Source: an uncultured Actinomycetes bacterium (GTDB lineage Bacteria > Actinomycetota > Thermoleophilia > Gaiellales > Gaiellaceae). Taken from it: a DNA stretch of 64,000 nt. Of the stretch, positions 1-64,000 are shown in pieces. How positions within the stretch are numbered: position 1 is the stretch's first letter; every line of letters begins with the position of its first letter. Under the pieces are notes generated by a model. The model was not told the DNA's origin and searched no databases. It saw nothing but the letters and a program-made list of their open reading frames with translations. A program made the translations under genes and the position numbers. The stretch is from contig CAWFFI010000006.1 in assembly GCA_963815005.1 (NCBI GenBank), positions 139,231 through 203,230 of the forward strand. Direction: 5' to 3'.

Positions 1-525
1 ACCGTCCTCGTCTACGCCGGTGCCGGCGGCGTCGGGACGGCCGCGATCCAGGTCGCGCGGGCGCTCGGCGCGCGCGTCGTCGCGGCGGTCGGGTCGCAGG
101 AGAAGCTCGGCGTGTGCCGCGAGCTCGGCGCCGAGGAGGCGTACGTCTACGAGGAGCTGCCCGACGAGCTCCAGGTCGACGTCGTCGTCGACCCGGTCGG
201 CGGCGAGCTCTTCGCGGGCTCGTTCGCGCGGCTGCGCCCGCTCGGGACGGTGATCGCGATCGGCTCCGCCGCGGGCGCGTGGGCTCCGGTCGACCCGGCC
301 CGGCTCGTCGGCCGCAACTCCGGCCTGCACGGCTTCTACCTGGGGCGGCTGATCCGGCTCGATCCGGGTCTCGTCGCGACCGCGCTCGGCGAGGTGCTCG
401 CGCTCTGGGAGCAGGGTGCGGTGACACCGCTCGTCGGCGCCCAGCTGCCGCTCGAGGAGGTCGAGCGGGCGCACGAGCTCGTCGAGACGCGGCAGAGCGT
501 CGGCAAGGTCGTGCTGATCCCGTGA
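1..525 (+). CDS. Quinone oxidoreductase / Zn-type alcohol dehydrogenase (MDR superfamily), C-terminal part; 5' end lies outside the window
   Basis: Frame-1 ORF is open from the window edge to TGA 523-525. The tail (..GRNSGLHGFYLGRL..ERAHELVETRQSVGKVVLIP) resembles C-termini of NADPH:quinone reductase-type MDR enzymes. The stop overlaps the next start (GTGA). Confidence 0.7.
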   Translation, partial: TVLVYAGAGGVGTAAIQVARALGARVVAAVGSQEKLGVCRELGAEEAYVYEELPDELQVDVVVDPVGGELFAGSFARLRPLGTVIAIGSAAGAWAPVDPARLVGRNSGLHGFYLGRLIRLDPGLVATALGEVLALWEQGAVTPLVGAQLPLEEVERAHELVETRQSVGKVVLIP

Positions 526-1163
526 GGGCGCTCGTGACCGGGGGCCGGGGCGGGATCGGGACGGCGATCGTCGCGGCGCTGCGCGGCGAGGGCGCCGAAG
601 TGACCGTCCTCGACCTGCCCGAGTTCGACGTCGGCGACCCGGACGCCTGGCGGGCGCTCGACGGCGGCTACGACGCGGCGTTCCTCAACGCGGGCATCGG
701 CATCGGCTTCCCCGACGTCGCCGAGCTGCCCGACGGCGAGTACCGGCGGATCGTCGCCGCGAACCTCGACGGCGTCGTCTACGGAACGCGGGAGCTCGCG
801 GCGCGGCTGATGCCCGACGGAGGCTCGATCGTCGCCACCGCCTCGCTCGCGGGTCTGACCGGGATGCCGTTCGACGCGAGCTACACGGCGACGAAGCACG
901 CCGTCGTCGGCTGGGTGCGCGGCGCGGCGCCGGGCCTCGCGGCGCGCGGGATCCGGATCAACGCGCTCTGCCCGGGCTTCACGGACACGGCGATCGTCGA
1001 GGACGAGCTCCGCGGCCGGCTGCCCGTGCCGCTGATGGAGCCGGCGTTCGTCGCCGAGGCCGCGCTCCGCATCCTGCGCGACGAGGAGACCGGCCGCGCC
1101 TGGGTCGTGCAGCCCAACCGGGTCGAGCCGTTCCGGTTCCCGGGCATCCCGGGGCCGCGATGA
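522..1163 (+). CDS. SDR family oxidoreductase
   Basis: GTG 522 overlaps the upstream stop. The translation has the TGGRGGIG dinucleotide-binding motif and a YTATK (YxxxK) catalytic motif. Uninterrupted. Confidence 0.8.
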   Translation: MRALVTGGRGGIGTAIVAALRGEGAEVTVLDLPEFDVGDPDAWRALDGGYDAAFLNAGIGIGFPDVAELPDGEYRRIVAANLDGVVYGTRELAARLMPDGGSIVATASLAGLTGMPFDASYTATKHAVVGWVRGAAPGLAARGIRINALCPGFTDTAIVEDELRGRLPVPLMEPAFVAEAALRILRDEETGRAWVVQPNRVEPFRFPGIPGPR

Positions 1164-1585
1164 GCGGCACCCGCTCGCGCGTTCCCTGGGGCGAGGAGGC
1201 CCCGCCGGCGCCGCACATCTGGCGGACGCTCGGCTACCGCGGCGTCGAGCAGGCGGACGGCGTCTCGGTGATCGAGTGGGACGCGACGCCCGAGTTCTGC
1301 TTCCACGCGCCGTCGGGGCCGATCGTCCACGGCGGCATGGTCGCGACGCTCCTCGACACGGCGATGGGCGGCGCCTGCTGGACGCTGATGGGCGACGACG
1401 AGGACTTCCTCACCGCCGACCTGCGCACCGAGTTCCTCCGCTCCGCCCGGCCGGGCACGCTGCGCGCGGAGGGCTCGGTCGTCCAGCGCAACCGGCGCGT
1501 CGTCTTCTGCGCCGCCGAGCTGTTCCAGGACGGGACGCTGCTCGCGACCGCCCGCTGCACGCAGATCGTGCGCCGCGCCGGCTAG
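1160..1585 (+). CDS. PaaI-family (hotdog fold) thioesterase
   Basis: 141-aa ORF with an ATGA overlap with the SDR gene. Its size and the ..IVHGGMVATLLDTAMG.. block are typical of PaaI/4HBT thioesterases (recalled resemblance). Confidence 0.7.
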   Translation: MSGTRSRVPWGEEAPPAPHIWRTLGYRGVEQADGVSVIEWDATPEFCFHAPSGPIVHGGMVATLLDTAMGGACWTLMGDDEDFLTADLRTEFLRSARPGTLRAEGSVVQRNRRVVFCAAELFQDGTLLATARCTQIVRRAG

Positions 1586-1706
1586 CCACGCTCCCGGCGC
1601 ACAGCCGTGACGGTGCTTCGGCATGCCGACAGCACCGGGCGTGGAGCCAGGCGGCCTCGTGACGCTCTCGTCAGGAACGTGCCTGGCACCGAGGTGAACG
1701 CCGGGG

Positions 1707-2187
1707 TCACCGCATCGTCACCGGCTGCAGCGCTGATCGCAGCGACAGTACTCCGGCGACGAGCGCCGCGACGCGCTCGAGCACCTTGTACGCGATCGAA
1801 GGCGTCCGCTCGACCAGCGAGCGGAACATCCCGCCGCGGATCAGCAGCACGCGCGTCGGCTCGATCGTGCGTCGCGGTCGCCGTCCGCGGCCCGCCCGTG
1901 AGGAGCGCGATCTCGCCGAGCCAGTCTCCGGGGCCGAGCACGCGCAGCGTCCGGCCCCTGCGCCTGACCTCGACGCTCCCGTCCACGATCACGGCGAACT
2001 CGCGCCCGGGCTCGCCCTCGCGCGTCAGCGTCTTGCCCACCGGCAGCTCGCGCGCCTCGACGATCGCCGCCAGGCCGCGCAGCTCGCGCTTCGAGCAGCC
2101 CGCGAAGATCGGCACCGCGCCGATCAGTTCCACGATCTCGGCCGCGTTCGGTCTCGCGTCCCGGCGGGCCGCCAGCCGTGTCGCCAT
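1707..2187 (-). CDS. Cyclic nucleotide-binding domain protein, frame break near 1865
   Basis: ATG at 2187. cNMP-binding motifs are present (FAGCSKRELRGLA, GDWLGEIALLTGGPRTAT). The homologous continuation (EPTRVLLIRGGMFRSLVERTPSIAYKVLERV..) is in the +1 frame and ends at TGA 1707-1709. Confidence 0.65.
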
Positions 2188-2264
2188 CTCGCACCTCCGT
2201 GTCGTCGCCACGGTGACCGTCCGGCGGACGCGCACGGGCACGCCATCGGGGAACTTCCGCAGGA

Positions 2265-2822
2265 CTACGCGCGGCCGAGGCGGCGCTCGAGGTTCGCCTT
2301 CACGGCGGGCCAGTCGTCGTCGATCACCGCGTACCAGGCCGAGTCGCGCCGCTCGCCGCCGCGGACGAGCATGTGCTTGCGGAAGATCCCCTCGAACTCC
2401 GCCGGCAGCGCCGCGAGGGCGGCCCGCGAGCGCTCGTTGCGGCGCGTCCGTCTTGAACTCGACGCGGAGGAAGCCCTCGTCCTCGAAGGCGTGCCGCATG
2501 CAGCAGGTACTTCGCCTCGGTGTTCGCGCCCGTCCCCCACGCCTGCGGCGCGAGCCACGTGTGCCCGATCTCGAGCACGCGGTCCGCCTCGCGGACGTTC
2601 AGGTACGAGGTCGCGCCGAGCGGGACGCCGTCCACGACGGTCGCGAAGCCGAACGCGTGCTCGAGCGACGCCGACGACGTACTCGTGGAAGCCGCTCGCG
2701 GCTCTCGTCGCCGCGCACCTTCATCCAGCGCCACGTGCGCTCGATCCTGCGCGACCTGCCAGAGCGGCTCCTCGTGGCGCGGCTCGAGCGGCTCGAGCCG
2801 GACGTGCTCGCCCGCGAGGGCT
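2265..2822 (-). pseudogene. GNAT (RimJ/RimL-like) N-acetyltransferase, multiply frameshifted
   Basis: The C-terminal block (NERSRAALAALPAEFEGIFRKHMLVRGGERRDSAWYAVIDDDWPAVKANL) ends at TAG 2265-2267. Upstream homologous blocks (GHTWLAPQAWGTGANTEAKYLL; MRHAFEDEGFLRVEFKTDA; ERTWRWMKVRGDES; VRLEPLEPRHEEPLW) sit in rotating frames, implying about five +1 shifts. No canonical start codon found. Confidence 0.6.
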
Positions 2823-4023
2823 ACGTGAAGCGCCAGACGCCCCCGTCCCGGAACGAGCGCAGGATCCGCCGCGCGACGACCATCTTGTGCACCTCGTCGG
2901 CGCCGTCGTAGATCCGGGCGCCGCGGGCCATCCGGTACATGACCGCGAGCGGCGTGTCGTCGGTCATGCCGAGGCCGCCGTGCACCTGGAGCGCCCGGTC
3001 GATCACCTCGTTGAGGACGCGCGCGGCGTAGAACTTGATCAGCGAGATCTCGACGCGCGCCTCGTCGCCCTCGTCGAGCCGGTGCGCCGCCTGGAGCGTC
3101 ATCAGCCGGCACGCCTGGATCTCGGCCGCCGACTCGGCGATCCAGTTCTGCACCGTCTGCTTGTCGGCGAGCGGGCCGCCGAACGCCTCCCGCTCGAGCG
3201 AGTAGCTGCACATCAGCTCGAACGCGCGCTGCATCTGGCCGAGCCAGCGCATCACGTGGTGGATCCGGCCGGGGCCGAGCCGCTTCTGCGCGAGCCGGAA
3301 GCCGTCGCCGGGCTCGCCGAGCGTGTTCGCGACCGGGACGCGGACGTCGGTGAAGCGCGTCTCGCAGTGCGTCCCCCAGCCGCGCCCCTCGTGCCCCATC
3401 ACCGAGACGCGGCGGACCAGCTCGTAGCCGGGCGTGTCGGTCGGGACGAGGATCATCGACGCGCGCCGGTGCGGGTCGGCGTCGGGGTCGGTGACGACCA
3501 TGACGACGCCGAAGCCCGCCTGGTCGGCGCCCGACGAGAACCACTTGTGCGCGTTGATCACCCAGTCGTCGCCGTCGCGCTCGGCGCGGCCCTGGAGCGT
3601 CGTCGGGTCGGAGCCGGCGACCTCGGGCTCGGTCATGCCGAAGAACGAGCGCGTCTCGCCGGCGACGAGCGGGACGAGGAACCGCTCCTTCTGCTCGGGC
3701 GTCCCGAACAGGTGGAGGATCTCGCCGTTGCCGGCGTCGGGCGCCTGGCAGCCGAAGATCAGCTGCGCGATGAAGCTGCGGCCGATCTCCTCGTTCAGGT
3801 ACGCGTACTCGATGAAGCCGCTGCCGGAGCCGCCCGCCTCGGGCGGGAGATGCGGCGCCCAGAGGCCCGCCGCCTTCGCCTTGCCCTGGAGCTCGGCGAT
3901 CAGCGCGTCGGACGATTCGTCCTCCGCGAACAGCGCCGGCTCGTTCGGATAGACGTGCTCGTCCATGAACGCGCGCACCTGCTCGCGCCGGTCGCGGATC
4001 GGTTCCGGGATGACAAGCGACAC
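2821..4023 (-). CDS. Acyl-CoA dehydrogenase
   Basis: About 400 codons from GTG 4023 (VSLVIPEPIRDRREQVRAFMDEHVYPNE..). Clear ACAD blocks (GMTEPEVAGSDP, YDGADEVHKMVVAR). Uninterrupted. Confidence 0.9.
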   Translation of the reverse strand: MSLVIPEPIRDRREQVRAFMDEHVYPNEPALFAEDESSDALIAELQGKAKAAGLWAPHLPPEAGGSGSGFIEYAYLNEEIGRSFIAQLIFGCQAPDAGNGEILHLFGTPEQKERFLVPLVAGETRSFFGMTEPEVAGSDPTTLQGRAERDGDDWVINAHKWFSSGADQAGFGVVMVVTDPDADPHRRASMILVPTDTPGYELVRRVSVMGHEGRGWGTHCETRFTDVRVPVANTLGEPGDGFRLAQKRLGPGRIHHVMRWLGQMQRAFELMCSYSLEREAFGGPLADKQTVQNWIAESAAEIQACRLMTLQAAHRLDEGDEARVEISLIKFYAARVLNEVIDRALQVHGGLGMTDDTPLAVMYRMARGARIYDGADEVHKMVVARRILRSFRDGGVWRFT

Positions 4024-4033
4024 GACGGGGGCG

Positions 4034-4991
4034 ATGATCGCAGACGTGCGGGATGCCTTCCAGCGGGTTCTCACGGATCTGCTCGGCCGCGAGGTCGAGA
4101 TCTCGGAGCCGGTGCTGCTCGCGGGCGGCGCCTCGAAGGAGGCGTGGGCGGTCGATGCGGACGGCGAGCGGCTGCTCGTCCGCCGCGCCGCGGTCGGGGT
4201 GATCCACCGGCACACGCTGTCGCTCGCCGGACGAGTTCGCGACGATCGAGGCGGCGCACGCGGCGGGCGTCAAGGTGCCGCGCCCGTACGGCTACGTGCC
4301 CGACCTCGCCGGCCGCGAGGCGTTCGTGATGGAGCGGCTCGAGGGCGAGACGATCGGCCGCCGCATCGTGCGCCGGCCGGAGCTCGCCGCGGCCCGCGAG
4401 GCGCTGCCGCTCCAGCTCGCCGAGGAGCTGGCCAAGATCCACGCGATCCCGCCCGAGCAGGTGCCGTTCCTCGAGGAGGCCCGCTTCGAGCGGATCGTGG
4501 ACGAGCTCGACGACGTGGACGAGCCGCACCCCGCGATCGAGCTCGGGCTCTGGTGGCTGCGCGAGCACCGCCCGCCCGCGCGCCCGCCGGTCGTCGCGCA
4601 CGGCGACTACCGGATCGGGAACGTCATGGTCGACGGGCAGGGCCTCGTCGGCGTGCTCGACTGGGAGTTCGCCCACCTCGACGACCCGGTGCGCGACCTC
4701 GCGTTCGGCCTCGTCCGCGCGTGGCGGTTCGGCGTCGGCGACAAGCGGCTCGGCGGGATCGGCGACGTGGAGCCGTATCTCGAGCGCTACAACGAGCTGA
4801 CGGGCTTCGACGTGCGCCCGGAGGAGCTCGACTACTGGGAGCTCGCCGGCAACGTCGGCTGGGCGATCGGCTGCCTCACCCAGGCGCAGCGCCACCTGAG
4901 CGGCCAGGACCGCAGCGTCGAGCTCGCGATCCTCGGCCGTCTCGGCGCCGAGGTCGAGTACGAGATCTGCAACCTGCTGGAGCGGCCGTGA
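4034..4991 (+). CDS. Phosphotransferase (APH/ChoK-like kinase) family protein, frame break near 4219
   Basis: ATG at 4034, divergent from the ACAD gene. The N-terminal block (LLAGGASKEAWAV) is in one frame. The continuation (DEFATIEAAHAAGVKVPRPYGY.. HGDYRIGNVMV.. DWEF) is in the +1 frame. HGD..N and DWE are kinase-fold motifs. Confidence 0.75.
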
Positions 4992-5080
4992 CCCACGTCC
5001 GCCTGGACAACCTCCTTGGAACTGATCAGGTCAGACCATCCGACCAGTCCTGTCCTGCGCAGACCCGTGGTCAAACCACG

Positions 5081-5381
5081 ATGACCGAGCGGCCGACCGC
5101 GCAGGAGCTGGCCGAGGCGATCCAGGAGTTCCTCGCCGGCGAGATCCTCCCCACGCTCACCGACCACCGGCTCCGCTTCCGGATGCTCGTGGCGCTGAAC
5201 GCGCTCGGGATCGTCTACCGCGAGCTCGACGCGCTGCCGGCCGCCGACGACGCCGAGCAGCGCGAGCTCGCGCGCCGCATCCGCGCGCGGCGACGTGCCG
5301 CCGGGCACGCTCGAGCGCGTGAAGGCCGACGTCGAGGCGCGCCTGCGGATCGCGAGCCCGAAGACCCTCGAAGGCCCTTAG
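5081..5381 (+). CDS. Small DUF6285-like protein (partner of ACAD-linked phosphotransferases), frame break near 5289
   Basis: ATG at 5081. ERPTAQELAEAIQEFLAGEILPTL..MLVALNALGIVYRELD matches the family as I recall it. The C-terminal block (GDVPPGTLERVKADVEARLRIASPKTLEGP) is in the +1 frame and ends at TAG 5379-5381. Confidence 0.5.
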
Positions 5382-5541
5382 AGCTCGAACCAGAATGAGC
5401 GACTGTGTCGCCCGGCCGTGCCGGGCGGCACGCTGCGGCGTCCTCGGTCGCGTCGATAGCGCCGCTATCGACGCTCCCTGCGTCCTTGCATCGCACTCGC
5501 CCAGCCCGCCCGGATCGACGAGCGTCATTGTGGTTCGAGCT
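5382..5541. mobile_element. MITE-like non-coding insertion (160 bp) with 17-nt terminal inverted repeats and a 5-bp CTTAG flanking duplication
   Basis: TIRs are AGCTCGAACCAGAATGA (5382-5398) and TCATTGTGGTTCGAGCT (5525-5541), 16 of 17 complementary. Direct CTTAG at 5377-5381 and 5542-5546. The interior has two strong hairpins (5409-5427, 5450-5474) and no credible ORF. Confidence 0.55.
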
Positions 5542-5542
5542 C

Positions 5543-6695
5543 TTAGAGGAACGCGCTCTCGCCGGTGAGCGCGCGGCCGATCAGGAGCTTCTGCACCTGG
5601 CTCGTGCCCTCGTAGAGCGTCGAGACGCGCGCGTCGCGCAGGTAGCGCTGCACCGGGAACTCGTCCACGTAGCCGTAGCCGCCGTGCACCTGGACGGCCG
5701 CGTTCGCCGCCCGCACGGCCACCTCGCTCGCGTAGTACTTCGCCTGCGACGCGGCGAGCGTGTACGGCTGCCCCGCGTCGGCGAGCGCGCCCGCGCGCCA
5801 CGCCATGCAGCCGCGCCGCCTCCGTCTCCACCGCCATGTCCGCGAGCAGCTCCTGGACGAGCTGGAAGCCCGCGATCGGCTTCCCGAACTGGCGCCGCTC
5901 GGTCGCGTACGCCGTCGACGCGTCGAGGCAGCCCTGCGCGATCCCGACCGAGCCGGCGGCGAGCGAGATGCGGCCGTTGTCGAGTGCCGACATCGCCACC
6001 TTGAACCCGGCGCCCTCGTCGCCGAGCCGCGCCGAGTCGGGCACGCGCACACCGTCGAGGAACAGCTCCGCCGTGTCCTGGGCGCGCAGACCGAGCTTGC
6101 CGTCGATCTTGCGCGAGCTGAACCCGTCCGAGGCGGTCGGGACGAGGAAGCACGTGATCCCGCGCGGCCCCTCGCCGCCGGTGCGCGCGAACACGAGCGC
6201 CACGCCGGCCCACGAGCCGAGCGTGATGAAGATCTTCGAGCCGGAGATCACCCAGTCGCCGCCGTCGCGCTCCGCGCGCGTCACGAGCGAGCCCGGATCG
6301 GAGCCCGCGCCCGGCTCGGTGAGCGCGTAGCAGCCGAGCGCCTCGCCCGAGCACATCCGCGGCAGCCACTCCTGCTTCTGCTCGGGGGTGCCCCACTTCG
6401 CGATCGTCTTGCCGGCGAGGCCGTTGTTCACCGACGCGATCCCGCGCACCGACGAGTCGGCCTTGCCGAGCTCCTCCATCACGAGGCAGTACGAGACCGA
6501 GTCGAGCGCCATGCCGCCGTACTCCTCCGGCAGCGCGCAGCCGAGGAAGCCGACCTCGGCGAGCTTGCCGACGATCCCGGGATCCATCCGCTCGCTGCGG
6601 TCCCAGTCGCGTGCGTACGGGACGACCTCGCGCGCGCAGAACTCGCGCGCCGTCTCCTGGATCAGGATCTGTTCCTCGGTGAGCGTGAAGTCCAT
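5543..6695 (-). CDS. Acyl-CoA dehydrogenase (short/branched-chain type), frame break near 5809
   Basis: ATG at 6695 (MDFTLTEEQILIQETAREF..). ACAD blocks run throughout. After ..ADMAVETEAARL the continuation (MAWRAGALADAGQPYTLAASQAKYYASEVAV..YEGTSQVQKLLIGRALTGESAFL) is in the +1 frame, ending at TAA 5543-5545. Confidence 0.85.
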
Positions 6696-6712
6696 GCGCG
6701 TATTCTCCCCCT

Positions 6713-7645
6713 ATGCCGAATCTCGAAGGGAAAGTAGCCATCGTCACCGGCGCGGGGCGCGGCATCGGCCGTGCGCACGCGCTCGCGCTCGCCGCCGCGG
6801 GAGCGACCGTCGTCGTCAACGACCTCGGCGCCGGGCTCTCCGGCGAGGGAGCCGACCGCTCGCCCGCCGAGCAGGTCGTCGAGGAGATCCGCGCCGCCGG
6901 CGGGCAGGCCGCCGCGAACGGCGAGAACGTCGCCGACTTCGCGGGCGCGGGCCGGATGGTGCAGCAGGCGATCGACGAGTTCGGGCGCCTCGACATCCTC
7001 GTCAACAACGCCGGGATCCTCCGCGACCGGATGCTCGTGAACATGACCGAGGCCGAGTGGGACGCGGTCATCAACGTCCACCTGAAGGGCCACTTCTCCC
7101 CGACCCAGCATGCGGCCGCCCACTGGCGCGAGCGCGCGAAGGCCGGCGACGAGGTGCGCGCGCGCGTCGTCAACACGGCGAGCCCGTCGGGCGTCTTCGG
7201 CAACGTCGGCCAGGCGAACTACGGCGCCGCGAAGGCCGGGATCGCCGCGTTCACCATCATCGTCGCGCAGGAGCTCGGCCGCTACGGCGTCACGGTCAAC
7301 TGCCTCGCTCCGAACGCGCGGACGCGGATGACCGAGGAGACGTTCGACATGGGCGCGCCCGGCGAGGGCTTCGACCCGCTCGACCCGGCGAACATGTCGC
7401 CCGTCGTCGTCGCCCTCTGCGCCGACGAGGCCCAGGACATCACCGGCCAGGTCTTCCACGTCTGGGGCGGCGCCGTCAACGCGCTCCAGGGCTGGACGGC
7501 CGGGGAGATGTTCGAGCGGGCGGACGGCTGGGAGGCCGACGAGCTGCTCGCCGCGCTGCGCGACCGCTTCCCCGCCGGCGTCTCGCCGCCCGGCATGATC
7601 GCCGGCATGCAGGCCGCCGGGGGCCAGTCGCTCAAAGCCACGTGA
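6713..7645 (+). CDS. SDR family oxidoreductase (about 310 aa, long C-terminal extension)
   Basis: TGAGRGIG and YGAAK motifs. Uninterrupted ORF, divergent from the ACAD gene. Confidence 0.85.
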   Translation: MPNLEGKVAIVTGAGRGIGRAHALALAAAGATVVVNDLGAGLSGEGADRSPAEQVVEEIRAAGGQAAANGENVADFAGAGRMVQQAIDEFGRLDILVNNAGILRDRMLVNMTEAEWDAVINVHLKGHFSPTQHAAAHWRERAKAGDEVRARVVNTASPSGVFGNVGQANYGAAKAGIAAFTIIVAQELGRYGVTVNCLAPNARTRMTEETFDMGAPGEGFDPLDPANMSPVVVALCADEAQDITGQVFHVWGGAVNALQGWTAGEMFERADGWEADELLAALRDRFPAGVSPPGMIAGMQAAGGQSLKAT

Positions 7646-8321
7646 CGCCGCCTCCGCGCCGGCGCGTCTACCTGATGCGCCATGCCCAGGTGCGCTACTT
7701 CGAGGGCGTCCGCCCCGAGGACGTCCTGCTCACCGAGACGGGGCGCCGCCAGGCCGAGGCGGCCGCGGCCGCGCTCGCGGAGGTGCCGTTCGACCGCGTC
7801 GTCACGAGCGGCCTGCCGCGCACGCTCGAGACCGCCCGGATCGTCGCGCCCGCGGCTCGAGCCGGAGACGCGGAGCGAGCTGCGCGAGATCGAGAGCGGC
7901 GACATCCGCCCCCTCTCGCCGGAGCAGGTGCAGGAGATGATGACCGCGGCCTTCCGCGGCGTCGTGCCGCTCGACACGCCGTTCCTCGGCGGCGAGACCG
8001 TCGGCGCGCTCCTCGACCGCGTGCTCCCCGCGCTCGACGCCCTGCTCGCAGAGCCCGGCTGGGACGTGCTGCTGCTCGTCCTGCACGGCGCCGTCAACCG
8101 CGCGATCCTCAGCCGCGCGCTCGCGGGCGAGGGCGTCTTCCTCGGCGGCGTTCGAGCAGTCGCCCGGCTGCGTCAACGTCCTCGACGTCTCCGCCGCGGG
8201 CGAGTGGATCGTGCGCGCCGTGAACCACACGCCGTACGACCCGGCGCACACCCGCGCGCCGCGCGAGACGACGATGGAGCAGCTCTGGGCGGAGTACCTC
8301 GCCGCCCGCGACCGGGCCTGA
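7642..8321 (+). CDS. Histidine phosphatase family protein, two frame breaks (about 7850 and 8148)
   Basis: GTG 7642 overlaps the SDR stop. RHAQ (RHG-like) motif near the N-terminus. Homologous blocks continue in successive +1 frames ([29 protein letters not shown]; [31 protein letters not shown]), ending at TGA 8319-8321. Confidence 0.7.
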
Positions 8322-8350
8322 ACGGGCTTGACTCGCGATTCAATTCCGTC

Positions 8351-8379
8351 CTGACTCGCGTCGCCAAATGGTCTAGGGT
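8351..8379 (+). promoter_or_regulatory. Putative promoter of the liv operon (CTGACT -17 nt- TAGGGT), near-leaderless
   Basis: A hexamer pair with 17-nt spacing lies 14 nt upstream of ATG 8393. TGACTCGCG also occurs as a direct repeat at 8329 and 8352. Pattern recognition only. Confidence 0.3.
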
Positions 8380-8392
8380 TGGGCGGCTCCGG

Positions 8393-9132
8393 ATGGGTCT
8401 GCTCACCCTCGAGAACGCACGTCTCCGCTTCGGCGGCATCGTCGCCCTGGACGACGTCTCGCTCGACGTCGCCGAGGGCACGATCGCCGGCCTGATCGGC
8501 CCGAACGGGGCCGGCAAGACGACCGCGTTCAACGTGATCACCGGCCTCTACCGGCTCGAGTCGGGCAACGTCGCCTTCGACGGGCGCTCGCTGCGGCGGA
8601 CGCCGCCGAGCCGCATGGTCAAGCTCGGGATCGCGCGCACGTTCCAGAACGTCGAGCTCTTCCCGACGATGACGGTGCTCGAGAACGTCCTCGTCGGCGC
8701 GCACACCGTCACGCGCTTCCAGCGCGAGAGCACGGCGCGCGGCCACGCGCTCGAGACGCTCGCCTACGTCGGCATCGCGGACGTCGCGACGCGGCCCGCC
8801 GCCGGGCTCCCGTTCGGGACGCTGAAGCGGATCGAGCTCGCCCGCGCGCTCGTCTCGAACCCGCGGCTGATCCTCCTCGACGAGCCGGCCGGCGGCCTCA
8901 ACCACGAGGAGGTCGACGAGCTCGCGACGTTCATCCGCCGGCTGCGCGACGAGCGCGAGCTCACCGTCCTGCTCGTCGAGCACCACATGAACCTCGTGAT
9001 GGAGGTCTCCGACCACGTGACGGTGCTGAACTTCGGCAGCACGATCGCGAGCGGCCCGCCGGCCGAGGTCCAGCGCGACCCGCGCGTGATCGAGGCGTAC
9101 CTCGGCGGCGAGCTGGAGCCGGAGCCGGCCGG

Positions 9133-9136
<4 letters not shown>
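8393..9136 (+). CDS. livG: Branched-chain amino acid ABC transporter ATP-binding protein
   Basis: Walker [10 protein letters not shown], an ABC signature region, and the LivG-like C-terminus ..[10 protein letters not shown]. Uninterrupted. Confidence 0.85.
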
Positions 9137-9839
<703 letters not shown>

Positions 9840-9840
<1 letters not shown>

Positions 9841-10853
9841 TGGGCGCGACCGAGACAGAGCGGCGGGCACGGCCCCTCGGCGGCGCGGGGTCGCCGCTGC
9901 ACGCGTTCCTGCGCCCGACGCCGCTGCTGCTGGCCGCGAGCGTCGTCTTCCTGCTCGTCGGCTCGCTCTCGAGCACGATCTTCGCCCAGCAGACCGTCGC
10001 CGGCCTCGCGCAGGGGGCGATCTTCGCGAGCCTCGCGCTCGCGCTCGTCCTCATCTACCGGGCGACCGGCGTGATCAACTTCGCGCAGGGCGAGATGGCG
10101 ATGGGGACGACGTACATCGCCTACCAGCTGACGCTCTGGGGACTCTCGTACTGGCTCGCGTTCTTCTGCTCGCTCGCGATCGCCTTCGTGCTCGGCGCGC
10201 TGATCCAGGTGGCGGTGATCCGGCCGGTGCAGCACAAGTCGGTGATCGCGGTCGTGATCGTGACGATCGGCCTCTTCATCCTCATCGACGGCCTCGTCGC
10301 GTGGCGGTGGGGCGGCGACATCAAGTTCATGGACGCGCCGTTCGGGAACGCCGTCTACCACGCCGGGGGCGTCTCCTTCGCCCGGCAGGACATCGGCACG
10401 CTCGTCGTCACCGTCGTCTCCGTGCTCGCCCTCTGGGCGTTCTTCCGCTTCACGAAGATCGGGCTCGGGCTGCGAGCCGGCGCGGTGCGCCCGGCGGCGG
10501 CGCGGCTCGTCGGCGTGCGCGTCGACGCGCTGCTCGCGGTCGGCTGGGGGCTCGCCGCGATGCTCGGCGCCATCTCGGGGCTGATGACCGAGCCGTCGCA
10601 GTTCCTCCAGCCGACGATGATGCAGCCGATCCTGCTCTACGCGTTCGCGGCCGCGGTGCTCGGCGGGCTCGAGAGCCCGGCCGGGTCGGTCGTCGGCGGC
10701 CTCGCGCTCGGCGTCTTCCTCAACCTGATCGGCCAGTACGTCGGCTTCGCGACCTCGGAGCTGCGGCTGCCGATCGCGTTCGCCGTGCTGCTCGGCGTCC
10801 TGCTCCTGAAGCCGCACGGCCTGTTCGGCCGCAAGGAGGTGCGGCGCGTATGA
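9840..10853 (+). CDS. livH: Branched-chain amino acid ABC transporter permease
   Basis: ATG 9840 overlaps the livF stop. Multi-pass membrane protein with LivH-like blocks (INFAQGEMAM, LESPAGSVVGG). Confidence 0.8.
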
Positions 10854-11791
10854 GGGCCGCGCTCGCCGCCCGCGCCGGGACGCTCGCCGCCGTGGCGGTC
10901 ATCCTCGCGCTGCTCCCGTTCCAGCTCAGCAACTACCACCAGGGGATCGCCGCCCGGGTCGGCGTGTACTTCATCGCGATCCTCGGCCTCAACGTGCTCA
11001 CCGGCTACACCGGCCAGATCTCGATCGGGCACGGCGCGTTCATGGCGATCGGCGGCTACACGACCGCGATCATGTCCGCCGACCACCACACGAACCTGAT
11101 CGCGACCCTGCCGCTCGCGTTCGCGATCACGTTCGCGTGCGGCCTGCTCGTCGGGCTGCCGGCCCTGCGCTTCTCGGGCGTCTATCTCGCGCTCGCGACG
11201 TTCGCGCTCGCCGTCTCGGTGCCCCAGCTGCCGCTCAAGTTCTCGACGTTCACCGGGGGCAGCAACGGCATCCGCACCGTCGACACGCCGACGAACCTGT
11301 GGCTCTACGGCGTCACGTGGGCGTGCGGCGCGATCCTCTTCGCCGGCGCGTGGCTGCTGCTGCGCGGGCGGATCGGCCGGGCCTTCCGCGCCGTGCGCGA
11401 CAGCGAGGTCGCCGCGACCTCGTCGGGCGTCGAGCTCTCCGTCTACAAGACGCTCGCGTTCGGCGTCTCCGCCGCGTTCGCCGGGGTCGCCGGCTCGCTC
11501 TTCGTCCTCGCGACGAACGGCTTCGCGCAGCCGAACGAGTTCGGCGTCCTGCTCTCGCTGAAGATCCTGATCGGGGCGGCCGTCGCCGGCCTCGGCTCGC
11601 TCTGGGGCGTGCTCGCGGGCGCGATCTTCATCGGCCTGCTGCCCGAGATCTCGTCGAGCATCCCGGTCGTCGGCTCGGACCACGGGCAGGACGTCGCCTT
11701 CGGCCTGCTCGTGATTCTCGTCATGCTCCTGCTCCCCACCGGCGTCGCCGGGATGCTCGGCCGGCTCGTCCGGGGCCGGGCGAGGACTTGA
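10850..11791 (+). CDS. livM: Branched-chain amino acid ABC transporter permease
   Basis: ATG 10850 overlaps the livH stop. LivM-like blocks (GYTGQISIGHGAFMAIGGY, RAVRDSEVAA). Confidence 0.8.
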   Translation: MRAALAARAGTLAAVAVILALLPFQLSNYHQGIAARVGVYFIAILGLNVLTGYTGQISIGHGAFMAIGGYTTAIMSADHHTNLIATLPLAFAITFACGLLVGLPALRFSGVYLALATFALAVSVPQLPLKFSTFTGGSNGIRTVDTPTNLWLYGVTWACGAILFAGAWLLLRGRIGRAFRAVRDSEVAATSSGVELSVYKTLAFGVSAAFAGVAGSLFVLATNGFAQPNEFGVLLSLKILIGAAVAGLGSLWGVLAGAIFIGLLPEISSSIPVVGSDHGQDVAFGLLVILVMLLLPTGVAGMLGRLVRGRART

Positions 11792-11816
11792 ACCACGATT
11801 CAAAAATCTCTATCAA
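11788..11816 (+). promoter_or_regulatory. Putative internal promoter (TTGAAC -17 nt- TATCAA) ahead of the binding-protein gene
   Basis: The hexamer pair lies in an unusually AT-rich 100-bp spacer. It is followed by a GC hairpin (CCCGGCGCGCGTGCCGGG) and the RBS GGAGGG. Pattern recognition only. Confidence 0.3.
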
Positions 11817-11890
11817 TATCGGATCCGATTACGTCATAGTCGGTACACCCCGGCGCGCGTGCCGGGACATCACCACGCGTAGGAGGGCGG

Positions 11891-13151
11891 ATGGGCATGA
11901 AGCGCAGGATCTTCGCCAGCGCAGTCGCGATCGTCGCCGTTGCCGGCATCGCAGCGACTGCCGCATTCGGCGCGCACCAGGACGGATCCCGGAATCACGA
12001 GCACGTCGATCAAGATCGGTGGCACGTTCCCGCTCACCGGTCCGGCGTCGCTGTACAAGACGATTCCGTTCGCCGAGAAGGCGTACTTCGACTACATCAA
12101 CGCCCACGGCGGCGTCAACGGCCGGAAGATCGACTTCACGATCCTCGACGACGGCTACGACCCGTCGAAGACGGTGCCGCTGGCGCAGCAGCTCGTCGAG
12201 CAGGACAAGGTCTTCGCGGTCATGGGCAGCCTCGGTACCGCACCGGGCCTCGCGACCTGGGGCTACCTGAACAAGAACAAGGTGCCGCAGGTCCTGCTCG
12301 CCACCGGCGACTCGTTCTGGGGCTTCTGCTCCGTGAAGCCGTGCGGCGGCACGACGTATCCGTGGACGATCGGCTGGCAGCCCGACTATCCGGGTGAGGG
12401 CAAGGTCTACGGCCGCTACATCGCGACGACCATGCCGAACGCGAAGGTCGGCGTCCTCTACCAGAACGACGCGTACGGCAAGAACTACTACGCGGGTCTC
12501 CGGGTCGGCCTCGGTGCGAAGAAGACCGACATCGTCGACGCCGAGTCGTACGACGTCACGAACCCGAGCCTGACGCAGCAGATTCTCGCGCTGAAGAGCA
12601 AGGGCGCCGACACGTTCGTCATCTTCGGCACGCCGAGCCCGACGATCACGGCGCTCGTGACGGCGACGAAGGTCGGCTGGAACCCGACGGAGTTCGTGAA
12701 CAACGTCTCGGCGAACCGGTTGTTCCTGCTCGCCGCCGCGGCGAACGGTGCCAGCGTCGACGGCGCCATCTCGACGACCTACGTCGAGAGCCCGTCCACG
12801 CAGCCGAATCTGACCGGGATGAAGTTCGGCAAGGCGATCATCAACCAGTACGCGCCGGCGCTCGCGAAGAGCTTCGCCTCGGGCGACACGAACATCGTGT
12901 ACGGGCTCGGCGCCGCCTGGACGTTCGTCTACGCGCTGCAGCACGCGGGCAAGAACCCGACCCGGGCCAGCCTGATGCAGGCGCTGCACAGCCTGAACAC
13001 GTCGAAGAACCCGTTCCTCTACCCCGGGATCAAGCTCCAGACGTCGGCGAAGGACCACTTCCCGATCGAGCAGGAGATCATGACGAAGTGGAGCGGCGGC
13101 GGGGGCGGCGACTGGCACCCGTTCGGCAAGCTGCTCAGCGGGGTGCGCTAG
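11891..13151 (+). CDS. Branched-chain amino acid ABC transporter substrate-binding protein, frame break near 11985
   Basis: The signal peptide (MGMKRRIFASAVAIVAVAGIAATAAFGA) is in one frame. The mature Leu/Ile/Val-binding-type domain (ITSTSIKIGGTFPLTGPASLY..) is in the +1 frame. Confidence 0.8.
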
Positions 13152-13178
13152 CCGCACCGTCCGCGAACCGAGTGTGAC

Positions 13179-13206
13179 CGGCGGGGGAGCTTCGGCTCCC
13201 CCGCCG
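13179..13206 (+). terminator. Intrinsic terminator-like hairpin after the liv cluster
   Basis: Perfect 12-bp stem CGGCGGGGGAGC / GCTCCCCCGCCG with a TTCG loop, followed by CGTTTGCG. Confidence 0.6.
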
Positions 13207-13236
13207 CGTTTGCGCGGTTCCGCTACAACCTTCTCG

Positions 13237-13989
13237 ATGGGCCGGGTCGCCGTCACCGTCGTGCTCGGCACCGTGCTCGCGGCGCTCGCGCTCGCCCCCG
13301 GCGCGTTCGCCCGCCACGGCCCGCAGGGTCAGCCGCCGACGGAGCTCGACCGGCTCGTCTGGGCCGGCGCACCCGTCCTCTGCGGCGGCCCGCACAAGCG
13401 CGTGTTCGCGCTCACCTTCGACGACGGGCCCGGCCCCTGGACGCGGACGCTCCTCGCCGCGCTGCGCCGTGGGCACGCGCCCGGCACGTTCTTCCTCGTC
13501 GGCAACCGGATCGCACTCTGGCCCGGCGCCGTCGCGGCGGAGGCGCAGGCGGGCGCGCTCGGCGACCACACGTGGTCGCACGCGCACCTGACCACGCTGA
13601 AGCCCGCGCAGGTGCTCCGTCAGCTCGAGTGGACGCAGGCGACGATCCTCGTCCGCACGGAGACGGAGGTGCGCCTGTTCCGGCCGCCGTACGACGAGAT
13701 CGACGCACGGGTCCGGCGCGTCGTCCGCTCGCTCGGGCTGCTCGACGTGCGCTGGAACGTCGACTCCGGCGACTCCCGGTGGGGCGCCCGTCCGGCCCAG
13801 GTGACGCGCACGATCCTCCGCTCCCTCGAGCCGGGCGCGATCGTGCTCCTCCACGACGCGCACCCGTGGACGGGGAAGGTCGTGCGGAGCGTGCTCGCAG
13901 CCGCCCGGCGCCGCCACCTCTGGCCGGTCACGGTGCCGCGGCTGCTCGAGGTCGACCCGCCCGACCCGGCCCACAACTGCTACTCGTGA
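13237..13989 (+). CDS. Polysaccharide deacetylase (NodB homology) family protein, secreted
   Basis: Signal-like N-terminus from ATG 13237. NodB motifs TFDDGP and HTWSH. Confidence 0.8.
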   Translation: MGRVAVTVVLGTVLAALALAPGAFARHGPQGQPPTELDRLVWAGAPVLCGGPHKRVFALTFDDGPGPWTRTLLAALRRGHAPGTFFLVGNRIALWPGAVAAEAQAGALGDHTWSHAHLTTLKPAQVLRQLEWTQATILVRTETEVRLFRPPYDEIDARVRRVVRSLGLLDVRWNVDSGDSRWGARPAQVTRTILRSLEPGAIVLLHDAHPWTGKVVRSVLAAARRRHLWPVTVPRLLEVDPPDPAHNCYS

Positions 13990-13996
13990 CGCGGCG

Positions 13997-15901
13997 TCAG
14001 CCGGTGAGCGCGGCGGCGTCCGTCACCGGGGCGCGGCAGGCGAAGCGCTCGCACACGTAGACGGCCGGCCGGCCGTCGACGAGCGTCTTGCCGGCGAGGA
14101 GCGGCACGCCGTCGCCGGGGCCGAACGCGACGACGCTGTTCGGCTCGAGGCCGCGCAGCGCGGCGCGCGCGACGTCGCTCGAGGGCGGGCCGACGATCGC
14201 GAGCTCGCGCGGCGGCGCCAGGTGGAGGTCGAGCGCGCAGAGCGCCCAGCCGAACGCCGTCGGTGCGCGCACGAGCGTCTTGCGGACGAGCCGGAGCACG
14301 CCGGTCGCGCGCCGCTCCAGCTCGTCGTCGCCCCAGATCCGCGCGAGCCGCAGCAGCACGAACGCGAGCATCGAGTTCCCCGACGGGGTCGGGTGGTCGT
14401 CGAGGTCCTTCTGGCGGGCGACGAGCATCTCGCCGTCGGCGGGCGTGAGGAAGAAGCCGCCGCGCTCGTCGTCGGCGAAGAGCTCCACGGCGAGACGCGC
14501 GAGGCGGTACGACTCCTCGAGCCAGCGCAGCTCGCCGGTCGCGACGTGGAGCTCGTAGAGCCCGTGCGCGACGTCGGCGTAGTCCTCGAGGTAGCCGGTG
14601 CCCTTCGCGACGCCGTCGCGCCAGGTGCGGTGCAGGCGGCCCTCGCCGGTGGAGAGCGGCCCGAGCAGGAACCCGGCGAGCGCGCGGGCCGCGTCGAGCC
14701 AGTCGGGCCGGTCGAGCCGCCGCCCCGCCTCCGCGAGCGCGGCGAGCCAGAGCCCGTTCCAGGCCGCGACCGCCTTGTCGTCGCGCGCCGGCTGCGGGCG
14801 CCGCTCCCGGGCCGCCAGCAGCGCGGCGCGCTCCTCGGCCGTGAGCCCGCCGCGGAGGATCGAGCGGCCGTGCTCGAACGGCTGGAGCAGGAGCTCACGG
14901 CCGGGGCCGATCGCCGCGGCGAGCTCGTCCTCCGTCCACGTGAACGTGAGCCCCTCGACGCCGTCCGTGTCGGCGTCCTGCGCCGAGGCGAAGCCGCCGC
15001 CCTCGAGCGCGAGCTCGCGCAGGACGTAGGAGACGGTCTGCTCGACGATCTCGCGGTACGACTCCTCGCCCGTGAGCACCCACGCGTGCAGGTACGCGGG
15101 GACGAGGAGCGCGTTGTCGTAGAGCATCTTCTCGAAGTGCGGCACGAGCCACTCCTCGTCGACCGAGTAGCGGTGGAAGCCGCCGCCGACGAGGTCGTAC
15201 ATGCCGCCGGCGCGCATCCCGTCGAGCGTCGCCAGCGCCGGCTCGAAGGCGCCGCGCCGCAGCAGGAGCTCGAGCGCGGAGGCGGGCGGGAACTTCGGCG
15301 CGTGCCCGAACCCGCCCCACTTCGGGTCGACCTGCGCGCGCAGCCGCTCGACCGCCTCGTCGAGGAGGCCTGCCGTGAGCGGCTCGGTCGAGGGCGCGAC
15401 CTCGGCGCCGCGCCGGAGCGCCTCGACGAGCGCCTCCGCCTGCTGGGCGACGTCGTCGCGCTGGTCGCGGTACGCGTTCGCGAGCGCGGCGAGCACCTGC
15501 CGGAACGACGGCATCCCGTGGCGCGGCTCGGGCGGGTAGTACGTCCCGCCGTAGAACGGCGCGCCGTCGGGCGTGAGGAAGACGGTCATCGGCCAGCCGC
15601 CGTGGCCGGTGAGCGCGACGACCGCCTCCATGTAGACGGCGTCGACGTCGGGCCGCTCCTCCCGGTCGACCTTGACGTTGACGTAGAGCTCGTTCATCAG
15701 CTGCGCCGTCGCCTCGTCCTCGAACGACTCGCGCTCCATCACGTGGCACCAGTGGCAGGCGGAGTAGCCGATCGAGACGAGGAGCGGCCTGTCCTCGGCG
15801 CGCGCGCGGGCGAACGCCTCCTCGCCCCACGGGTACCAGTCGACCGGGTTGCCGGCGTGCTGGAGGAGGTACGGGCTCGTCTCGGCCGCGAGCCGGTTCA
15901 T
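13997..15901 (-). CDS. Thioredoxin domain-containing protein (DUF255 / YyaL-like)
   Basis: ATG at 15901 ([26 protein letters not shown]..). CHWCHVM motif. Long alpha-toroid-like C-terminal region. Uninterrupted for about 634 codons. Confidence 0.85.
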
Positions 15902-16639
15902 CGCGAGTACTCGACGAGGGTGGCGTGGACGCGGAAGCCGAGCGAGCGGTACAGCGCGCACGCGGGCTCGTCGAGGCAGTAGACGATCGCCTGGCGGCAG
16001 GCCCTCGTCGTGCAGCCGGCGGAGCGCGAACGTGCAGACGGCGGCGCCGAGGCCGCGGCGGCGGAACTCCTCGCGGACGCCGACCGGCTCGAACTCGCCG
16101 ACGCCGTTCTCGTCGTCGGGCCAGGCGTGGCAGTAGGCGGCGAAGCGGCCGTCGGGCGCCTCGACGACGCAGTCGAGCGAGGCGCGGTAGGGCCACGTGG
16201 CGATGACGTTCGCGTAGCTCTCCTCGGTCACCCGCGACGGCGACCAGACGTCGCGGTGGATCGCGACGCGCTCGGCGAGGTCGCCGGGCTCGACGGTGCG
16301 GTAGCGGAAGCCGTCGGGCAGCGGCGGCAGCGGCGGCGGCTCGGGCAGGTCGCGCGCGAGGAAGACCAGCGCCTCGCCGGGCCGGACGAACCCGTGGCGC
16401 GCGAGCGCGGCCCGCAGCTCCGTGTCGTCGTCGAAGGAGAAGGCGGTGCGCGCGTCCGGCTCGTCGAGGATCTCGTCCAGCAGCTCGTCGCGTCCGGCGA
16501 GCACGTCGAGGTCGAGCTTGGCGGTCGCGCCCTTCAGCCACGACCAGGCGACGACCTCGCCGTCCTCCTCCCAGAGGCGGATCCGCCACTCGTGCTCGCG
16601 GCCGGCGTGCTGGCGGAGGCCCCACGCGATGTCGCCCAC
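15898..16639 (-). CDS. GNAT family N-acetyltransferase, frame break near 16001; true start unresolved
   Basis: [13 protein letters not shown] acetyl-CoA motif. The native C-terminus ([33 protein letters not shown]) is in the +1 frame, and its TGA overlaps the next ATG (ATGA). The homologous N-terminus continues upstream of GTG 16639 to about 16755 without a canonical start. Confidence 0.65.
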
Positions 16640-16748
16640 GTGCCAGGGCGCGCGCGGGCCGAGCAGGCGGCGCTGCCGGAGCGCGAGGCCCTGCAGGGCG
16701 CGCAGGTCCTCGAACCCGCGCCACGGACGCGATGCGATGATCGAGGCG

Positions 16749-17183
16749 ATGGGTCGATCCTACGAGGAGCTCCAGGTCGGCGACGTGTACCGCAGCCGCT
16801 ACGGCCGCACGGTGCTCGAGGCGGACAACGTCTGGTTCACGCTCCTGACGCTGAACACGAACCCGATCCACTTCGACGCCTCGTACGCGGCGACCACGGA
16901 GTGGAAGCGGCCGCTCGTCGACTCGACGTTCACGCTCGCGCTCGTGACCGGGCTGTCGGTGGCGGACGTGTCCGAGCGGGGCGTGAACCTCGGCTGGCGC
17001 GAGGTGCGGCTGACGGCGCCCGTCTTCGCGGGCGACACGATCCGCGCCGAGACGCAGGTGCTGGCGAAGCGCGAGTCGCGGTCGCGGCCCGGGCAGGGGA
17101 TCGTCACGGTGCGGACGCGCGGGCTCAACGAGCGCGACGAGACGGTGATCGAGTTCGAGCGGACGATCATGCTGCCGCTGTGA
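16749..17183 (+). CDS. MaoC family (R-specific enoyl-CoA) dehydratase
   Basis: Hotdog-fold blocks ([11 protein letters not shown]..). Alternative start at ATG 16737. Confidence 0.8.
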
Positions 17184-17229
17184 TCGAGACCGACGCGCAC
17201 AGGCCCGCCGACATCTGGGCACGCCCGGC

Positions 17230-18432
17230 GTGAGCGCGCCGCTGCGCCCGCTCGAGGGGACGCTCGTCGTCGACGTGACCTCGTCGCTCGCCGGGCCGAC
17301 CTCGACGCAGCTGCTCGCGGCGCTCGGCGCCGACGTCGTCAAGATCGAGCCGCCCGGCGGCGACCACGCGCGCGCCTGGGGGCCGCCGTTCTGGCAGGGC
17401 GAGAGCGCGATGTTCCTGGCGTCGAACGCCGGCAAGCGGTCGCTCGCGCTCGATCTCGGCGACCCGCGCGGGCTCGAGGCGCTGCTGCGGCTCGCCGACC
17501 GCGCCGACGTGCTCGTGCAGAGCCTGCGCCCGGGCGCGGCCGAGCAGCGCGGCTTCGGGCCGGACGCCGTGCGCGCGCGCAACCCGCGACTCGTCTACTG
17601 CACGATCGGCGCGTTCGGCGCGACGGGGCCGCTGAGCGATCAGCCCGGCTACGACCCGCTGATGCAGGCCGCGGCCGGGATCATGAGCGTCACCGGCGAG
17701 GACGACCGGCCGCCGGTGCGCGTCGGCGTCTCGCTGATCGACCTCGGCACCGGCGTCTGGGCCGCGCTCGGCGTCCTCGCGGCGCTGCACGAGCGCGAGC
17801 GGACCGGCGTGGGCCGCACGCTCGACGTGTCGCTCTACGAGACGGCGCTGTCGTTGCTCGCGTACCAGCTCGTCGGCTACCTGGGCACGGGCGAGGTGCC
17901 GGGCCGCGAGGGGAGCGCGTTCGCGCAGATCGCGCCGTACCAGGTGTTCCCGACCGCGGACGGCGGCCTGATGATCGTCGCCGGGAACGACAAGCTCTTC
18001 GCCGCGCTCTGCCGCGTCCTCGGCGTGCCCGCGCTCGCGGACGACCCGCGCTTCCTGACGAATCCCGACCGCGTGCGCAACCGGGCAGAGCTGCTCGCGC
18101 TGCTCGAGGAGCGGACGCGGATGCGGGAGAGCGAGGAGCTGCTCGCGGCGCTCGTCGAGGCGGGCGTGCCCGCGTCGCCCGTCCACGACGTCGGCGAGGC
18201 GGCGCGGCACGAGCAGACGCGCGCGCTCGGGATCCTCCAGGAGCTGCCGGGCGGCACGGTCGCCGACCTCGTCACGCTCGCGCTGCCGCTCTCCGCCGAC
18301 GGCGAGCGGATCCGGCATCGCACCCCGCCGCCGCCGCTCGGCGCGCACACGGCCGAGATCCTGCGCGAGCTCGGCTACGCCGAGGGCGAGATCGAGTCGC
18401 TCGCCGCCGCCGGCGTCGTCCGCCTCGGCTGA
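17230..18432 (+). CDS. CaiB/BaiF family (class III) CoA-transferase
   Basis: 400-aa uninterrupted ORF from GTG 17230 with typical family III blocks (..[23 protein letters not shown].., [17 protein letters not shown]). Confidence 0.85.
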
Positions 18433-18454
18433 CTCGCCGGGCCAGGTCGTCTCC

Positions 18455-18487
18455 GGACACGGCCGGTGCCAGGCACCGGACGTGTCC
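18455..18487. repeat. 33-bp palindrome, repeat family copy 1 (one mismatch)
   Basis: GGACACGGCCGGTGCC-A-GGCACCGGACGTGTCC; 15 of 16 arm positions are complementary. Confidence 0.9.
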
Positions 18488-18555
18488 CCGGCGAACATGT
18501 CCGTTCGGCAAGCGCCCTCGCAGAACGGACTCCCACCAACCCCTGCGTCTCTTTC

Positions 18556-18588
18556 GGCCATGTCCGGTGCCTGGCACCGGACATGGCC
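18556..18588. repeat. 33-bp perfect palindrome, repeat family copy 2
   Basis: GGCCATGTCCGGTGCC-T-GGCACCGGACATGGCC. Its centre is 101 bp from the centre of copy 1. Confidence 0.95.
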
Positions 18589-18617
18589 CGAGCGGACGCC
18601 ATGCCGGCGCCCCTCGG

Positions 18618-19499
18618 TCAGGTCTCCGGACGTGGCCGCGGCGGCCAGGGGCCGGCGCGATAGACCTGGCCCTCCAGGCGCCGGCCGAGCATGCCCTCCA
18701 GCCAGAGCGAGATCTCGATCAGCGCGTCGAGGTCGACGCCCGTCTCGATCCCCTCACCCTCCAGCAGATAGACGAGATCCTCGGTCGCGACGTTCCCGGT
18801 CGCCCTCGGCGCGTACGGGCACCCGCCGAGGCCGCCGACCGACGCGTCGAGCAGCCGGGCTCCGCCCTCGAGCGCGCCGAGACAGTTCGCGTACCCGGTG
18901 CTGCGCGTGTCGTGCCCGTGGAACCCCTCCGCCCCGGCCCGCTCGACGAGCGCCCGCACCGCGGAAGGCGTCGCCACGCCGATCGTGTCCGCGAGCACCA
19001 CCTCCGCCCGCCCGGAGAACCGCGCCGCCAGCTCCGCCACCGCACCCGGGTCGACCCGCCCCTCGAACGGACAACCGAAGCTGCACGAGATCGTCACCGT
19101 CGCCGGCGTCTCCCCCGCCGCCTCGAGGATCGCCTCGCTGCGCTCGACCGCCTCCTCGAGCGAGGCGTTCCCGTTCTGCCGGTTGAACGTCTCCGTCGCC
19201 GCGAGCGTCACGTTCACCCGGTCGAGCCCGCACGCCCGGAACCGCTCCCACCCCTTCACGTTCAGGACGAGACCCGAGTACTCGACGCCGCCACGCCGCC
19301 CGATCCGCGCGACGACCTCCTCCGCGCCCGCCATCTGCGGCACGCGGTCCTCCCGGACGAAGCTCACCGCCTCGATGCGCGGCAGCCCCGCCGCCGCCAG
19401 CCGGTCGACGAGCTCGGCGCGCGTCTCCGGGGCCAGCTCCTCCTGCTCGTTCTGGAGGCCGTCCCGCGGGCCCACGTCGCAAACGGTCACTCCCCGCAT
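18618..19499 (-). CDS. Hydroxymethylglutaryl-CoA lyase
   Basis: VGPRDGLQNE motif and DRE-TIM lyase blocks. 293 aa, uninterrupted. Confidence 0.85.
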   Translation of the reverse strand: MRGVTVCDVGPRDGLQNEQEELAPETRAELVDRLAAAGLPRIEAVSFVREDRVPQMAGAEEVVARIGRRGGVEYSGLVLNVKGWERFRACGLDRVNVTLAATETFNRQNGNASLEEAVERSEAILEAAGETPATVTISCSFGCPFEGRVDPGAVAELAARFSGRAEVVLADTIGVATPSAVRALVERAGAEGFHGHDTRSTGYANCLGALEGGARLLDASVGGLGGCPYAPRATGNVATEDLVYLLEGEGIETGVDLDALIEISLWLEGMLGRRLEGQVYRAGPWPPRPRPET

Positions 19500-19521
19500 C
19501 CGCTGAGCGTAGTTGCTCCCG

Positions 19522-20991
19522 ATGCGAGAGGAAGGATCGCGTCCCTACTCTTCCGCCATGCATCCTTCAGCCTCCTTCAGCGCCGCCATCCGCGTGCGCA
19601 TCCAGAACCATCCGGGCGCCTTCGCGCGCCTCGCCTCCGCGATCGGGGAGGCCGGCGGCCTCCTCGGCGCCATCGACCTCGTCCGCGTCGAGCGCGACAC
19701 GAAGGTCCGCGACGTCAACGTCCTCGCCGACGACGAGCACCATCTCGACGCGATCGTCGAGGCCGTCCGCTCCGTCCCGGGCGTCGAGGTCGTCAACGTC
19801 TCCGACCGCGTCTTCCTCGCCCACCTCGGCGGCAAGCTCGAAGTGCAGCCGCGGTCGCCGCTGAAGACACGCGAGGACCTGTCCATGGTCTACACACCGG
19901 GCGTCGCGCGCGTCTCGCGCGCGATCGCCGACGATCCCGAGAAGGTCTGGAACCTGACGATCAAGCGGAACACGGTCGCGGTCGTCAGCGACGGCACCGC
20001 CGTGCTCGGCCTCGGCGACATCGGCCCCGAGGGCGCGCTGCCCGTGATGGAGGGCAAGGCCGTCCTCTTCAAGGAGTTCGCGGGCGTCGACGCATTCCCG
20101 ATCTGCCTCGCCACGAAGGACCCGGACGAGATCGTCCGGACCGTGGAGGCGATCGCCCCGGTGTTCGGCGGCATCAACCTCGAGGACATCTCCGCGCCCC
20201 GCTGCTTCGAGATCGAGCGGCGGCTGCGCGAGCGGCTCGACATCCCCGTGTTTCACGACGACCAGCACGGCACCGCGATCGTCGTCCTCGCTGCGCTCCT
20301 GAACGCGCTGCGCGTCGTCGGCAAGCGGATCGAGGACGTCCGCGTCGTCACGACAGGCTGCGGCGCCGCCGGCATGGCGGTCACGCGCACGCTCCAGCAC
20401 GCCGGCGTCCGCTGGATCGTCGGCTGCGACGAGGGCGGCGCCCTCTACCGCGGCCGCGAAGGGCTCAATCCGGCGAAGCAGGAGTACGCCGAGACGACGA
20501 ACCCCGACAACGTCACCGGCGCCGCCGACGACCTGCTCGAGGGCGCCGACGTCTTCATCGGCGTCTCCGTCCCGGGCGCGATCAGCGCCGACGGCGTCCG
20601 GCGGATGGCGCCGCGCGCGATCGTGTTCGCGATGGCGAACCCGAATCCGGAGGTCGACCCCGAGGCGATCGAGGGGCTCGCCGAGGTGATCGCCACCGGG
20701 CGCTCCGACTACCCGAACCAGATCAACAACGTGCTCGCGTTCCCCGGTGTCTTCCGCGGCGCGCTCGACGTGCGGGCGAAGACGATCAACGGAGCGATGG
20801 AGGTCGCGGCGGCCCGCGCGATCGCGGCGGCGATCTCCGACGAGGAGCTCTCCGCCGACTACATCGTCCCGAGCGTCTTCAACCGGGCGATCGCCCCGGC
20901 GGTCGCGGCCGCGGTCGCCGCCGCCGCCGAGGAGACGGGCGTCGCCCGCCGAGCGCACGCGGCCGGCCAGCCCGCACCGCTACTTCCGTAG
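19522..20991 (+). CDS. NAD(P)-dependent malic enzyme with an N-terminal ACT-like domain
   Basis: Malic enzyme blocks ([50 protein letters not shown]). Start options are TTG 19513, ATG 19522 and ATG 19558. Confidence 0.85.
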
Positions 20992-21057
20992 TTCGCCGCA
21001 GCAGGGATCGGCGGCCGAGCGGATGCCGCCGCTCCCCGTGCCCGCGAGCATCGACAC

Positions 21058-21531
21058 ATGGCGAACGTCACACATATCGAACAGCACCTCCCGGTTCCCT
21101 TCGAGACCGCAACCGTCGGCGACGCGATGAGCCCCGGCGTGATCAGCTGCCCTCCCGAGACGCCCCTGCGCGTCGTCGCGCGGATGATGTCGACGTTCAA
21201 CGTCCACTCCGTGTTCGTCTTCGAGCATCAGGACGAGGACGACGAGGACCGCCAGCTCTGGGCGGTCGTCTCCGACCTCGACCTCGTCGCCGCGTCGCAG
21301 CTCGACGTGGACGCCCGCACCGCCGGCGAGAGTGCAGTGACGCCGCTCGTCTCCGTCCCGGCCGACGTGCCGCTCCACGATGCCGGGGAGCTGATGTCCC
21401 AGCACGGGATCCACCACCTCGCCGTCATCGACCCGGTGACGAAGCGGCCGCTCGGCGTCGTCTCGACGCTCGACATCGCCCGCTCGCTCGCGGCCGGCCA
21501 CGGCCCGCGCGAGACGCAGGCTTCCGCGTAG
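21058..21531 (+). CDS. CBS-pair domain protein
   Basis: 157 aa with two CBS repeats (..VGDAMSPGVISCPPETPL..; ..HHLAVIDPVTKRPLGVVSTLDI..). Uninterrupted. Confidence 0.75.
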   Translation: MANVTHIEQHLPVPFETATVGDAMSPGVISCPPETPLRVVARMMSTFNVHSVFVFEHQDEDDEDRQLWAVVSDLDLVAASQLDVDARTAGESAVTPLVSVPADVPLHDAGELMSQHGIHHLAVIDPVTKRPLGVVSTLDIARSLAAGHGPRETQASA

Positions 21532-21583
21532 CGGCGCCGACGGCTTGCGCTGTCGGCCACTTCCTCCCGGTACCCTCCACGGT

Positions 21584-22336
21584 GTGGAAGAGAGCGCGCT
21601 CCGGCGCGGCAATGCCTGGCTGGCGGCGCTTCATGCGGCGCAGGCGGCGGTGATCCTTGCGCTCTCGACCGGCTTCTCGCTTCCGGTGACGGGCGCCTTC
21701 ATGGAGGGCCAGCCGGGCAGTGGGCCGCCGCGGCAGGATGTGCTCTTCAACCTCCGCATCGGCCCGCTCGTCGCCGCGTTCCTGTTGCTCGCGGCGATCG
21801 ACCACGCTCTCGTCGCGCTCCCGCCGTTCCGCGCGCGCTACGAGCGGTGCCTCGCCGCCGGCGTCAACCCGTTCCGCTGGCTCGAATACTCGCTGTCGGC
21901 GTCGGTGATGGTCGTGCTGATCGCGATGCTGACCGGCATCGCCGACTATGTCGCGTTGTTCGCCCTCTTCGCCGCGAATGCGGCGATGATCTTCCTCGGT
22001 TGGCTGATGGAGCAGCTCAACCCGCCGGATCGTGCCCGGACGCGCTGGCTGCCTTTCGGGCTCGGCTGCGCCGTCGGGGCCGTGGCGTGGATCGCGATCG
22101 GACTGCAGATCGGCGTCTCGGCGGGACGTGGACACGCGCCGCCGAGCTTCGTCTACGCGATCTTCGTCTCACTCTTCGTCCTGTTCAACAGCTTTGCCGT
22201 GAACCAGGCCCTGCAGTACAAGCGGGTCGGGCGCTGGCGCGACTACCGCTACGGCGAGCGCTGGTACCTCTGGCTGAGCCTGGTCGCGAAGAGCCTGCTC
22301 GCATGGCAGGTCTTCGCGAACGTGCTCGTGCTCTGA
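21584..22336 (+). CDS. Heliorhodopsin
   Basis: 7-TM protein that aligns end to end with heliorhodopsin 48C12 as I recall it. Shared blocks: FRWLEYSLSASVMVVLIA (counter-ion Glu), LFNSFAVNQALQYK, LSLVAKSLLAWQ (Schiff-base Lys). Alternative start at TTG 21545. Uninterrupted. Confidence 0.85.
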   Translation: MEESALRRGNAWLAALHAAQAAVILALSTGFSLPVTGAFMEGQPGSGPPRQDVLFNLRIGPLVAAFLLLAAIDHALVALPPFRARYERCLAAGVNPFRWLEYSLSASVMVVLIAMLTGIADYVALFALFAANAAMIFLGWLMEQLNPPDRARTRWLPFGLGCAVGAVAWIAIGLQIGVSAGRGHAPPSFVYAIFVSLFVLFNSFAVNQALQYKRVGRWRDYRYGERWYLWLSLVAKSLLAWQVFANVLVL

Positions 22337-22521
22337 GCGAACGACGACAACGGGTAACGGCTAACGCGACGCACGGGGCGTCGCATGGGGCAGTGTTCGA
22401 TGCCCTCGCGACTTGCCCTCGTCGCCGCACCGTCGTGCTCGCCGGTGCACGATTGCCGGCACAGGCTCTCCAGTTCCGCCAGGCGGCTCATCGCAGGCGC
22501 TCGAACCGGAGGTGTCACCCG

Positions 22522-23043
22522 TCAAAACTCTCGTACGGTCAGCAGGCTGTTGCCGTGGACGGCGTCGTGCTCGATCCGGCCCGTTTCGCGGAACCCGAGC
22601 TTCTCCAGGACCCGCCGCGAGGCGGCATTCCAGTCCCTGACCGTTGCCCACAACCGGGCGTAGCCCGCGTCGCTCACCCACGTGACCACGGCCCGGCCCG
22701 CCTCGGTTGCGTAACCACGGCCCTGGGCCGCACGCAACAACTCGTAGGCCAACTCGGGCTCGTCGGGCGATCCGTTGCCATGAAAGACCAGTCCGCAATA
22801 CCCGATGACGTCGGCCGTGTGCTTCCGCTCCACCGTGAGGATCCCCGGTCTCGACTCCTCACGCCCTGCGCGTATCTGCGCGGCGACGTCCTCCAGGGTG
22901 GGTCGGCCCTCGGGATCTATCCGCCGATGCGGCGGCACCCGTGGATCCCGCTCGGTCCACAGCCGGCGATAGATGGCGGCCTCGTCGACTCTGGGCTGCC
23001 GAAGGATGAGGCGATCGGTCTCCAAGGTGTCCAGAACGGGCAC
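22522..23043 (-). CDS. GNAT family N-acetyltransferase (RimJ/RimL-like)
   Basis: 173-aa uninterrupted ORF (TDRLILRQP.., ELAYELLRAAQGRGYATEA..) in a visibly less GC-rich stretch. Confidence 0.75.
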   Translation of the reverse strand: MPVLDTLETDRLILRQPRVDEAAIYRRLWTERDPRVPPHRRIDPEGRPTLEDVAAQIRAGREESRPGILTVERKHTADVIGYCGLVFHGNGSPDEPELAYELLRAAQGRGYATEAGRAVVTWVSDAGYARLWATVRDWNAASRRVLEKLGFRETGRIEHDAVHGNSLLTVREF

Positions 23044-23156
23044 TCACGACATCGTGACAGTGCGTCCGCGTCAGCGCGCAACGACGATCAGCCGTGTCGG
23101 AAGAGGCGAACCCTTCGCCTGGGCAAGCGTGTCACTCGCTCGATGCCGTACGTCGA

Positions 23157-23179
23157 GCAAGTAACACGTTGTCACTTGC
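23157..23179 (-). terminator. Terminator-like hairpin after the pot/oxidase operon
   Basis: GCAAGT..ACTTGC stem directly after the TAG at 23180-23182 (minus strand). A second small hairpin GGCGAA-CCC-TTCGCC lies at 23105-23119. Confidence 0.4.
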
Positions 23180-24609
23180 CTAGCGGGTGCCGAGCTCCAT
23201 CCCGAGCAGCCGCGGCAGCGCGGCGCCCGCGCGCGCGACGAACGACGGCCGCCGGCCCTGCTCCTCGGCCTCCTCGCACGCCATGATCGCGGCGCGGACG
23301 AGTCCGCCGCCGACGCGGCGGAACGGCTCGCCCGGGAGCCGCGGCACGCGGCGCGTCGCGAGCGGCAGCCGCGTCCACTCGTCGTCGGCGCCGAGGACGA
23401 GCGAGGCGAGGATCCGGCCGCCGAGCCAGCTCGGGCCGACGCCGTGGCCGGAGTAGCCGGCGCCGTAGTGGACGCGCGTGCCCGGCTTCGTCGCGAAGAA
23501 CGGCAGGTGGTCGGCCGAGACGTCGATCGGGCCGCCCCACGACCGCTCGACGCGCGCGGCGCGCGAGCCCCGGCAGCAGCCGCCGCAGCCCCGCCTCGGC
23601 ACGGCCCGCGCTCGCCCGGTCGGTGTCGAAGCGGGCGTCGACCCGGCCGCCGAAGCCGATCGGCCCCGACCCGCTGCCCATCAGCACGCGGCCGTCCGCG
23701 GGTGGTGCGGAAGTAGTGGAGGAACATGCGCGCGTCGAAGATCCCCTCCCCGCCCGTCCAGCCGATCTCCTCGAGCAGCTCCGGCACCGGCTCGGTGAGG
23801 ACGACGTACGAGCCGAAGTTCGTGAGCGAGCGGCCCGCCGGCCGCCAGCCGGTGAGCGCCGCGTTCGTCGCGAGCACGACCTCGGGTGCACGGAGCGTGC
23901 CGCGCGGCGTCTCGATCACGTTCGGCTTCCCGGCGCGCACGCGGAGCGCGGGCGTCCGCTCGTGGACCGTCACGCCCGCCGCAATCGCCGCGCGACGCAG
24001 CGCACGCACGAGCAGCCCCGGATGCACCGTCGCCCCGTCCGGGAAGAAGACGCCGCCCCGGAACGTCGCCGAGGAGACGCGCCGCCCGAGCTCCTCCCGC
24101 GAGAGCGCCACGGCCTGGTCGGGCCGCCCCACCGCGGCCGCCGCCGCCACCGCCTCCTCGAGCGCGGCGTCCTGCGCCGGCGCGGCCGACACGAGCAGGT
24201 TCCCGGCCTCGCGCAGCCAGACGTCCTCGCCACGGGCCTCCGCCCACGCGCGGATCCCCGGCACGATCGCCTCGCCGGCCCGCGCGAGCGCGAGCGCCTG
24301 CTCGTCGCCGAGCACGGGCCGCAGCGACCCGAGCGCCGCCCAGTAGCCGTGCAGGAAGCCGCCGTTGCGGCCGCTCGGCCCGTGGCCGCAGACCTCCGCC
24401 TCGAGGAGCGTCACCCGCAGCTCCGGCGCCCGCTCGCGCAGCTCGAGCGCCGTCCAGAGCCCGGTGTAGCCGCCGCCGACGACGACCACGTCGGCCGTCG
24501 CCTCACCGTCGAGCGCCGGTGCCGGCGCCGGCTCGCCCTCCGCTGCGAGCGCATCCTCCAGCCACCAGGCCGGGAGCCGCGGCTCGACCCCGGTGACGCT
24601 CGGGTTCAT
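23180..24609 (-). CDS. FAD-dependent oxidoreductase (gamma-glutamylputrescine oxidase-like), two frame breaks (about 23700 and 23563)
   Basis: ATG 24609 (ATGA overlap with the potC stop). VVVVGGGYTGLWTA FAD motif. Homologous blocks continue in successive +1 frames (ADGRVLMGSGSGPIGFGG..; ARVERSWGGPIDVSADHLPFF..GYSGHGVGPS..). Confidence 0.75.
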
Positions 24610-25454
24610 GCCCGCTTGGCGCGGCTGTTCTGGATCAGCACGTTGCCGAGCATCCCGACGACCGCGATCACGAAGATCGCCGTCCCGATCACGTTGATCT
24701 GCGGCGGCACGGCGACACGGGCGGCACCCCAGACGAAGAGCGGGAACGTCGTCACGGTGCCGGCGTTGAAGTACGTGATCACGAAGTCGTCGATCGAGAG
24801 CGCGAACGCGAGCAGCGAGGCCGCGAGGATCCCGGGCGCGATCAGCGGCAGCGTCACGCGGGCGAACGTCACCGCCTCGTTCGCGCCGAGGTCCATCGCC
24901 GCCTCCTCGAGATGGCGGTCGAAGCCGACGAGGCGCGCGCGCACGGTCACGACGACGTACGAGATGTTGAACATGATGTGCGCGATCAGGATCGTCCCGA
25001 AGCCCTGCGGGATCTTCCAGTTGAGGAAGAGCGTCAGCAGCGACGCGCCCATCACGATCTCCGGCGTCGTCATCGGGATGAAGATCAGGAGGTTCGTCGT
25101 CGCCGAGCCGCGGAACTTGTAGCGGACGAGCGCGAGCGCGATCAGCGTGCCGAGGATCGTGGAGAAGAGCGCCGACAGGACGGCGATCTCGACCGAGATC
25201 TGGAGCGCGCTGCCGAGCCCCGGATAGTCGAGCGGGTGCAGCCAGTTGTCGAACGTGAAGCCCTGCCACGTGTAGTTGAAGCGGCCGAGCGGGTTGTTGA
25301 ACGAGAACGCGACGACGATCCCGATCGGCAGGAACAGGTACGCGAGCGCGAGCAGGGCGTAGACGTCGAGCACGTGCCGGCGGACGAACCGCCACGCCCG
25401 CACCGGCGCCGACAGGCCCTGCCGCGCCGGCACCGCGCCCGAGACCGCGCTCAC
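24606..25454 (-). CDS. potC: Spermidine/putrescine ABC transporter permease
   Basis: GTG 25454 overlaps the potB stop. Six-TM permease with an EAA-like loop (EEAAMDLGANEAVTFARVTLP). Confidence 0.8.
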   Translation of the reverse strand: MSAVSGAVPARQGLSAPVRAWRFVRRHVLDVYALLALAYLFLPIGIVVAFSFNNPLGRFNYTWQGFTFDNWLHPLDYPGLGSALQISVEIAVLSALFSTILGTLIALALVRYKFRGSATTNLLIFIPMTTPEIVMGASLLTLFLNWKIPQGFGTILIAHIMFNISYVVVTVRARLVGFDRHLEEAAMDLGANEAVTFARVTLPLIAPGILAASLLAFALSIDDFVITYFNAGTVTTFPLFVWGAARVAVPPQINVIGTAIFVIAVVGMLGNVLIQNSRAKRA

Positions 25455-26320
25455 GCGGCGGCCCCCGCCGTCAGCCGGTCGGTGCCGAGAACGCGCGCGA
25501 AGATCAGGACGAGGACGAGGATCGCCCCCATCAGCACGAACGAGAGCGCCGCCGCGGTCGGATAGTTCCGCAGCGACAGGAACTGCGACTGGATGACGTT
25601 GCCGATCATGTACTGCTGCGGCGTCCCCAGCAGCTGCGCGTTGATGAAGTCGCCGGCGGCCGGGATGAACGTCAGCAGCACGCCGGCGAAGACGCCGGGC
25701 AGGGAGAGCGGCAGCGTCACGCGCGAGAACGACACCACCGGGTTCGAGTAGAGGTCGCCGGCCGCCTCGATCAGCCTCGGGTCGATCTGCTCGAGGCTGA
25801 CGTAGAGCGGCAGCACCATGAAGGGCAGGAAGTTGTAGGTGATGCCCGCGATCACCGCCGCCGAGGTGGCGAGGAGCCGCCCGTCCGCGCCGAGCACGTG
25901 GATGTCCTTCAGCACGGTGACGACGATGCCGCCGTCGGAGAGGATCGTCTCCCACGCGAGCGTCCGGATCAGGTACGTGACGAAGAACGGGGCGATCACG
26001 AGCAGGAGGAACAGGTTCTTCCACCGTCCGCCGCGGAACGCGATCCAGTACGCGAGCGGGTAGCTGATCGCGAGCGCTGCCACCGTCGCGATCCCCGCGT
26101 ACTCGAGCGAGCGGATGAACTGCGTCTGGTACGCCGAGACGGCGTCGCTGAAGTTCGACCACGCCCAGCCGAAGGAGAACAACGGGAAGAGGCCCTGCGA
26201 GAGGGCCATCGTCCCGAGGTAGTACATCGGCACGACGAAGAAGATCACGAGCCACGCCGTGCCCGGCGTGAGCAGGAGATACGGCGTCGCCCAGCGGGTG
26301 CGGTGGAAGAACCTGCCCAT
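25451..26320 (-). CDS. potB: Spermidine/putrescine ABC transporter permease
   Basis: 289-aa uninterrupted ORF with the permease EAA loop (IEAAGDLYSNPVVSFSRVTLP). Confidence 0.8.
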   Translation of the reverse strand: MGRFFHRTRWATPYLLLTPGTAWLVIFFVVPMYYLGTMALSQGLFPLFSFGWAWSNFSDAVSAYQTQFIRSLEYAGIATVAALAISYPLAYWIAFRGGRWKNLFLLLVIAPFFVTYLIRTLAWETILSDGGIVVTVLKDIHVLGADGRLLATSAAVIAGITYNFLPFMVLPLYVSLEQIDPRLIEAAGDLYSNPVVSFSRVTLPLSLPGVFAGVLLTFIPAAGDFINAQLLGTPQQYMIGNVIQSQFLSLRNYPTAAALSFVLMGAILVLVLIFARVLGTDRLTAGAAA

Positions 26321-26330
26321 GTCCCTCGGC

Positions 26331-27509
26331 CTAGGCGCCGATCAGGTTCTGGAAGTCCTGCTTGTACTTCGCGTTGTTCAGCGCCTTCGCGTCGAAGCCG
26401 TGCGTCTTCGCGAGCAGCGACGCCGGCGGGAAGATCAGCGGGTTGTTCGCCACGGCCGGGTCGGTCTTCTTCAGCACCGCCGCCGCACCCGACACGGGGC
26501 AGATGTAGTTGACGTAGTCCTCGACCTCGGCCGCGATCTTCGGGATGTAGAACCAATCCGCGAGCACGGAGGCGCCGTAGACGTTGCCGCCCTTCGGGAT
26601 CAGCATGTTGTCCGTCCACAGCATCGCCCCGGTCGTCGGCGCGTTCCACTTCAGGCCCGGATGGTCGGCCTGGAGCTGCACCATGTCGCCCGACCAGGCG
26701 AAGCAGGCCCACACGTCGCCCTTCGCGAGCAGCGGCGCGTAGTCGTTGCCCGTGAACTGGCGGATCTGGCCCGACGCGACCGCGGCCTTGATCCGCTTCA
26801 CGGCGGCGTCCCACGACTTCTTCGTCACGTTCGACGGGTCGTCGCCGTTCGCGAGCATGACGAGGCCCATGGTGTCCGACATCTCGGTGAGCAGCGTCAC
26901 CTTGCCCTTGAGCTTCGGGTCGGTGAAGAGCTTGTCGACCGAGTCGATCTCGTAGCCCACCTTCTTCGGGTCGTAGCCGATTCCCGTCAGCCCGGACTGC
27001 CACGGCAGGCTGTAGTCGCGGTTCGGGTCCCACGCCGGGTGCTGCTGCGCCGGGATCAGGTTCTTGAAGTTCGGCATCGCGGACTTGTCCCACTTCTCGA
27101 GCCACCCGAGCTGGATCATCCGCTGCGGCAGGCCCGAGGAGTCGGTCATCACGACGAGGTCGCGGCCGACGGACTGCCCCTGCGACAGCGGACCCTCGAT
27201 CTTCCCGAAGAAGGTGTCGTTGTCGTTGATGTCCTCGATGTAGCGGACGGTCGTGCCGGGGTGAGCCGCCTGGAACTGCACGAGCGACGGATGCGTCTTC
27301 TTCTTGTCGTTGATGTCGATGTAGAGCGGCCAGTTCGAGAACGTGATCGTCTTCGGCAGCGTCTGCTTCGCGGTGGTCGCGGCCGCGGCGGTCGTCGCCG
27401 CGGACTTGCTGCCGCCGCCGCAGGCCGCGAGCAGCCCGGGGACGGTGAGGATCGACCCGCCGGCCGCGGCGCGGCGGAGGAAGGCTGAGCGAGAGATGCG
27501 ATCGGTCAT
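26331..27509 (-). CDS. potD: Spermidine/putrescine ABC transporter substrate-binding lipoprotein (Tat-type signal)
   Basis: RSAFLRRAAAGG..LLAACGGG signal/lipobox, then a PotD/PotF-like domain. Uninterrupted. Confidence 0.8.
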   Translation of the reverse strand: MTDRISRSAFLRRAAAGGSILTVPGLLAACGGGSKSAATTAAAATTAKQTLPKTITFSNWPLYIDINDKKKTHPSLVQFQAAHPGTTVRYIEDINDNDTFFGKIEGPLSQGQSVGRDLVVMTDSSGLPQRMIQLGWLEKWDKSAMPNFKNLIPAQQHPAWDPNRDYSLPWQSGLTGIGYDPKKVGYEIDSVDKLFTDPKLKGKVTLLTEMSDTMGLVMLANGDDPSNVTKKSWDAAVKRIKAAVASGQIRQFTGNDYAPLLAKGDVWACFAWSGDMVQLQADHPGLKWNAPTTGAMLWTDNMLIPKGGNVYGASVLADWFYIPKIAAEVEDYVNYICPVSGAAAVLKKTDPAVANNPLIFPPASLLAKTHGFDAKALNNAKYKQDFQNLIGA

Positions 27510-28622
27510 CTAGGGCGCCTCCTGGGCATCGACGACGAAAGTGCAGTCCGGGCTCCAGGTGAGCGTGAGGCGCTCACCCGGCTTCACCCCCTGAGCGCCC
27601 GGACGGTCGTTCTGGACGTAGACCGTCACGGGGCCTGCCGGCGTCTCGACGATGTACTGCGTCGACACGCCGATGTACGCGCTCTCCGAGACCGTCCCGG
27701 AGAGAGCGTTCGGCTCGCTGCCGTCGGTGCGGAGCTTCTCCGGCCGGACGCCGATCTGCACCGAACCGCTGCGGCCGCCGAGCACCTCGCGCGGCACCGA
27801 CACCTCGGTCCCGTCCCGGAGCCGCACGCGGTCGTCCCCGACGACCTCGCCCGGCAGCAGGTTCGAGACGCCGAGGAAGCCGGCGACGAACGCGGTGCGC
27901 GGATTCTCGTAGAGGTCGCTCGGCGTCCCGAGCTGCTCGATGTGCCCCCCGTTCATGATCACGATCCGGTCGGCCATCGTCATGGCCTCCTCCTGGTCGT
28001 GCGTCACGTGGACGAACGTGATCCCGACCTCGTGCTGGATCCGCTTCAGCTCGAGCTGCATCTCCTTGCGGAGCTTCAGGTCGAGCGCGCCGAGCGGCTC
28101 GTCGAGCAGGAGCACGCGCGGATGGTTGACGAGGGCGCGGGCGAGCGCGATCCGCTGCTGCTGGCCGCCGGAGAGCTGCTTCGGCTTGCGCCGCTCGAGC
28201 CCGGCGAGGCCGACGAGCTCGAGCGCGTCGACGACGCGCTTGCGCAGCTCGTCGCCGCGCACCTTCTTGCGGCGGAGGCCGAAGGCGACGTTCTCGAAGA
28301 TCGAGAGGTGCGGGAAGAGCGCGTACGACTGGAACACGGTGTTGACGTCGCGCTTGTACGGGGGCAGCGGCGCCACGTCGACGCCGCCCAGCTCGATCCG
28401 GCCGGCGGTCGGCTCCTCGAAGCCGCCGATCATCCGCAGCGTCGTCGTCTTGCCGCAGCCGGACGGGCCGAGCAGGGCGAAGAACCGGCCCCGCTCGATG
28501 TCGAGCGACAGGTCGTCGACCGCGAGGACGTCCTCGAACCGCTTCGTGAGACCGACGAGGCGGATGTCGACGTCGCCGCCGGCCTCCTGCCCGTGCGTCT
28601 CGACCGCCGCCTGAGTGCTCAT
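27510..28622 (-). CDS. potA: Spermidine/putrescine ABC transporter ATP-binding protein
   Basis: ATG 28622 (ATGA overlap with the upstream stop). Walker [18 protein letters not shown] signature, C-terminal TOBE-like domain. Confidence 0.85.
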
Positions 28623-30083
28623 GACACCCGCTCCCAGGCCTCGGCGAGGACGTCGCCGAGGATCCCGACCATCTCGTCGAACTCCGCCTGCCCGGCGACG
28701 AGCGGCGGCGAGATCTGGATCACGGGGTCGCCCCGGTCGTCGGCGCGGCAGATCAGCCCCCGCTCGAAGAGCCGCGGCGAGAGGAACCCGCGCAGGAGCG
28801 TCTCGCACTCCTCGTCGGAGAACGTCTCCCGTGTCTCCTTGTCCTTCACGAGCTCGAGAGCGTAGAAGAATCCGGCGCCGCGCACGTCGCCGACGATCGG
28901 CAGGTCGAGCAGCTGCTCGAGCGTCGCCCGGAACGGGGCCTCGCTGGAGAGCACGTGCTCGTTCAGCCGCTCGCGCTTCATGATCTCGATGTTCTTCAGG
29001 GCGATCGCGCTCATCACGGGGTGGCCGCCGAACGTGATCCCGTGCGAGTACATCGAGCTCGCCTCGAGGAACGGCTCCATCACCCGGTCGGTCGTCACGA
29101 CCGCGCCGATCGCCGCATACGAAGAGGAGAGGCCCTTCGCGCACGTGACGATGTCGGGCCGGATGTCGTACCGCTCCGACGCGAACCAGTGGCCGAGCCG
29201 CCCGAAGCCGGTGATCACCTCGTCGGCCGAGAGCAGGATGTCGTAGCGGTCGCAGAGCTCGCGGACGCCCTGCCAGTAGCCCGCCGGCGCGAACGAACGC
29301 GCCGCCGGCGTTCTGCACCGGCTCCATGTGCACGAGACACACGGTCTGCGGGTCCATCGCGAGGATCGTCTGCTCGAGGTCGTCGAGCAGGTAGCCCGTG
29401 AACTCCGCCTCGGTCTCGCCGGGCGGGCGGTGGTAGCGGTTCGTGTTCGCCACGTGCCGCACCTCGGGCACGAGCGGCTCGAACGGCGAGCGGAGCGCGG
29501 GGATGCCGTTGATCGAGAGCGCGCCGAAGGTGGTGCCGTGGTAGGCGATCCGCCGCGCGATCGCCTTGTAGCGGAGCGGCGGGCCCTGCATCTCCGAGGC
29601 GATCGCGTCGTGCCGCGTCTCGGGCTCTCCGCCGGGGTTGACGACGATCGCGCGCAGCCGCTGCTCGCGGCGCGCGACGTAGTACTGGCGGGCGAGCTTC
29701 CAGGCGGACTCGACCGCCTCCGAGCCGCCGGAGACGAAGAAGACGCGGTTCAGGTCGCCCGGCGCGAGCGAGGCGATCTCGGCGGCGAGCTCGATCGCGC
29801 GCGGGTGCGCGTACGTCCAGTTCGTGTAGAAGGGCAGCTCGCGCATCTGCTCGAGCGCGGCCTGGCCGACCTCCTCGCCGTAGCCGTAGCCGATGTTGAC
29901 GGAGAAGAGGCCGGCGAGCGCGTCGAGATAGCGGTTGCCGCGCGCGTCCTCGAGGTAGCAGCCGTCGCCGCGCACGATGATCGGCGGCTCGTGGCCGCCC
30001 ATGCGCGTGAAGTGGAGCCACAGATGGTCACGGGCGGCCCGCTGGAGGTCCTCGATCTCCCGTGCGGTCTCGTAGGTCGTCAC
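28619..30083 (-). CDS. Class III (omega) aminotransferase, putrescine/beta-alanine-pyruvate type, frame break near 29292
   Basis: GTG 30083 overlaps the Lrp stop. After ..MEPVQNAGGAF the continuation (APAGYWQGVRELCDRYDILLSADEVITGFGR..DIVTCAKGLSS, PLP Lys) is in the +1 frame. Confidence 0.8.
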
Positions 30084-30601
30084 TCGCCGCCCCCTTTCGT
30101 CCGGGTTCCCCAGTCGTACAGCTGCTTCCACATCTCGAGGTAGAAGAAGGTCTCGGTGGAGGCGACGCCGTCGAGCGCGCGCATCCGGTTCGTCAGGTCG
30201 AGCAGGCCCCTCCGGTCGGCGGCGACCACCTCGACGAGGAGGTCGAACTGGCCGGCGGTGACGACAACGTAGTCGGCTTCGGGCCAGCGTGCGATCTCGT
30301 CGGCGACGACCTCCGACGGCCCCGAGGTGCGGACGCCGACGAGCGCCTGCTCGAACCCGAGCCCGAGCGGGTTCGTGACCGCGACCACCTGGAGGATCTC
30401 GTCGTTGCAGAGCCGCGCGTAGCGGGCGCGCACGGTCGCCTCCGAGACGCCGAGTCGTGCGGCGATGCCGCGGAACGACTCGCGGCCGTTCTCCTGCAGC
30501 GCCTCGATGATCCCGCCGGTCGAGATCGTCGACACGGCGGGCGGGGGCGACCGGGCCGCGACGCGGCTCACCGGCGGCGGTGAGCCGGAGCGACTGGGCA
30601 T
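30080..30601 (-). CDS. Lrp/AsnC family transcriptional regulator
   Basis: HTH block (ENGRESFRGIAARLGVSEATVRARYARL) plus an AsnC-type ligand domain. The start is uncertain (ATG 30646, ATG 30601 or GTG 30535). Confidence 0.75.
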   Translation of the reverse strand: MPSRSGSPPPVSRVAARSPPPAVSTISTGGIIEALQENGRESFRGIAARLGVSEATVRARYARLCNDEILQVVAVTNPLGLGFEQALVGVRTSGPSEVVADEIARWPEADYVVVTAGQFDLLVEVVAADRRGLLDLTNRMRALDGVASTETFFYLEMWKQLYDWGTRTKGGGE

Positions 30602-30712
30602 CCTCTCTGCGCAACGCGTGGCATTCGTACCATCCTGGCTGCGCATTTCGTCAATCGCAACGCGCTTGACCGCCGCTTCGCGCGGCGTCGCTGTGCTTGA
30701 ATCGCACTCCGG

Positions 30713-31932
30713 ATGAAGATTCTCGTCGTCGGTACCGGAGGGGTCGGTGCGGCCGTCGCGGCCGTCGCCCGCCGGCGCGACTTCTTCGAGCGGATGACGC
30801 TCGCCGACCTCGATCCGCAGCGGCCCGCGAAGCTCGTCGCCTCGCTCGGCGACGAGCGCTTCGAGGCGGCGCCGGTCGACGCCTCCGATCCCGCCTCGGT
30901 GGCGGCGCTGATCCGTTCGAGCGGCGCCGACGCGGTGCTGAACGCGACCGACCCGCGCTTCAACCCGCAGATCTTCGCCGCCGCGTTCGAGACCGGCGTC
31001 ACGTACCTCGACATGGCGATGACGCTGTCGACGGCCCGACCCGGAGCGCCCCTACGAGCGGCCCGGCGTGATGCTCGGCGACGCGCAGTTCGCCGAGCAC
31101 GACCGCTGGGCCGAGAAGGGGCAGCTCGCGCTCGTCGGCATCGGCGTCGAGCCCGGCCTCTCCGACGTGTTCGCGCGCTACGCCGCCGACCACCTGTTCG
31201 CCGAGATCGACGAGGTCGCCGTCCGCGACGGCGCCGACCTCGTGGTCGAGGGCTACGACTTCGCCCCCACGTTCTCGATCTGGACGACGATCGAGGAGTG
31301 CCTGAACCCGCCGCTCGTCTGGGAGCGCGAGCGCGGCTTCTTCACGACCGCGCCGTTCTCGGAGCCCGAGCTGTTCGAGTTCCCGGAGGGGATCGGCGTC
31401 GTCGAGTGCGTGAACGTCGAGCACGAGGAGGTCGTGCTCGTGCCGCGCGGCGATCGAGTGCCGCCGCGTCACGTTCAAGTACGGGCTCGGCGAGGAGTTC
31501 ATCGGCGTGCTCCGCACGCTGCACAAGCTCGGCCTCGACTCGACCGAGCCGGTGCGCGTCCGCGGCACGGAGGTCGCTCCGCGCGACGTCGTCGCCGCGG
31601 CGCTGCCCGACCCGGCCACCCTCGGCGACCGGATGCGCGGCAAGACCTGCGCCGGCACGCTCGTCACCGGGACGCGGAAGGACGGCTCCGCGGGCGCGGT
31701 CTACCTCTACCACGTCGCCGACAACGAGCGGTGCATGCGCGAGTACGGGCACCAGGCCGTCGTGCTGCAGACGGCCCTGAACCCGGTGGTCGCGCTCGAG
31801 CTGCTCGCGACCGGAGCGTGGCAGGGCGCCGGCGTGCTCGGGCCCGAGGCCTTCGACGCGGTGCCGTTCCTCGACCTGCTCGCCGACTACGGCGAGCCGC
31901 ACGGCATGGTCGACGGCGACCCGCGCCGCTAG
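30713..31932 (+). CDS. Saccharopine dehydrogenase family protein, two frame breaks (about 31033 and 31450)
   Basis: MKILVVGTGGVGAAVA Rossmann start. Homologous blocks continue in successive +1 frames (PDPERPYERPGVMLGDAQFAEHDRW..; IECRRVTFKYGLGEEFIGVLRTLHKLGL..). Confidence 0.75.
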
Positions 31933-31939
31933 AGCGCGT

Positions 31940-32337
31940 CTAGAGCCGGTCGCCCTCGACGCGCTCCGCGCGGATGCGGACGGTCACGCGCTGCTCGCCC
32001 TCCTTGCGGAACGGATAGGAGTCCGCGTCGAGGTACTTCTTCGCGAGCCGGTCGATCTGGGCGTCGGCCCCGTCGGTCGTCAGCTCGGCCGTGCCCGTCG
32101 ACGCTGACCCACCGGTAGCGCGTCGCCGGGGTCGACGACCGTGAGCGACACGCGCGGGTCGTGCTCGAGGTTCGCCGGCTTCGTCCGCCCGTAGGCGGTG
32201 TTGAACGGAGACGCCGTCCGCTCGACGTCGACCCACACGACGGTCGAGTGCGGCGATCCGTCCGGCCGCAGCGTCGTCACGACGCCGACGTACGGGTGCT
32301 CGAGGAACTTCTGCTGGGTCTCGGTCAGGCTTGCCAT
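31940..32337 (-). CDS. PPOX-class (pyridoxamine 5'-phosphate oxidase-like, probably F420-dependent) protein, two frame breaks (about 32112 and 32090)
   Basis: N-terminal block (FLEHPYVGVVTTLRPDGSPHSTVVWV). The middle block (YRWVSVDG) and tail (TAELTTDGADAQIDRLAKKYLDADSYPF..) are in successive +1 frames. Confidence 0.65.
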
Positions 32338-32355
32338 CCATGCCTCCTGCTCGTC

Positions 32356-33264
32356 TCAGTGTCCTGCCTCGTCGTCGGAAGGTACGGGCGCGGGCGCGTC
32401 TTCCGGAGCGACGCCGCGCTCGTCGCGGACGATCACCACCCGGTGCGGGAACGGGATCTCGATCCCCTCCCGGTCGAACCGCTGCTTGATCCGCTGGCGG
32501 AGCTCGCCCGTCACCTCCCACTGCATCATCGGCCGCGTCGTACCGAGCACCTTCAGCTCGATGCCCGAGTCGCCGAGCTTGTTCACGCGCAGCACGGAGG
32601 GCGCCTCGAGGATCTTCTCGCTCCAGTCGGGATCGGCGGCGAGCTCGGCGCCGACGGCGTCGATCACCGCGCGCACGCGGTCGAGGTCCTCGCCGTAGCC
32701 GACCGAGACGTTCAGGTTCACCCGCGCGAAGCTGCGCGTGAGGTTCGAGGCGACCTGGATCTGGCCGTTCGGGATCGTGTGGACGATCCCGTCGATGTCG
32801 CGCAGGATCGTGCGGCGGAGGTTGATCCGCTGCACCGTGCCGCCGATGCCGGCGATGTTGACGACGTCGCCCTCGTCGAACTGGTTCTCGAACAGGATGA
32901 ACATGCCCGCGAGCACGTCGCGGACGAGCGACTGGGCGCCGAAGCCGATCGCGAGCCCGACGACGCCGGCGCCCGCGATCAGCGGCCCGAGCTGGAACCC
33001 GGCCTCGCCGAGGGCGACGATCGCGGCGAGCCCGATCGCGGTGACGTCGATCGTCCGGACGAGCACCGCGGCGAGCGTGCGCGCCCGCTGCGCCTGCTCC
33101 TCGAGCGCGATCTGCGCCTCGGGCTCCTCCCCGTCCTCGACCCGCTGACGCGCGAGCGTGAGCTTGACCGCGCGCGGGATCGTGTGCCGCGCGGCCCAGC
33201 TCGCGAGCGCGGCGAGCAGGATCAGGACGCCGATCCGCGTCCCGTGCTGGAGGAGCCAGTCCAC
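32356..33264 (-). CDS. Mechanosensitive ion channel (MscS family)
   Basis: 302-aa uninterrupted ORF. MscS core block (GFGAQSLVRDVLAGMFILFENQFDEGDVV..GTVQRINLRRT). Confidence 0.85.
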   Translation of the reverse strand: MDWLLQHGTRIGVLILLAALASWAARHTIPRAVKLTLARQRVEDGEEPEAQIALEEQAQRARTLAAVLVRTIDVTAIGLAAIVALGEAGFQLGPLIAGAGVVGLAIGFGAQSLVRDVLAGMFILFENQFDEGDVVNIAGIGGTVQRINLRRTILRDIDGIVHTIPNGQIQVASNLTRSFARVNLNVSVGYGEDLDRVRAVIDAVGAELAADPDWSEKILEAPSVLRVNKLGDSGIELKVLGTTRPMMQWEVTGELRQRIKQRFDREGIEIPFPHRVVIVRDERGVAPEDAPAPVPSDDEAGH

Positions 33265-33378
33265 GGGGCGAGGCTATCGGGACCCGGGGCCGGGGCGTCA
33301 AGCCCGCCGCGAGGCCCCGGCCGCTCCCGTCTGCGCGACGCCGTGCCGCTCGAGATCTCCCTGCTAGCGTTTGCGACT

Positions 33379-34132
33379 GTGGAGCGCAAACCCGGTTCGG
33401 AGTTCAGCGGCCCGACCCCCGCCCACGTCGCCCTGGCGGTCGTCCTGCGCGTGCGCGAGCACGCGCTCGAGGTGCTGCTGTGGGAGCGGGCGCTGGCCCC
33501 CTCTGCCGGCTCGTGGGCGCTCCCGGGCGGCTACCTCGCCCCCGGCGAGACGCTCGAGGAGTCGATCCAGCGCCAGCTCGCCGAGAAGGTGGACGTGCGC
33601 GAGCTCGCCCACCTCGAGCAGCTCGACACGCGCAGCGACCCCGGCCGCGTGCCGGGCGAGTGGCAGCTCGCGACGACGTACCTGGGGCTCGTCCCCACCG
33701 ACGCCGACCCGGGGCTTCCCGACGACACCGCGTGGCACCCGGTCGAGACGCTGCCGCCGACCGCGTTCGACCACGGCGAGATCGTCCTCGCCGGGCGCGA
33801 GCGGCTGCGGGCGAAGCTCTCGTACACGAACGTCGGGCTTCGCGCTCGCACCGGAGACGTTCACGATCTCGGAGCTGCGCGACCTCTACGCCGCCGCGCT
33901 CGGGCACGAGCTCTCGGCGACGAACCTCCAGCGCGTGCTGCTGCGCCGCGACGTGCTCGAGGCGACGGGCGGTCGCCGCGAGCCGGGCCGCAGCGGCGGA
34001 CGGCCGGCGGCGCTCTTCCGTTTCCGGCGCCGCGAGCTCGCGATCACCGACCAGTTCGCGGTGCTGCGGCCGCCCGCCGGCCGGAGCATCGTGAGGGCGG
34101 CCCGCTTGACGCTCGGCGCGGCTGAGCCCTAG
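33379..34132 (+). CDS. NUDIX hydrolase with C-terminal winged-helix domain (NrtR-like), frame break near 33837
   Basis: Nudix box (GGYLAPGETLEESIQRQLAEKV). After ..SYTNVG the continuation (FALAPETFTISELRDLYAAALGHEL..) is in the +1 frame. GTG 33379 is a tentative start. Confidence 0.7.
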
Positions 34133-34158
34133 CCTGTCCAGCAGTCTTCGTCCCCGGC

Positions 34159-34301
34159 ATGAGGAGGTTCGTCAGATGACTGTTCGCACCGCCCCCTCGG
34201 CCTTCACGGCCTAAGCCGAAGCGACGACGCACTCCTTCGAGGACGCGCCGCCGCTGCGGCGTCTCTTCCCGTTCCCACCGCTCGAAGGAGAACCTGCGTT
34301 G
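34159..34301 (+). promoter_or_regulatory. Candidate cis-regulatory leader of rsgA: overlapping mini-ORFs, GC hairpin, anti-SD/SD helix
   Basis: ATG 34159 encodes 6 codons. GAGGAGG then ATG 34176 encodes MTVRTAPSAFTA, ending at TAA 34212-34214. Hairpin at 34242-34263 followed by TCTTCCCGTT. CTCCTTCGAG (34232-34241) is the perfect complement of CTCGAAGGAG (34281-34290), which contains the rsgA RBS. Confidence 0.35.
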
Positions 34302-35336
34302 CCCCGATTCGATCTGGGCGAGCTCGGATGGACTCCCGAACTCGCCGACGCGCTCGAAGCGCACCAAGCCCCGGCCCGCGTGGCGGTCCAGCACCGCGGG
34401 CAGTACGTCGTCTACGCCGAGCGCGGCGAGCTCCGCGTCCGCCTGCCCGGCCGCTTCCGCCACGAGGGGATCGACGTCGCGGTCGGCGACTGGATCGCCG
34501 TCGCCGACGACGCCGTCGTCCAGGCCGTGCTGCCGCGCCGCAGCGCGATCGTCCGCAACGCCGCCGGCCTCCAGACCGCGGCGCAGACCCTCGCCGCCAA
34601 CGTCGACGTCGCGTTCGTCCTCAGCTCGCTCGGCCCGGATCTCGAGCCGCGCCGGCTCGAGCGCTACCTCGTGATGATCTGGGAGAGCGGCGCCACCCCG
34701 GAGATCGTCCTCACGAAGGCCGACCGGTTCGAGGACCCGTGGGAGATGGTCGCCGAGGTCGAGGCGGTCGCCGCCGGCGTCCCGGTCCACGTCGTCTCGG
34801 CGCTGACGGGGCAGGGCTGCGACGCCCTCCGCGCCCGCATCCTGCCCGGAACGACCGCCGTCCTGCTCGGCTCGTCGGGAGTGGGCAAGTCGACGCTCGT
34901 CAACCGCTGGGTCGGCAGCGAGCTGATGGCCACCTCCGAGACCCGCGTCGACGACGACGAGGGCCGCCACACGACGTCGCACCGCGAGCTGATCCAGCTC
35001 CCCGGCGGCGGCATGGTCATCGACACGCCGGGCCTGCGCGAGCTCCAGCTCTGGGACGTCGGCGAGGAGGCGCTCGGCGAGGCGTTCTCCGACGTCGAGG
35101 AGCTCGCCGGCGAGTGCCGCTTCAACGACTGCTCGCACGCCCAGGAGCCGGGCTGCGCCGTCCTCGCGGCCGTCGAGTCGGGTGCGCTGCCGTCCGAGCG
35201 CTTCGCCAGCTGGCGCAAGCTCCAGAAGGAGCTCCTCGCGATGGCGGTGCGCCACGACGTGCTGCTGCGCAAGGAGGAGGCCCGCAAGTGGCGTCTCCGC
35301 GGCCGCGAAGGGCGGGCGAAGGCGCGGATCCGGTGA
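34299..35336 (+). CDS. rsgA: Ribosome small subunit-dependent GTPase A
   Basis: TTG start 8 nt after GAAGGAG. GSSGVGKSTLVN P-loop and the CRFNDCSHAQEPGCAV zinc knuckle. Uninterrupted. Confidence 0.85.
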   Translation: MPRFDLGELGWTPELADALEAHQAPARVAVQHRGQYVVYAERGELRVRLPGRFRHEGIDVAVGDWIAVADDAVVQAVLPRRSAIVRNAAGLQTAAQTLAANVDVAFVLSSLGPDLEPRRLERYLVMIWESGATPEIVLTKADRFEDPWEMVAEVEAVAAGVPVHVVSALTGQGCDALRARILPGTTAVLLGSSGVGKSTLVNRWVGSELMATSETRVDDDEGRHTTSHRELIQLPGGGMVIDTPGLRELQLWDVGEEALGEAFSDVEELAGECRFNDCSHAQEPGCAVLAAVESGALPSERFASWRKLQKELLAMAVRHDVLLRKEEARKWRLRGREGRAKARIR

Positions 35337-36093
35337 GCGCACTCGAGTGGCGGATCCAGGCGGCGATGCGCGCCGGTGCGTCGCGCCGGCGCGATGTCGA
35401 GCGGGTCCGGCCGTTCACCGCGACCTTCGCCGTCGGGAGCGACCACCCGTTCCTCAACTACGCGATCCCCGACGACGCAGCAGAGCCCACGGCGACCGAG
35501 GTGAGCTCGCTCGTGGAGGCATTCCGCTCGCGCGGGCGGACGCCTCGCCTCGAGTACGTCCCGTCACTGGCGCCAGGGGTCGAGCCCGCGTTGGTCCCGG
35601 CCGGCTTCGCGGTCGAGTCCCGCCCGCCGCTGATGACGCTCGGCGAGCCGACGGCGGCGGTGTCGCCGGCCGGGATCGAGCTGGTCGAGGCCGCGTCCGG
35701 CGACGACGTGCGTGCCGCCGTGACGGCCCAGCACGAAGCGTACGGAGAGCCGGCGCCGTCCACGGACGCCTGGCTCGAAGGGGTGGTCAGGAGCATCGAG
35801 ACCGGCGGCCTGCTCGTTCTCGCTCGCGACGTGCGTAGCGGCGAGGCGGCGGGAGGCGGCCAGTGCACGAGCCGGAAGCCGGCGCGAGCGAGCTGACGTC
35901 GATCGGCGTCCGCCCCGTGTTCCGGCGACGCGGGATCGCAGCCGCCATGACCTCCTGGCTCGCCGAGCGGATGCCCGACCGCGGCGCCGATCTCGTGTAC
36001 CTGACCGCGGCAGGCGAGGCGGAAGCGCGGATCTACGCGCGCGTCGGCTTCGAGCGCATCGGCGAGGCGCTCTACGTCTCGCTCCCCGACTGA
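35333..36093 (+). CDS. GNAT family N-acetyltransferase, frame break near 35860
   Basis: GTG 35333 overlaps the rsgA stop. The acetyl-CoA motif block (ELTSIGVRPVFRRRGIAAAMTSWL) is in a different frame from the N-terminal part. This break needs a -1 shift (or two +1 shifts). Confidence 0.6.
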
Positions 36094-36308
36094 GCGACGG
36101 GGCCAGCCCCCGGTACGCGACCGTGTCGGAGTCCGCGGGCGCGGCAGGCGCGAGGGTCCGTTCGCCGGGCTCCGCGATCAAAGGATGGAGCTAACGCGGA
36201 GCGTTAGCGAGGGCCGGACCGATTCGGCCGGGGATGGCCGCAGGCCACCACCGACCGAACGCCCGGGGCCTTCGCCGAGAGCATCGCAAGCGGAGCAGCA
36301 CGGAGGAT

Positions 36309-36330
36309 GGCCGAGACCGCGCTCTCGGCC
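36309..36330 (-). terminator. Terminator-like hairpin after the opp operon (GGCCGAGA-6 nt-TCTCGGCC)
   Basis: Perfect 8-bp stem 26 nt downstream of the oppF-like stop. It shares the core GAGAGCGCGGTCTC with hairpins at 63337-63356 and 63648-63666. Confidence 0.45.
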
Positions 36331-36355
36331 GTCCGGAGTTCGTTCGAGATCGTCT

Positions 36356-37379
36356 CTACGACGCAGTCGTGGAGACGATCTCGAGCGGCCGGACGATCTC
36401 GGCGAAGTGGCAGGCCGTCGGATGCCCCTGCCCCCGGTCGATCAGCGCCGGCTCCTCCTCGGCGCAGATCGTCCTGCGCCTTCCAGCAGCGCGTGCGGAA
36501 GCGGCACCCGGAGGGCGGGTTCGCCGGACTCGGCACGTCGCCCTCGAGCACGATCCGCTCGCGCTTGCCCCGCTGGCTCGGCTCCTCGATCGGCACCGCG
36601 GAGAGGAGCGCCTGCGTGTACGGATGGGAGGGCATGTCGTAGATGTCGTGCTTCGAGCCGATCTCGACCACCTTGCCGAGGTACATCACCGCGACGCGGT
36701 CGGAGACGTGCCGGACGACCGAGAGGTCGTGGGCGACGAAGATGTACGTGAGCCCGAAGTCGCGCTGCAGCGACTCGAGCAGGTTCACGACCTGGGCGCG
36801 GATCGACACGTCGAGCGCCGAGACCGGCTCGTCGAGGATGATCAGCTGCGGGCTCAGGGCGAGCGCGCGGGCCACGCCGATGCGCTGGCGCTGACCGCCC
36901 GAGAACTCGTGCGGGAACCGGTTCGCGTGCTCGGGCGAGAGGCCGACGGTGCGGAGCAGCTCGTCGACGCGCTGCTTGCCCTGCTCGCCCTCGTAGCGGT
37001 TGTGGATCCGCAGCGGCTCGCTGACGATGTCGCGGACGGTCATGCGCGGGTTGAGCGACGCGTACGGGTCCTGGAAGACGATCTGCAGCTCGCGGCGCAC
37101 GTCGCGCATCTGCCGTCGCGACAGGCTCGTGATGTCGCGCCCGTTGAAGACGATCTTCCCGGCGGTCGGCTCGGTCAGCTTGATGATCGTGCGCGAGAGC
37201 GTCGTCTTGCCGCAGCCGGACTCGCCGACGAGCCCGAGCGTCTCCCCCGCCCGGATCGAGAGGTCGACGCCGTCGACCGCGTGGATCTGCCCGACGGCCC
37301 GCTTGAGAAGGCCGGCCCGGATCGGGAAGTACTTGACGAGCCCCTCGACGCGGAGGATCTCCTCGCCGGATCGCGGCAC
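36356..37379 (-). CDS. Oligopeptide/dipeptide ABC transporter ATP-binding protein (OppF/DppF type), frame break near 36470
   Basis: Walker [10 protein letters not shown]. After ..RCWKAQD the C-terminus ([26 protein letters not shown]..) is in the +1 frame, ending at TAG 36356-36358. Confidence 0.8.
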
Positions 37380-37427
37380 GACTGTGGATCGAGCCGTCCG
37401 CGACCGTGCCGGCCGTCTCCTCCGCGC

Positions 37428-38465
37428 TCACTGCGCACCTCCTGCCTGGACAGGCGCGCCGAACCTGGACGCCCGGTCGCGCAGCTCGTCCGGGAAATGG
37501 CAGGCGGCCTGGTGCTCGGCGCCGTCGACGGCGCGCAGCGCCGGCACCTCGTCGAGGCACGCCGCGCGCCCCTGCGAGAGGAAGCAGCGGGGATGGAACG
37601 CGCAGCCGCTCGGCCGGTTGATGAGGCTCGGCGGCTGCCCGGGGATCGGGTGCAGCCATTCCTCGTCCTCGGTGAGGCGCGGCAGGCTGTCCATCAGCCC
37701 GATCGTGTACGGATGCCGTGGTGTTCGGAAGATCGTGTGGACGTCGCCGGACTCGACGATCCGGCCGGCATACATGACGAGGACGCGGTCGCACAGCTCG
37801 GCGACGATCCCGAGGTCGTGCGTGATCAGGATCGTGGCCGCGTGCGTCTCCTCCTGCACGCGCTTCATCACCTGGAGCACCTGCGCCTGGATCGTCACGT
37901 CGAGCGCGGTGGTCGGCTCGTCGGCGATCAGCAGAGCAGGCGAGTTCGCGATCGACATCGCGATCATCGCCCGCTGACGCATGCCGCCCGAGAACTCGTG
38001 CGGGTACTGGTCGTAGCGGGTGTCCGGGTTCGGCACGCCGACGATGCGGAGCAGCTCGATCACGCGCTCCTTCACGGTGTCGTCGCGCTCCTTCGGATAG
38101 TGCGTCTTGATCGCCTCGCCGAGCTGGAAGCCGACTTTCAGCACCGGGTTGAGCGAGGTCATCGGGTCCTGGAAGACCATCGCCACCTCGTCGCCGCGAA
38201 CCTTGCGCAGCTCGCGCTTGCTCAGCTTCAGCAGATCCCGTCCCTTGAAGATCGCCTCGCCGCCGGCGATCCGTCCGGGCGGCTGCGGGATCAGGCCGAG
38301 GATCGAGAGCGTGCTGACGCTCTTCCCGGAGCCGGACTCGCCGACGATCCCGAGCGTCTCGCCCGGGAAGACGTCGTAGGTGATGCCGTCGACCGCGTGG
38401 ACGACCCCGTCGTCGGTCGTGAACTCGACCGCGAGGTTGCGGATCGACAGGACCGGCTCAGGCAC
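37428..38465 (-). CDS. Oligopeptide/dipeptide ABC transporter ATP-binding protein (OppD/DppD type)
   Basis: GTG 38465 preceded by GAGAGGAGA. Walker A GESGSGKS. C-terminal oligopeptide-type Cys motif (CAFHPRC..ACHF). Confidence 0.85.
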   Translation of the reverse strand: MPEPVLSIRNLAVEFTTDDGVVHAVDGITYDVFPGETLGIVGESGSGKSVSTLSILGLIPQPPGRIAGGEAIFKGRDLLKLSKRELRKVRGDEVAMVFQDPMTSLNPVLKVGFQLGEAIKTHYPKERDDTVKERVIELLRIVGVPNPDTRYDQYPHEFSGGMRQRAMIAMSIANSPALLIADEPTTALDVTIQAQVLQVMKRVQEETHAATILITHDLGIVAELCDRVLVMYAGRIVESGDVHTIFRTPRHPYTIGLMDSLPRLTEDEEWLHPIPGQPPSLINRPSGCAFHPRCFLSQGRAACLDEVPALRAVDGAEHQAACHFPDELRDRASRFGAPVQAGGAQ

Positions 38466-38529
38466 GGATTCTCCTCTCAGCCCCGGCTCCGAACAGCCAC
38501 GACGCGACGTCAGGCACGGATTCTCCTCT
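38458..38529. repeat. 20-bp perfect direct repeat (TCAGGCACGGATTCTCCTCT) present twice, 52 bp apart, at the oppC/oppD junction
   Basis: Copies at 38458-38477 (contains the oppD-like GTG start and RBS) and 38510-38529 (contains the oppC-like stop). Confidence 0.9.
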
Positions 38530-39484
38530 GGGTCGGGTCGAGCGCGTCCCGGAGACCGTCGCCGACGAAGTTGACGCACAGGACGATCAGGACGAGCGTG
38601 AGCCCGGGGAAGATCGTCAGCCACCACTGCTGCGGGTTCGTCTGCCCGGAGACGACGAGCGAGCCGAGCGACGGCGTCGGCGGCTTGATCCCGAAGCCGA
38701 GGAACGAGAGCGCCGCCTCGATCAGGATCGCGGTCGCGACGGCGAGCGTGCCGTTGACGATGATCGGCCCGAGCGTGTTCGGGAGGATGTGCCGGAACAT
38801 GATCCGCATGTCGCCGGAGCCGGCCGCCCGTGCCGCCTCGACGTACTCCTTCTCGCGCAGCGACAGGAACAGGCCGCGCACGATTCTCGCAAGCCCCGTC
38901 CACAGGAGCAGGGCGAGGATGATCGAGACCCGCCACTGGTTCCCCGAGCCGAGCAGGGCCGCCGCCGTCGCGAGCACGGCGAGCAGCGGCAGCGTCAGGA
39001 AGAGATCGGTGATGCGCATGACGATGTTGTCGATCCAGCCGCTGTAGAAGCCGGCGATCGCGCCGAGCACCAGGCCGATGAGCGAGGAGACGATCGCGAC
39101 GAAGACGCCGACCTCCTCGGACGTGCGGATCCCCCAGATCACGCGGCTGAAGTAGTCGCGGCCGATCTCGTCGGTCCCGAAGAAGTGCTTGCCGACCGTC
39201 GTCGGCGCATGGAGGATGTTGTTCAGGTCGATCTGCTCGTACGAGTACGGCGCGACGAAGTTCGCGAGCGCGCCCGCCCCGAACACGATGATAAGGACGA
39301 TGAGGCTGAACATCGCGAGCCGGTGGCGGACGAACCGGCTGCGGGCATAGGCCCACTGGCTGCGGACCTTGATCTCGAGGCCGGCCTCGACGGACGCGTC
39401 CTCGGCCCCGTGTGTCGAGGCGACCAGCCCGTCCGTCGGCGCCCCCGGCTCGGGGACGGGCTCCCGCTCCGTCGGCTCAGTCAT
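38510..39484 (-). CDS. Oligopeptide ABC transporter permease (OppC/DppC type)
   Basis: 324-aa uninterrupted ORF with permease blocks and an EAA loop (YVEAARAAGSGDMRIMFRHILPN). Confidence 0.85.
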   Translation of the reverse strand: MTEPTEREPVPEPGAPTDGLVASTHGAEDASVEAGLEIKVRSQWAYARSRFVRHRLAMFSLIVLIIVFGAGALANFVAPYSYEQIDLNNILHAPTTVGKHFFGTDEIGRDYFSRVIWGIRTSEEVGVFVAIVSSLIGLVLGAIAGFYSGWIDNIVMRITDLFLTLPLLAVLATAAALLGSGNQWRVSIILALLLWTGLARIVRGLFLSLREKEYVEAARAAGSGDMRIMFRHILPNTLGPIIVNGTLAVATAILIEAALSFLGFGIKPPTPSLGSLVVSGQTNPQQWWLTIFPGLTLVLIVLCVNFVGDGLRDALDPTQRRIRA

Positions 39485-40442
39485 ACCGGATCCGCGGATC
39501 GAGGAAGCCGTAGAGGATGTCCGCGATCAGGTTGAACAGGATGATCCCGATCGACGTGATCAGCAGGTACGCCATCACGGCGTACAGATCGAGGTTCTGC
39601 AGCTTCTGGATGAAGTAGTAGCCGATCCCGTCGAGGCTGAAGACGGACTCGGTAATGATCGCGCCGCCGAGCAGGCCACCGAAGTTCAGGGCCGCGATCG
39701 TCGCGATCGGGATCAGCGCGTTGCGGAAGACGTGCCCCATGATCACCTTCCACTCGGGCAGCCCCTTCGCGCGCGCCGTCCGGACGTAGTCGGTGTTGAT
39801 CACGTCCAGCATCGTCGCCCGCATGTAGCGGCTGTAGAGCGCGAAGCTGATGATCAGCAGCGTCATCACGGGCAGCGCGATGTGTTGGAGCCGGTCGAGC
39901 GACCACGTCCCCTCGTGCGGGCTGTTCAGGCCCGACGTGTAGAAGACCCGGACGCCCCACTTGAGGTAGATGTCGACGAAGAGGATCTGGAGCAGCAGCG
40001 CCAGCCAGAACGTCGGCATCGCGAAGCCGACGAAGCTCACCGACGTGAACAGGTAGTCGAAGATCGAGTACTGCTTGATCGCGGAGAAGATCCCGACGGC
40101 GACGCCGAGGATCAGCGCGAGCGACTCGGAGATGAGGATCACCTGCGCCGTGTGGCCGATCGTCCGCGTGATGTCGGGCCAGATCGGCTGGAACGTCTGC
40201 AGGGAGGTGCCGAGCTTGTGCGTGAAGACGTCCTTGATCCAGTACCAGTAGCGGATCGGGATCGACTGGTTCAGGTGGTACTGCACCTTGAGGTTCGCGA
40301 CCGTGATCGCCGAGAGTTGCGGGTTCGAGCGCAACCGTGCGAGCGGGTCGCCGGCGTACGAGACGAACACGAAGCTCAGGAAGCTCGAGATGATCAGGAC
40401 GGGAATGCTGTAGAGGACGCGCCTGACGATGAAGGTGAGCAC
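39477..40442 (-). CDS. Oligopeptide ABC transporter permease (OppB/DppB type)
   Basis: 321-aa uninterrupted ORF (MLTFIVRRVLYSIPVLI.., DYVRTARAKGLPEWKV). Confidence 0.85.
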   Translation of the reverse strand: MLTFIVRRVLYSIPVLIISSFLSFVFVSYAGDPLARLRSNPQLSAITVANLKVQYHLNQSIPIRYWYWIKDVFTHKLGTSLQTFQPIWPDITRTIGHTAQVILISESLALILGVAVGIFSAIKQYSIFDYLFTSVSFVGFAMPTFWLALLLQILFVDIYLKWGVRVFYTSGLNSPHEGTWSLDRLQHIALPVMTLLIISFALYSRYMRATMLDVINTDYVRTARAKGLPEWKVIMGHVFRNALIPIATIAALNFGGLLGGAIITESVFSLDGIGYYFIQKLQNLDLYAVMAYLLITSIGIILFNLIADILYGFLDPRIRYD

Positions 40443-40558
40443 GTGTCGATGTCCTTGGGTCGACTCGAGGAAGCCGCTCCGACCCGCGCCCGCCGGGAAG
40501 GCGGGCGCGGGTCGTCACGGAAAAGGCGCGCAGCGCTAGCTGCGTGCCGTCTTGACGC

Positions 40559-42288
40559 CTATTTCCACTTCCAGGCGTACATGTTCCAGGTCGGGCCGGT
40601 CGAGGACGGGTTGTTCGTCATCCCCGAGATGGTCGACTTGTAGACGAGGATCGCCGGCGTCGCGTAGAGCGGAATCGACGGGAGATCCTTCGCCATCAGG
40701 ACATCCGCCTGCTGGAACAGCGTCGACCGCTTGCCCGGGTCGAGCTGGCTGTTCGACTGATCGATCAGGGCCGTGGCCTTGCGGTTGCAGTAGTTGAGAT
40801 AGTTCGAGGTGCCACCGCAGCTCCAGATCGACACGAAGCCGGCCGGATCCGGAGACGTGACCCAGGCGAACTCGAACAGGTCATAGTTGCCCGCCTCGAG
40901 CACGGTCGGCCCGAAGGCCACGTTCGCCGGCTGGAGGTTGTCGGTGATCTGGATGCCGATCGCACCGAGCTGGGCCTTGAAGATCGCCTCGCTCGTCTCA
41001 CGCCGGTGGTTGCCGGCGGTCGTCGTGTAGGCGAACTTCGCCGGATACCCGGCGCACGTGAAGTAGTTCGTGTTCCCGGCGCGTCGGAGCGCTCGGGCCG
41101 CCGGTGCAGTGCTGCTTCAGCAGGGCCAGAGCCTTGGCCGGGTCGTAGTTCCACTGGTGGAAGTCCGTCCGGTAGTCGGCGACGTCGTTCGGGTAGAAGA
41201 GCAGGCTGTCCAGCGGCTTCAGACCCGGGGCGATGTCACCGAACAGCGCCTTGATCAGCGAGCTGCGGTCCATCCCCATCATGAGCGCGTGCCGCATCCA
41301 CGGGGCCCTCAGGAGCGGCTGCCCCTTCTTGCCGAACTGGATGTCGATGTGCTCCTGGTAGAGGCCCGGCCGTCGTGCTGTACGTGAGCCCCTTGACGTT
41401 GCGGAGCTGGGAGAGCGCCGTCTGCGGGGACGGGAAGATCGCGTCGACCTCACCGCCGCGCATCGCCTGGATCTCCGAGTTGGTGTCGGTGATCAACTTG
41501 AAGTCGACCTCCTTCAGGGACGGCTTCGGGCCGTACCAGAAGGGGTTGACCTTGAGCGTGACGCCCTGGCCCTTCGTGTAGTTCGAGACGTAGAACGGGC
41601 CGTCGGCGACGGGCTTGCCGTCCGAGCCGCACACGCAGTTCGCCCAGATCTTGTTGAAGTCCATCCCCTGGAGCGCGAACGACGGGTAGATGCCGCCGAA
41701 CAGGTCGCGATAGTCGGCGTACGGCTGCTTCCACTTGAAGGTGACGACCTTGTCGCCCTTGTGCGTGTAGCCGGTGATCTTGTCGTAGCCGTCACGCGAG
41801 GCAACGTCGTTCTTCGGATTGATGAACTGCTGCCACGTGTAGACGAAGTCCTTGTACGTGACAGGGACCTTCTTGCCGCCCCAGTACCAGTTCGCGTCGG
41901 GGCGGATGTAATAGGTCAGGCTGCTCTTCGTGGCCACGACCTTCGTGACGAGGTCGGGGACGTACTGGAGCTTGTCCGTGAGGACATACGCGCCGCGAAT
42001 GTTCGGCGTGTTGCCCGTCACGACGGCCCAGAACTCCGAGCAGCAGGACAGCGTGGTGTTGAACCCGTCCACATCCTGCTCCATCCCGAACACGAGCGTG
42101 CTGCTCGCCTTCCGGGCGGCGGCCGTCTTCGGCACCTTCGCCCAAGCCTGGGCGAACGGTGCGGCGGCCGGCGTGGCGTCAGGCGCCACTGCAGCCGTCC
42201 GGGCTGTCGTGTTCGTCGCGGTCGCGGACGCCGCCAGAAGAAGCACGGCGGCAGCCGCTCCGACAAGGAGCCAGATCCGTCTGTGCAT
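40559..42288 (-). CDS. Family 5 peptide/nickel ABC substrate-binding protein, two frame breaks (about 41372 and 41072)
   Basis: ATG 42288 after GGAGGGA. Signal peptide MHRRIWLLVGAAAAVLLLAASA. Homologous blocks continue in successive +1 frames (PGLYQEHIDIQFGKKG..; AGNTNYFTCAGYPAKFAYTTTAGNH..YAWKWK). Confidence 0.75.
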
Positions 42289-42484
42289 CGATTCCCTCCG
42301 TTTGGTGTGCGCCGGGAGATCCGTCGTACGGCGGCGCCTGCTCACTCCTACGTCCCCCGAAAGGGCGTCCCGTCACGTTTCGTAGACGACGGCGCGGTAG
42401 CTTAGTTAGGCGCGCGCGAAAGCGCCACTCTCGACCGTGGAAATCCGCGCTACGCGTGTGAGCGCCCGGAGCCGGCCTGCGCGG

Positions 42485-42965
42485 TCAAAGCGCGATCGTC
42501 GTACCGAAACGGATGCCGCCGTTGCCGCCGTGCGACAGCATCGCGAGCAGGTGCTGCTCGACGGAGTCGGCGCGCAGACCCCCGATGTCGGCGGAGCTGC
42601 CGGTCGCTGTTCGTGCGCGATTACCGCTGCCGAGCACGTGCCCGACCACGAACGACGCACCGACCGCGGTCGCGACCAAGGCCGCGGCAGCCGCCTGGAC
42701 GCGCCCGGCGGGGGCGCGGTGGCGGCGCTGCACGAAGACGGGCACCCCGGGCTGCTCGAGCGGCGCGTCCCGCAGCTCGCGGGCGACCGCGACGGCGGCG
42801 GCGGCGAACATCCGGCAGTCCGCGCAGGCGCGCAGGTGAGCCGTCGAGCCGGACGTGGTCGAGCTCGGCCATGAGCTCGCCGTCGGCGCGCGCGGACGCA
42901 GCCTCGCGGGCCCAGTCGCATTCGCTCGGATGAACAGGAAACAGCATCGGCGCGTCGCTCTCCAT
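42485..42965 (-). CDS. Putative anti-sigma factor (zf-HC2 type) with one TM segment, frame break near 42842
   Basis: The HLRACADCR zinc-finger motif appears when the N-terminal block (..ELDHVRLDGS) is joined to the +1 frame. A hydrophobic segment (AAAAALVATAVGASFVVGHVL) follows. Confidence 0.5.
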
Positions 42966-42994
42966 TCATCTCAGACGCGCGGCGCGGGTCGAGG

Positions 42995-44635
42995 TTAGTT
43001 GGCCCCCGTGTGGGGCCGGTGACGGTCGACGATCGCCGCCGCGTCGACGCCCGCGGGCAGCGTCCCGTAGGCGAGAGAAGCCTCGCCGCCGAGACGCGTC
43101 GCGCAGAACGCGTCGGCGACCGCGCCGGGCGCGTGCCGGACGAGCAGCGACGCCTGGAGCGCAAGCGCGAGGCGTTCGACGGCGAGCCGCGCGGAGCGCT
43201 CCTCCGCCTCGGCGAGCGCCCGCTCGGCGAGCGCAGTCGCGCGCGGCTCGTCCGCGAGCCGGATCTCGTCGAGCAGCACCTCGGCGGTCTCCGGCGCCCG
43301 CTGCAGCGAGCGCAGGACGTCGAGGCAGACGACGTTGCCGGATCCCTCCCAGATCGAGAGCAGCGGCGCCTGCCGGTAGACGCGCGGCAGCACCGATTCC
43401 TCCACGTAGCCGCTGCCGCCGACGCACTCGAGCGCCTCGGCCGCGTGGGCCGGGCCGCGCTTGCAGATCCAGTACTTCGCCACCGCGGTCGCGATCCGTG
43501 CGAACGCGGCCTCGCGCTCGTCGCCGGCGGCGCGCCGGTCGTACGCACGCGCGAGCCGCATCGCCGTGACCGTGGCCGCCTCGGACTCGACGCAGAGATC
43601 GGCGAGGACGCCTCGCATCAGCGGCTGGTCGGCGAGCAGCTTCCCGAAGGCGACCCGGTGCGCGGCATGGTGGGTCGCCTGCTCGACTCCCTCGCGCATC
43701 CCCGCGGCGGTGCCGAGCACGCAGTCGAGCCGTGTGTGGACGACCATCTCCAGGATCGTCCGCACGCCGTGGCCCTCCTCGCCGACGAGGCGGGCCCACG
43801 CGCCTTCGAGGGCGACCTCGCTCGACGCGTTCGCGCGGTCGCCGAGCTTGTCCTTGAGGCGCTGGAGGCGGAAGCCGTTGCGCGTGCCGTCCGGCAGGAC
43901 ACGCGGCAGGAGGAAGCACGACAGCCCGCCCGGCGCCTGCGCGAGCACGAGGAAGGCGTCCGACATCGGCGCCGAGCAGAACCACTTCTCGCCGTCGAGC
44001 GCGTACTCGTCGCCGCCGAGCGGTCGCGCCGTGGTCGTGTTCACGCGCACGTCGGAGCCGCCCTGGCGCTCGGTCATCGCCATCCCGCAGAGGACCCCCC
44101 GCTTGGCGGCCGCCGGGCGGAGCCCGAAGTCGTACTCGGACGACGTCAGCAGCGGCTCCCACTCGGCCGCGAGGTGCGGCGCGGACGCCCGCAGCGCCGG
44201 GACGGCGGCGTGGGTCATCGAGATGGGGCAGCCGTGACCCGGCTCGACCTGCGAGACGAGCGTGAAGAGCGCAGCGCGGGCGACGTGGGCGCCCTCGCGC
44301 GGCTCCGTCCAGGAGAGCGCATGCAGACCGTGCCCGACCGAGAGGCGCATCAGCTCGTGCCAGGCCGGGTGGAACTCGACCTCGTCGATCCGCTCGCCGA
44401 AACGGTCGTGCGTCCGCAGCTTCGGCGGGTTCTCGTTCGCGAGCCTCCCCCACTCGAGCGGGCGCCCGGTGACGAGCCGGCCGAGCTCCGAGCAGCGCTC
44501 CGCGGCCCAGCCCGCCCCCTCGCGCGCGAGCGCCTCCGCGAGCGGCCGGTTCTCCGCGAAGAGGTCGTGCCCGGCGAGCGGCGGCGGCTGGTTGGCGTTC
44601 GTCGCGCCACCCGCCCCTGCAGGGACGGTGGCCAT
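42995..44635 (-). CDS. AidB-like acyl-CoA dehydrogenase family protein
   Basis: About 546 uninterrupted codons from ATG 44635. AidB-type blocks (NQPPPLAGHDLFAENRPL, GMAMTERQGGSDV, WEGSGNVVCLDVLR). Confidence 0.85.
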   Translation of the reverse strand: MATVPAGAGGATNANQPPPLAGHDLFAENRPLAEALAREGAGWAAERCSELGRLVTGRPLEWGRLANENPPKLRTHDRFGERIDEVEFHPAWHELMRLSVGHGLHALSWTEPREGAHVARAALFTLVSQVEPGHGCPISMTHAAVPALRASAPHLAAEWEPLLTSSEYDFGLRPAAAKRGVLCGMAMTERQGGSDVRVNTTTARPLGGDEYALDGEKWFCSAPMSDAFLVLAQAPGGLSCFLLPRVLPDGTRNGFRLQRLKDKLGDRANASSEVALEGAWARLVGEEGHGVRTILEMVVHTRLDCVLGTAAGMREGVEQATHHAAHRVAFGKLLADQPLMRGVLADLCVESEAATVTAMRLARAYDRRAAGDEREAAFARIATAVAKYWICKRGPAHAAEALECVGGSGYVEESVLPRVYRQAPLLSIWEGSGNVVCLDVLRSLQRAPETAEVLLDEIRLADEPRATALAERALAEAEERSARLAVERLALALQASLLVRHAPGAVADAFCATRLGGEASLAYGTLPAGVDAAAIVDRHRPHTGAN

Positions 44636-44927
44636 GCGCGGACGATACGCCCGGAAGCGATTCGGCGGCGACCCCGGTGACGGGCACGCGCAGCACGGAG
44701 GAGGGGGCTGCGCGCGCCTGCGTCGCCACGGCCGCCGCCGTATCTCGTACAACGACGGAGGGTGTCGTCTCGTTCCGCCTTCCACGGTGCCCCCCGAACC
44801 TGAGAACCGGGTGAGACTCAGGCAAGGATTCTGTTACGAGCCGTCTTTGCCGAAGCTTGGCGCTCCCCGGCGAAACCCTGGCCTGCGCTTCGCCCGCTCC
44901 TGGGCCGCCGCACCGTAGAACGGCGAC

Positions 44928-45101
44928 ATGACTACTCGCCACGCACTCTCCCTCGCCGCCGTGCTCGCCGCGACCGTCCTCACGGGCGGCGCCGCGATCC
45001 TCGGCCTGAACCACGTGCCCTCGTCCACCGCTTCGACCCCCGCAGTCGTCCAGGCCGTCCAGCCGGCGTCCGCGCCGGCCCAGTGGGAAGGAGGAGACTG
45101 A
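44928..45101 (+). CDS. Small exported/membrane-anchored protein (57 aa)
   Basis: Not in the ORF track (below its size cut-off). My own translation is MTTRHALSLAAVLAATVLTGGAAILGL..QWEGGD. The TGA overlaps the next ATG. Confidence 0.4.
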   Translation: MTTRHALSLAAVLAATVLTGGAAILGLNHVPSSTASTPAVVQAVQPASAPAQWEGGD

Positions 45102-45321
45102 TGCAGCGCGTCTGGGCCACCGTCCTCTCCGTCTGGGCGATGCTCGCGATCGTCGCGTTCCTCGCCTGGAGCCGGACGCCCGCGCCGGCACCCGCCCCGC
45201 AGGCCGCCGCGCAGACGCTCGTCGTCCAGGGCGCGAACGGCAAGCAGCAGCTCGTCACCGTCGCCCCGGCGCCGTCGGAGCGCCCCATGCGACGACCTCG
45301 ACCTCCGGCGTCGTCCGATGA
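45101..45321 (+). CDS. Small single-pass membrane protein; 3' end uncertain
   Basis: ATG 45101 is 5 nt after GGAAGGAGGAG. TM segment VWATVLSVWAMLAIVAFLAW. As sequenced the frame stays open. A frame change near 45280 would give TGA 45319-45321, overlapping the apbE ATG. Confidence 0.4.
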
Positions 45322-46274
45322 CCGCCCGGCTCGAGCGGACCGCCTTCCACGCGGTCGGCACGACGTGCGCGGCGGCCGTGACCGCCGGTCCCGGCGACAC
45401 CCGGCGCGCCCGCCGCGCGCTCGACGCGGCCCGCGCCGAGGTCGCGGCCTGCGAGCGGTCGCTCTCCCGCTTCGACGCGGCGAGCGACCTCTCGCGGCTC
45501 AACGCCGCCGGCGGCGCCTGGACGCCGGTCGACCGGCGCCTGCTCGAGGCCCTGCGGCTCGCGCTGCGTGCCCGCGAGGACACCGGCGGACGGTTCGACC
45601 CGACCGTCCTCCCCGCGCTCGCGGCCGCCGGCTACGACCGCTCCTTCGAGCAGCTCGAGGAGCGCCCCGCGCGACCGGCCCCCGGCTGGCGCGCGGGCGC
45701 GGAGATCGAGCTCGATCCCGTCGCGGGCCGTGCCCGGCTCGAGTCCGGCACGGCGGTCGACCTCGGCGGCATCGGCAAGGGCTACGCCGCCTCGCGCGCA
45801 CTCGCCGCAATGGCCGAGGCGTGGCCGGGACTCCCGGGCGGACTCGTCGACCTGGGCGGCGACCTCGCCCTCGCCGGCGAGACGCCCGAGCGCGGCCCAT
45901 GGCGGATCGCCGTCGCCGACCCGCGCCGCCCCGGCACGACCGCCGGCACGCTGCTCCTGCACGGAGGCGGCGTCGCCACCTCGGGCCGCGACGTCCGCCG
46001 GTTCGGCCCGGGCGGCTCGCTCCATCATCTGATCGACCCCGCCACCGGCGAGCCCGCCCGGCCGGGGCCGCTCACGGTCACCGTCGTCGCGCCGGATGCC
46101 GCAGAGGCGGAGGCGCACGCGACCGCGCTCGCGATCCTCGACGTCGAGGCGGCCGCCGCGCATGTCGCCGCGCGCCCGCAGCTCTCGGCGCTCTACGTGC
46201 CGCACGCGGGCGCACCGCTGCCGCTGGGCAGGCTGCCGCTCGCGCCGGCCCGGATCCTCGTGAGGGCCGCCTGA
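45318..46274 (+). CDS. apbE: FAD:protein FMN transferase
   Basis: 318-aa uninterrupted ORF with ApbE blocks (SRFDAASDLSRLN, DLGGIGKGYA, VATSGRDVRRF..HHLIDPATG). Confidence 0.85.
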   Translation: MTARLERTAFHAVGTTCAAAVTAGPGDTRRARRALDAARAEVAACERSLSRFDAASDLSRLNAAGGAWTPVDRRLLEALRLALRAREDTGGRFDPTVLPALAAAGYDRSFEQLEERPARPAPGWRAGAEIELDPVAGRARLESGTAVDLGGIGKGYAASRALAAMAEAWPGLPGGLVDLGGDLALAGETPERGPWRIAVADPRRPGTTAGTLLLHGGGVATSGRDVRRFGPGGSLHHLIDPATGEPARPGPLTVTVVAPDAAEAEAHATALAILDVEAAAAHVAARPQLSALYVPHAGAPLPLGRLPLAPARILVRAA

Positions 46275-46833
46275 TGGCGTCGCTCCCGATCGCGTGGCTC
46301 GTCGCCCGCTCCGCCGGACTCGTCGCGTTCGGGCTGCTGACCCTGTCGGTCTGGCTCGGGCTCGGGATGAGCACGCGGCTGCTCGGGCCGCGCCGCCAGA
46401 AGACCCTGCTCGGCCTGCACCGGACGCTCGTCTGGGTCGGGCTCTCGATGCTCGTCCTCCACGTCGGCGCGCTCCTGCTCGACCCGACGCTCCACTTCGG
46501 GCTCGGCTCGGTGCTCGTCCCGTACGTCTCGACGTGGAAGCCGGGCTCGGTCGCCATGGTGTCGTCGCCGGCTGGCTCAGCCTGATGCTCGCGGCCTCGT
46601 TCCGGGCCAGGAAGTGGATCGGCCAGAAGGGCTGGCGGCGGCTCCACTACGCGAGCTTCGGCGCGTTCGCGCTCTCGCTCGGGCACGCGCTGCTCGTCGG
46701 CACCGACCTCCAGGGGCTCGGCGGGCCGCTGCTCGCGCTGCTCGCGGCCGGCCCGGTGATCTGGCTCGTCTTTTACCGGCTCCTCGTCGGGAGGACGCCA
46801 CCGCGCCCGGTCGCGGCGCCGTCCCCCGCCTGA
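46274..46833 (+). CDS. Ferric reductase-like transmembrane (di-heme, MsrQ/YedZ-like) protein, frame break near 46558
   Basis: ATGA overlap with apbE. Two His pairs sit in TM helices (LHRTLVWVGLSMLVLHVG; RLHYASFGAFALSLGHALL). The second half is in the +1 frame. Confidence 0.65.
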
Positions 46834-46840
46834 GGAGTCG

Positions 46841-47737
46841 CTACGTGCCCCAGCTGCGGCGCCGGCCCCACCCCGGCCGGCGCCCGCGAACACGGCGACC
46901 GTCGAGACGCTCGGGGCGACCCGCTGCCGCGTGACCGAAGCGACCGCCGAAGCCGAGAGCGTGCCGGCGTCGCGGTCGAGAGCGCCGCCCCGATGCCGAA
47001 CCGGTCGCCCGGGAACCGGCCCGCCGAGTCCCGTTCGCGGGTGACCGCGGTCCCGCTCCGGCCGGTTCGCCGATCGGCTGGAGTGGCCGGAGCCCGTCGC
47101 GGACGCGCCGGTGAACGCGACCGCGCCGCTGTGCGCGTGCGGGAGCGGCCGCAGCCGCCGCGGCCGCCGCACGGCGAGGGCGACTCGCGACCACTCGGCG
47201 GGGGACGAGTCGGCGACGCGACGGTCAGGCCGTCTTCGCGGACGACTCCCCGCTCGTCGCGTCCGCGACGTGAGCGTGACGGAGGTGCCGCTGACGCTTG
47301 ACGGACGCATTGATCGCGTCTTCCGGGCTGCACCGTGAGGCTCACGTCGACCGCCGGAGCGGGCACGAGCTCGTACCAGACGGAGGTGGTCGGAGTGCCG
47401 CTCGAACGAGCAGTCGGCCTCGGTGCCGATCTGCTCGAGCGTGCGTGAGCCGGTCGCGAAGCCGCCGAGCCTGACCGAGTAGCAGGCGAAGTAGCCGGGA
47501 CCGCCGGTGGTGCAGGTCGCGGCGGCCTGCACCCAGCTGCCCGAGACGGCCGTGAACGAGGTCGGCGTCGTGCCCGTGCCCGAGCCGGAGACGGCGTAGC
47601 CGGCCCAGTTGGAGCTGGTGTCGCTCAGCACGTCGTGCCGGGGACGGTGCGGTCGCGGCGTGCGTGACACCGGTGCCGAGCGCGAGCGCGGTGCCGGCCG
47701 CGACGAGTGCGACGGCAAGGGATCGAGGACGGTTCAT
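46841..47737 (-). pseudogene. G1 (scytalidoglutamic-type, peptidase A4) family peptidase, multiply frameshifted; 3' end approximate
   Basis: Signal peptide from ATG 47737. Family blocks are scattered over all three frames (SSNWAGYAVSG..TSFTAVSGSWV; GTPTTSVWYELVPAPAVDVSLTVQPG; DAINASV; SGTSVTLT; ADATSGESSAKT; SPAEW; AVAFTGASATGSG). Confidence 0.55.
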
Positions 47738-47786
47738 TGTGCCTGCTCTCGTGTCGAGGTGGATCGCCGTGTGAGCGGTCTCGGAG

Positions 47787-48349
47787 CTACGCGGTCGAAC
47801 CGCCTCCGAAGCCCCCGCCGAAGCCGCGTGCCGGCCGCCGTGGTGGCCGCCGCCCCACGGGCCGGGCCCGCCGACGGGCCGGGTCCCGTTGACGCGGTCG
47901 GTGACCCGCTGGGTCAGGTTCGCCGCGAGCGTGTCGCTCTGCGCCTGGGTGAGCTTGCCGGCGGTGACCGCCGCGGCGAGCTCGGTCTGCTCGTGCGCGA
48001 CGAGCGCCGCGATCAGGCCGGCGGACGACTTGCCGCTCGTCCCGTCCGCGACCTGGGCCAGCGTCTTGCCGGACTGCAGGTCGGTGACGAGCGCCGAGGC
48101 GGTGGTGCCGAGGTAGTCGGCCGCAGCCGCGATGTCGTCGGCGGGGCCGCCCGCATGGCCGAAGCCGAAACCGCGCAGGCCCTGCCCGGCGACAGCGCTG
48201 CGGTCGAGCGAGATCGAGTGCACGAGCGAGCCGCGTGCGGCGGAGCTCCCGCCGTGGTGGCCGCCGGCCGCGAGCGCGGCGCCCGCCCCACTGAGGGCGA
48301 GCACACCGACCACACCGGTTACGAGCTTCGTCTTTCGCGTCATGCGCAT
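47787..48349 (-). CDS. Secreted His/Gly-rich protein of unknown function, frame change near 47828
   Basis: ATG 48349 after GAAAGGA, with a signal peptide. GGHHGG occurs near both ends. The C-terminus (GFGGGFGGGSTA, then TAG 47787-47789) is in another frame; otherwise the ORF runs into the next gene. Confidence 0.5.
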
Positions 48350-48512
48350 TGGTCCTTTCGGGTCGTCCTCCCGCAGCCACGGTCGCGGTCGCGGCTAAGA
48401 GCAGGATTAGACGGATGTAAGGCGTCCGTGAGGGCTGCGCGACACACGCTCGGGGCAACCCCCGATGGCGGCGGCCCGCGCGCGCCGGAGACTTGCTTCG
48501 AAAGGAGGCGCC

Positions 48513-48788
48513 ATGACCCTCGAGAGTCACCGTTGCTCGGTCGACGGGTGCCCGAACCTCGCCGCCTTCGAGGTGCAGGTGTACGCGTTCGACCCGGCTG
48601 AGGGCGCCGTTTCGTTCGTCCCCGACGACACGTGCCAGTTCATCTGCGTCGAGCACGCGATCGACAACGAGCGCGCGGTCTCCGACGACCGCAAGCCGTG
48701 GTTGACCGTGCGCTACCCGCACACGAACCGCGACCGCCTGCCGGGTCTCGCCGTCTACGTGCAGCTCGAGCCGGCGTACGTGGCGTAG
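48513..48788 (+). CDS. Small Cys/His-containing hypothetical protein (91 aa)
   Basis: ATG 48513 is 6 nt after AAAGGAGG. The translation contains HRCSVDGCPN and CQFICVEH. No family recognised. Confidence 0.5.
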   Translation: MTLESHRCSVDGCPNLAAFEVQVYAFDPAEGAVSFVPDDTCQFICVEHAIDNERAVSDDRKPWLTVRYPHTNRDRLPGLAVYVQLEPAYVA

Positions 48789-48804
48789 CGGCTAGCCTCG
48801 GCGG

Positions 48805-49195
48805 ATGCGCGTCCTCGCGCTCCGCCCCGCAGCCGCCGTCGCGTGCGACACGACCGCGATCCTCGTGTTCGCGGTCGTCGGCCTGCTCTCGCACAAGGGC
48901 GGCGTCTCGGCGACCGGGCTCGCCCGCGACGCGGTGCCCCTGCTCGGCGGCTGGCTCGTCGCCGCGGCGCTCTTCCGGCTCTACGTCGAGCCCGCGCCGC
49001 GCCGCCTCCTCGCGACCTGGCTCGTGGGCGTCGGCCGGCGGCGTCGTCGTGCGTGCGCTCGTGCTCGGCCACCACGCGGTCGGCAAGGAGGCCGCGTTCC
49101 TCGGCGTCGCGCTCGCATTCACGCTCGTCTTCGTCGTCGCGGCGCGCCTTCTCGGTCAGCGCGTGCGGGCGGCGGCGAGCACGGCGCGGACGTAG
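48805..49195 (+). CDS. DUF3054-like membrane protein, frame break near 49030
   Basis: TM-rich N-terminal part (DTTAILVFAVVGLLSH..). The continuation (AGVVVRALVLGHHAVGKEAAFLGVALAFTLVFVVAARLL) is in the +1 frame. Confidence 0.55.
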
Positions 49196-49854
49196 CGGCG
49201 CACGGCTGCCGCGTCCGGCTGCCCGGCGGGGAGCTCGGCCGCGAACGCGGTCGTGCCGCGGAGCGCGTGGTTCTGCCACGTCACCCCCGTGCCCGCGAGC
49301 TGCGGCAGCGGGCGGTACGGGAGGCCGGAAACCCGAGCGAAGGTCTGCTCGATCCGCCGGTCGCCGCCGTCGGCCCAGACGAGATCCATGTGCTGGTGGA
49401 ACCAGATCGTGAGGTGCGGATGCAGCCGCCGGATCAGCGTCACCGCGATCCTCGTCTCGCGCTCGGAGAGCGGCCGCGGGCCGGATTCGTAGACGCCGCC
49501 GAGCCGTTCCCAGCGCCACGGGAAGTTGCGGTTGAGGTCGACGCCGTGCGCATTGCCGCGCGTGTCCGCGGCGAGCCCGTCCGGGTTGAGCGTCGGGACG
49601 ATCCAGAGGTCGAGGCCGCGCGGGTCGAGCCGCTCGAGCGCGCGGGCGACCGGGATGCCGCCGGGCTCGTTCCCGTGGATCGAGCCGACGACGAGCACGG
49701 GCGTCCCGTGTGGGTCACCGACCTGGACGGCGCGGATCGGCCGGCCCTGCACCGAGCGGCCGAGCAGCTTCATCCGCGCGGCGGCCCCGGGTTCGGCGGC
49801 GGCCGCGGCGACCGCGGCCGCGAGGACGAGAGCGGCGAGGGCGAAGAGCCTCAC
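49156..49854 (-). CDS. M14 family zinc carboxypeptidase (secreted)
   Basis: Signal peptide and HGNEPGG zinc motif. 232 aa, uninterrupted. The 3' end overlaps the convergent DUF3054-like gene by about 40 nt. Confidence 0.75.
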   Translation of the reverse strand: MRLFALAALVLAAAVAAAAAEPGAAARMKLLGRSVQGRPIRAVQVGDPHGTPVLVVGSIHGNEPGGIPVARALERLDPRGLDLWIVPTLNPDGLAADTRGNAHGVDLNRNFPWRWERLGGVYESGPRPLSERETRIAVTLIRRLHPHLTIWFHQHMDLVWADGGDRRIEQTFARVSGLPYRPLPQLAGTGVTWQNHALRGTTAFAAELPAGQPDAAAVRRYVRAVLAAARTR

Positions 49855-49895
49855 GCCGGCATCCTCGCCGATTCCGCGCCTGCATACTTCGCGGC

Positions 49896-50510
49896 TTGCA
49901 CCTCGACCTGCTCCCGTTTCTCGCGCTCTCGGTCCTCCTGATCCTCATCCCGGGCCCGGACACCGCGGTGGTGACGAAGAACGCGCTCCTCGGCGGCCAC
50001 CGCTCGGGGATGCTCGCGGCGGTCGGCGTCGCCCTCGGCCTGACGGTCTGGACGTTCGCGGCCGCGCTCGGGATCGCCGCTCTGCTCAAGGCCTCGGCGG
50101 TCGCCTTCCTCGTCCTCAAGCTCGCCGGCGCCGCGTACCTCGTCTGGATCGGGATCCAGATGCTGCGCGCCCGGAACGTCCTCGACGACCTGCAGCCGAT
50201 CCGGCCGCACGGCGCCGTCAAGGCGCTGCGGCAGGGGCTGCTGAGCGACCTCGGCAACCCGAAGATCGCCGTCTTCTTCACGAGCTTCCTGCCGCAGTTC
50301 GTGCGCAGCGGCGGCAGCGTCTTCGTCCCGTTGCTGACGCTCGGCGGCATCTTCGCCGTGCTGACGCTGCTGTGGCTCGCGGCCTATGCGCTGCTGATCG
50401 GCCGTGCCTCGGCGCTCCTGCGCCGCCCGCGCGTCCGCATGGCGCTCGACCGCTTCACGGGCCTCGTGCTGATCGGATTCGGCATCCGGCTCGCATTCGA
50501 GCACCGCTGA
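49896..50510 (+). CDS. LysE family translocator
   Basis: TTG 49896. LysE/RhtB blocks (LILIPGPDTAVV, NPKIAVFFTSFLPQF). Confidence 0.75.
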   Translation: MHLDLLPFLALSVLLILIPGPDTAVVTKNALLGGHRSGMLAAVGVALGLTVWTFAAALGIAALLKASAVAFLVLKLAGAAYLVWIGIQMLRARNVLDDLQPIRPHGAVKALRQGLLSDLGNPKIAVFFTSFLPQFVRSGGSVFVPLLTLGGIFAVLTLLWLAAYALLIGRASALLRRPRVRMALDRFTGLVLIGFGIRLAFEHR

Positions 50511-50581
50511 AGCTCGAGTCGCGCCAGGCGCGGTCGATCACCGTGGCGCCGGAGATCGACGTCAAGGAGGACGAGAACGGC

Positions 50582-50878
50582 ATGAGCTCGATCGGAGCGC
50601 TCGCAGACCCGAGCTGGCTCGCAACGTACGCGCCGGGGAACGTCGGCTACGCGGGCCTCGCCGCGGCGACCGTTTCCGAGCAGACGACGCTGTCCGCCCT
50701 GCTCGCGCCGCCGGCGGCCGCCGCGTCGCCGTTCTTCTCGACGCCGGCCTCGCTCGACGCGACGACGTCGGCGTCGGCGACCGCCGCGCTCGCGGCGGCC
50801 GAGGCCAAGAGCCCCACGCTCGCCGATCAGGTCGAACAGATCTCGAACGAGAACCGCCTACTCGACGTCCTCGCCTGA
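50582..50878 (+). CDS. Hypothetical Ala/Ser/Thr-rich small protein (98 aa)
   Basis: ATG 50582 is 11 nt after AAGGAGGA. No family recognised. Confidence 0.4.
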   Translation: MSSIGALADPSWLATYAPGNVGYAGLAAATVSEQTTLSALLAPPAAAASPFFSTPASLDATTSASATAALAAAEAKSPTLADQVEQISNENRLLDVLA

Positions 50879-51050
50879 CTGGCCGCACCACGGATCAGCC
50901 GGTGCCGCGACCGACCTGTGCGGGCGCGGCCCGAGACGCCGGGCACCTGAGCCGCGAGCGGCCCAGCCGGCTCGCACACGAGCGAGCGGAAAGCGGAGCG
51001 CTTGGGCACCGCGCCGAAGCGCGCGTTGCCCCAGCGCAGCGGGCGAAGCG

Positions 51051-51091
51051 GGAAACACCGAACGAACGAGAGCCGGCGCAGCCGGCTCTCG
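51051..51091 (-). terminator. Intrinsic terminator after tRNA-Ala
   Basis: 11-bp stem CGAGAGCCGGC / GCCGGCTCTCG (51067-51091), followed on the minus strand by TTCGTTCGGTGTTT. Confidence 0.55.
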
Positions 51092-51094
51092 GAG

Positions 51095-51167
51095 TGGAGC
51101 TAGGCGGGCTCGAACCGCCGACCTCCTGGGTGCGATCCAGGCGCTCTCCCAGCTGAGCTATAGCCCC
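51095..51167 (-). tRNA. tRNA-Ala(CGC): tRNA-Ala (anticodon CGC)
   Basis: Hand-folded cloverleaf. Acceptor GGGGCTA/TAGCTCC with the G3:U70 Ala identity pair; D arm GCTC/GAGC; anticodon stem CCTGG/CCAGG with loop AT-CGC-AC; T arm GGCGG-TTCGAGC-CCGCC. CCA is not encoded. Confidence 0.95.
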
Positions 51168-51214
51168 GCGGCCACAAAGTGTAGCGAGCGCGAAGGGCGA
51201 CCTACGATACGCCG

Positions 51215-52227
51215 GTGCCCGTCACGGCGACCTACGAGCTGCGGCCGCCGGAGTGGGCGGAGACGCTGGCGATCCTCCAGTCGGTCAGCCTTCCGGACGG
51301 CCCGGAGTCCGTGCGGGCGCGCGTCGTCTCCGTCGACGGGCCACGCGTGACGGTGGAGTTCCCGGCGCTCGCGGACGAGCTCTCCGCGGAGCAGCTGCTG
51401 GCCGTCTGCATCGCGGGCGAGTGGGCCGACCGCGGCGACTTCGAGTCGTGCCGGCTCGTCGAGATCGCCTGGCCGGACGGGCTGCCCGGGCCGGCCTTCG
51501 GCGCGGAGCCCGGCGTCTCGGTCGGCGCGATCGTGAAGCCGGCGCTCGGGTTGACGCCCGAGCAGGCGGGCGCGGTCGCGGCGGAGCTCGCAGCCGGCGG
51601 GGCGGTCTTCCTCAAGGACGACGAGCTGATGGCGAGCCCCGGGTACTCCCCGCTCGCCGAGCGGGTGCGCCGCATCGCGGAGCGGATCCCGCGCGGGGTG
51701 CGCTACGCGCCGAACATGACCGGGCCGCCGGAGGGGCTGCTCGCGCGGGCGGAGGCGGCGGTCGAGGCGGGCGCGGGAGCGCTGATGGTGAACGCGATTC
51801 CTGCAGGGGCTCGGCTCGATCCGCGCGCTGCGGGAGGCGAACCTCGGCGTGCCGCTCTTCGTCCACCGCGTCGGCTCGTCGTTCCTGCGCCGCGGCGGCG
51901 CGGTCTCGGTCTCGGCGCGCGTGCTCGCGGAGCTGACCCGGCTGCTCGGCGCCGACTACGTCCAGGTCGGGTCGTTCTCGCCGCGCACGTTCGACACCGA
52001 CGACGAGGTGCGCGAGCAGATCGCCGCGTGCCGGGATGAGCTCGGCGTCGCGCCGGCGACGGCGGTGCTCGGCGGCGGCGTCGGCGCGGAGAACGCGGCC
52101 GAGCCAGCTCGCGCGGGCCGGCACCCGCGACGGCGTCATGCTCCTGCTCGGCTCCGCCGCATACGCGCACCCGGACGGCCTCCGCGCCGGCGTCGCCGCC
52201 GCGGTGTCGGCGGCAACGCGCCCGTAG
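51215..52227 (+). CDS. RuBisCO large-subunit-like protein (form IV RLP-like, about 337 codons), two frame breaks (about 51797 and 52100)
   Basis: GTG 51215. Blocks present are VKPALGL (KPKLGL-like), FLKDDE, VHRVG, GGGVG and GSAAYAHPDG. The three homologous segments are in successive +1 frames, ending at TAG 52225-52227. Confidence 0.65.
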
Positions 52228-52245
52228 GTGGGGCATGTCCTCTGT

Positions 52246-52278
52246 GGCCATGTCCGGTGCCAGGCACCGGACATGGCC
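52246..52278. repeat. 33-bp perfect palindrome, repeat family copy 3
   Basis: GGCCATGTCCGGTGCC-A-GGCACCGGACATGGCC, the reverse complement of copy 2 at 18556-18588. Confidence 0.95.
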
Positions 52279-52349
52279 GAACGGCCACGCGGGTCACGGC
52301 GATCCCGCTCCGGGAGCGGAACCGGCCGGACAGACACGTCTCGAAGCCA

Positions 52350-52376
52350 CACGTCCGGTGCCTGGCACCGGACGTG
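52350..52376. repeat. 27-bp perfect palindrome, repeat family copy 4
   Basis: CACGTCCGGTGCC-T-GGCACCGGACGTG. Its centre is 101 bp from copy 3. It is flanked by a further inverted pair, GACACGTCTC (52333-52342) / GAGACGTGTC (52384-52393). Confidence 0.9.
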
Positions 52377-52396
52377 GCCCGGGGAGACGTGTCGGG

Positions 52397-53065
52397 TCAG
52401 GCGGTGAAGAGCGTCAGGTCGGGCTCGCGCTCGCCGCGCAGGACGGCGAGGTCGACCTCGACGCAGCGGAGGCCGCGCGACTCGGCGAGCGCGACCGCCT
52501 GCGGCTTCAGCCGCTGCGCGGCGAGGATGCCGCGGCAGCCCTCCTTGGCCGGGTCGCGGCGGATGAAGTCGAGATAGCGCGTCAGCTGCTCGACCGCCTC
52601 GATCGTGCCGATCCGCTTGATCTCGACCGCGACCCACTCCCCCGACTCGTCCTTGCACATCAGGTCGACCGGCCCCACCTCGGTCTGCCACTCGCGCCGG
52701 ACGAGCACGAGCTCCTCGCCGAGCGCCTCGGGCGCCGCCGCGAGCTGCTCCTGCAGGTCGCGCTCGACGCCGTCCTTCTGGAGCGCGGCCGACTCGCCCA
52801 TGTCGTGCGTCACGTCGCTCAGCACCTCGACGAGCCGGATCTCGAGCACGTCCTCGGTCTTCGGCTTGGAGACGACGAGCCGCTCGCCCTCGTCGACGAC
52901 GAACGTCGGCGCCGTCATCCAGTTCAGCGGCTTGTAGCCGCCCGCGTCGTCGTGGACGAGCACCGACCCGTCGTCCTTCAGGATCAGGAGCCGCACCGCC
53001 TCGGGCAGCAGGGCGTCCAGACGGCCGGAGTACCGGACCTCGCAGCGGGCGACGAGCAGGCGCAC
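52397..53065 (-). CDS. nucS: Endonuclease NucS (EndoMS)
   Basis: 222-aa uninterrupted ORF from GTG 53065 with typical NucS blocks (MRLLVARCEVRYSGRL, GPVDLMCKDESGEWVAVEIKR). Confidence 0.9.
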   Translation of the reverse strand: MRLLVARCEVRYSGRLDALLPEAVRLLILKDDGSVLVHDDAGGYKPLNWMTAPTFVVDEGERLVVSKPKTEDVLEIRLVEVLSDVTHDMGESAALQKDGVERDLQEQLAAAPEALGEELVLVRREWQTEVGPVDLMCKDESGEWVAVEIKRIGTIEAVEQLTRYLDFIRRDPAKEGCRGILAAQRLKPQAVALAESRGLRCVEVDLAVLRGEREPDLTLFTA

Positions 53066-53080
53066 GCCCGGAACGTACCG

Positions 53081-53107
53081 TCCGCTCCGGACATGGCCCG
53101 AACGGAC
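53081..53107. repeat. Degenerate (centre-collapsed) copy of the palindromic repeat family
   Basis: GTCCGCTCCGGACATGGCCCGAACGGAC. The right arm plus flank CCGGACATGGCCCGAACGGAC matches 18577-18597 at 20 of 21 positions. The central GTGCC-N-GGCAC is missing. Confidence 0.7.
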
Positions 53108-53179
53108 ATCTCGCCGCCGCCCGGCCGCCTACAATCGTTTGCGGCTTCCACCGGCGCCGGACCGACGAAAGGACCCCCC

Positions 53180-53770
53180 ATGGCCAGGATCAGCTTCAAG
53201 CTCCCCTCCCAGATCGACGACGCCGAGTGTCGCGGCTGGCTCCAGAAGGCGATCGCACGCGGGAAGCCGGGACCGGAGTTCCAGGCGATCCGCGCCCATG
53301 CGCCCGGCGTGATGCGCTCGTTCACGATGAGCCGGCAGTGGCTCTACCACGAGGGTGTGCTCGACTTCGACCTGAAGGAGCTGCTCCGCGCCTACATCGC
53401 CCTCTCGGGCGAGTGCACGTACTGCTCGAACCAGGGCATCGCCCGGGAGATCAACGCCGACAAGCCCCAGCTCGACAAGCTCTTCAGCCACGAGACCTCG
53501 GACGAGTACACGCCCCGGGAGAAGCTCGCCCTCCGCTACACGGACGCGATCATGTGGGATCCGGCGCGGGCCGACGACGCCATGTGGGAGGAGCTGAGGG
53601 CGGAGTTCACCGAGCCGGAGCTCGTGGAGCTCGGGTACTGGATCGGCTTCACGTTCGGCGGCCAGCGCTGGCTCAGGACCCTCGGCTCGACGCAGGGCCA
53701 GCTCCAGGAAGCCCTCGACGCGGCCAACGAGCCCGAGACGGTCTTCTCCGGGAACACGACCTCGGACTGA
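53180..53770 (+). CDS. Carboxymuconolactone decarboxylase (AhpD-like) family protein
   Basis: ATG 53180, 196 aa, CTYC (CxxC) motif in an AhpD-like context. Only the last third of track ORF 52235..53770 is real. Confidence 0.65.
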   Translation: MARISFKLPSQIDDAECRGWLQKAIARGKPGPEFQAIRAHAPGVMRSFTMSRQWLYHEGVLDFDLKELLRAYIALSGECTYCSNQGIAREINADKPQLDKLFSHETSDEYTPREKLALRYTDAIMWDPARADDAMWEELRAEFTEPELVELGYWIGFTFGGQRWLRTLGSTQGQLQEALDAANEPETVFSGNTTSD

Positions 53771-53868
53771 CACCGGCGGCCGGCGCCGCCCACGAACCGC
53801 TCCCGGTGTGCGACGATCGAGTCCTGCGGTCGATCGCGTTCCGTTCCACTCCGGAGGAGTTGAAGCCG

Positions 53869-54489
53869 ATGAGAACGTCCGCCCCGCAGATGCCCGCCCA
53901 GGCCGTGGCCGTGACCGCGGGCCTCCTCGTCGCACTCGCCGGTTGCGGCGGCGGCGGCGCGAGCACGACGACCGGCGCATCGCGCCCGGCGACGACCGTC
54001 GCGCCGACCACGACCGCGGCTGCCGCGACCACCGGCTCGACCCAGGCGGCCGCCGTCGACCCCTGCTCGCTGCTGACCGACGCGGACGTCGCGAAGCTCG
54101 CCCCCGGCCTCGGGCACGGGAAGCTGCAGACGGTCGCGGGAACCCAGATCTGCGAATGGCCGAACGCAAACGGGATTCCCGCCGTGCAGCTCCAGGTCAC
54201 CACGGCACCGAGCACCTCGCTGCGCAAGGAGCTCGCGAACCTGAACGTCGGCAACAGCGGCTACACGATCGTCGCCGTCGCGGGCGTCGGCGACGAGGCG
54301 GCCGCCGCGTTCCAGAAGGCGGATGCCTCGAAGGGGATCGCGGCGGGCCTCGCGACGATCGCGGCCCGTTCGGGCGGCACCGAAGTCTCGATCTCGACCC
54401 CGTTCGTCCAGGTGCTGCCGGGCTCGCCGGGCTTCACCGCCGCGAAGAAGCTCGCGTCCACCGCGATCTCGCGCCTCCCGGGCGGCTGA
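53869..54489 (+). CDS. DUF3558-like lipoprotein
   Basis: ATG 53869 after GGAGGAG. Lipobox LVALAGC, a Thr/Ala-rich linker, and the DPCSLLT motif I associate with DUF3558 lipoproteins. Confidence 0.6.
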   Translation: MRTSAPQMPAQAVAVTAGLLVALAGCGGGGASTTTGASRPATTVAPTTTAAAATTGSTQAAAVDPCSLLTDADVAKLAPGLGHGKLQTVAGTQICEWPNANGIPAVQLQVTTAPSTSLRKELANLNVGNSGYTIVAVAGVGDEAAAAFQKADASKGIAAGLATIAARSGGTEVSISTPFVQVLPGSPGFTAAKKLASTAISRLPGG

Positions 54490-54578
54490 CGCTCGGAGGG
54501 GCGCGGAGCGGACGCCTGGACGAAAGCCGTAGTTCTCCCCGATGTTCGGAGAGGTGCCCGCGTCGCACGATTTTCCCG

Positions 54579-54764
54579 ATGCTCGATCCCTCTCTTCTCG
54601 TGCTCTGCGAGCACGACCGCGAGCCGGGCGAATGCCCGATCTGCCGTGAGGACGAGTCGGAGCGCTCGATCTTCGACCCGTACGCGTGGGCCGAGGCGTA
54701 CGCCGCGACGGCGCGGACCGCCGACGAGGTCCCGCCCGTGCTCGTCGGCGTCCCGTTCGGCTAG
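54579..54764 (+). CDS. Small hypothetical protein (61 aa) with C-x9-C-x2-C
   Basis: ATG 54579. MLDPSLLVLCEHDREPGECPICRED.. No family recognised and a weak RBS. Confidence 0.35.
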   Translation: MLDPSLLVLCEHDREPGECPICREDESERSIFDPYAWAEAYAATARTADEVPPVLVGVPFG

Positions 54765-54878
54765 CCCGCCGGCCGGCATCCGCGTCCGACTCGCGACAAA
54801 ACCCCCACGTGCCGTCGGGGGCGGCCCGGATGCCTCCGACCCGCGGGCGCGGGACGATCCTCTCGAAAGGAGCTCCGC

Positions 54879-55865
54879 ATGGCCGCGTCCGGCTTTCCGG
54901 CAGGTCCCGACGGGTTCTTCAGCATCCGCCTCGAGTCCATCGGCGGGCTCGGCGCCCATCTGGCCGGGCAGATGCTCGCCGAGGCGGTCGTCCTCCGCCA
55001 GGGCCTGAACGCGTCGCACTTCTCCTCCTACGGCTCGGAGAAGAAGGGAACACCGGTGAAGTCGTTCGTGCGGATCGCGCCGTCCGAGCAGGAGATCCGC
55101 ACCTCGAGCCCGGTCGAGTCGCCGCAGGTCGTCGCGGTCTTCCACGAGGCGCTCGTCGGCTCGCTCGACGTGCTCGCCGGCCTCCCCGCCGACGGGACGG
55201 CGATCGTGAACACCGGCGCCGACCCGGACGAGCTGCGCGCGCGGCTCGGCCTCGAATGGGGCACCGTCGGCGCGCTCGACGCGCTCGGGATCGCGGTCGA
55301 GGAGAAGACGCGTGTGAACACGGCGCTCCTCGGCGCGGTCGTCCGCGCCTGCCCCGTGATCGAGCCCGACGCGGTGCGCGAGACGATCGAGGCGACGTTC
55401 TCGCGCCGCCATCCCGAGGTCGTCGAGGCGAACCTGCGCACGTTCGACCGCGGCTTCGAGGAGCTCCAGATGACGACGGTTGCCGCGCCCGCCGGCGCCG
55501 CCGGGCGCCCGGTCACGCGCCCTGCGCCGGCCTTCGGCTACCTCGACGCCCCGATCGGCGGCACGATCCTCGAGCCGGCGAACAGCATCGTCAAGGACAT
55601 GAGCACGTCGCGCGAGGGCTTCCTGCCCGAGCTCTCACTCGACGAGTGCGTCCACTGCGGGCTCTGCGACATCGTCTGCCCCGACCTCTGCCTCGTCTGG
55701 GAGGAGTCGGCCGAGGGCGTCCGCCTGCGCGGAATCGACTACCGGTACTGCAAGGGCTGCCTGAAGTGCGTCGAGGCCTGCACGACCGGCGCGATGGTCG
55801 AGCGCCGCGAGGAGCCGGGCTGGGCGGCCGAGCATCGCGTCGCCCTGTTCGGGGAGCTCGTCTGA
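54879..55865 (+). CDS. 2-oxoacid:ferredoxin oxidoreductase gamma subunit fused to a delta (2x[4Fe-4S] ferredoxin) domain
   Basis: Gamma-type block (GGLGAHLAGQMLAEA..SSYGSEKKGTPV) followed by CVHCGLCDIVCP and CKGCLKCVEAC. Uninterrupted. Confidence 0.8.
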   Translation: MAASGFPAGPDGFFSIRLESIGGLGAHLAGQMLAEAVVLRQGLNASHFSSYGSEKKGTPVKSFVRIAPSEQEIRTSSPVESPQVVAVFHEALVGSLDVLAGLPADGTAIVNTGADPDELRARLGLEWGTVGALDALGIAVEEKTRVNTALLGAVVRACPVIEPDAVRETIEATFSRRHPEVVEANLRTFDRGFEELQMTTVAAPAGAAGRPVTRPAPAFGYLDAPIGGTILEPANSIVKDMSTSREGFLPELSLDECVHCGLCDIVCPDLCLVWEESAEGVRLRGIDYRYCKGCLKCVEACTTGAMVERREEPGWAAEHRVALFGELV

Positions 55866-57193
55866 TGGCCGTCTCCGCCCGTCCGCGCCGCGCCGCCGCC
55901 GCCGCCCAGGTGCAGGAGTTCCGCTCCGGCAACGAGATGGCGGCGATCTCGGCGCAGCACATCGACTTCCACGTGATGGGCTACTACCCGATCACGCCCT
56001 CGACCGAGATCGCGGAGCTCCTCGACGAGCGCAAGGCGGAGGGCGCGCACCGGACGGTGATGATCCCCGCCGACGGCGAGCACGGCGCGGCGGGCATCTG
56101 CTACGGCGCCTCGGTCGGCGGCGGGCGCGTCTTCAACGCGACGAGCTCGCAGGGGCTCCTCTACGGGCTGGAGCAGTACCCCGTCCAGGCCGGCACGCGC
56201 TTCCCGATGCTGCTCGACCTCGCCACGCGCTCGGTCAGCGGCCCGCTCGACATCCGCGGCGACCACTCCGACCTCTACTACGCGCTCGACACCGGCTGGC
56301 TCGTCCTCTGCGCCCGCGACCCGCAGGCCGTCTACGACCTGAACGTCTGCGCGCTGCGCGCCGCCGAGCACCCGGATGTGCGGCTGCCCGCGCTGGTCGC
56401 CTTCGACGGCTTCTTCACCTCGCACCAGAAGCGGCGCGTCTCGGTCTTCGAGGATCCCGCCGTCGTGCGCGAGTTCCTCGGTCCGTTCACCGAGACCGTC
56501 TCGGCGCTCGACCCGGGGCATCCGATCACGGTCGGGCCGTACATGAACGACCCCGACCTGATCAACAACAAGTTCCAGCTCAACCTCGCGATGGCGGCCG
56601 CGCTCGGCGTGCTGCCCGACGTGTTCGCCGCCTACGAGCAGCTCTCCGGCCGCCGCTACGACCTCGTCGACTCCTACCGGATGGAAGACGCCGAGGTCGC
56701 GCTCCTGCTCGTCAACTCCGCCGCCGAGACGGCGAAGGACGCGGCCGACCGGCTGCGCGAGCAGGGCATCCGCGCCGGCGTCCTCAGCCCGAACGTCCTG
56801 CGTCCCTTCCCGGCCACGATCCTGCGCGACGCGCTCCGCGGCGTGCGCGCGCTCGTGATCGGCGAGCGCGCCGACTCGTACGGCTCCGGCGGCGGCCCCG
56901 TCTCGCACGAGGTCAAGTCGGCGCTGAAGGACGACCCGGAGAACGCGACGCGCTGCCTGACGAGGATCTACGGGCTCGGCGGCCGCGACTTCTACACCGA
57001 GGACGCGGAGGCGTTCTTCCGGCTCGCCCTGGACGCGCTCGACGGCGCGCCCGTGCCCGTGTTCGGCTACCACGGCGTCACGCCCGGCGACCCGGCGAAC
57101 CCGCCGCACCGGCCCGGCCTGCCGCCGCTCCGCCCGGAGGAGACGGTCAGCGGCCTCGTCCACGTGCACGACACGGGCAACGGGAAGCTCGAC
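55865..57193 (+). CDS. 2-oxoacid:ferredoxin oxidoreductase alpha subunit (no in-frame stop before the beta region)
   Basis: ATG 55865 overlaps the upstream TGA. PorA/VorB-type blocks (GNEMAAISA..YYPITPSTE, FNATSSQGL). The frame stays open past about 57190, where homology to beta begins in the +1 frame. Confidence 0.75.
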
Positions 57194-58191
57194 GGTCGAG
57201 GCGCCGCCCGCCTGGCAGCTCGCGGCCCGCCCGAAGCGCGTCGCGCCCGGTCACGGCGCCTGCCCCGGCTGCGGCGTGTTCCCGGCGCTCGACCAGTTCC
57301 TGCGCGGGATCGAGGGCGACGTCGTCGTCCTCTACCAGACCGGCTGCGCGATGGTCGTCTCGACCGGCTACCCGTACTCGTCGCACCGGGTCACGTACGT
57401 CCACAACCTGTTCCAGAACGGGGCGGCGACGCTCTCCGGCCTCGTCGAGATGTTCCACGAGCGCAAGCGGCGCGGCGAGCTCCCCGCCGGCGAGGACATC
57501 ACCTTCGTGATGGTCACCGGCGACGGCGGCATGGACATCGGCACGGGCGCCGCGATCGGCACCGCCCTCCGCAACCACCGCCTGATCATCGTCGAGTACG
57601 ACAACCAGGGCTACATGAACACGGGCGCGCAGCAGAGCTACTCGACGCCGCTCGGCCACCGCACCTCGACGAGCCACGTCGGCCCGGGCGAGCACGGCAA
57701 GTCGTTCCACCACCGCGACACGCCGCAGATCATGGCGGCGACGAACATCCCCTACGTCTTCACCGGCGTCGAGGGCTTCCCCGACGACCTGCTCGCGAAG
57801 GGCGCGAAGGCGCAGTGGTACGCATCGGAACGAGGGGATGGCCTACGGGAAGATCCTCATCTCCTGCCCGCTGAACTGGCTGACCGCGGATCGCGCCGGC
57901 ACCGACGTCGTGCGCACCGCGGTCGACTCGTGCTTCTTCCCGCTCTACGAGATCGAGCGGCACAAGACGTCGCTCACGTACGACCCGGAGCCGCTCGGCC
58001 GGCGCGTCCCGGTCGCCGACTGGCTGCGGACGATGGGCAAGACGCGGCACCTGACGAAGCCCGGCTTCGAGGACGACCTCGCGTCGATCGAGGCCGAGGT
58101 CGACCGCCGCTGGCGGCGGCTGAAGGCGATGAGCGAGCACCCGCGAGCTCTAGGAGACCGATGGCGAGAATCCTCGACAAGCTCGAGCTGA
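57194..58191 (+). CDS. 2-oxoacid:ferredoxin oxidoreductase beta (TPP-binding) subunit; start undefined, frame break near 57833
   Basis: PGHGACPGCG and TGDGGMDIG TPP motifs. The continuation (MAYGKILISCPLNWL..EVDRRWRRLKAM) is in the +1 frame. No start codon separates it from alpha. Confidence 0.75.
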
Positions 58192-59002
58192 CCCCGGTGA
58201 CCCGGCTCTTCGTCGTCGACGCGCCGCTCGTCGCGCAGCACGCGCGTCCCGGCCAGTTCGTGATCGTGCGCGTCGACGAGCACGGCGAGCGCGTGCCGAT
58301 CTCGATCACCGACTTCGACGCCGGAGGCGGGCACCGTGACGCTCGTCGTCCAGGAGGTCGGACGGACGAGCGGGCTGCTCTGCGCGCTCCAGCCGGGCGA
58401 GGAGCTCCTCGACCTCGCCGGCCCGCTCGGCCTCCCCGCCCCGCTGCCGGAGACGGGCCACGCGGCGCTCGTCGGGGGCGGCTTCGGCGCGGGCGCGATC
58501 TACCCGATCGCGCGCGAGCTGCGGCGGCGCGGCGTCCGGGTGACCTCGATCGTCGGCGCCCGCACGGCCGAGCTGCTGATCCTGCGCGAGCTGCTCGAGC
58601 GCGTGAGCAACTCCTACGAGCCGTGCACCGACGACGGCTCGCTCGGCTACAAGGGCTTCACGGCGGCGCGGCTGGCCGAGCTGATCGAGGCCGGCGCCGG
58701 CTTCACGAGCTGCTTCGCGGTCGGCCCGATGCCGATGATGCGCGCCGTCGCCGAGACGACGCGGCCGTCGGGCCTCGAGACGTTCGTCTCGCTCGACCCG
58801 ATCATGCTCGACGGCACCGGCATGTGCGGGGCATGCCGGATCACCGTCGGCGGCGAGACGCGCTTCGCGTGCGTGGACGGGCCCGTTCTTCGACGCGCAC
58901 GCCGTCGACTTCGACGAGGCGGTCGTGCGCTCGAAGATGTACGTCGACGAGGAGCGGGTCGCCCGCGAGCCGGTGCTCGTGGACGCGCTCGGAGGGGCGT
59001 AG
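58161..59002 (+). CDS. Sulfide/dihydroorotate dehydrogenase-like FAD/NAD-binding protein (NfnA/SudB-like), two frame breaks (about 58330 and 58885)
   Basis: ATG 58161 after AGGAGA. FNR-like fold blocks and the GTGMCGACR [2Fe-2S] motif. The three segments are in successive +1 frames, ending at TAG 59000-59002. Confidence 0.75.
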
Positions 59003-59004
59003 CG

Positions 59005-60423
59005 ATGGGCATCGTCCACCCGACGAAGACCGCGATGCCGACGCTCGACCCGGTCGAGCGGCGCGCGCTCTGGGACGAGGTCGCGACCGGCTACACGGTC
59101 GAGCGCGCGCTCGCCGAGGCGCGGCGGTGCATCCAGTGCCAGGAGCCGCTCTGCGAGCTCGGCTGCCCCGTCGGCGTCCCGATCCGCGACTTCGTGCGAG
59201 CGGTGCAGCTCGGCGACTTCGCGGGCGCCGCGGAGACGATCAGGACGAAGAACGTGCTGCCGGCGATCTGCGGGCGCGTCTGCCCGGTCGAGCACCAGTG
59301 CGAGGCGCAGTGCGCGGTGCTCGGCCGCCTCGAGCCGGTCGGGATCGGCCGCCTCGAGCGCTTCGTCGCCGACTGGGAACGGGCCCAGCCGCGGAACGGA
59401 GCGGCCCCTGAGCGTGTGCAGCGTCTCGAGACGATCGCGATCGTCGGCTCCGGCCCGGCAGGACTGACGGCGGCGAGTGACCTCGCCCGGCTGGGCTACG
59501 GAGTGACGGTCTTCGAGGCGCTGCACGCCATCGGCGGCGTCCTCCGCTACGGGATCCCCGAGTTCCGGCTGCCGAAGGCGATCGTCGACGAGGACGTGGA
59601 GCGGCTGCGCGAGCTCGGCGTCGAGTTCCGCACCGACGTCGTCGTCGGCAAGACCGTCACCGTCGACGAGCTGCTCGGCGAGCTCGGCTACCGCGCCGTC
59701 TTCGTCGGCACGGGCGCCGGCTCGCCGAAGTTCATGGGCATCCCGGGCGAGAACCTGAAGGGCGTCTACTCGGCGAACGAGTACCTGACGCGCGTGAACC
59801 TGATGCGCGCGTACGACTTCCCCGACTACGACACGCCGGTGAAGCGGCCGGCGCGCGCGGCGGTGATCGGCGCGGGCGACACGGCGATGGACGCGGCGCG
59901 CGTCTCGATCCGGCTCGGCGCCGAGGAGACGCACGTCGTGTACCGGCGCACCCAGGCCGAGATGGGCGCGCGCGCCGAGGACTACCGGCGCTGCGCCGAG
60001 GAGGGCGCGATCTTCGACTGGCTGACGCTGCCGAAGCGGTTCCTCGGCGACGACGAGGGACGCGTGCGCGGGCTCGAGTGCGTGCGCATGGAGCTCGGCG
60101 AGCCGGACGCCTCGGGACGACCGCGGCCGGTCGAGATCCCCGGCTCGGAGTTCGTGCTCGAGGCGAACCTCGCCGTGATCGCGCTCGGCACGAACCCGAA
60201 TCCGCTGATCCCGCAGACGACGACGGGACTCGACATCGACGGGCACGGCTGCGTCGTCGTCGATCCCGAGACCGGCGCCACGAGCCGGCCGGGCGTCTAC
60301 GCCGGCGGCGACATCGCCACGGGGGCGGCGACGGTGATCCTCGCCATGGGCGCGGGCCGGCGGGCCGCGCGGGCGATCCACGACTACCTGGAGGGAGCGA
60401 GCGATGTCGACGATGGGGCCTGA
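59005..60423 (+). CDS. NADPH-dependent glutamate synthase small-chain-like oxidoreductase (NfnB/SudA/GltD-like)
   Basis: 472-aa uninterrupted ORF. Cys clusters (CIQCQEPLCELGCPV, ICGRVCPVEHQCEAQC), IVGSGPAGL and VIGAGDTAMD nucleotide-binding motifs. Confidence 0.85.
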   Translation: MGIVHPTKTAMPTLDPVERRALWDEVATGYTVERALAEARRCIQCQEPLCELGCPVGVPIRDFVRAVQLGDFAGAAETIRTKNVLPAICGRVCPVEHQCEAQCAVLGRLEPVGIGRLERFVADWERAQPRNGAAPERVQRLETIAIVGSGPAGLTAASDLARLGYGVTVFEALHAIGGVLRYGIPEFRLPKAIVDEDVERLRELGVEFRTDVVVGKTVTVDELLGELGYRAVFVGTGAGSPKFMGIPGENLKGVYSANEYLTRVNLMRAYDFPDYDTPVKRPARAAVIGAGDTAMDAARVSIRLGAEETHVVYRRTQAEMGARAEDYRRCAEEGAIFDWLTLPKRFLGDDEGRVRGLECVRMELGEPDASGRPRPVEIPGSEFVLEANLAVIALGTNPNPLIPQTTTGLDIDGHGCVVVDPETGATSRPGVYAGGDIATGAATVILAMGAGRRAARAIHDYLEGASDVDDGA

Positions 60424-60436
60424 GACGAGCGGCTTC

Positions 60437-61075
60437 ATGCCCGCGCATTTGGCCGAGTCGATCCTCTTCGACGATCGGGCCGACGCCGGGAGGGCGCTCG
60501 CGCATGCGCTGCCGACCGACCTCTCCTCGCCGGCGGTGATCGGCGTCACCCGCGGCGGCGTCGAGATCGGCGCCGAGCTCGCGACGGCCCTGCGCGCGCC
60601 GCTCGACGTCGTCCTCGTCTCCCCGATCCGGCGCCCGGCGGAGCTGCATGCGATCGGCGCGGCCGCGCCCGGCGACGCCGTCCACATCCTCGAGCCGCAC
60701 GGGCTCTCGGCGGCGCAGCTCGTCGTCGCCACGGCGCGCGCCCGCCGGGAGGCGGAGCAGGTCGACGCGCGCCTGCACGAGTACCGGCCCCCGCTCCACG
60801 TCGACGGCCGCGATCTCGTGCTCGTCGACGAGGCGATCACGACGGGAGCGACGATGGTCGCCGCGACGCTCTGGGCGCGCGACCACGGCGTGCACCGGGT
60901 CGTCGTCGCGGTGCCGGTCGCCGCCTCGGCGGGCCTCGCGCTCGTGCGCCCCGTCGCCGACGAGGTCGTGTGCCTCTACGAGTTCGAGTTCCTCGGCTCG
61001 CGCGCCGTCTGGTTCGGCGAGCTGCCGCCCCTCGCGGACGAGGACGTCCGCCGTCTGCTGGAGGAGACGCGATGA
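60437..61075 (+). CDS. Phosphoribosyltransferase family protein
   Basis: FDDRADAGRALA N-terminus and the PRPP motif LVLVDEAITTGATM. Alternative start at ATG 60404. Confidence 0.7.
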   Translation: MPAHLAESILFDDRADAGRALAHALPTDLSSPAVIGVTRGGVEIGAELATALRAPLDVVLVSPIRRPAELHAIGAAAPGDAVHILEPHGLSAAQLVVATARARREAEQVDARLHEYRPPLHVDGRDLVLVDEAITTGATMVAATLWARDHGVHRVVVAVPVAASAGLALVRPVADEVVCLYEFEFLGSRAVWFGELPPLADEDVRRLLEETR

Positions 61076-61340
61076 CGGAGATCCACGTGCGGTTCGCGCG
61101 CACCCACGACGCGTACGACGCCTTCCCGACCGTGTCCGGGCACGTCGCCGGCGCGCGCCTGGAGGAGTCCGGGATCGAGGTCGAGTGCGACCCGGTCGCC
61201 GAGGCGGCAGTGATGCACGAGCTCGAGCTCGCCCTCGACGAGTGGCTCGTCCGCGAGCAGCTCCCGTTCGCGCCGCTCGACGTCGGCGAGCACACGCTGC
61301 TCGTCCGTCCGCCCCGCTGGGCGACTCGAGCGGAAATCGA
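61072..61340 (+). CDS. Small hypothetical protein; 3' end not definable
   Basis: ATGA overlap with the PRTase gene. High third-position GC runs to about 61320 (..EHTLLVRPPRW). There is no stop codon in any plus-strand frame between 61300 and 61417. Confidence 0.35.
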
Positions 61341-61359
61341 GATCCGGACGAGCGACTCG

Positions 61360-61768
61360 CGGTCGGCGGCGCGGACGATCACGACCGGGCATGCCGCCTG
61401 GTGCACGCACTCGCGGCTGATCGAGCGGCCGGTCGCGCCCGGCGCGACGGCGCGCGCCGGCGGCGCGAGCCGACGACGAGCAGGTCGGCGTCGCGGGCCG
61501 CCTCGACGAGCACCCGCGTCGGGTCTCCCTCGACCGCCACCTGCGAGAGCGCGACGCCGGCCGTCTCGCCGACGGCCTCGGCGACCACGGCCTCGAGGCG
61601 CTCCTCGGCCGCCTCCCGCGGCCCGGGCCCGGCCCAGGCATAGACGGCGCGCAGCTCCGCGTGGCGGAGCCGCGCCTCCTGGATCGCCCAGCGCAGGGCG
61701 ACCTTCGACTCCTCGGAGCCGTCGACTCCGGCGACGATCCGCGTGACGGCCTGCCCTCGATTCGCCAT
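61360..61768 (-). CDS. Universal stress protein family, frame change near 61450; 3' end not definable
   Basis: ATG 61768 (MANRGQAVTRIVAGVDGSEES..). The C-terminal USP block (ECVHQAACPVVIVRA) is in another frame. No stop follows in any minus-strand frame for more than 100 nt. Confidence 0.6.
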
Positions 61769-61908
61769 GGCCCTCGGAGCGTCGCCCACAGCCGCCCGGC
61801 GGTCATCGGAACCGGCTCCGATCCGCGCTACGGCGAAGTACGCACGGGCACTCACCGCTCGGCCGACGTGACGCTAGGCTAACCGGACGGAACCGACGAG
61901 GAGGATCG

Positions 61909-62716
61909 ATGGCCGGGCTGACATCACGCGCGTCGCTGATCGTGAAGGCGAAGGTCTCGAAGCTGCTGAACCGGGCCGAGGACCCGACGGAGACGCTCGA
62001 CTACTCGTACGAGCAGATGCTCCAGCAGCTCCAGAACGTCAAGCGCGGAGTCGCCGACGTCGTGACCGCGAAGAAGCGGCTCGAGCTGCAGACCGACAAG
62101 CTCGAGCAGAACGTCGTCAAGCTCGAGACGCAGGCCCGGCAGGCGGTGGCTGCGAACCGCGAGGATCTCGCCCGCCAGGCGCTCGAGAAGAAGGCGGCGA
62201 CGCAGCAGCAGCTGCAGGGGCTCGACGCGCAGGTGAAGCAGCTCGCAGGCCCAGCAGGAGCAGCTGATCTCCTCCCAGCAGACGCTCGAGACGAAGATCG
62301 AGGCGTTCCGGTCGCAGAAGGAGGTCATCAAGGCGCAGTACTCGGCCGCCGAGGCGCAGGTGCGGATCGGCGAGGCCGCGACCGGGATCGGCGAGCACAT
62401 GTCCGACACGGGTCTCGCGATCCAGCGGGCGAAGGACAAGACCGAGGAGCTGCAGGCGCGCGCGTCGGCGATCGACGAGCTGACCGCGGCCGGCGCCCTC
62501 GAGGACTTCACCGCCGGCGACCAGACCCAGCTCGACCGCGAGCTGGCGCAGATCTCGACCTCGGGCCAGGTCGACGACGAGCTCGCGAAGCTGAAGGCCG
62601 AGGTCGGCTCGGGCGACGGCGCGAAGGCGCTCGGCGACGGCGGCGGCGCCGAGGCGGCTCCCGCCGAGGCCGTGGCCGAGAGCGAGCCGGCGGCAGACGA
62701 CGCGGCGACCCAATAG
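61909..62716 (+). CDS. pspA: PspA/IM30 family protein, frame break near 62248
   Basis: N-terminus (..AKVSKLLNRAEDPTETLDYSYEQMLQQLQNVKRGVADV) and coiled-coil repeats. The continuation (AQQEQLISSQQTLETKIEAFRSQKEVIKAQYSAAEAQ..) is in the +1 frame, ending at TAG 62714-62716. Confidence 0.85.
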
Positions 62717-63289
62717 CCCGCCTCGGCGACATCCTCTTCGGGCGGAAGAAGCTCGCCGAGCCGGCCGGCGACCGCCTGTTCGCGCTCGTGACCGCCGCGG
62801 TCACGCTCGACGTCGAGTGCGCGCCTGAAGACGGCGGGCGTCGGCGCCGTGATCTTCAAGCCGCTCTCGGCGGGCGAGTTCACGCAGGTCGACCAGGACG
62901 TCGAGGAGCTCCTCCAGTCGGTCGCGGCCGGCTCCGGCTCGACGCTCGACCGCAAGAAGGACTCGTTCGGGTTCGAGTGGGTGATCGTCCACGACCCGGA
63001 TCTCGAGGATCAGGTGACGGCGGTGCACGCGGTCGCCTCGGAGTTCCAGGCGCGCGGCTTCGGCGGCCAGCTGCTCGCGGCCGCGTTCCGCTTCGAGGGC
63101 CGCGGCGCCGAGCCGACGTACTGGATCTACGGCTTCAAGACGGGCACGTTCTGGCCGTTCGTCCCGTCGGGCAAGGCGCAGGAGCGCGACAACGCGCGCG
63201 AGCTGGAGCTGAAGGCGAAGCTCGAGCCCGAGCTGCCGATCGAGCCCGACCTGTCGAAGTGGCTGGCGCTCTTCGACGCTCCGCTGTAG
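62713..63289 (+). CDS. PspA-associated conserved protein (partner downstream of actinobacterial pspA), no canonical start, frame break near 62820
   Basis: Blocks I recall from this family: ILFGRKKL, LFALVTAAVTLD, FGFEWVIVHD, GTFWPFVP, LSKWLALFDAPL. The homology begins at an ATA codon that overlaps the pspA TAG. Confidence 0.6.
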
Positions 63290-63315
63290 CGCGGAAACGC
63301 TGCGCGTTTCCGCGC
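63289..63315 (+). terminator. Terminator-like hairpin after the pspA operon
   Basis: Perfect 12-bp stem GCGCGGAAACGC / GCGTTTCCGCGC with a TGC loop, starting at the last base of the stop codon. No U-tract. Confidence 0.5.
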
Positions 63316-63690
63316 TGAGAGACGGAACTGCGCGCGCCGGAGAGCGCGGTCTCCGGCGCGCTCCGTGCGGATTACCTTGGGATGCTCTGGACGGGATGCC
63401 TGCCCCGGCGCGGGCGATCGTGCCCTGCGGGCAGGACCACCCGCTGGTTCACCGGAGCGTAAGCGGGCTTACGCTCCGGTCTTGGCGGTTGTGAAGCTCG
63501 AAGCGGCCGAGGCGTGGGCGTAACGGAGCCGCAGGCCCGTTACGCCCACGCGAACGAAGCGGGTGGACCCGCCGTAGGCGCGTCCGCCCGCGACGGGGCA
63601 GGCCTCCCGTCCAGAGCACCCGAAGACAAGCGAGCACGAAGCACGAGCCGGAGACCGCGCTCCCGGTCGTGCGGAGTTCCCTATCCCAGC
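63316..63690. repeat. About 375-bp imperfect palindrome (two diverged inverted copies of a roughly 180-bp hairpin-rich unit); candidate structured RNA or MITE pair
   Basis: Matching inverted blocks: 63324-63329/63675-63680, 63337-63356/63648-63666, 63379-63416/63585-63621, 63437-63445/63558-63566. Arm-internal perfect hairpins at 63452-63479 and 63512-63551. Confidence 0.8.
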
Positions 63691-63692
63691 GA

Positions 63693-63711
63693 GGAACCGC
63701 TCCGCGGTTCC
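63693..63711 (-). terminator. Terminator-like hairpin after htpX
   Basis: GGAACCGC-TCC-GCGGTTCC, 4 nt downstream of the TAG at 63715-63717 (minus strand). Confidence 0.5.
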
Positions 63712-63714
63712 GAG

Positions 63715-64000
63715 CTACGCGACGGGCCTGCCCATCTCGCGGGCGATCGCCGAGAGGGCGGCGAGGCGCTTCTCCATCGGCGGGTGATCCATGAAGAGCT
63801 CGCTCATCTGGGTGCGCCAGTTCGTCGGCACGATGAAGAACGCGTTCATGCCGGCGACCTCGCGCAGGTCGCGCTGCGGGATCTGGGTGATGCCGCTCGC
63901 GATCTTCTGCAGGGCGCTCATCAGGTTCTCGGGCGCGCCCGTGATCACGGCGGAGCCGCGGTCGGCGGCGTACTCGCGGTAGCGGGAGATCGTCCGGATC
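63715..64000 (-). CDS. htpX: Zinc metalloprotease HtpX, C-terminal part; 5' end lies outside the window
   Basis: The minus-strand ORF is open to the window edge. ..SRYREYAADRGSAVITGAPENLMSALQKI..MDHPPMEKRLAAL is the typical HtpX C-terminus. Confidence 0.8.
   Translation of the reverse strand, partial: IRTISRYREYAADRGSAVITGAPENLMSALQKIASGITQIPQRDLREVAGMNAFFIVPTNWRTQMSELFMDHPPMEKRLAALSAIAREMGRPVA

Follow-up and report, generated by a model that had tools for sequence, protein, structure and literature searches.

Organization of the locus

The window, i.e. the whole stretch of 64,000 nucleotides analysed, comes from the lineage Gaiellaceae (Thermoleophilia), which is the host lineage of the heliorhodopsin (HeR) locus. 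The features of the locus, in the order malic enzyme, CBS-pair protein, HeR, GNAT acetyltransferase and DAO-family oxidoreductase, are listed in Table 1. The initial annotation had placed the gene for the 157-aa CBS-pair protein 13 nt before a TTG codon (21545) and 52 nt before a GTG codon (21584) on the same strand, with an ACT-domain malic enzyme gene preceding it, and this arrangement was confirmed. The HeR ORF was likewise found to run from either codon to 22336 on the plus strand and to contain all five of the blocks quoted, namely ALHAAQ, IDHALV, NPFRWLEYSLSASVMVVLIA, LFNSFAVNQALQYK and GERWYLWLSLVAKSLLAWQVF.

Table 1. Positions and strands of the genes, residues and candidate signals at the HeR locus, with the basis of each assignment
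Feature	Position	Strand	Basis
ACT-domain malic enzyme	19513..20991	+	PF00390, PF03949, PF13291; synteny in L081-L087 and from L095 on
Stand-alone CBS-pair protein, 157 aa, soluble	21058..21531	+	PF00571, synteny
9-bp GC-rich hairpin, 5 nt past the CBS stop, at the upstream border of the HeR unit	21536..21557	+	MFE fold
Unit travelling with HeR (46-nt upstream stub, ORF and 12 nt past the stop)	21538..22348	+	blastn
1.58-kb lineage-specific insertion (HeR and GNAT) in the CBS-DAO slot	21538..23115		blastn against relatives
TACCCT, -10-like hexamer (TANNNT), 7 nt before the GTG	21571..21576	+	alignment of HeR loci
HeR gene, 250 aa, GTG start	21584..22336	+	Pfam, NCBIfam, alignment, AF2 model
His17 of HeR	21632-21634	+	aligned to H23 of 48C12
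His74 of HeR	21803-21805	+	aligned to H80 of 48C12
Predicted counter-ion Glu101 of HeR (TM3)	21884-21886	+	aligned to E107 of 48C12
Predicted Schiff-base Lys236 of HeR (TM7; GTG numbering)	22289-22291	+	aligned to K241 of 48C12
GC hairpin GCGACGC-ACGGG-GCGTCGC, 29 nt past the HeR stop, outside the conserved unit	22365..22384	+	inverted repeat and fold
GNAT (RimJ/RimL-like) acetyltransferase, convergent with HeR	22522..23043	-	PF13302, E=1.3e-23
FAD-dependent oxidoreductase (DAO family), frame-broken	23189..24627	-	segments; orthologues with PF01266 in L081 and L086; tblastn

Two CBS motifs were identified in the CBS-pair ORF (PF00571, E=8.6e-20), and its product, in which no hydrophobic segment was found in the sequence, was alignable to the stand-alone CBS pairs 2ef7 and 1xkf. 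Stand-alone CBS pairs are its nearest relatives of solved structure; among them, Rv2626c (Hrp1) of M. tuberculosis, which has two CBS motifs as well, was aligned to residues 14-145 (E=6e-6). Unlike Rv2626c, the Gaiellaceae protein has an acidic stretch, QDEDDEDRQ, inserted into its first CBS motif and is fixed 3' of the ACT-malic enzyme. Its orthologues across Gaiellaceae share 70-95% identity, and the malic enzyme gene lies directly 5' of the CBS orthologue in 49 of the 73 informative loci. According to the called genes of the CBS-orthologue loci, the conserved backbone order is malic enzyme, CBS, a variable slot, DAO as the right-hand anchor and then an ABC transporter. Judged from this gene order, the CBS gene is a fixed partner of the malic enzyme gene, the pair being kept without HeR, and belongs to the backbone and not to the HeR unit.

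The initial annotation had stressed that HeR is uninterrupted in a window where many genes carry frame breaks, and this was seen again here (the DAO gene, for example, is in three pieces). As 29 indels in 7.3 kb were counted between the window and a matching contig from another sample (L180, contig_3798 of ERZ25039495), the frame breaks appear to be errors of long-read assembly, and little can therefore be concluded from HeR being intact.

Identity, translation start and key residues of HeR

The HeR translation was matched to Pfam PF18761 over profile positions 1-242 of 242 (E=2.1e-92, 309 bits, cut-off 26.7) and to the NCBIfam HeR equivalog NF038020 with 287 bits (cut-off 100). The family match exceeds chance by far, and HeR is a known kind of gene. 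The block with Lys236 was aligned without gaps to that of K241 of the prototype 48C12, the Lys being invariant in 20 homologues, and His17, His74 and Glu101 were all invariant in the homologue alignment. The earlier reading of an intact heliorhodopsin, with the Lys at the retinal-binding position and the Glu correctly placed, was thus upheld by PF18761, NF038020, the 48C12 alignment, the AF2 model and Foldseek.

The orthologues are 250 aa long and begin at an aligned ATG or GTG, and the stretch upstream of the GTG can be aligned to them only with indels whose lengths are not divisible by three; GTG 21584 was therefore taken as the start and TTG 21545 was dropped. No Shine-Dalgarno sequence for HeR was found in the window. 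Values of dN/dS from 0.13 to 0.23 were obtained against nine orthologues, and by this measure HeR is under purifying selection, i.e. a genuine and selectively maintained gene.

Predicted fold, topology and role of HeR

The AF2 model of HeR (pLDDT 88.6, pTM 0.83) has seven transmembrane segments and was superposed by Foldseek on the solved HeR structure 6SU3 with a TM-score of 0.92 and an rmsd of 1.8 A, against a TM-score of 0.65 at most for the type-1 rhodopsins. Over the full length, HeR shares 45% identity with 48C12 (PDB 6SU3, 6UH3) and 42% with TaHeR (PDB 6IS6; TM-score 0.90). All three proteins are alike in the 7-TM fold, in the aligned positions of the Lys, the Glu and both His residues, in a long TM1-TM2 beta-hairpin and in charges that indicate the N-terminus inside. 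The HeR of the window comes from soil Gaiellaceae, a lineage other than those of 48C12 and TaHeR, and no functional difference is visible in its sequence. Thirteen Lys and Arg residues were counted on the N-terminus and loops 2-3, 4-5 and 6-7 (11 of them in the three inside loops) and two on the opposite side, from which an inverted topology with a cytoplasmic N-terminus is predicted by the positive-inside rule.

By these predictions, HeR would be a photoreceptor of seven TM helices that binds retinal, with its N-terminus inside, Lys236 as the Schiff-base residue and Glu101 as the counter-ion. By analogy with the characterised bacterial HeRs, its role may be to sense light in a slow photocycle or to serve as a regulatory helper, or else to absorb light with the assistance of a carotenoid, via partners encoded elsewhere. 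No gene for retinal or carotenoid biosynthesis was found in the window, as had been noted before, by Pfam scans of the coding segments and, for 14-29 kb, by inspection of the genes called in syntenic relatives, the ABC-transporter segments at ~8.4-10.8 kb and 36.5-40.4 kb being judged by eye; retinal would come either from biosynthesis encoded elsewhere in the genome or from an external source.

Lineage-specific insertion between the CBS and DAO genes

The genomic contexts of HeR and of the CBS gene were compared through the loci of relatives. By blastn, the loci L081, L085, L086, L097, L098, L099 and L109 matched the window up to 21530-21537 and resumed at 23115-23180, and the insertion point is only 6 nt past the CBS stop codon. 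The slot between the CBS and DAO genes ranged from -1 to 3590 bp in 30 relatives and contained SnoaL and GFA genes in L081-L084. GC3 values were 0.89 for HeR, 0.83 for GNAT and 0.93-0.98 for the backbone genes.

As to the mechanism of mobility, no flanking repeats, integrase or attC were found: a search of 21300-23400 for terminal inverted or direct repeats returned only short matches at chance level, and Pfam scans of the coding segments of the window returned no integrase or recombinase domain. An integron-type gene cassette was considered for the HeR unit and rejected, as attC and integrase were not found and the conservation among HeR loci stops 5-12 nt past the stop codon.

The loci L178 and L179 matched the window only over 21538-22348 (93.7% by blastn), and in L001-L011 homology was likewise confined to the HeR unit, as was also seen in the flank alignments. 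The upstream stub is conserved across these different contexts. HeRs of 90-95% amino acid identity were found behind an HMG-CoA reductase gene (as in L178 and L179), behind a TspO gene and behind a hydrolase gene, the last in a transposase-rich region that also has a rolling-circle Rep and a serine recombinase.

Conservation of the CBS-HeR adjacency

HeR was found in none of the 87 CBS-orthologue loci (63 with at least 800 bp of downstream sequence). Conversely, the CBS orthologue was found in none of the 87 HeR loci. Of at least 592 HeR loci, the 80 best were sampled, and rare CBS-HeR pairs elsewhere could thus escape. A CBS HMM search of the 87 HeR loci detected only two CBS-like ORFs, both 4-5 kb from HeR and neither adjacent. 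For the neighbour Pfam tallies, an inclusive ORF list around HeR was used: CBS was not among the 25 commonest of the 79 upstream neighbour families (~75 HeR loci), and none of the 122 downstream families occurred more than three times. A lone CBS neighbour could go unseen in tallies of the 25 commonest families, but the HMM search detected none next to HeR. The published classes of HeR neighbours do not include CBS (PMC11109279, PMC8612252), and in ~61% of cases the HeR gene is predicted to form an operon by itself (PMC11109279). A CBS-HeR fusion (the 527-aa P0363) was also examined and rejected, as P0363 derives from this very locus, where a 1-nt indel close to the CBS stop lets the frame run on through the intergenic stub.

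Transcription signals around HeR

The 52-nt gap between the CBS stop and the HeR GTG is longer than the operon criterion of <10 bp in PMC8612252 and lies above the peak of same-direction intergenic distances at -20 to 30 bp (PMC11109279). A scan of 20800-23300, including this gap, for consensus sigma-70 promoters and terminators returned no sites, so that the CBS gene and HeR may be co-transcribed in this strain. In the Rfam search the sole hit was a tRNA at 51095-51167, with neither a riboswitch nor a leader near HeR. The hairpin directly after the CBS stop (21536-21557) is a possible terminator without a U-tail, or an insulator; it was indistinguishable from shuffled sequences in the window (z=-0.64), and a similar hairpin at the same place after TspO in L088 gave z=-3.05. 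Past the HeR stop, the second hairpin (22365-22384), which has no T-run, is a possible terminator.

Aligned to TACCCT, most of the orthologous loci from other contexts have TAGGCT, TAGCCT or TACGCT; L005-L007 have GAGGCT at this position, which is more like a Shine-Dalgarno sequence than a -10 box. TACCCT may serve HeR as a promoter of its own, giving an mRNA with a short leader or none. Since the stub and its TANNNT box travel with HeR, expression independent of the upstream gene is suggested; HeR would then have its own promoter, and its mRNA may be leaderless.

Origin of the CBS-HeR adjacency and alternative explanations

The comparisons argue that HeR is, with good probability, an autonomous and relocating gene and that its adjacency to the CBS gene is a by-product of the insertion site. 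The ~0.8-kb HeR unit would have landed in the variable intergenic slot of the conserved backbone, GNAT being the other passenger, and would have brought its own stub, in which the hairpin is followed by the TANNNT box, 7 nt ahead of the GTG. A wider claim, that the Gaiellaceae HeR is a self-contained ~0.8-kb unit repeatedly relocated or exchanged between genomes into intergenic hot spots by a mechanism unrecognised so far, is offered tentatively and is on balance doubtful; it would explain the copies of 90-95% identity behind CBS, HMG-CoA reductase, TspO or hydrolase genes.

The initial annotation had instead proposed the CBS protein as the transducer of HeR and had named an adjacency unique to this genome, together with separate transcripts of the two genes, as speaking against that proposal. 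With the adjacency confined to one lineage and seen in neither set of 87 loci, a co-transcribed light-sensing pair, in which the soluble CBS protein would dock on the cytoplasmic loops of HeR and relay the light or ligand state, is very unlikely and the pairing appears incidental, in spite of the shared strand, the 52-nt gap, the consensus terminator not found between the genes and the presence of the arrangement in two independent assemblies. The CBS gene is conserved with the malic enzyme gene regardless of HeR, HeR arrived by insertion, HeRs of 90-95% identity are without any CBS neighbour, and the CBS protein shares 93-95% identity with orthologues that have no HeR next to them and therefore gives no sign of adapting to a new partner. 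In concept the proposed pair resembles sensory rhodopsin II-HtrII, where the photoreceptor is encoded beside its signal relay. Htr transducers sit in the membrane, touch the rhodopsin via TM helices and are co-conserved with it; unlike HtrII, the CBS protein is without a hydrophobic segment and is not co-conserved with HeR. The 11 Lys and Arg residues of the inside loops were also counted for the pair, as HeRs regulate soluble neighbours (glutamine synthetase, photolyase) via positively charged intracellular loops (PMC9529153, PMC9769723, PMC11109279). The systems AbHeR-glutamine synthetase, TfHeR-photolyase and OcHeR-OmrDE ABC transporter share with the HeR of the window a same-strand neighbour and such loops (PMC9529153, PMC9769723, PMC11109279), but their neighbours recur across several HeR organisms, in ten published groups (PMC11109279), whereas the CBS neighbour is non-recurrent and HeR was inserted.

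Insertion as close as 6 nt past the CBS stop, on the same strand, with a short gap and with no T-tailed terminator found, could also have led to an accidental capture of HeR by the operon. HeR would then be transcribed by read-through from the malic enzyme/CBS promoter, besides or instead of its own promoter, and its expression would follow central-carbon regulation with no coupling to CBS at the protein level. This is rather improbable, given the 9-bp GC hairpin directly after the CBS stop and the stub with the TANNNT box that accompanies HeR into unrelated contexts. A joint acquisition and a joint function of HeR and the convergent GNAT were rejected as highly improbable: both lie in one 1.58-kb insertion and both have GC3 below that of the backbone genes, but homology to other HeR loci ceases 12 nt past the HeR stop, the closest GNAT homologues (87% identity) occur in another context, GNAT then Glyoxalase_6, without HeR, no GNAT orthologue was found in the other HeR loci examined, and the tail-to-tail orientation makes a shared transcript impossible. 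The error-prone assembly with its many frame breaks might further suggest that the HeR segment was spliced into the contig by mis-assembly, which is exceedingly improbable, as conserved synteny continues on both flanks and the independent assembly L180 has the same order of malic enzyme, CBS, HeR and GNAT, by which a chimera is ruled out.

Implications for neighbourhood-based inference

What heliorhodopsins do physiologically is still under debate, and their partners are often inferred from neighbouring genes. If HeR was inserted as an autonomous unit, one candidate transducer, the CBS protein, is removed, and the locus illustrates how inference from neighbours can mislead: a tidy same-strand adjacency of 52 nt would have been left behind by a recent insertion, and among close relatives the same HeR is next to four unrelated genes. 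HeR neighbourhoods would then be acceptable as evidence only if recurrent across lineages. Should repeated relocation prove true, reasoning from gene neighbourhood on HeR function would be systematically unreliable in the Gaiellaceae clade, and TspO and fasciclin-domain proteins would be the better leads.

As for recurrent neighbours, TspO was observed in the closest relatives, and fasciclin-domain proteins were observed across Actinomycetota and Chloroflexota.

Identity and topology of the heliorhodopsin

The five heliorhodopsin blocks quoted in the initial annotation were all found in the HeR (heliorhodopsin) ORF, and this identity was borne out by Pfam and NCBIfam profile searches and by structure comparison. 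The ORF matched the complete PF18761 (Heliorhodopsin) profile (E=2.1e-92 and 309 bits, cut-off 26.7), and the NF038020 equivalog 'heliorhodopsin HeR' scored 287 bits (cut-off 100). The closest solved structures by sequence were those of the prototype 48C12 (6su3, 6uh3 and 9ljj; E=1e-59) and of TaHeR (6is6; E=1.6e-55). The proposed Schiff-base Lys and counter-ion Glu were confirmed by alignment with 48C12, in which Lys236, Glu101 and His17/His74 (GTG numbering; Lys249, Glu114 and His30/His87 from the TTG) fall on K241, E107 and H23/H80, respectively; these four residues showed no variation across 20 aligned homologues (56-92% identity). The AlphaFold2 model obtained from this 20-homologue alignment (mean pLDDT 88.6) was superposable on 6su3 (TM 0.92, rmsd 1.8 Å), with type-1 rhodopsins reaching only 0.54-0.65. 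The topology is predicted to be inverted (N-in), as in the heliorhodopsin family, because the N-terminus together with loops 2-3, 4-5 and 6-7 holds 13 Lys+Arg, versus 2 on the opposite side. Since every sequence- and structure-based hallmark of the family was found and proteins 92-95% identical are on deposit (some named 'heliorhodopsin HeR [Gaiellaceae bacterium]'), HeR is an already known kind of gene. The dN/dS values of 0.13-0.23 against nine orthologues indicate purifying selection; HeR looks functional, is kept by selection and is independent of its neighbours.

Conserved backbone and insertion into the slot

The CBS-pair ORF (PF00571, E=8.6e-20) and, ahead of it, the ACT-domain malic enzyme (Pfam) were present as described. 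CBS orthologues were sampled at 87 loci (67-95% protein identity) by means of called genes and tblastn, and the gene order of this backbone is listed in the table together with the other features of the window. The stretch between the CBS stop and the end of the DAO (FAD-dependent oxidoreductase) gene is hereafter called the slot (21531-23115 in the window, with equivalents among L081-L174). Its length, measured in 30 loci, varied between -1 and 3590 bp; it holds SnoaL and GFA in L081-L084 and is empty in L086, L097, L104, L109 and others. The CBS-DAO junction is an accessory-gene hot spot. The slots of L100 and L103 hold about 3.6 kb of DNA.

Features of the window and order of the conserved backbone
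Backbone order	Feature	Position	Strand	Profile or remark
1	Thioredox_DsbH		-	
2	MaoC			
3	GNAT			only in some relatives
4	CoA_transf_3			
5	HMGL-like		-	
6	ACT-malic enzyme	19513-20991	+	Pfam domains
7	CBS-pair protein	21058-21531	+	PF00571, two motifs
8	variable slot			
	GC hairpin	21536-21557		9 bp
	TANNNT hexamer	21571-21576		TACCCT
	HeR	21584-22336 (GTG) or 21545-22336 (TTG)	+	PF18761, NF038020
	GNAT (RimJ/RimL-like)	22522-23043	-	PF13302; convergent with HeR
9	DAO	23189-24627	-	
10	two ABC permeases, then solute-binding protein		- (all)	
	tRNA gene	51095-51167	-	
	RuBisCO large-chain-like protein	51212-52103	+	PF00016

In blastn comparisons with the closest backbone relatives, the match to the window ended at 21530-21543 and restarted at 23115-23180, with both break-points seen in L081, L085, L086, L097, L098, L099 and L109; the match of L095 also ended at 21543, after which its contig continued with other, non-matching sequence. 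The 1.58 kb between the break-points, holding HeR and the convergent GNAT (acetyltransferase) gene, is an insertion into the slot. Best matches of HeR, CBS and GNAT all came from Gaiellaceae/Thermoleophilia MAGs. GC3 was 0.89 for HeR, 0.83 for GNAT (the lowest in the neighbourhood) and 0.93-0.98 for the flanking backbone genes; the low GNAT value hints at horizontal transfer. Distant Actinomycetota, Blastococcus and Streptosporangiaceae among them, have GNAT homologues of 80-87% identity. Arrival of HeR and GNAT as a pair was rejected, because 87%-identical GNAT genes elsewhere are followed by Glyoxalase_6, without HeR.

The CBS-HeR adjacency

The initial annotation had proposed the CBS protein as a plausible transducer of HeR. 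None of the 87 CBS-orthologue loci carries HeR (63 of them with at least 800 bp downstream), and neither a CBS orthologue nor a malic enzyme adjoined HeR in the best 80 of at least 592 HeR loci from the genome-collection scan or in the added loci of the closest proteins from contig look-ups. A CBS-family profile run over these HeR loci returned only two CBS-like ORFs, each 4-5 kb from HeR. The transducer proposal thus fails on recurrence, and the adjacency is the product of insertion into a hot spot, a cautionary case; read-through transcription from CBS into HeR may occur in this strain. The stand-alone CBS protein (157 aa), which has an acidic insert (QDEDDEDRQ), more plausibly serves the ACT-malic enzyme, since it is conserved with it: the enzyme lies immediately 5' of CBS in 49 of the 73 loci with enough upstream sequence. 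Conserved across Gaiellaceae, the two are a candidate regulatory pair in their own right.

An assembly chimera was rejected as the source of the adjacency, as the order CBS, HeR, GNAT also occurs in L180 (ENA ERZ25039495 contig_3798), where this locus was assembled a second time (95.9% identity over 7.3 kb). Because 29 indels separate the two assemblies in this 7.3 kb, the frame breaks of the window, which split the DAO gene into three pieces, are best read as long-read consensus errors and not as pseudogenes; the intactness of HeR amid broken genes, noted in the initial annotation, is therefore no special signal. Further frame-shifted adjacent gene pieces were seen at 44946-46791, 55862-58143 and elsewhere. 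The database protein P0363 (527 aa, Pfam CBS+Heliorhodopsin; L180:5155-6738, the same locus as window 21058-22640), in which CBS, the intergenic stub and HeR are read as one chain, is spurious and due to one of these indels, of 1 nt, near the CBS stop in an error-prone assembly; artefactual calls of this kind could be mistaken for evidence of 'domain fusion'.

Start codon and upstream stub

The GTG at 21584 is the start of HeR, because orthologues are 250 aa long with ATG or GTG aligned there; the nucleotides upstream align among orthologues only with frame-breaking indels. The stub carried along with HeR opens with a GC hairpin 5 nt past the CBS stop (its counterpart after the TspO stop in L088 had z=-3.05) and is closed, 7 nt ahead of the start, by a TANNNT hexamer, which is TAGGCT, TAGCCT or TACGCT in most relatives. 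No Shine-Dalgarno sequence precedes HeR in the window. The TACCCT may be HeR's own -10 box, giving a leaderless or short-leader mRNA after an insulating hairpin; this reading is weak, because the hairpin is no better than shuffled sequence in the window itself, the hexamer position in L005-L007 is GGAGGCT, resembling a ribosome-binding site, and a consensus promoter/terminator scan around HeR gave no sites.

Between the window and the nearest HeR loci, nucleotide homology was limited to HeR and a few tens of bases; with L178 it spanned exactly 21538-22348 (93.7%, blastn), its left end being the left edge of the insertion. The genes upstream of HeRs with 90-95% protein identity to that of the window differed: HMG-CoA reductase in P0362 (L178/L179), TspO/MBR in P0002, P0005, L001 and L004, and an alpha/beta hydrolase in P0366 (L181; 92.8%). 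As a modest lead from these sequence comparisons, HeR may move among Gaiellaceae as a promoter-bearing single-gene unit. Neither flanking repeats around the insertion nor an attC-like element at the HeR unit was found, nor a recombinase in the window (Pfam scans). Around the HeR of L181 (L181:758-12233), Transposase_mut and HTH_23 genes, a rolling-circle Rep (REP_ORF2-G2P) and a large serine recombinase were observed, which suggests carriage on a mobile element.

Heliorhodopsin neighbourhoods in other genomes

Pfam families were tallied for about 75 HeR loci. Upstream, Fasciclin (10), Epimerase/NmrA (4-5), TspO (3), DUF2867 (3) and B12-binding + HTH_17 (3) were counted; downstream, 122 families occurred, each at most 3 times. 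These tallies agree with the published description of HeR neighbourhoods as 'promiscuous' (PMC8612252) and with ten published neighbour groups, CBS not among them (PMC11109279). In the literature searched for heliorhodopsin and 'CBS', the latter, where read, evidently stood for carotenoid-binding site.

The fasciclin-domain (PF02469) gene, the most recurrent neighbour in these tallies, lies directly 5' of HeR, in the same orientation, in L002, L005, L007, L008, L009, L039, L051, L053, L057 and L065, drawn from Actinomycetota and Chloroflexota; the database protein P0035 is called as a Fasciclin+HeR fusion. In the closest HeR relatives (88-92% protein identity), TspO/MBR, where intact, precedes HeR on the same strand by about 35-55 nt (L088:7496-8753, L094:1605-2860, L001:5650-6750 and L004:5517-6750). 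Co-mention of heliorhodopsin with fasciclin or with TspO was not found in the literature searched. Downstream of HeR, L088 carries DnaJ, HSP20, a sigma-70 factor, a fatty-acid desaturase, an amine oxidase, DUF1365 and a cyclopropane-fatty-acid synthase, a set that resembles photo-oxidative stress regulons. The B12-binding + HTH_17 genes (CarH/LitR-like light-responsive regulator architecture), directly upstream of HeR in three of L001-L080, match the published 'MerR family' neighbour group (PMC11109279).

Function, retinal supply and other features

Bacterial heliorhodopsins have a long-lived photointermediate and, to our knowledge, do not pump ions. By analogy with the established ones, HeR would be a retinal-bound, slow-cycling photoreceptor, and its partner, if any, would be encoded elsewhere. 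Bacterial heliorhodopsins regulate soluble or membrane partners via positively charged inside loops (PMC9529153, PMC9769723, PMC11109279), and an externally acquired carotenoid has been proposed to serve as a second antenna (bioRxiv 10.1101/2025.11.27.691015). As the initial annotation had noted for retinal and carotenoid genes, crt and blh were not found in the 64-kb window (Pfam scans; 14-29 kb by synteny), and the same scans gave no photolyase, glnA or TspO. A RuBisCO large-chain-like protein (E=1.7e-22), split by a frame break, was observed elsewhere in the window, with a LysE exporter and a tRNA gene as its neighbours.

Follow-up and report, generated by a model that had tools for sequence, protein, structure and literature searches.

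The hairpin-rich spacer between the convergent genes pspAB and htpX is most probably a full-length copy of a dispersed non-coding Gaiellaceae/Thermoleophilia repeat, which was gained at a CTAG and spread as a non-autonomous mobile element. It covers positions 63288-63716 of the window, by which we mean the whole stretch of 64,000 nucleotides that was analysed. The earlier note had left the choice between a structured RNA and a pair of inverted repeat elements, and had suggested a search for other copies as a MITE/REP test. Many such copies exist in Gaiellaceae MAGs, and the window itself contains a third unit. The spacer is thus one copy of a dispersed repeat family and not a unique RNA gene, and the supposed pair is better described as a single element with long inverted ends.

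Inverted structure of the pspAB-htpX spacer

The neighbouring genes encode, as previously described, PspA_IM30, PspAB (PF22742) and Peptidase_M48/HtpX, with pspAB and htpX convergent, and we recovered all the paired blocks that had been listed between them at the same coordinates. Aligned with its own reverse complement by BLASTN, the spacer (63290-63714) is ~72% identical (71.8%, 439 columns, E 2.5e-53). The repeat finder identified three pairs of inverted arms: 63286-63360/63644-63718 (75 nt, 80% complementary), 63376-63424/63577-63625 (49 nt, 86%), and 63430-63445/63558-63573 (88%). It also found two perfect local hairpins (63451-63464/63467-63480, 14 bp, and 63512-63526/63537-63551, 15 bp) and one gene-proximal hairpin on each side, perfect on the left (63288-63300/63304-63316, 13 bp) and 85% paired on the right (63688-63700/63704-63716). 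The fold computed by RNAfold has -289.3 kcal/mol on the + strand and -286 on the - strand, against shuffle means of -183 (z -17.9 and -17.4; none of 100 shuffles was equally good). The short ORFs of the spacer (32-62 aa) are not conserved features of the repeat family.

Frameshifts in at least three genes of the window suggest indel-prone sequencing, and would be in line with an inverted duplication produced by noisy long-read assembly. Yet a fold-back artefact would be near-perfect, whereas the arms are only 72-86% complementary and contain indels. The same two-ended architecture is found here and at ~40 other sites in independent assemblies, short-read ones included (L014, L090, L192). Because the arms are 28% different and the architecture recurs in short-read assemblies from other studies, we regard an artefact as extremely improbable.

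Each gene had also been credited with its own terminator-like hairpin. The GC-rich stems are there, but neither is followed by a T-run, and the terminator scan of 63100-63900 returned no site with the GC-rich stem and U-tract of a canonical intrinsic terminator, so that they are terminator-like only in the loose sense of a GC-rich stem. Nor do they belong to the individual genes: each is the outermost module of the repeat. They resemble bidirectional intrinsic terminators in having GC-rich perfect stems directly behind both stop codons. They differ in the missing U-tract and in origin, as they are homologous across a repeat family and did not evolve separately at this locus.

Architecture and census of the repeat family

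The family was found through a degenerate end motif, whose scan of species-representative genomes gave at least 117 stretches; over all loci, the pspAB set and the window included, at least 103 matches passed the hairpin filter. A unit profile searched with nhmmer then counted at least 146 units in 95 loci, with a non-coding interior of hairpins that show compensatory changes. The family consensus is ~450 nt long, with inverted ends of ~90 nt each, and 18 elements from different MAGs can be aligned end to end. From outside to inside, an end unit consists of an (N)TAG tag, a hairpin 1 that is variable and always paired, GGAACTSCGC, a hairpin 2 with conserved apex GAGAGCGYGGTCTC and covarying lower stem, and GCTCCGTGC; in short, hairpin 1, GGAACT, the covarying hairpin 2 and then CTCCGTGC. 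The interior holds ~5 more conserved hairpins.

The window copy matches positions 2-432 of a full-length profile, made of 18 full-length elements from other MAGs, at 63288-63699 (envelope 63287-63719) with E 1.4e-41 on the + strand; on the - strand, E is 2.4e-33 (nhmmer). It can be aligned over its whole length with 20 other elements, and has the following parts:

63287-63289, + strand: TAG stop of pspAB; the T is flank, AG are the first two bases of hairpin 1
63288-63716, unstranded: full-length ~450-nt Gaiellaceae palindromic repeat, AG...CT termini, A-type arm left (nhmmer, family alignment)
63288-63316, + strand: left hairpin 1, the outermost module on this side, with a perfect 13-bp stem and a TGC loop (repeat finder, family alignment, covariation)
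63324-63368, + strand: left inner terminal repeat (unit profile match 63285-63373, E 4e-20), with GGAACT (63324-63329), hairpin 2 (63330-63361, conserved apex GAGAGCGCGGTCTC) and GCTCCGTGC (63360-63368)
63376-63445, + strand: GATGCTCTGGACGGGATGCCTG... block of the left interior, with its complement at 63558-63625; it aligns with the A-arm in the family consensus (repeat finder, profile alignment)
63451-63480, unstranded: perfect 14-bp local hairpin, equivalent to GGCTAAGC...GCTTAGCC of the family (repeat finder, profile alignment)
63512-63551, unstranded: central hairpin GCGTGGGCGTAACGG...CCGTTACGCCCACGC, 15 bp, counterpart of the family's GGCGGCGGCGTAAC...GTTACGCCGCCGCC hairpin (repeat finder, profile and family alignments, columns 288-328)
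63558-63625, unstranded: right interior, complementary to 63376-63445, containing CGCCCGCGACGG, which is common to the family's B side
63635-63680, - strand: right inner terminal repeat (unit profile match 63633-63719 on -, E 1e-10; three-way alignment), with GGAACT (AGTTCC 63675-63680 on +), hairpin 2' (63641-63672, 85% paired) and GCTTCGTGC (63635-63643)
63688-63716, - strand: right hairpin 1, 11/13 paired, with the family-typical TC/TC internal mismatch (repeat finder, alignments)
63715-63717, - strand: TAG stop of htpX (CTA on +); CT are the last two bases of the element
36294-36366, - strand: third, diverged end unit (BLASTN 71% over 111 nt, E 8e-8; nhmmer E 1e-8)

The third unit lies directly 3' of the stop of an ABC-transporter ATPase gene (36356-36358), within another convergent spacer (36095-36355), and one arm of its hairpin 1 (36344-36384) is formed by the last codons of that gene.

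Of the pairs made by adjacent units, 42 are convergent, 2 tandem and none divergent, and their outer-to-outer length is most often ~450 nt. Hairpin-1 modules are ~370 nt apart, and the stretch between the inner edges of the end units, 270 nt at the median, is conserved. Single MAGs have at least 6-8 loci with family units. Among the matches listed, all loci matching the unit profile are from Gaiellaceae, Gaiellales, Thermoleophilia or unclassified actinomycete MAGs. Plasmid and phage collections and IMG/VR contained no family members, and an exact 23-mer of the interior block had no match in the species-representative genomes. A regular expression written to count solo hairpin-1 modules was uninformative: it proved too strict for type 1, and its type-2 "solo" matches were the same palindromes on the opposite strand. 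The median identity of copies within a MAG is 70%, and none exceeds 90.5% over 200 nt; this absence of near-identical copies within a genome gives no sign of recent transposition.

Some copies depart from the common arrangement. Hairpin-1 types 1 and 2 stand in tandem in four loci (L085, L155, L117, L162), L133 has an interior that differs from that of the other copies, and the interior of the element is flipped between sister species. A-type arms carry a T-rich stretch (TGTTTTGCTTTGG) after hairpin 2.

Gain of the element between two stop codons

The orthologous pspAB-htpX spacers of related species measure 0 nt in 10 species, at most 6 nt in 15, and over 2 kb at the long end of the range. 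In eight empty sites (..ATCTAGG/C..), the stops of pspAB and htpX overlap as CTAG, leaving no spacer. Filled and empty sites are interleaved in a neighbour-joining tree of the flanking genes, and one tight clade of this tree includes spacers of 0 nt (L061), 283 nt (L059) and 27 nt (L045). The window copy was therefore gained at a place where the two stops overlap as C-TA-G in relatives without the element, and its AG...CT termini rebuild TAG for both genes. Such presence/absence polymorphism at orthologous sites is what is expected of a MITE, as are the dispersed, multi-copy distribution, the lack of coding capacity, and the terminal inverted repeats (~90-nt ends, in the window 63285-63373 on + and 63633-63719 on -).

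Across the family, units lie preferentially right behind stop codons and in spacers that separate convergent genes. The stop of a same-sense gene lies within 60 nt of 93 of the 146 units, and is exactly flush with 33 of them; TAG makes up 66% of these unit-associated stops against a background of ~36%. About 23 of the 37 classifiable unit pairs lie between convergent genes and 0 between divergent ones, as counted from crude gene calls (with a strand call from GC1-GC2 plus GC3), on which all these context statistics rest. This strand call replaced one based on GC3 only, because the antisense frame shares third positions. The terminus profile reads T 70%, A 86%, G 87% and then CTCGCG, so that ~30% of termini lack the T. 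NTAG precedes hairpin 1 in 57% of termini (GTAG 22, CTAG 16, ATAG 7 and TTAG 4 of 86). Both CTAG and TA are scarce: the window has 16 CTAG where 161 are expected, a tenfold depletion, and TA is depleted 2.3-fold.

An empty CTAG beside a filled TA[G...C]TA fits a TA duplication, and fits equally a T and A split by an AG...CT element. Since a duplication flanking G...C and a split by AG...CT yield the same sequence, a target duplication cannot be demonstrated here. In hairpin 1, the terminal A and the T opposite it in the stem change together (columns 2-32: AU 51, CG 20); the A therefore belongs to the element. This bears on the possibility that the family is a MITE derived from IS630/Tc1-mariner, mobilised in trans by a DDE transposase whose target is TA, preferably within CTAG, and whose insertion duplicates that TA. 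The element is non-coding and multi-copy with long inverted ends, the empty sites are CTAG, and the filled site has TA on both sides if the element is taken as G...C. IS630 and ISY100 are documented to insert at TA, to duplicate it and to prefer CTAG (PMC2170065), and RUP is an IS630-linked MITE (PMC2229807). Yet the A of the TA is part of the element, and the T is found in only 70% of termini. A DDE transposase binding duplex ends would conserve their sequence and not permit covarying stems. Moreover, the loci examined showed no autonomous copy or IS630-type ORF, and we found no young copies. We consider an IS630 origin doubtful.

Hairpin pairing, proposed mobility and related systems

The stems of the family comprise 2,821 pairs, of which 97% are Watson-Crick, with 20 G-T and 33 A-C. 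Paired stem cells amount to 94.2% against 73.6% in shuffles and ~40% in slid controls, and double changes occur in 358 cells against 116.5 +/- 7.5 (0 of 500 shuffles). Hairpin 2 covaries at 6-7 positions in 80 units. The remark that mismatches in the window copy give no G-U evidence for either strand extends to the whole family. Watson-Crick stems with compensatory changes and almost no G-U point to hairpins at the DNA level.

The same stems could be kept by RNA folding, if the elements were functional structured RNAs, either a multi-copy cis-acting 3'-UTR module or an sRNA. The many compensatory changes, in at least 6 hairpins of copies only ~70% identical, would be expected from this, and the elements are found 3' of genes, where transcription is probable. 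The T-rich TGTTTTGCTTTGG 3' of hairpin 2 in A-type arms goes in the same direction, as does one stem position (columns 140-175) at which 14 of 21 elements have T-G when read on the A-to-B strand. Against it, G-U makes up ~1% of stem pairs and is no commoner than A-C, which is G-U on the other strand. As the two ends carry the same modules on opposite strands, neither strand stands out. Many species have an empty orthologous site, the copy of the closest relative has uncompensated stem mismatches, and there is neither an Rfam match for either subtype nor a promoter or terminator consensus. Searches of the spacer, the whole window and an A-B type copy against Rfam 15 at permissive thresholds gave only chance-level matches, the best in the spacer being P2 sRNA (23.2 bits against a gathering score of 80, E 0.39). 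We thus think RNA-level function of the family decidedly unlikely. As for a unique RNA gene at this locus, the lack of an Rfam match, the empty sites in relatives, the equivalent strands and the lack of a promoter or terminator consensus led us to abandon it: one-strand G-U tolerance, an own promoter or terminator and conserved presence at the locus were all missing. Judging by sequence alone, we also dropped dif/Xer sites, CRISPR repeats and an integron attC, whose RYYYAAC/GTTRRRY is not fitted by the central GCGTAAC/GTTACGC hairpin.

The preferred reading remains that of a non-autonomous mobile element which spread by landing on a rare TA within (C)TAG. If the hairpins act as DNA, the mobilising enzyme would rather be of a hairpin-recognising RAYT/HUH type than a DDE transposase of the IS630 type. 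We found neither a transposase nor a RAYT: in ~100 loci, no pair of units 1-3 kb apart flanks an ORF, and among the ~100 loci listed there is no related autonomous element with a transposase. E. coli RayT had no tblastn match in 1.4 Mb of collected loci. The long pspAB-htpX spacers carry no transposase, only ordinary cargo ORFs that resemble, by eye, adenosine deaminase, GNAT acetyltransferase, glutathione S-transferase, cytochrome c and adenylate cyclase. A 180-aa ORF between units in L097 was likewise set aside, as it resembles by eye a hexapeptide-repeat acetyltransferase and not a RAYT. The sampled copies are old, and the element may no longer move.

The nearest known kinds are GTAG-tagged REP dimers (REPINs), BIMEs and hairpin-forming MITEs. 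Like REP dimers (PMC3733652, Di Nocera et al. 2013; PMC3116915, Bertels and Rainey 2011), the elements are GC-rich palindromes with an outer (G)TAG tag, inverted in pairs with the tags outside, diverse within a genome, and located between convergent and unidirectional genes but not divergent ones. In REPs, as here, the flanking ORF frequently takes its TAG stop from the tag (PMC3733652). However, REPs have 20-40 bp and dimer spacers of 20-100 bp, whereas here two-hairpin ends of ~90 nt enclose a conserved multi-hairpin "spacer" of ~270 nt; the orientation is that of a REPIN doublet, with conserved sequence in place of its short spacer. Hairpin 1 has 26-32 nt, G precedes TAG in only 47% of termini, and AG is paired, unlike in REPs, whose stems frequently have the G-T pairs (PMC3733652) that account for ~1% here. 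REPIN systems also have a RAYT, and none was found among the loci searched.

Enterobacterial BIMEs are likewise mosaics of palindromic units and other conserved motifs at gene 3' ends, with modules stacked and swapped between copies (here in L085, L155, L117, L162 and L133), but they share no sequence relation with the element, whose order and length are much more fixed. The MITEs Correia/NEMIS, ERIC, RUP and RPE (Delihas 2008, PMC2229807) are also non-coding, multi-copy, intergenic and TA-associated, and form a long stem-loop from terminal inverted repeats. They measure 100-160 bp and have short inverted repeats, against ~450 nt and structured 90-nt ends here, where in addition the copies are old and diverged and no cognate IS was identified among the loci. 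Hairpin-forming MITEs are co-transcribed with neighbouring genes and affect mRNA processing and stability (PMC2229807). In transcripts from either gene, hairpins 1 and 2, neither with a T-run behind it, would form directly behind the stop codon. They would probably serve to end transcripts in both directions or to stabilise their 3' ends, a role also proposed for REP/BIME elements.

A further possibility, which we rate as tentative at best, is that the family is more than decaying selfish DNA and consists of long-lived, vertically kept DNA hairpin modules. These would be either a REPIN-like population with a hairpin-recognising enzyme (HUH/RAYT-type or new) or a host-recruited cassette providing stop codons and a two-way transcript end. 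Three observations would fit: full pairing of seven hairpins is retained in copies of ~70% identity, the elements home in on stop codons, and the interior is flipped between sister species. The REPIN-like form would place the enzyme outside the phyla named for tagged REPs in PMC3733652; the main text of that paper does not contain the word Actinobacteria, and we take the phylum as not reported there.

In summary, this is a new family of a familiar kind, probably once mobile, that is scattered through Gaiellaceae genomes. Our literature search found nothing specific on repeats of Gaiellales or Thermoleophilia and no record of this family. For annotation, the spacer should be masked as a repeat and not called as an RNA gene. 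If a cognate enzyme exists, REP/RAYT-like systems would be extended to a lineage for which we found no report. The Gaiellaceae are abundant, almost uncultured soil actinobacteria, of whose repeat content we found no description, and the family accounts for many of the long hairpin-rich spacers between convergent genes in their MAGs, and probably for some contig breaks. Its covarying, G-U-free hairpins make a good test case for hairpin selection at the DNA level, as in REPINs, and the family is a clean example of an element that, in a 72% G+C genome, probably lands on scarce TA/CTAG sites and restores the stops of the genes on either side.

The palindromic spacer between pspAB and htpX

The spacer at 63288-63716 separates pspA and pspAB (PF22742) from a convergent M48/HtpX peptidase gene. 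Each of the paired blocks that the earlier note had listed was confirmed at its position, and a repeat finder returned the following features:

63286-63360 with 63644-63718: long-range arm pair, 80% complementary
63376-63424 with 63577-63625: long-range arm pair, 86% complementary
63430-63445 with 63558-63573: long-range arm pair, 88% complementary
63451-63480 and 63512-63551: perfect local hairpins
63288-63316 (perfect) and 63688-63716 (85%): gene-proximal hairpins

The palindrome is real and highly non-random. Aligned with its reverse complement, the spacer shows 71.8% identity in 439 columns (E 2.5e-53). Folded as RNA, it reaches -289 kcal/mol on the forward strand and -286 on the reverse, whereas dinucleotide shuffles reach -183 (z about -18). 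The search of the spacer and the rest of the window against Rfam gave no family match other than one tRNA. Consensus scans of the spacer found neither a sigma-70-like promoter nor a stem-plus-T-run terminator; the gene-proximal hairpins, described earlier as terminator-like, therefore deserve that name only loosely, as GC-rich stems.

The window also contains frameshifts in pspA (62247-62264), pspAB (62823-62825) and an ABC-transporter ATPase gene (about 36440), with orthologues aligning in two frames around each point, which suggests either an indel-prone (long-read) assembly or pseudogenes.

A dispersed family of two-ended elements

A BLASTN comparison of the spacer with the window, a check for other copies proposed in the earlier note, revealed one more copy, the third, at about 36235-36341 (E 8e-8), which has diverged further. 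It again lies in a convergent-gene spacer and begins at the adjacent gene's stop codon, in sense orientation. Read in the sense of the neighbouring gene, the three window copies share a common order: stop codon, hairpin 1, GGAACTSCG, hairpin 2 (apex GAGAGCGCGGTCTC), CTCCGTGC, GATGCTCT... We call this end of about 90 nt a unit. Hairpin 1 of the third unit (36344-36384) has an 18-bp stem: in gene sense, the last six ATPase codons form its 5' arm and the TAG stop falls in its 3' arm, so that the hairpin overlaps the coding sequence.

Scanned over one genome per species, a degenerate core pattern matched at least 117 stretches, and at least 103 matches passed a hairpin filter across all loci examined. 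A 95-nt unit profile detected at least 146 units in at least 95 loci, which, among the matches listed, all come from Gaiellaceae, Gaiellales, Thermoleophilia or unclassified actinomycete MAGs; single MAGs carry at least six to eight separate unit loci each. Pattern matches in other phyla lay within coding sequence, had no hairpin and were never detected by the profile. The plasmid, phage and IMG/VR collections held nothing similar to the unit family.

The units are the long inverted ends of a larger element. Among the matches listed, unit pairs less than 1.5 kb apart were convergent in 42 cases, tandem in 2 and never divergent, and the outer-to-outer length peaks near 450 nt. Eighteen elements from different MAGs align end to end, with an asymmetric interior between the two ends that has conserved hairpins (TGCGCTCGCGC...GCGAGCGCA, GGCTAAGC...GCTTAGCC, GGTTCGA...TCGAACC, GGCGGCGGCGTAAC...GTTACGCCGCCGCC and GCGGGCGAGCA...TGCTCGCCCGC). 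The profile of these 18 elements matches the window at 63288-63699 over profile positions 2-432 of 450 (E 1.4e-41 on the forward strand, 2.4e-33 on the reverse), and the spacer is therefore one complete member of this dispersed family. The alternative reading as a repeat-element pair was thus right about the repeat, but what had been taken for a pair is a single element bounded by long inverted ends. The two hairpins at the tip of the window copy are internal hairpins of the family, and this copy is more palindromic than most because the A-type block (an arm subtype), GATGCTCTGGACGGGAGGCCTG, is present in both arms.

The stems are maintained through compensatory change. The hairpin-1 and hairpin-2 stems of 136 units contain 2821 pairs in all, of which 97% are Watson-Crick; the exceptions include 20 G-T and 33 A-C pairs, the latter being G-U on the opposite strand. 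The statement that arm mismatches favour neither strand held in this larger sample, where neither wobble intermediates nor a strand preference appeared. The fraction of paired cells in an alignment of 80 units is 94.2%, compared with 73.6% in shuffles and about 40% in slid controls, and 358 cells carry double changes, against 116.5 +/- 7.5 (0 of 500 shuffles). An alignment of 21 elements, including that of the window, has 98 consensus pairs, 41 with compensatory changes. Stem sequences vary freely yet remain perfectly complementary, and judged by this pattern they look like DNA rather than RNA hairpins. It is what would be expected of hairpins read as single-stranded or cruciform DNA (as by REP/REPIN systems and HUH enzymes) or of self-correcting palindromes, and not of an RNA gene; the freely varying stems also argue against a DDE transposase recognising the ends as plain duplex sequence.

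No young, near-identical copies were seen in the first 200 nt of units, and hence nothing points to a recent burst: identity has a median of 70% within a MAG (maximum 90.5%) and 67.5% between MAGs (maximum 89%). In the closest relative, locus L001 (PspAB 93% identical), identity to the window is 88.7% along the left arm up to position 63473, with stem mismatches lacking compensation. The palindrome of L001 (3620-4299) is broken within the hairpin matching 63451-63480 and followed by low-G+C DNA, which looks like a later insertion into the element. This DNA has a textbook terminator (aaaaagccctggaaacggggcttttt) and an ORF whose match to the antitoxin domain Xre_MbcA_ParS_C is weak and below the cut-off (21.9 bits).

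In two sister MAGs (L005:3433-3857 and L014:3433-3886), flanks 93.75% identical surround interiors that are oppositely oriented at the pspAB-htpX site; aligned on the reverse strand, these are 78.5% identical across 386 nt, and the outer hairpin-1 ends align directly. This could reflect either an interior flip by recombination between the inverted hairpin-2 repeats or two independent insertions. The window also holds another palindromic repeat family, unrelated to the first, with 14-bp stems (GGCCATGTCCGGTGCCAGGCACCGGACATGGCC). At each of two loci (18455-18487 and 18556-18588; 52246-52278 and 52350-52376) it has a pair of copies spaced about 100 nt apart, and a related piece lies within the element of locus L133.

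Gene 3' ends and the pspAB-htpX site

Elements prefer gene 3' ends and avoid divergent spacers. With a crude gene caller (GC3 >= 0.82-0.85 and GC1 > GC2), a gene of the same sense stops no more than 60 nt from the outer end in 93 of 146 units, exactly flush in 33; the stop of these genes is TAG in 66%, against about 36% for other genes of the same loci. By our own count on these crude calls, 37 pairs can be classified: the flanking genes converge in about 23 and run in the same direction in about 14, and in none do they diverge. The terminus profile of 86 non-redundant units reads T (70%), A (86%), G (87%), then CTCGCG, with no conservation outside it other than G (47%) or C (28%) right before the T. 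In the window (72% G+C), base composition predicts 161 CTAG sites and 16 are present, a tenfold deficit; TA is depleted 2.3-fold (529 against 1237). If an element landed on TA or CTAG, it would therefore encounter stop codons far above chance.

Using the PspAB protein as query, we retrieved 80 orthologous loci, all from Gaiellaceae/Thermoleophilia MAGs. Where htpX is still convergent, the two stops are 0 nt apart in 10 species and no more than 6 nt apart in 15; in the others the distance ranges from 20-700 nt to more than 2 kb. Eight empty sites read ...ATC TAG G/C..., the TAG of pspAB and the stop of htpX (CTA on the forward strand) overlapping as CTAG. In the window the stops are 427 nt apart: ...CTG-T[AGCGCGG......CCGAGCT]A-CGCGAC... 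The element was gained exactly at the TA common to the overlapping stops, and its AG...CT termini regenerate both TAG stops. A unit adjoins htpX in some relatives and pspAB in others, and both ends are present in L005, L014 and L031. In a neighbour-joining tree of the pspA-pspAB region, filled and empty sites are interleaved: one tight clade unites L061 (0 nt), L045 (27 nt) and L059 (283 nt), L035 (0 nt) stands beside L031 (451 nt), and L038 (0 nt) is near the window. Given this variable spacer and interleaving, the site is a hot spot of gain and loss, and not the home of an ancestral RNA gene. The first proposal, an unknown structured RNA, is not supported: the site is empty in many relatives, Rfam offers no match, and G-T pairs are no commoner than A-C.

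The site is a general insertion hot spot. Its long spacers contain unrelated ordinary genes, among which no transposase was found; in those of 1-2 kb (L028, L032, L034, L043, L047, L060, L062, L070) the cargo differs by species and resembles, by eye, adenosine deaminase, adenylate cyclase, cytochrome c, alpha/beta hydrolase and others. Three short spacers look like remnants: L074:3439-3457 (TAGCTCGACGCGCGGTTCCGAGCTA, both termini, 19 nt between stops), L017:3448-3489 (a solo hairpin 1) and L027:3448-3512 (a truncated right end). Their sequences suggest frequent internal deletion. The superfamily is wider than the unit profile. Long palindromic spacers that the profile did not find occupy the site in L012 (3439-3943), L002 (3439-3727) and L006 (3439-3828); they retain the hairpin-2 apex (GAGCGCGGTCTG/C), and the L012 spacer equals the window copy in folding strength (-0.71 kcal/mol per nt).

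Affinities, mobility and possible role

In its logic the family comes nearest to the GTAG-tagged REPs arranged as head-to-head dimers. The Gaiellaceae element differs in its ends (90 nt with two hairpins, against 20-40 bp), in its conserved structured interior (about 270 nt, against a dimer spacer of 20-100 bp) and in the G of the GTAG tag, which is not fixed here; we know of no RAYT for it. G-T pairs, frequent in REP stems, are rare here, and the phyla listed for REPs do not include that of the host (PMC3733652). The Correia, ERIC and RUP MITEs share inverted ends, a long stem-loop and TA association, but are three to four times shorter and linked to known IS families. BIMEs are alike in their mosaic, module-swapping character, seen here as stacked hairpin-1 types and a different interior in L133. 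The element is in no named family, and these likenesses and large differences make it a new family of a known kind, the REPIN/BIME/MITE-like palindromic intergenic repeats.

The element would be non-autonomous and spread by transposition, with TA or (C)TAG as the probable target, and would probably be acted on by a hairpin-recognising enzyme; no transposase was found among the loci examined. A TA duplication in the style of IS630/Tc1 (PMC2170065) and a split T|A would yield identical sequence; the A changes in step with the far side of hairpin 1. Transcripts from either gene would form hairpins 1 and 2 right after the stop codon. By analogy with REP/BIME and ERIC/Correia (PMC3733652, PMC2229807), a role as two-way transcript end or 3' stabiliser is plausible. 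The hairpins lack U-tracts. For annotation the finding is useful; for the mobile-DNA biology of an under-studied lineage it is of mild interest.
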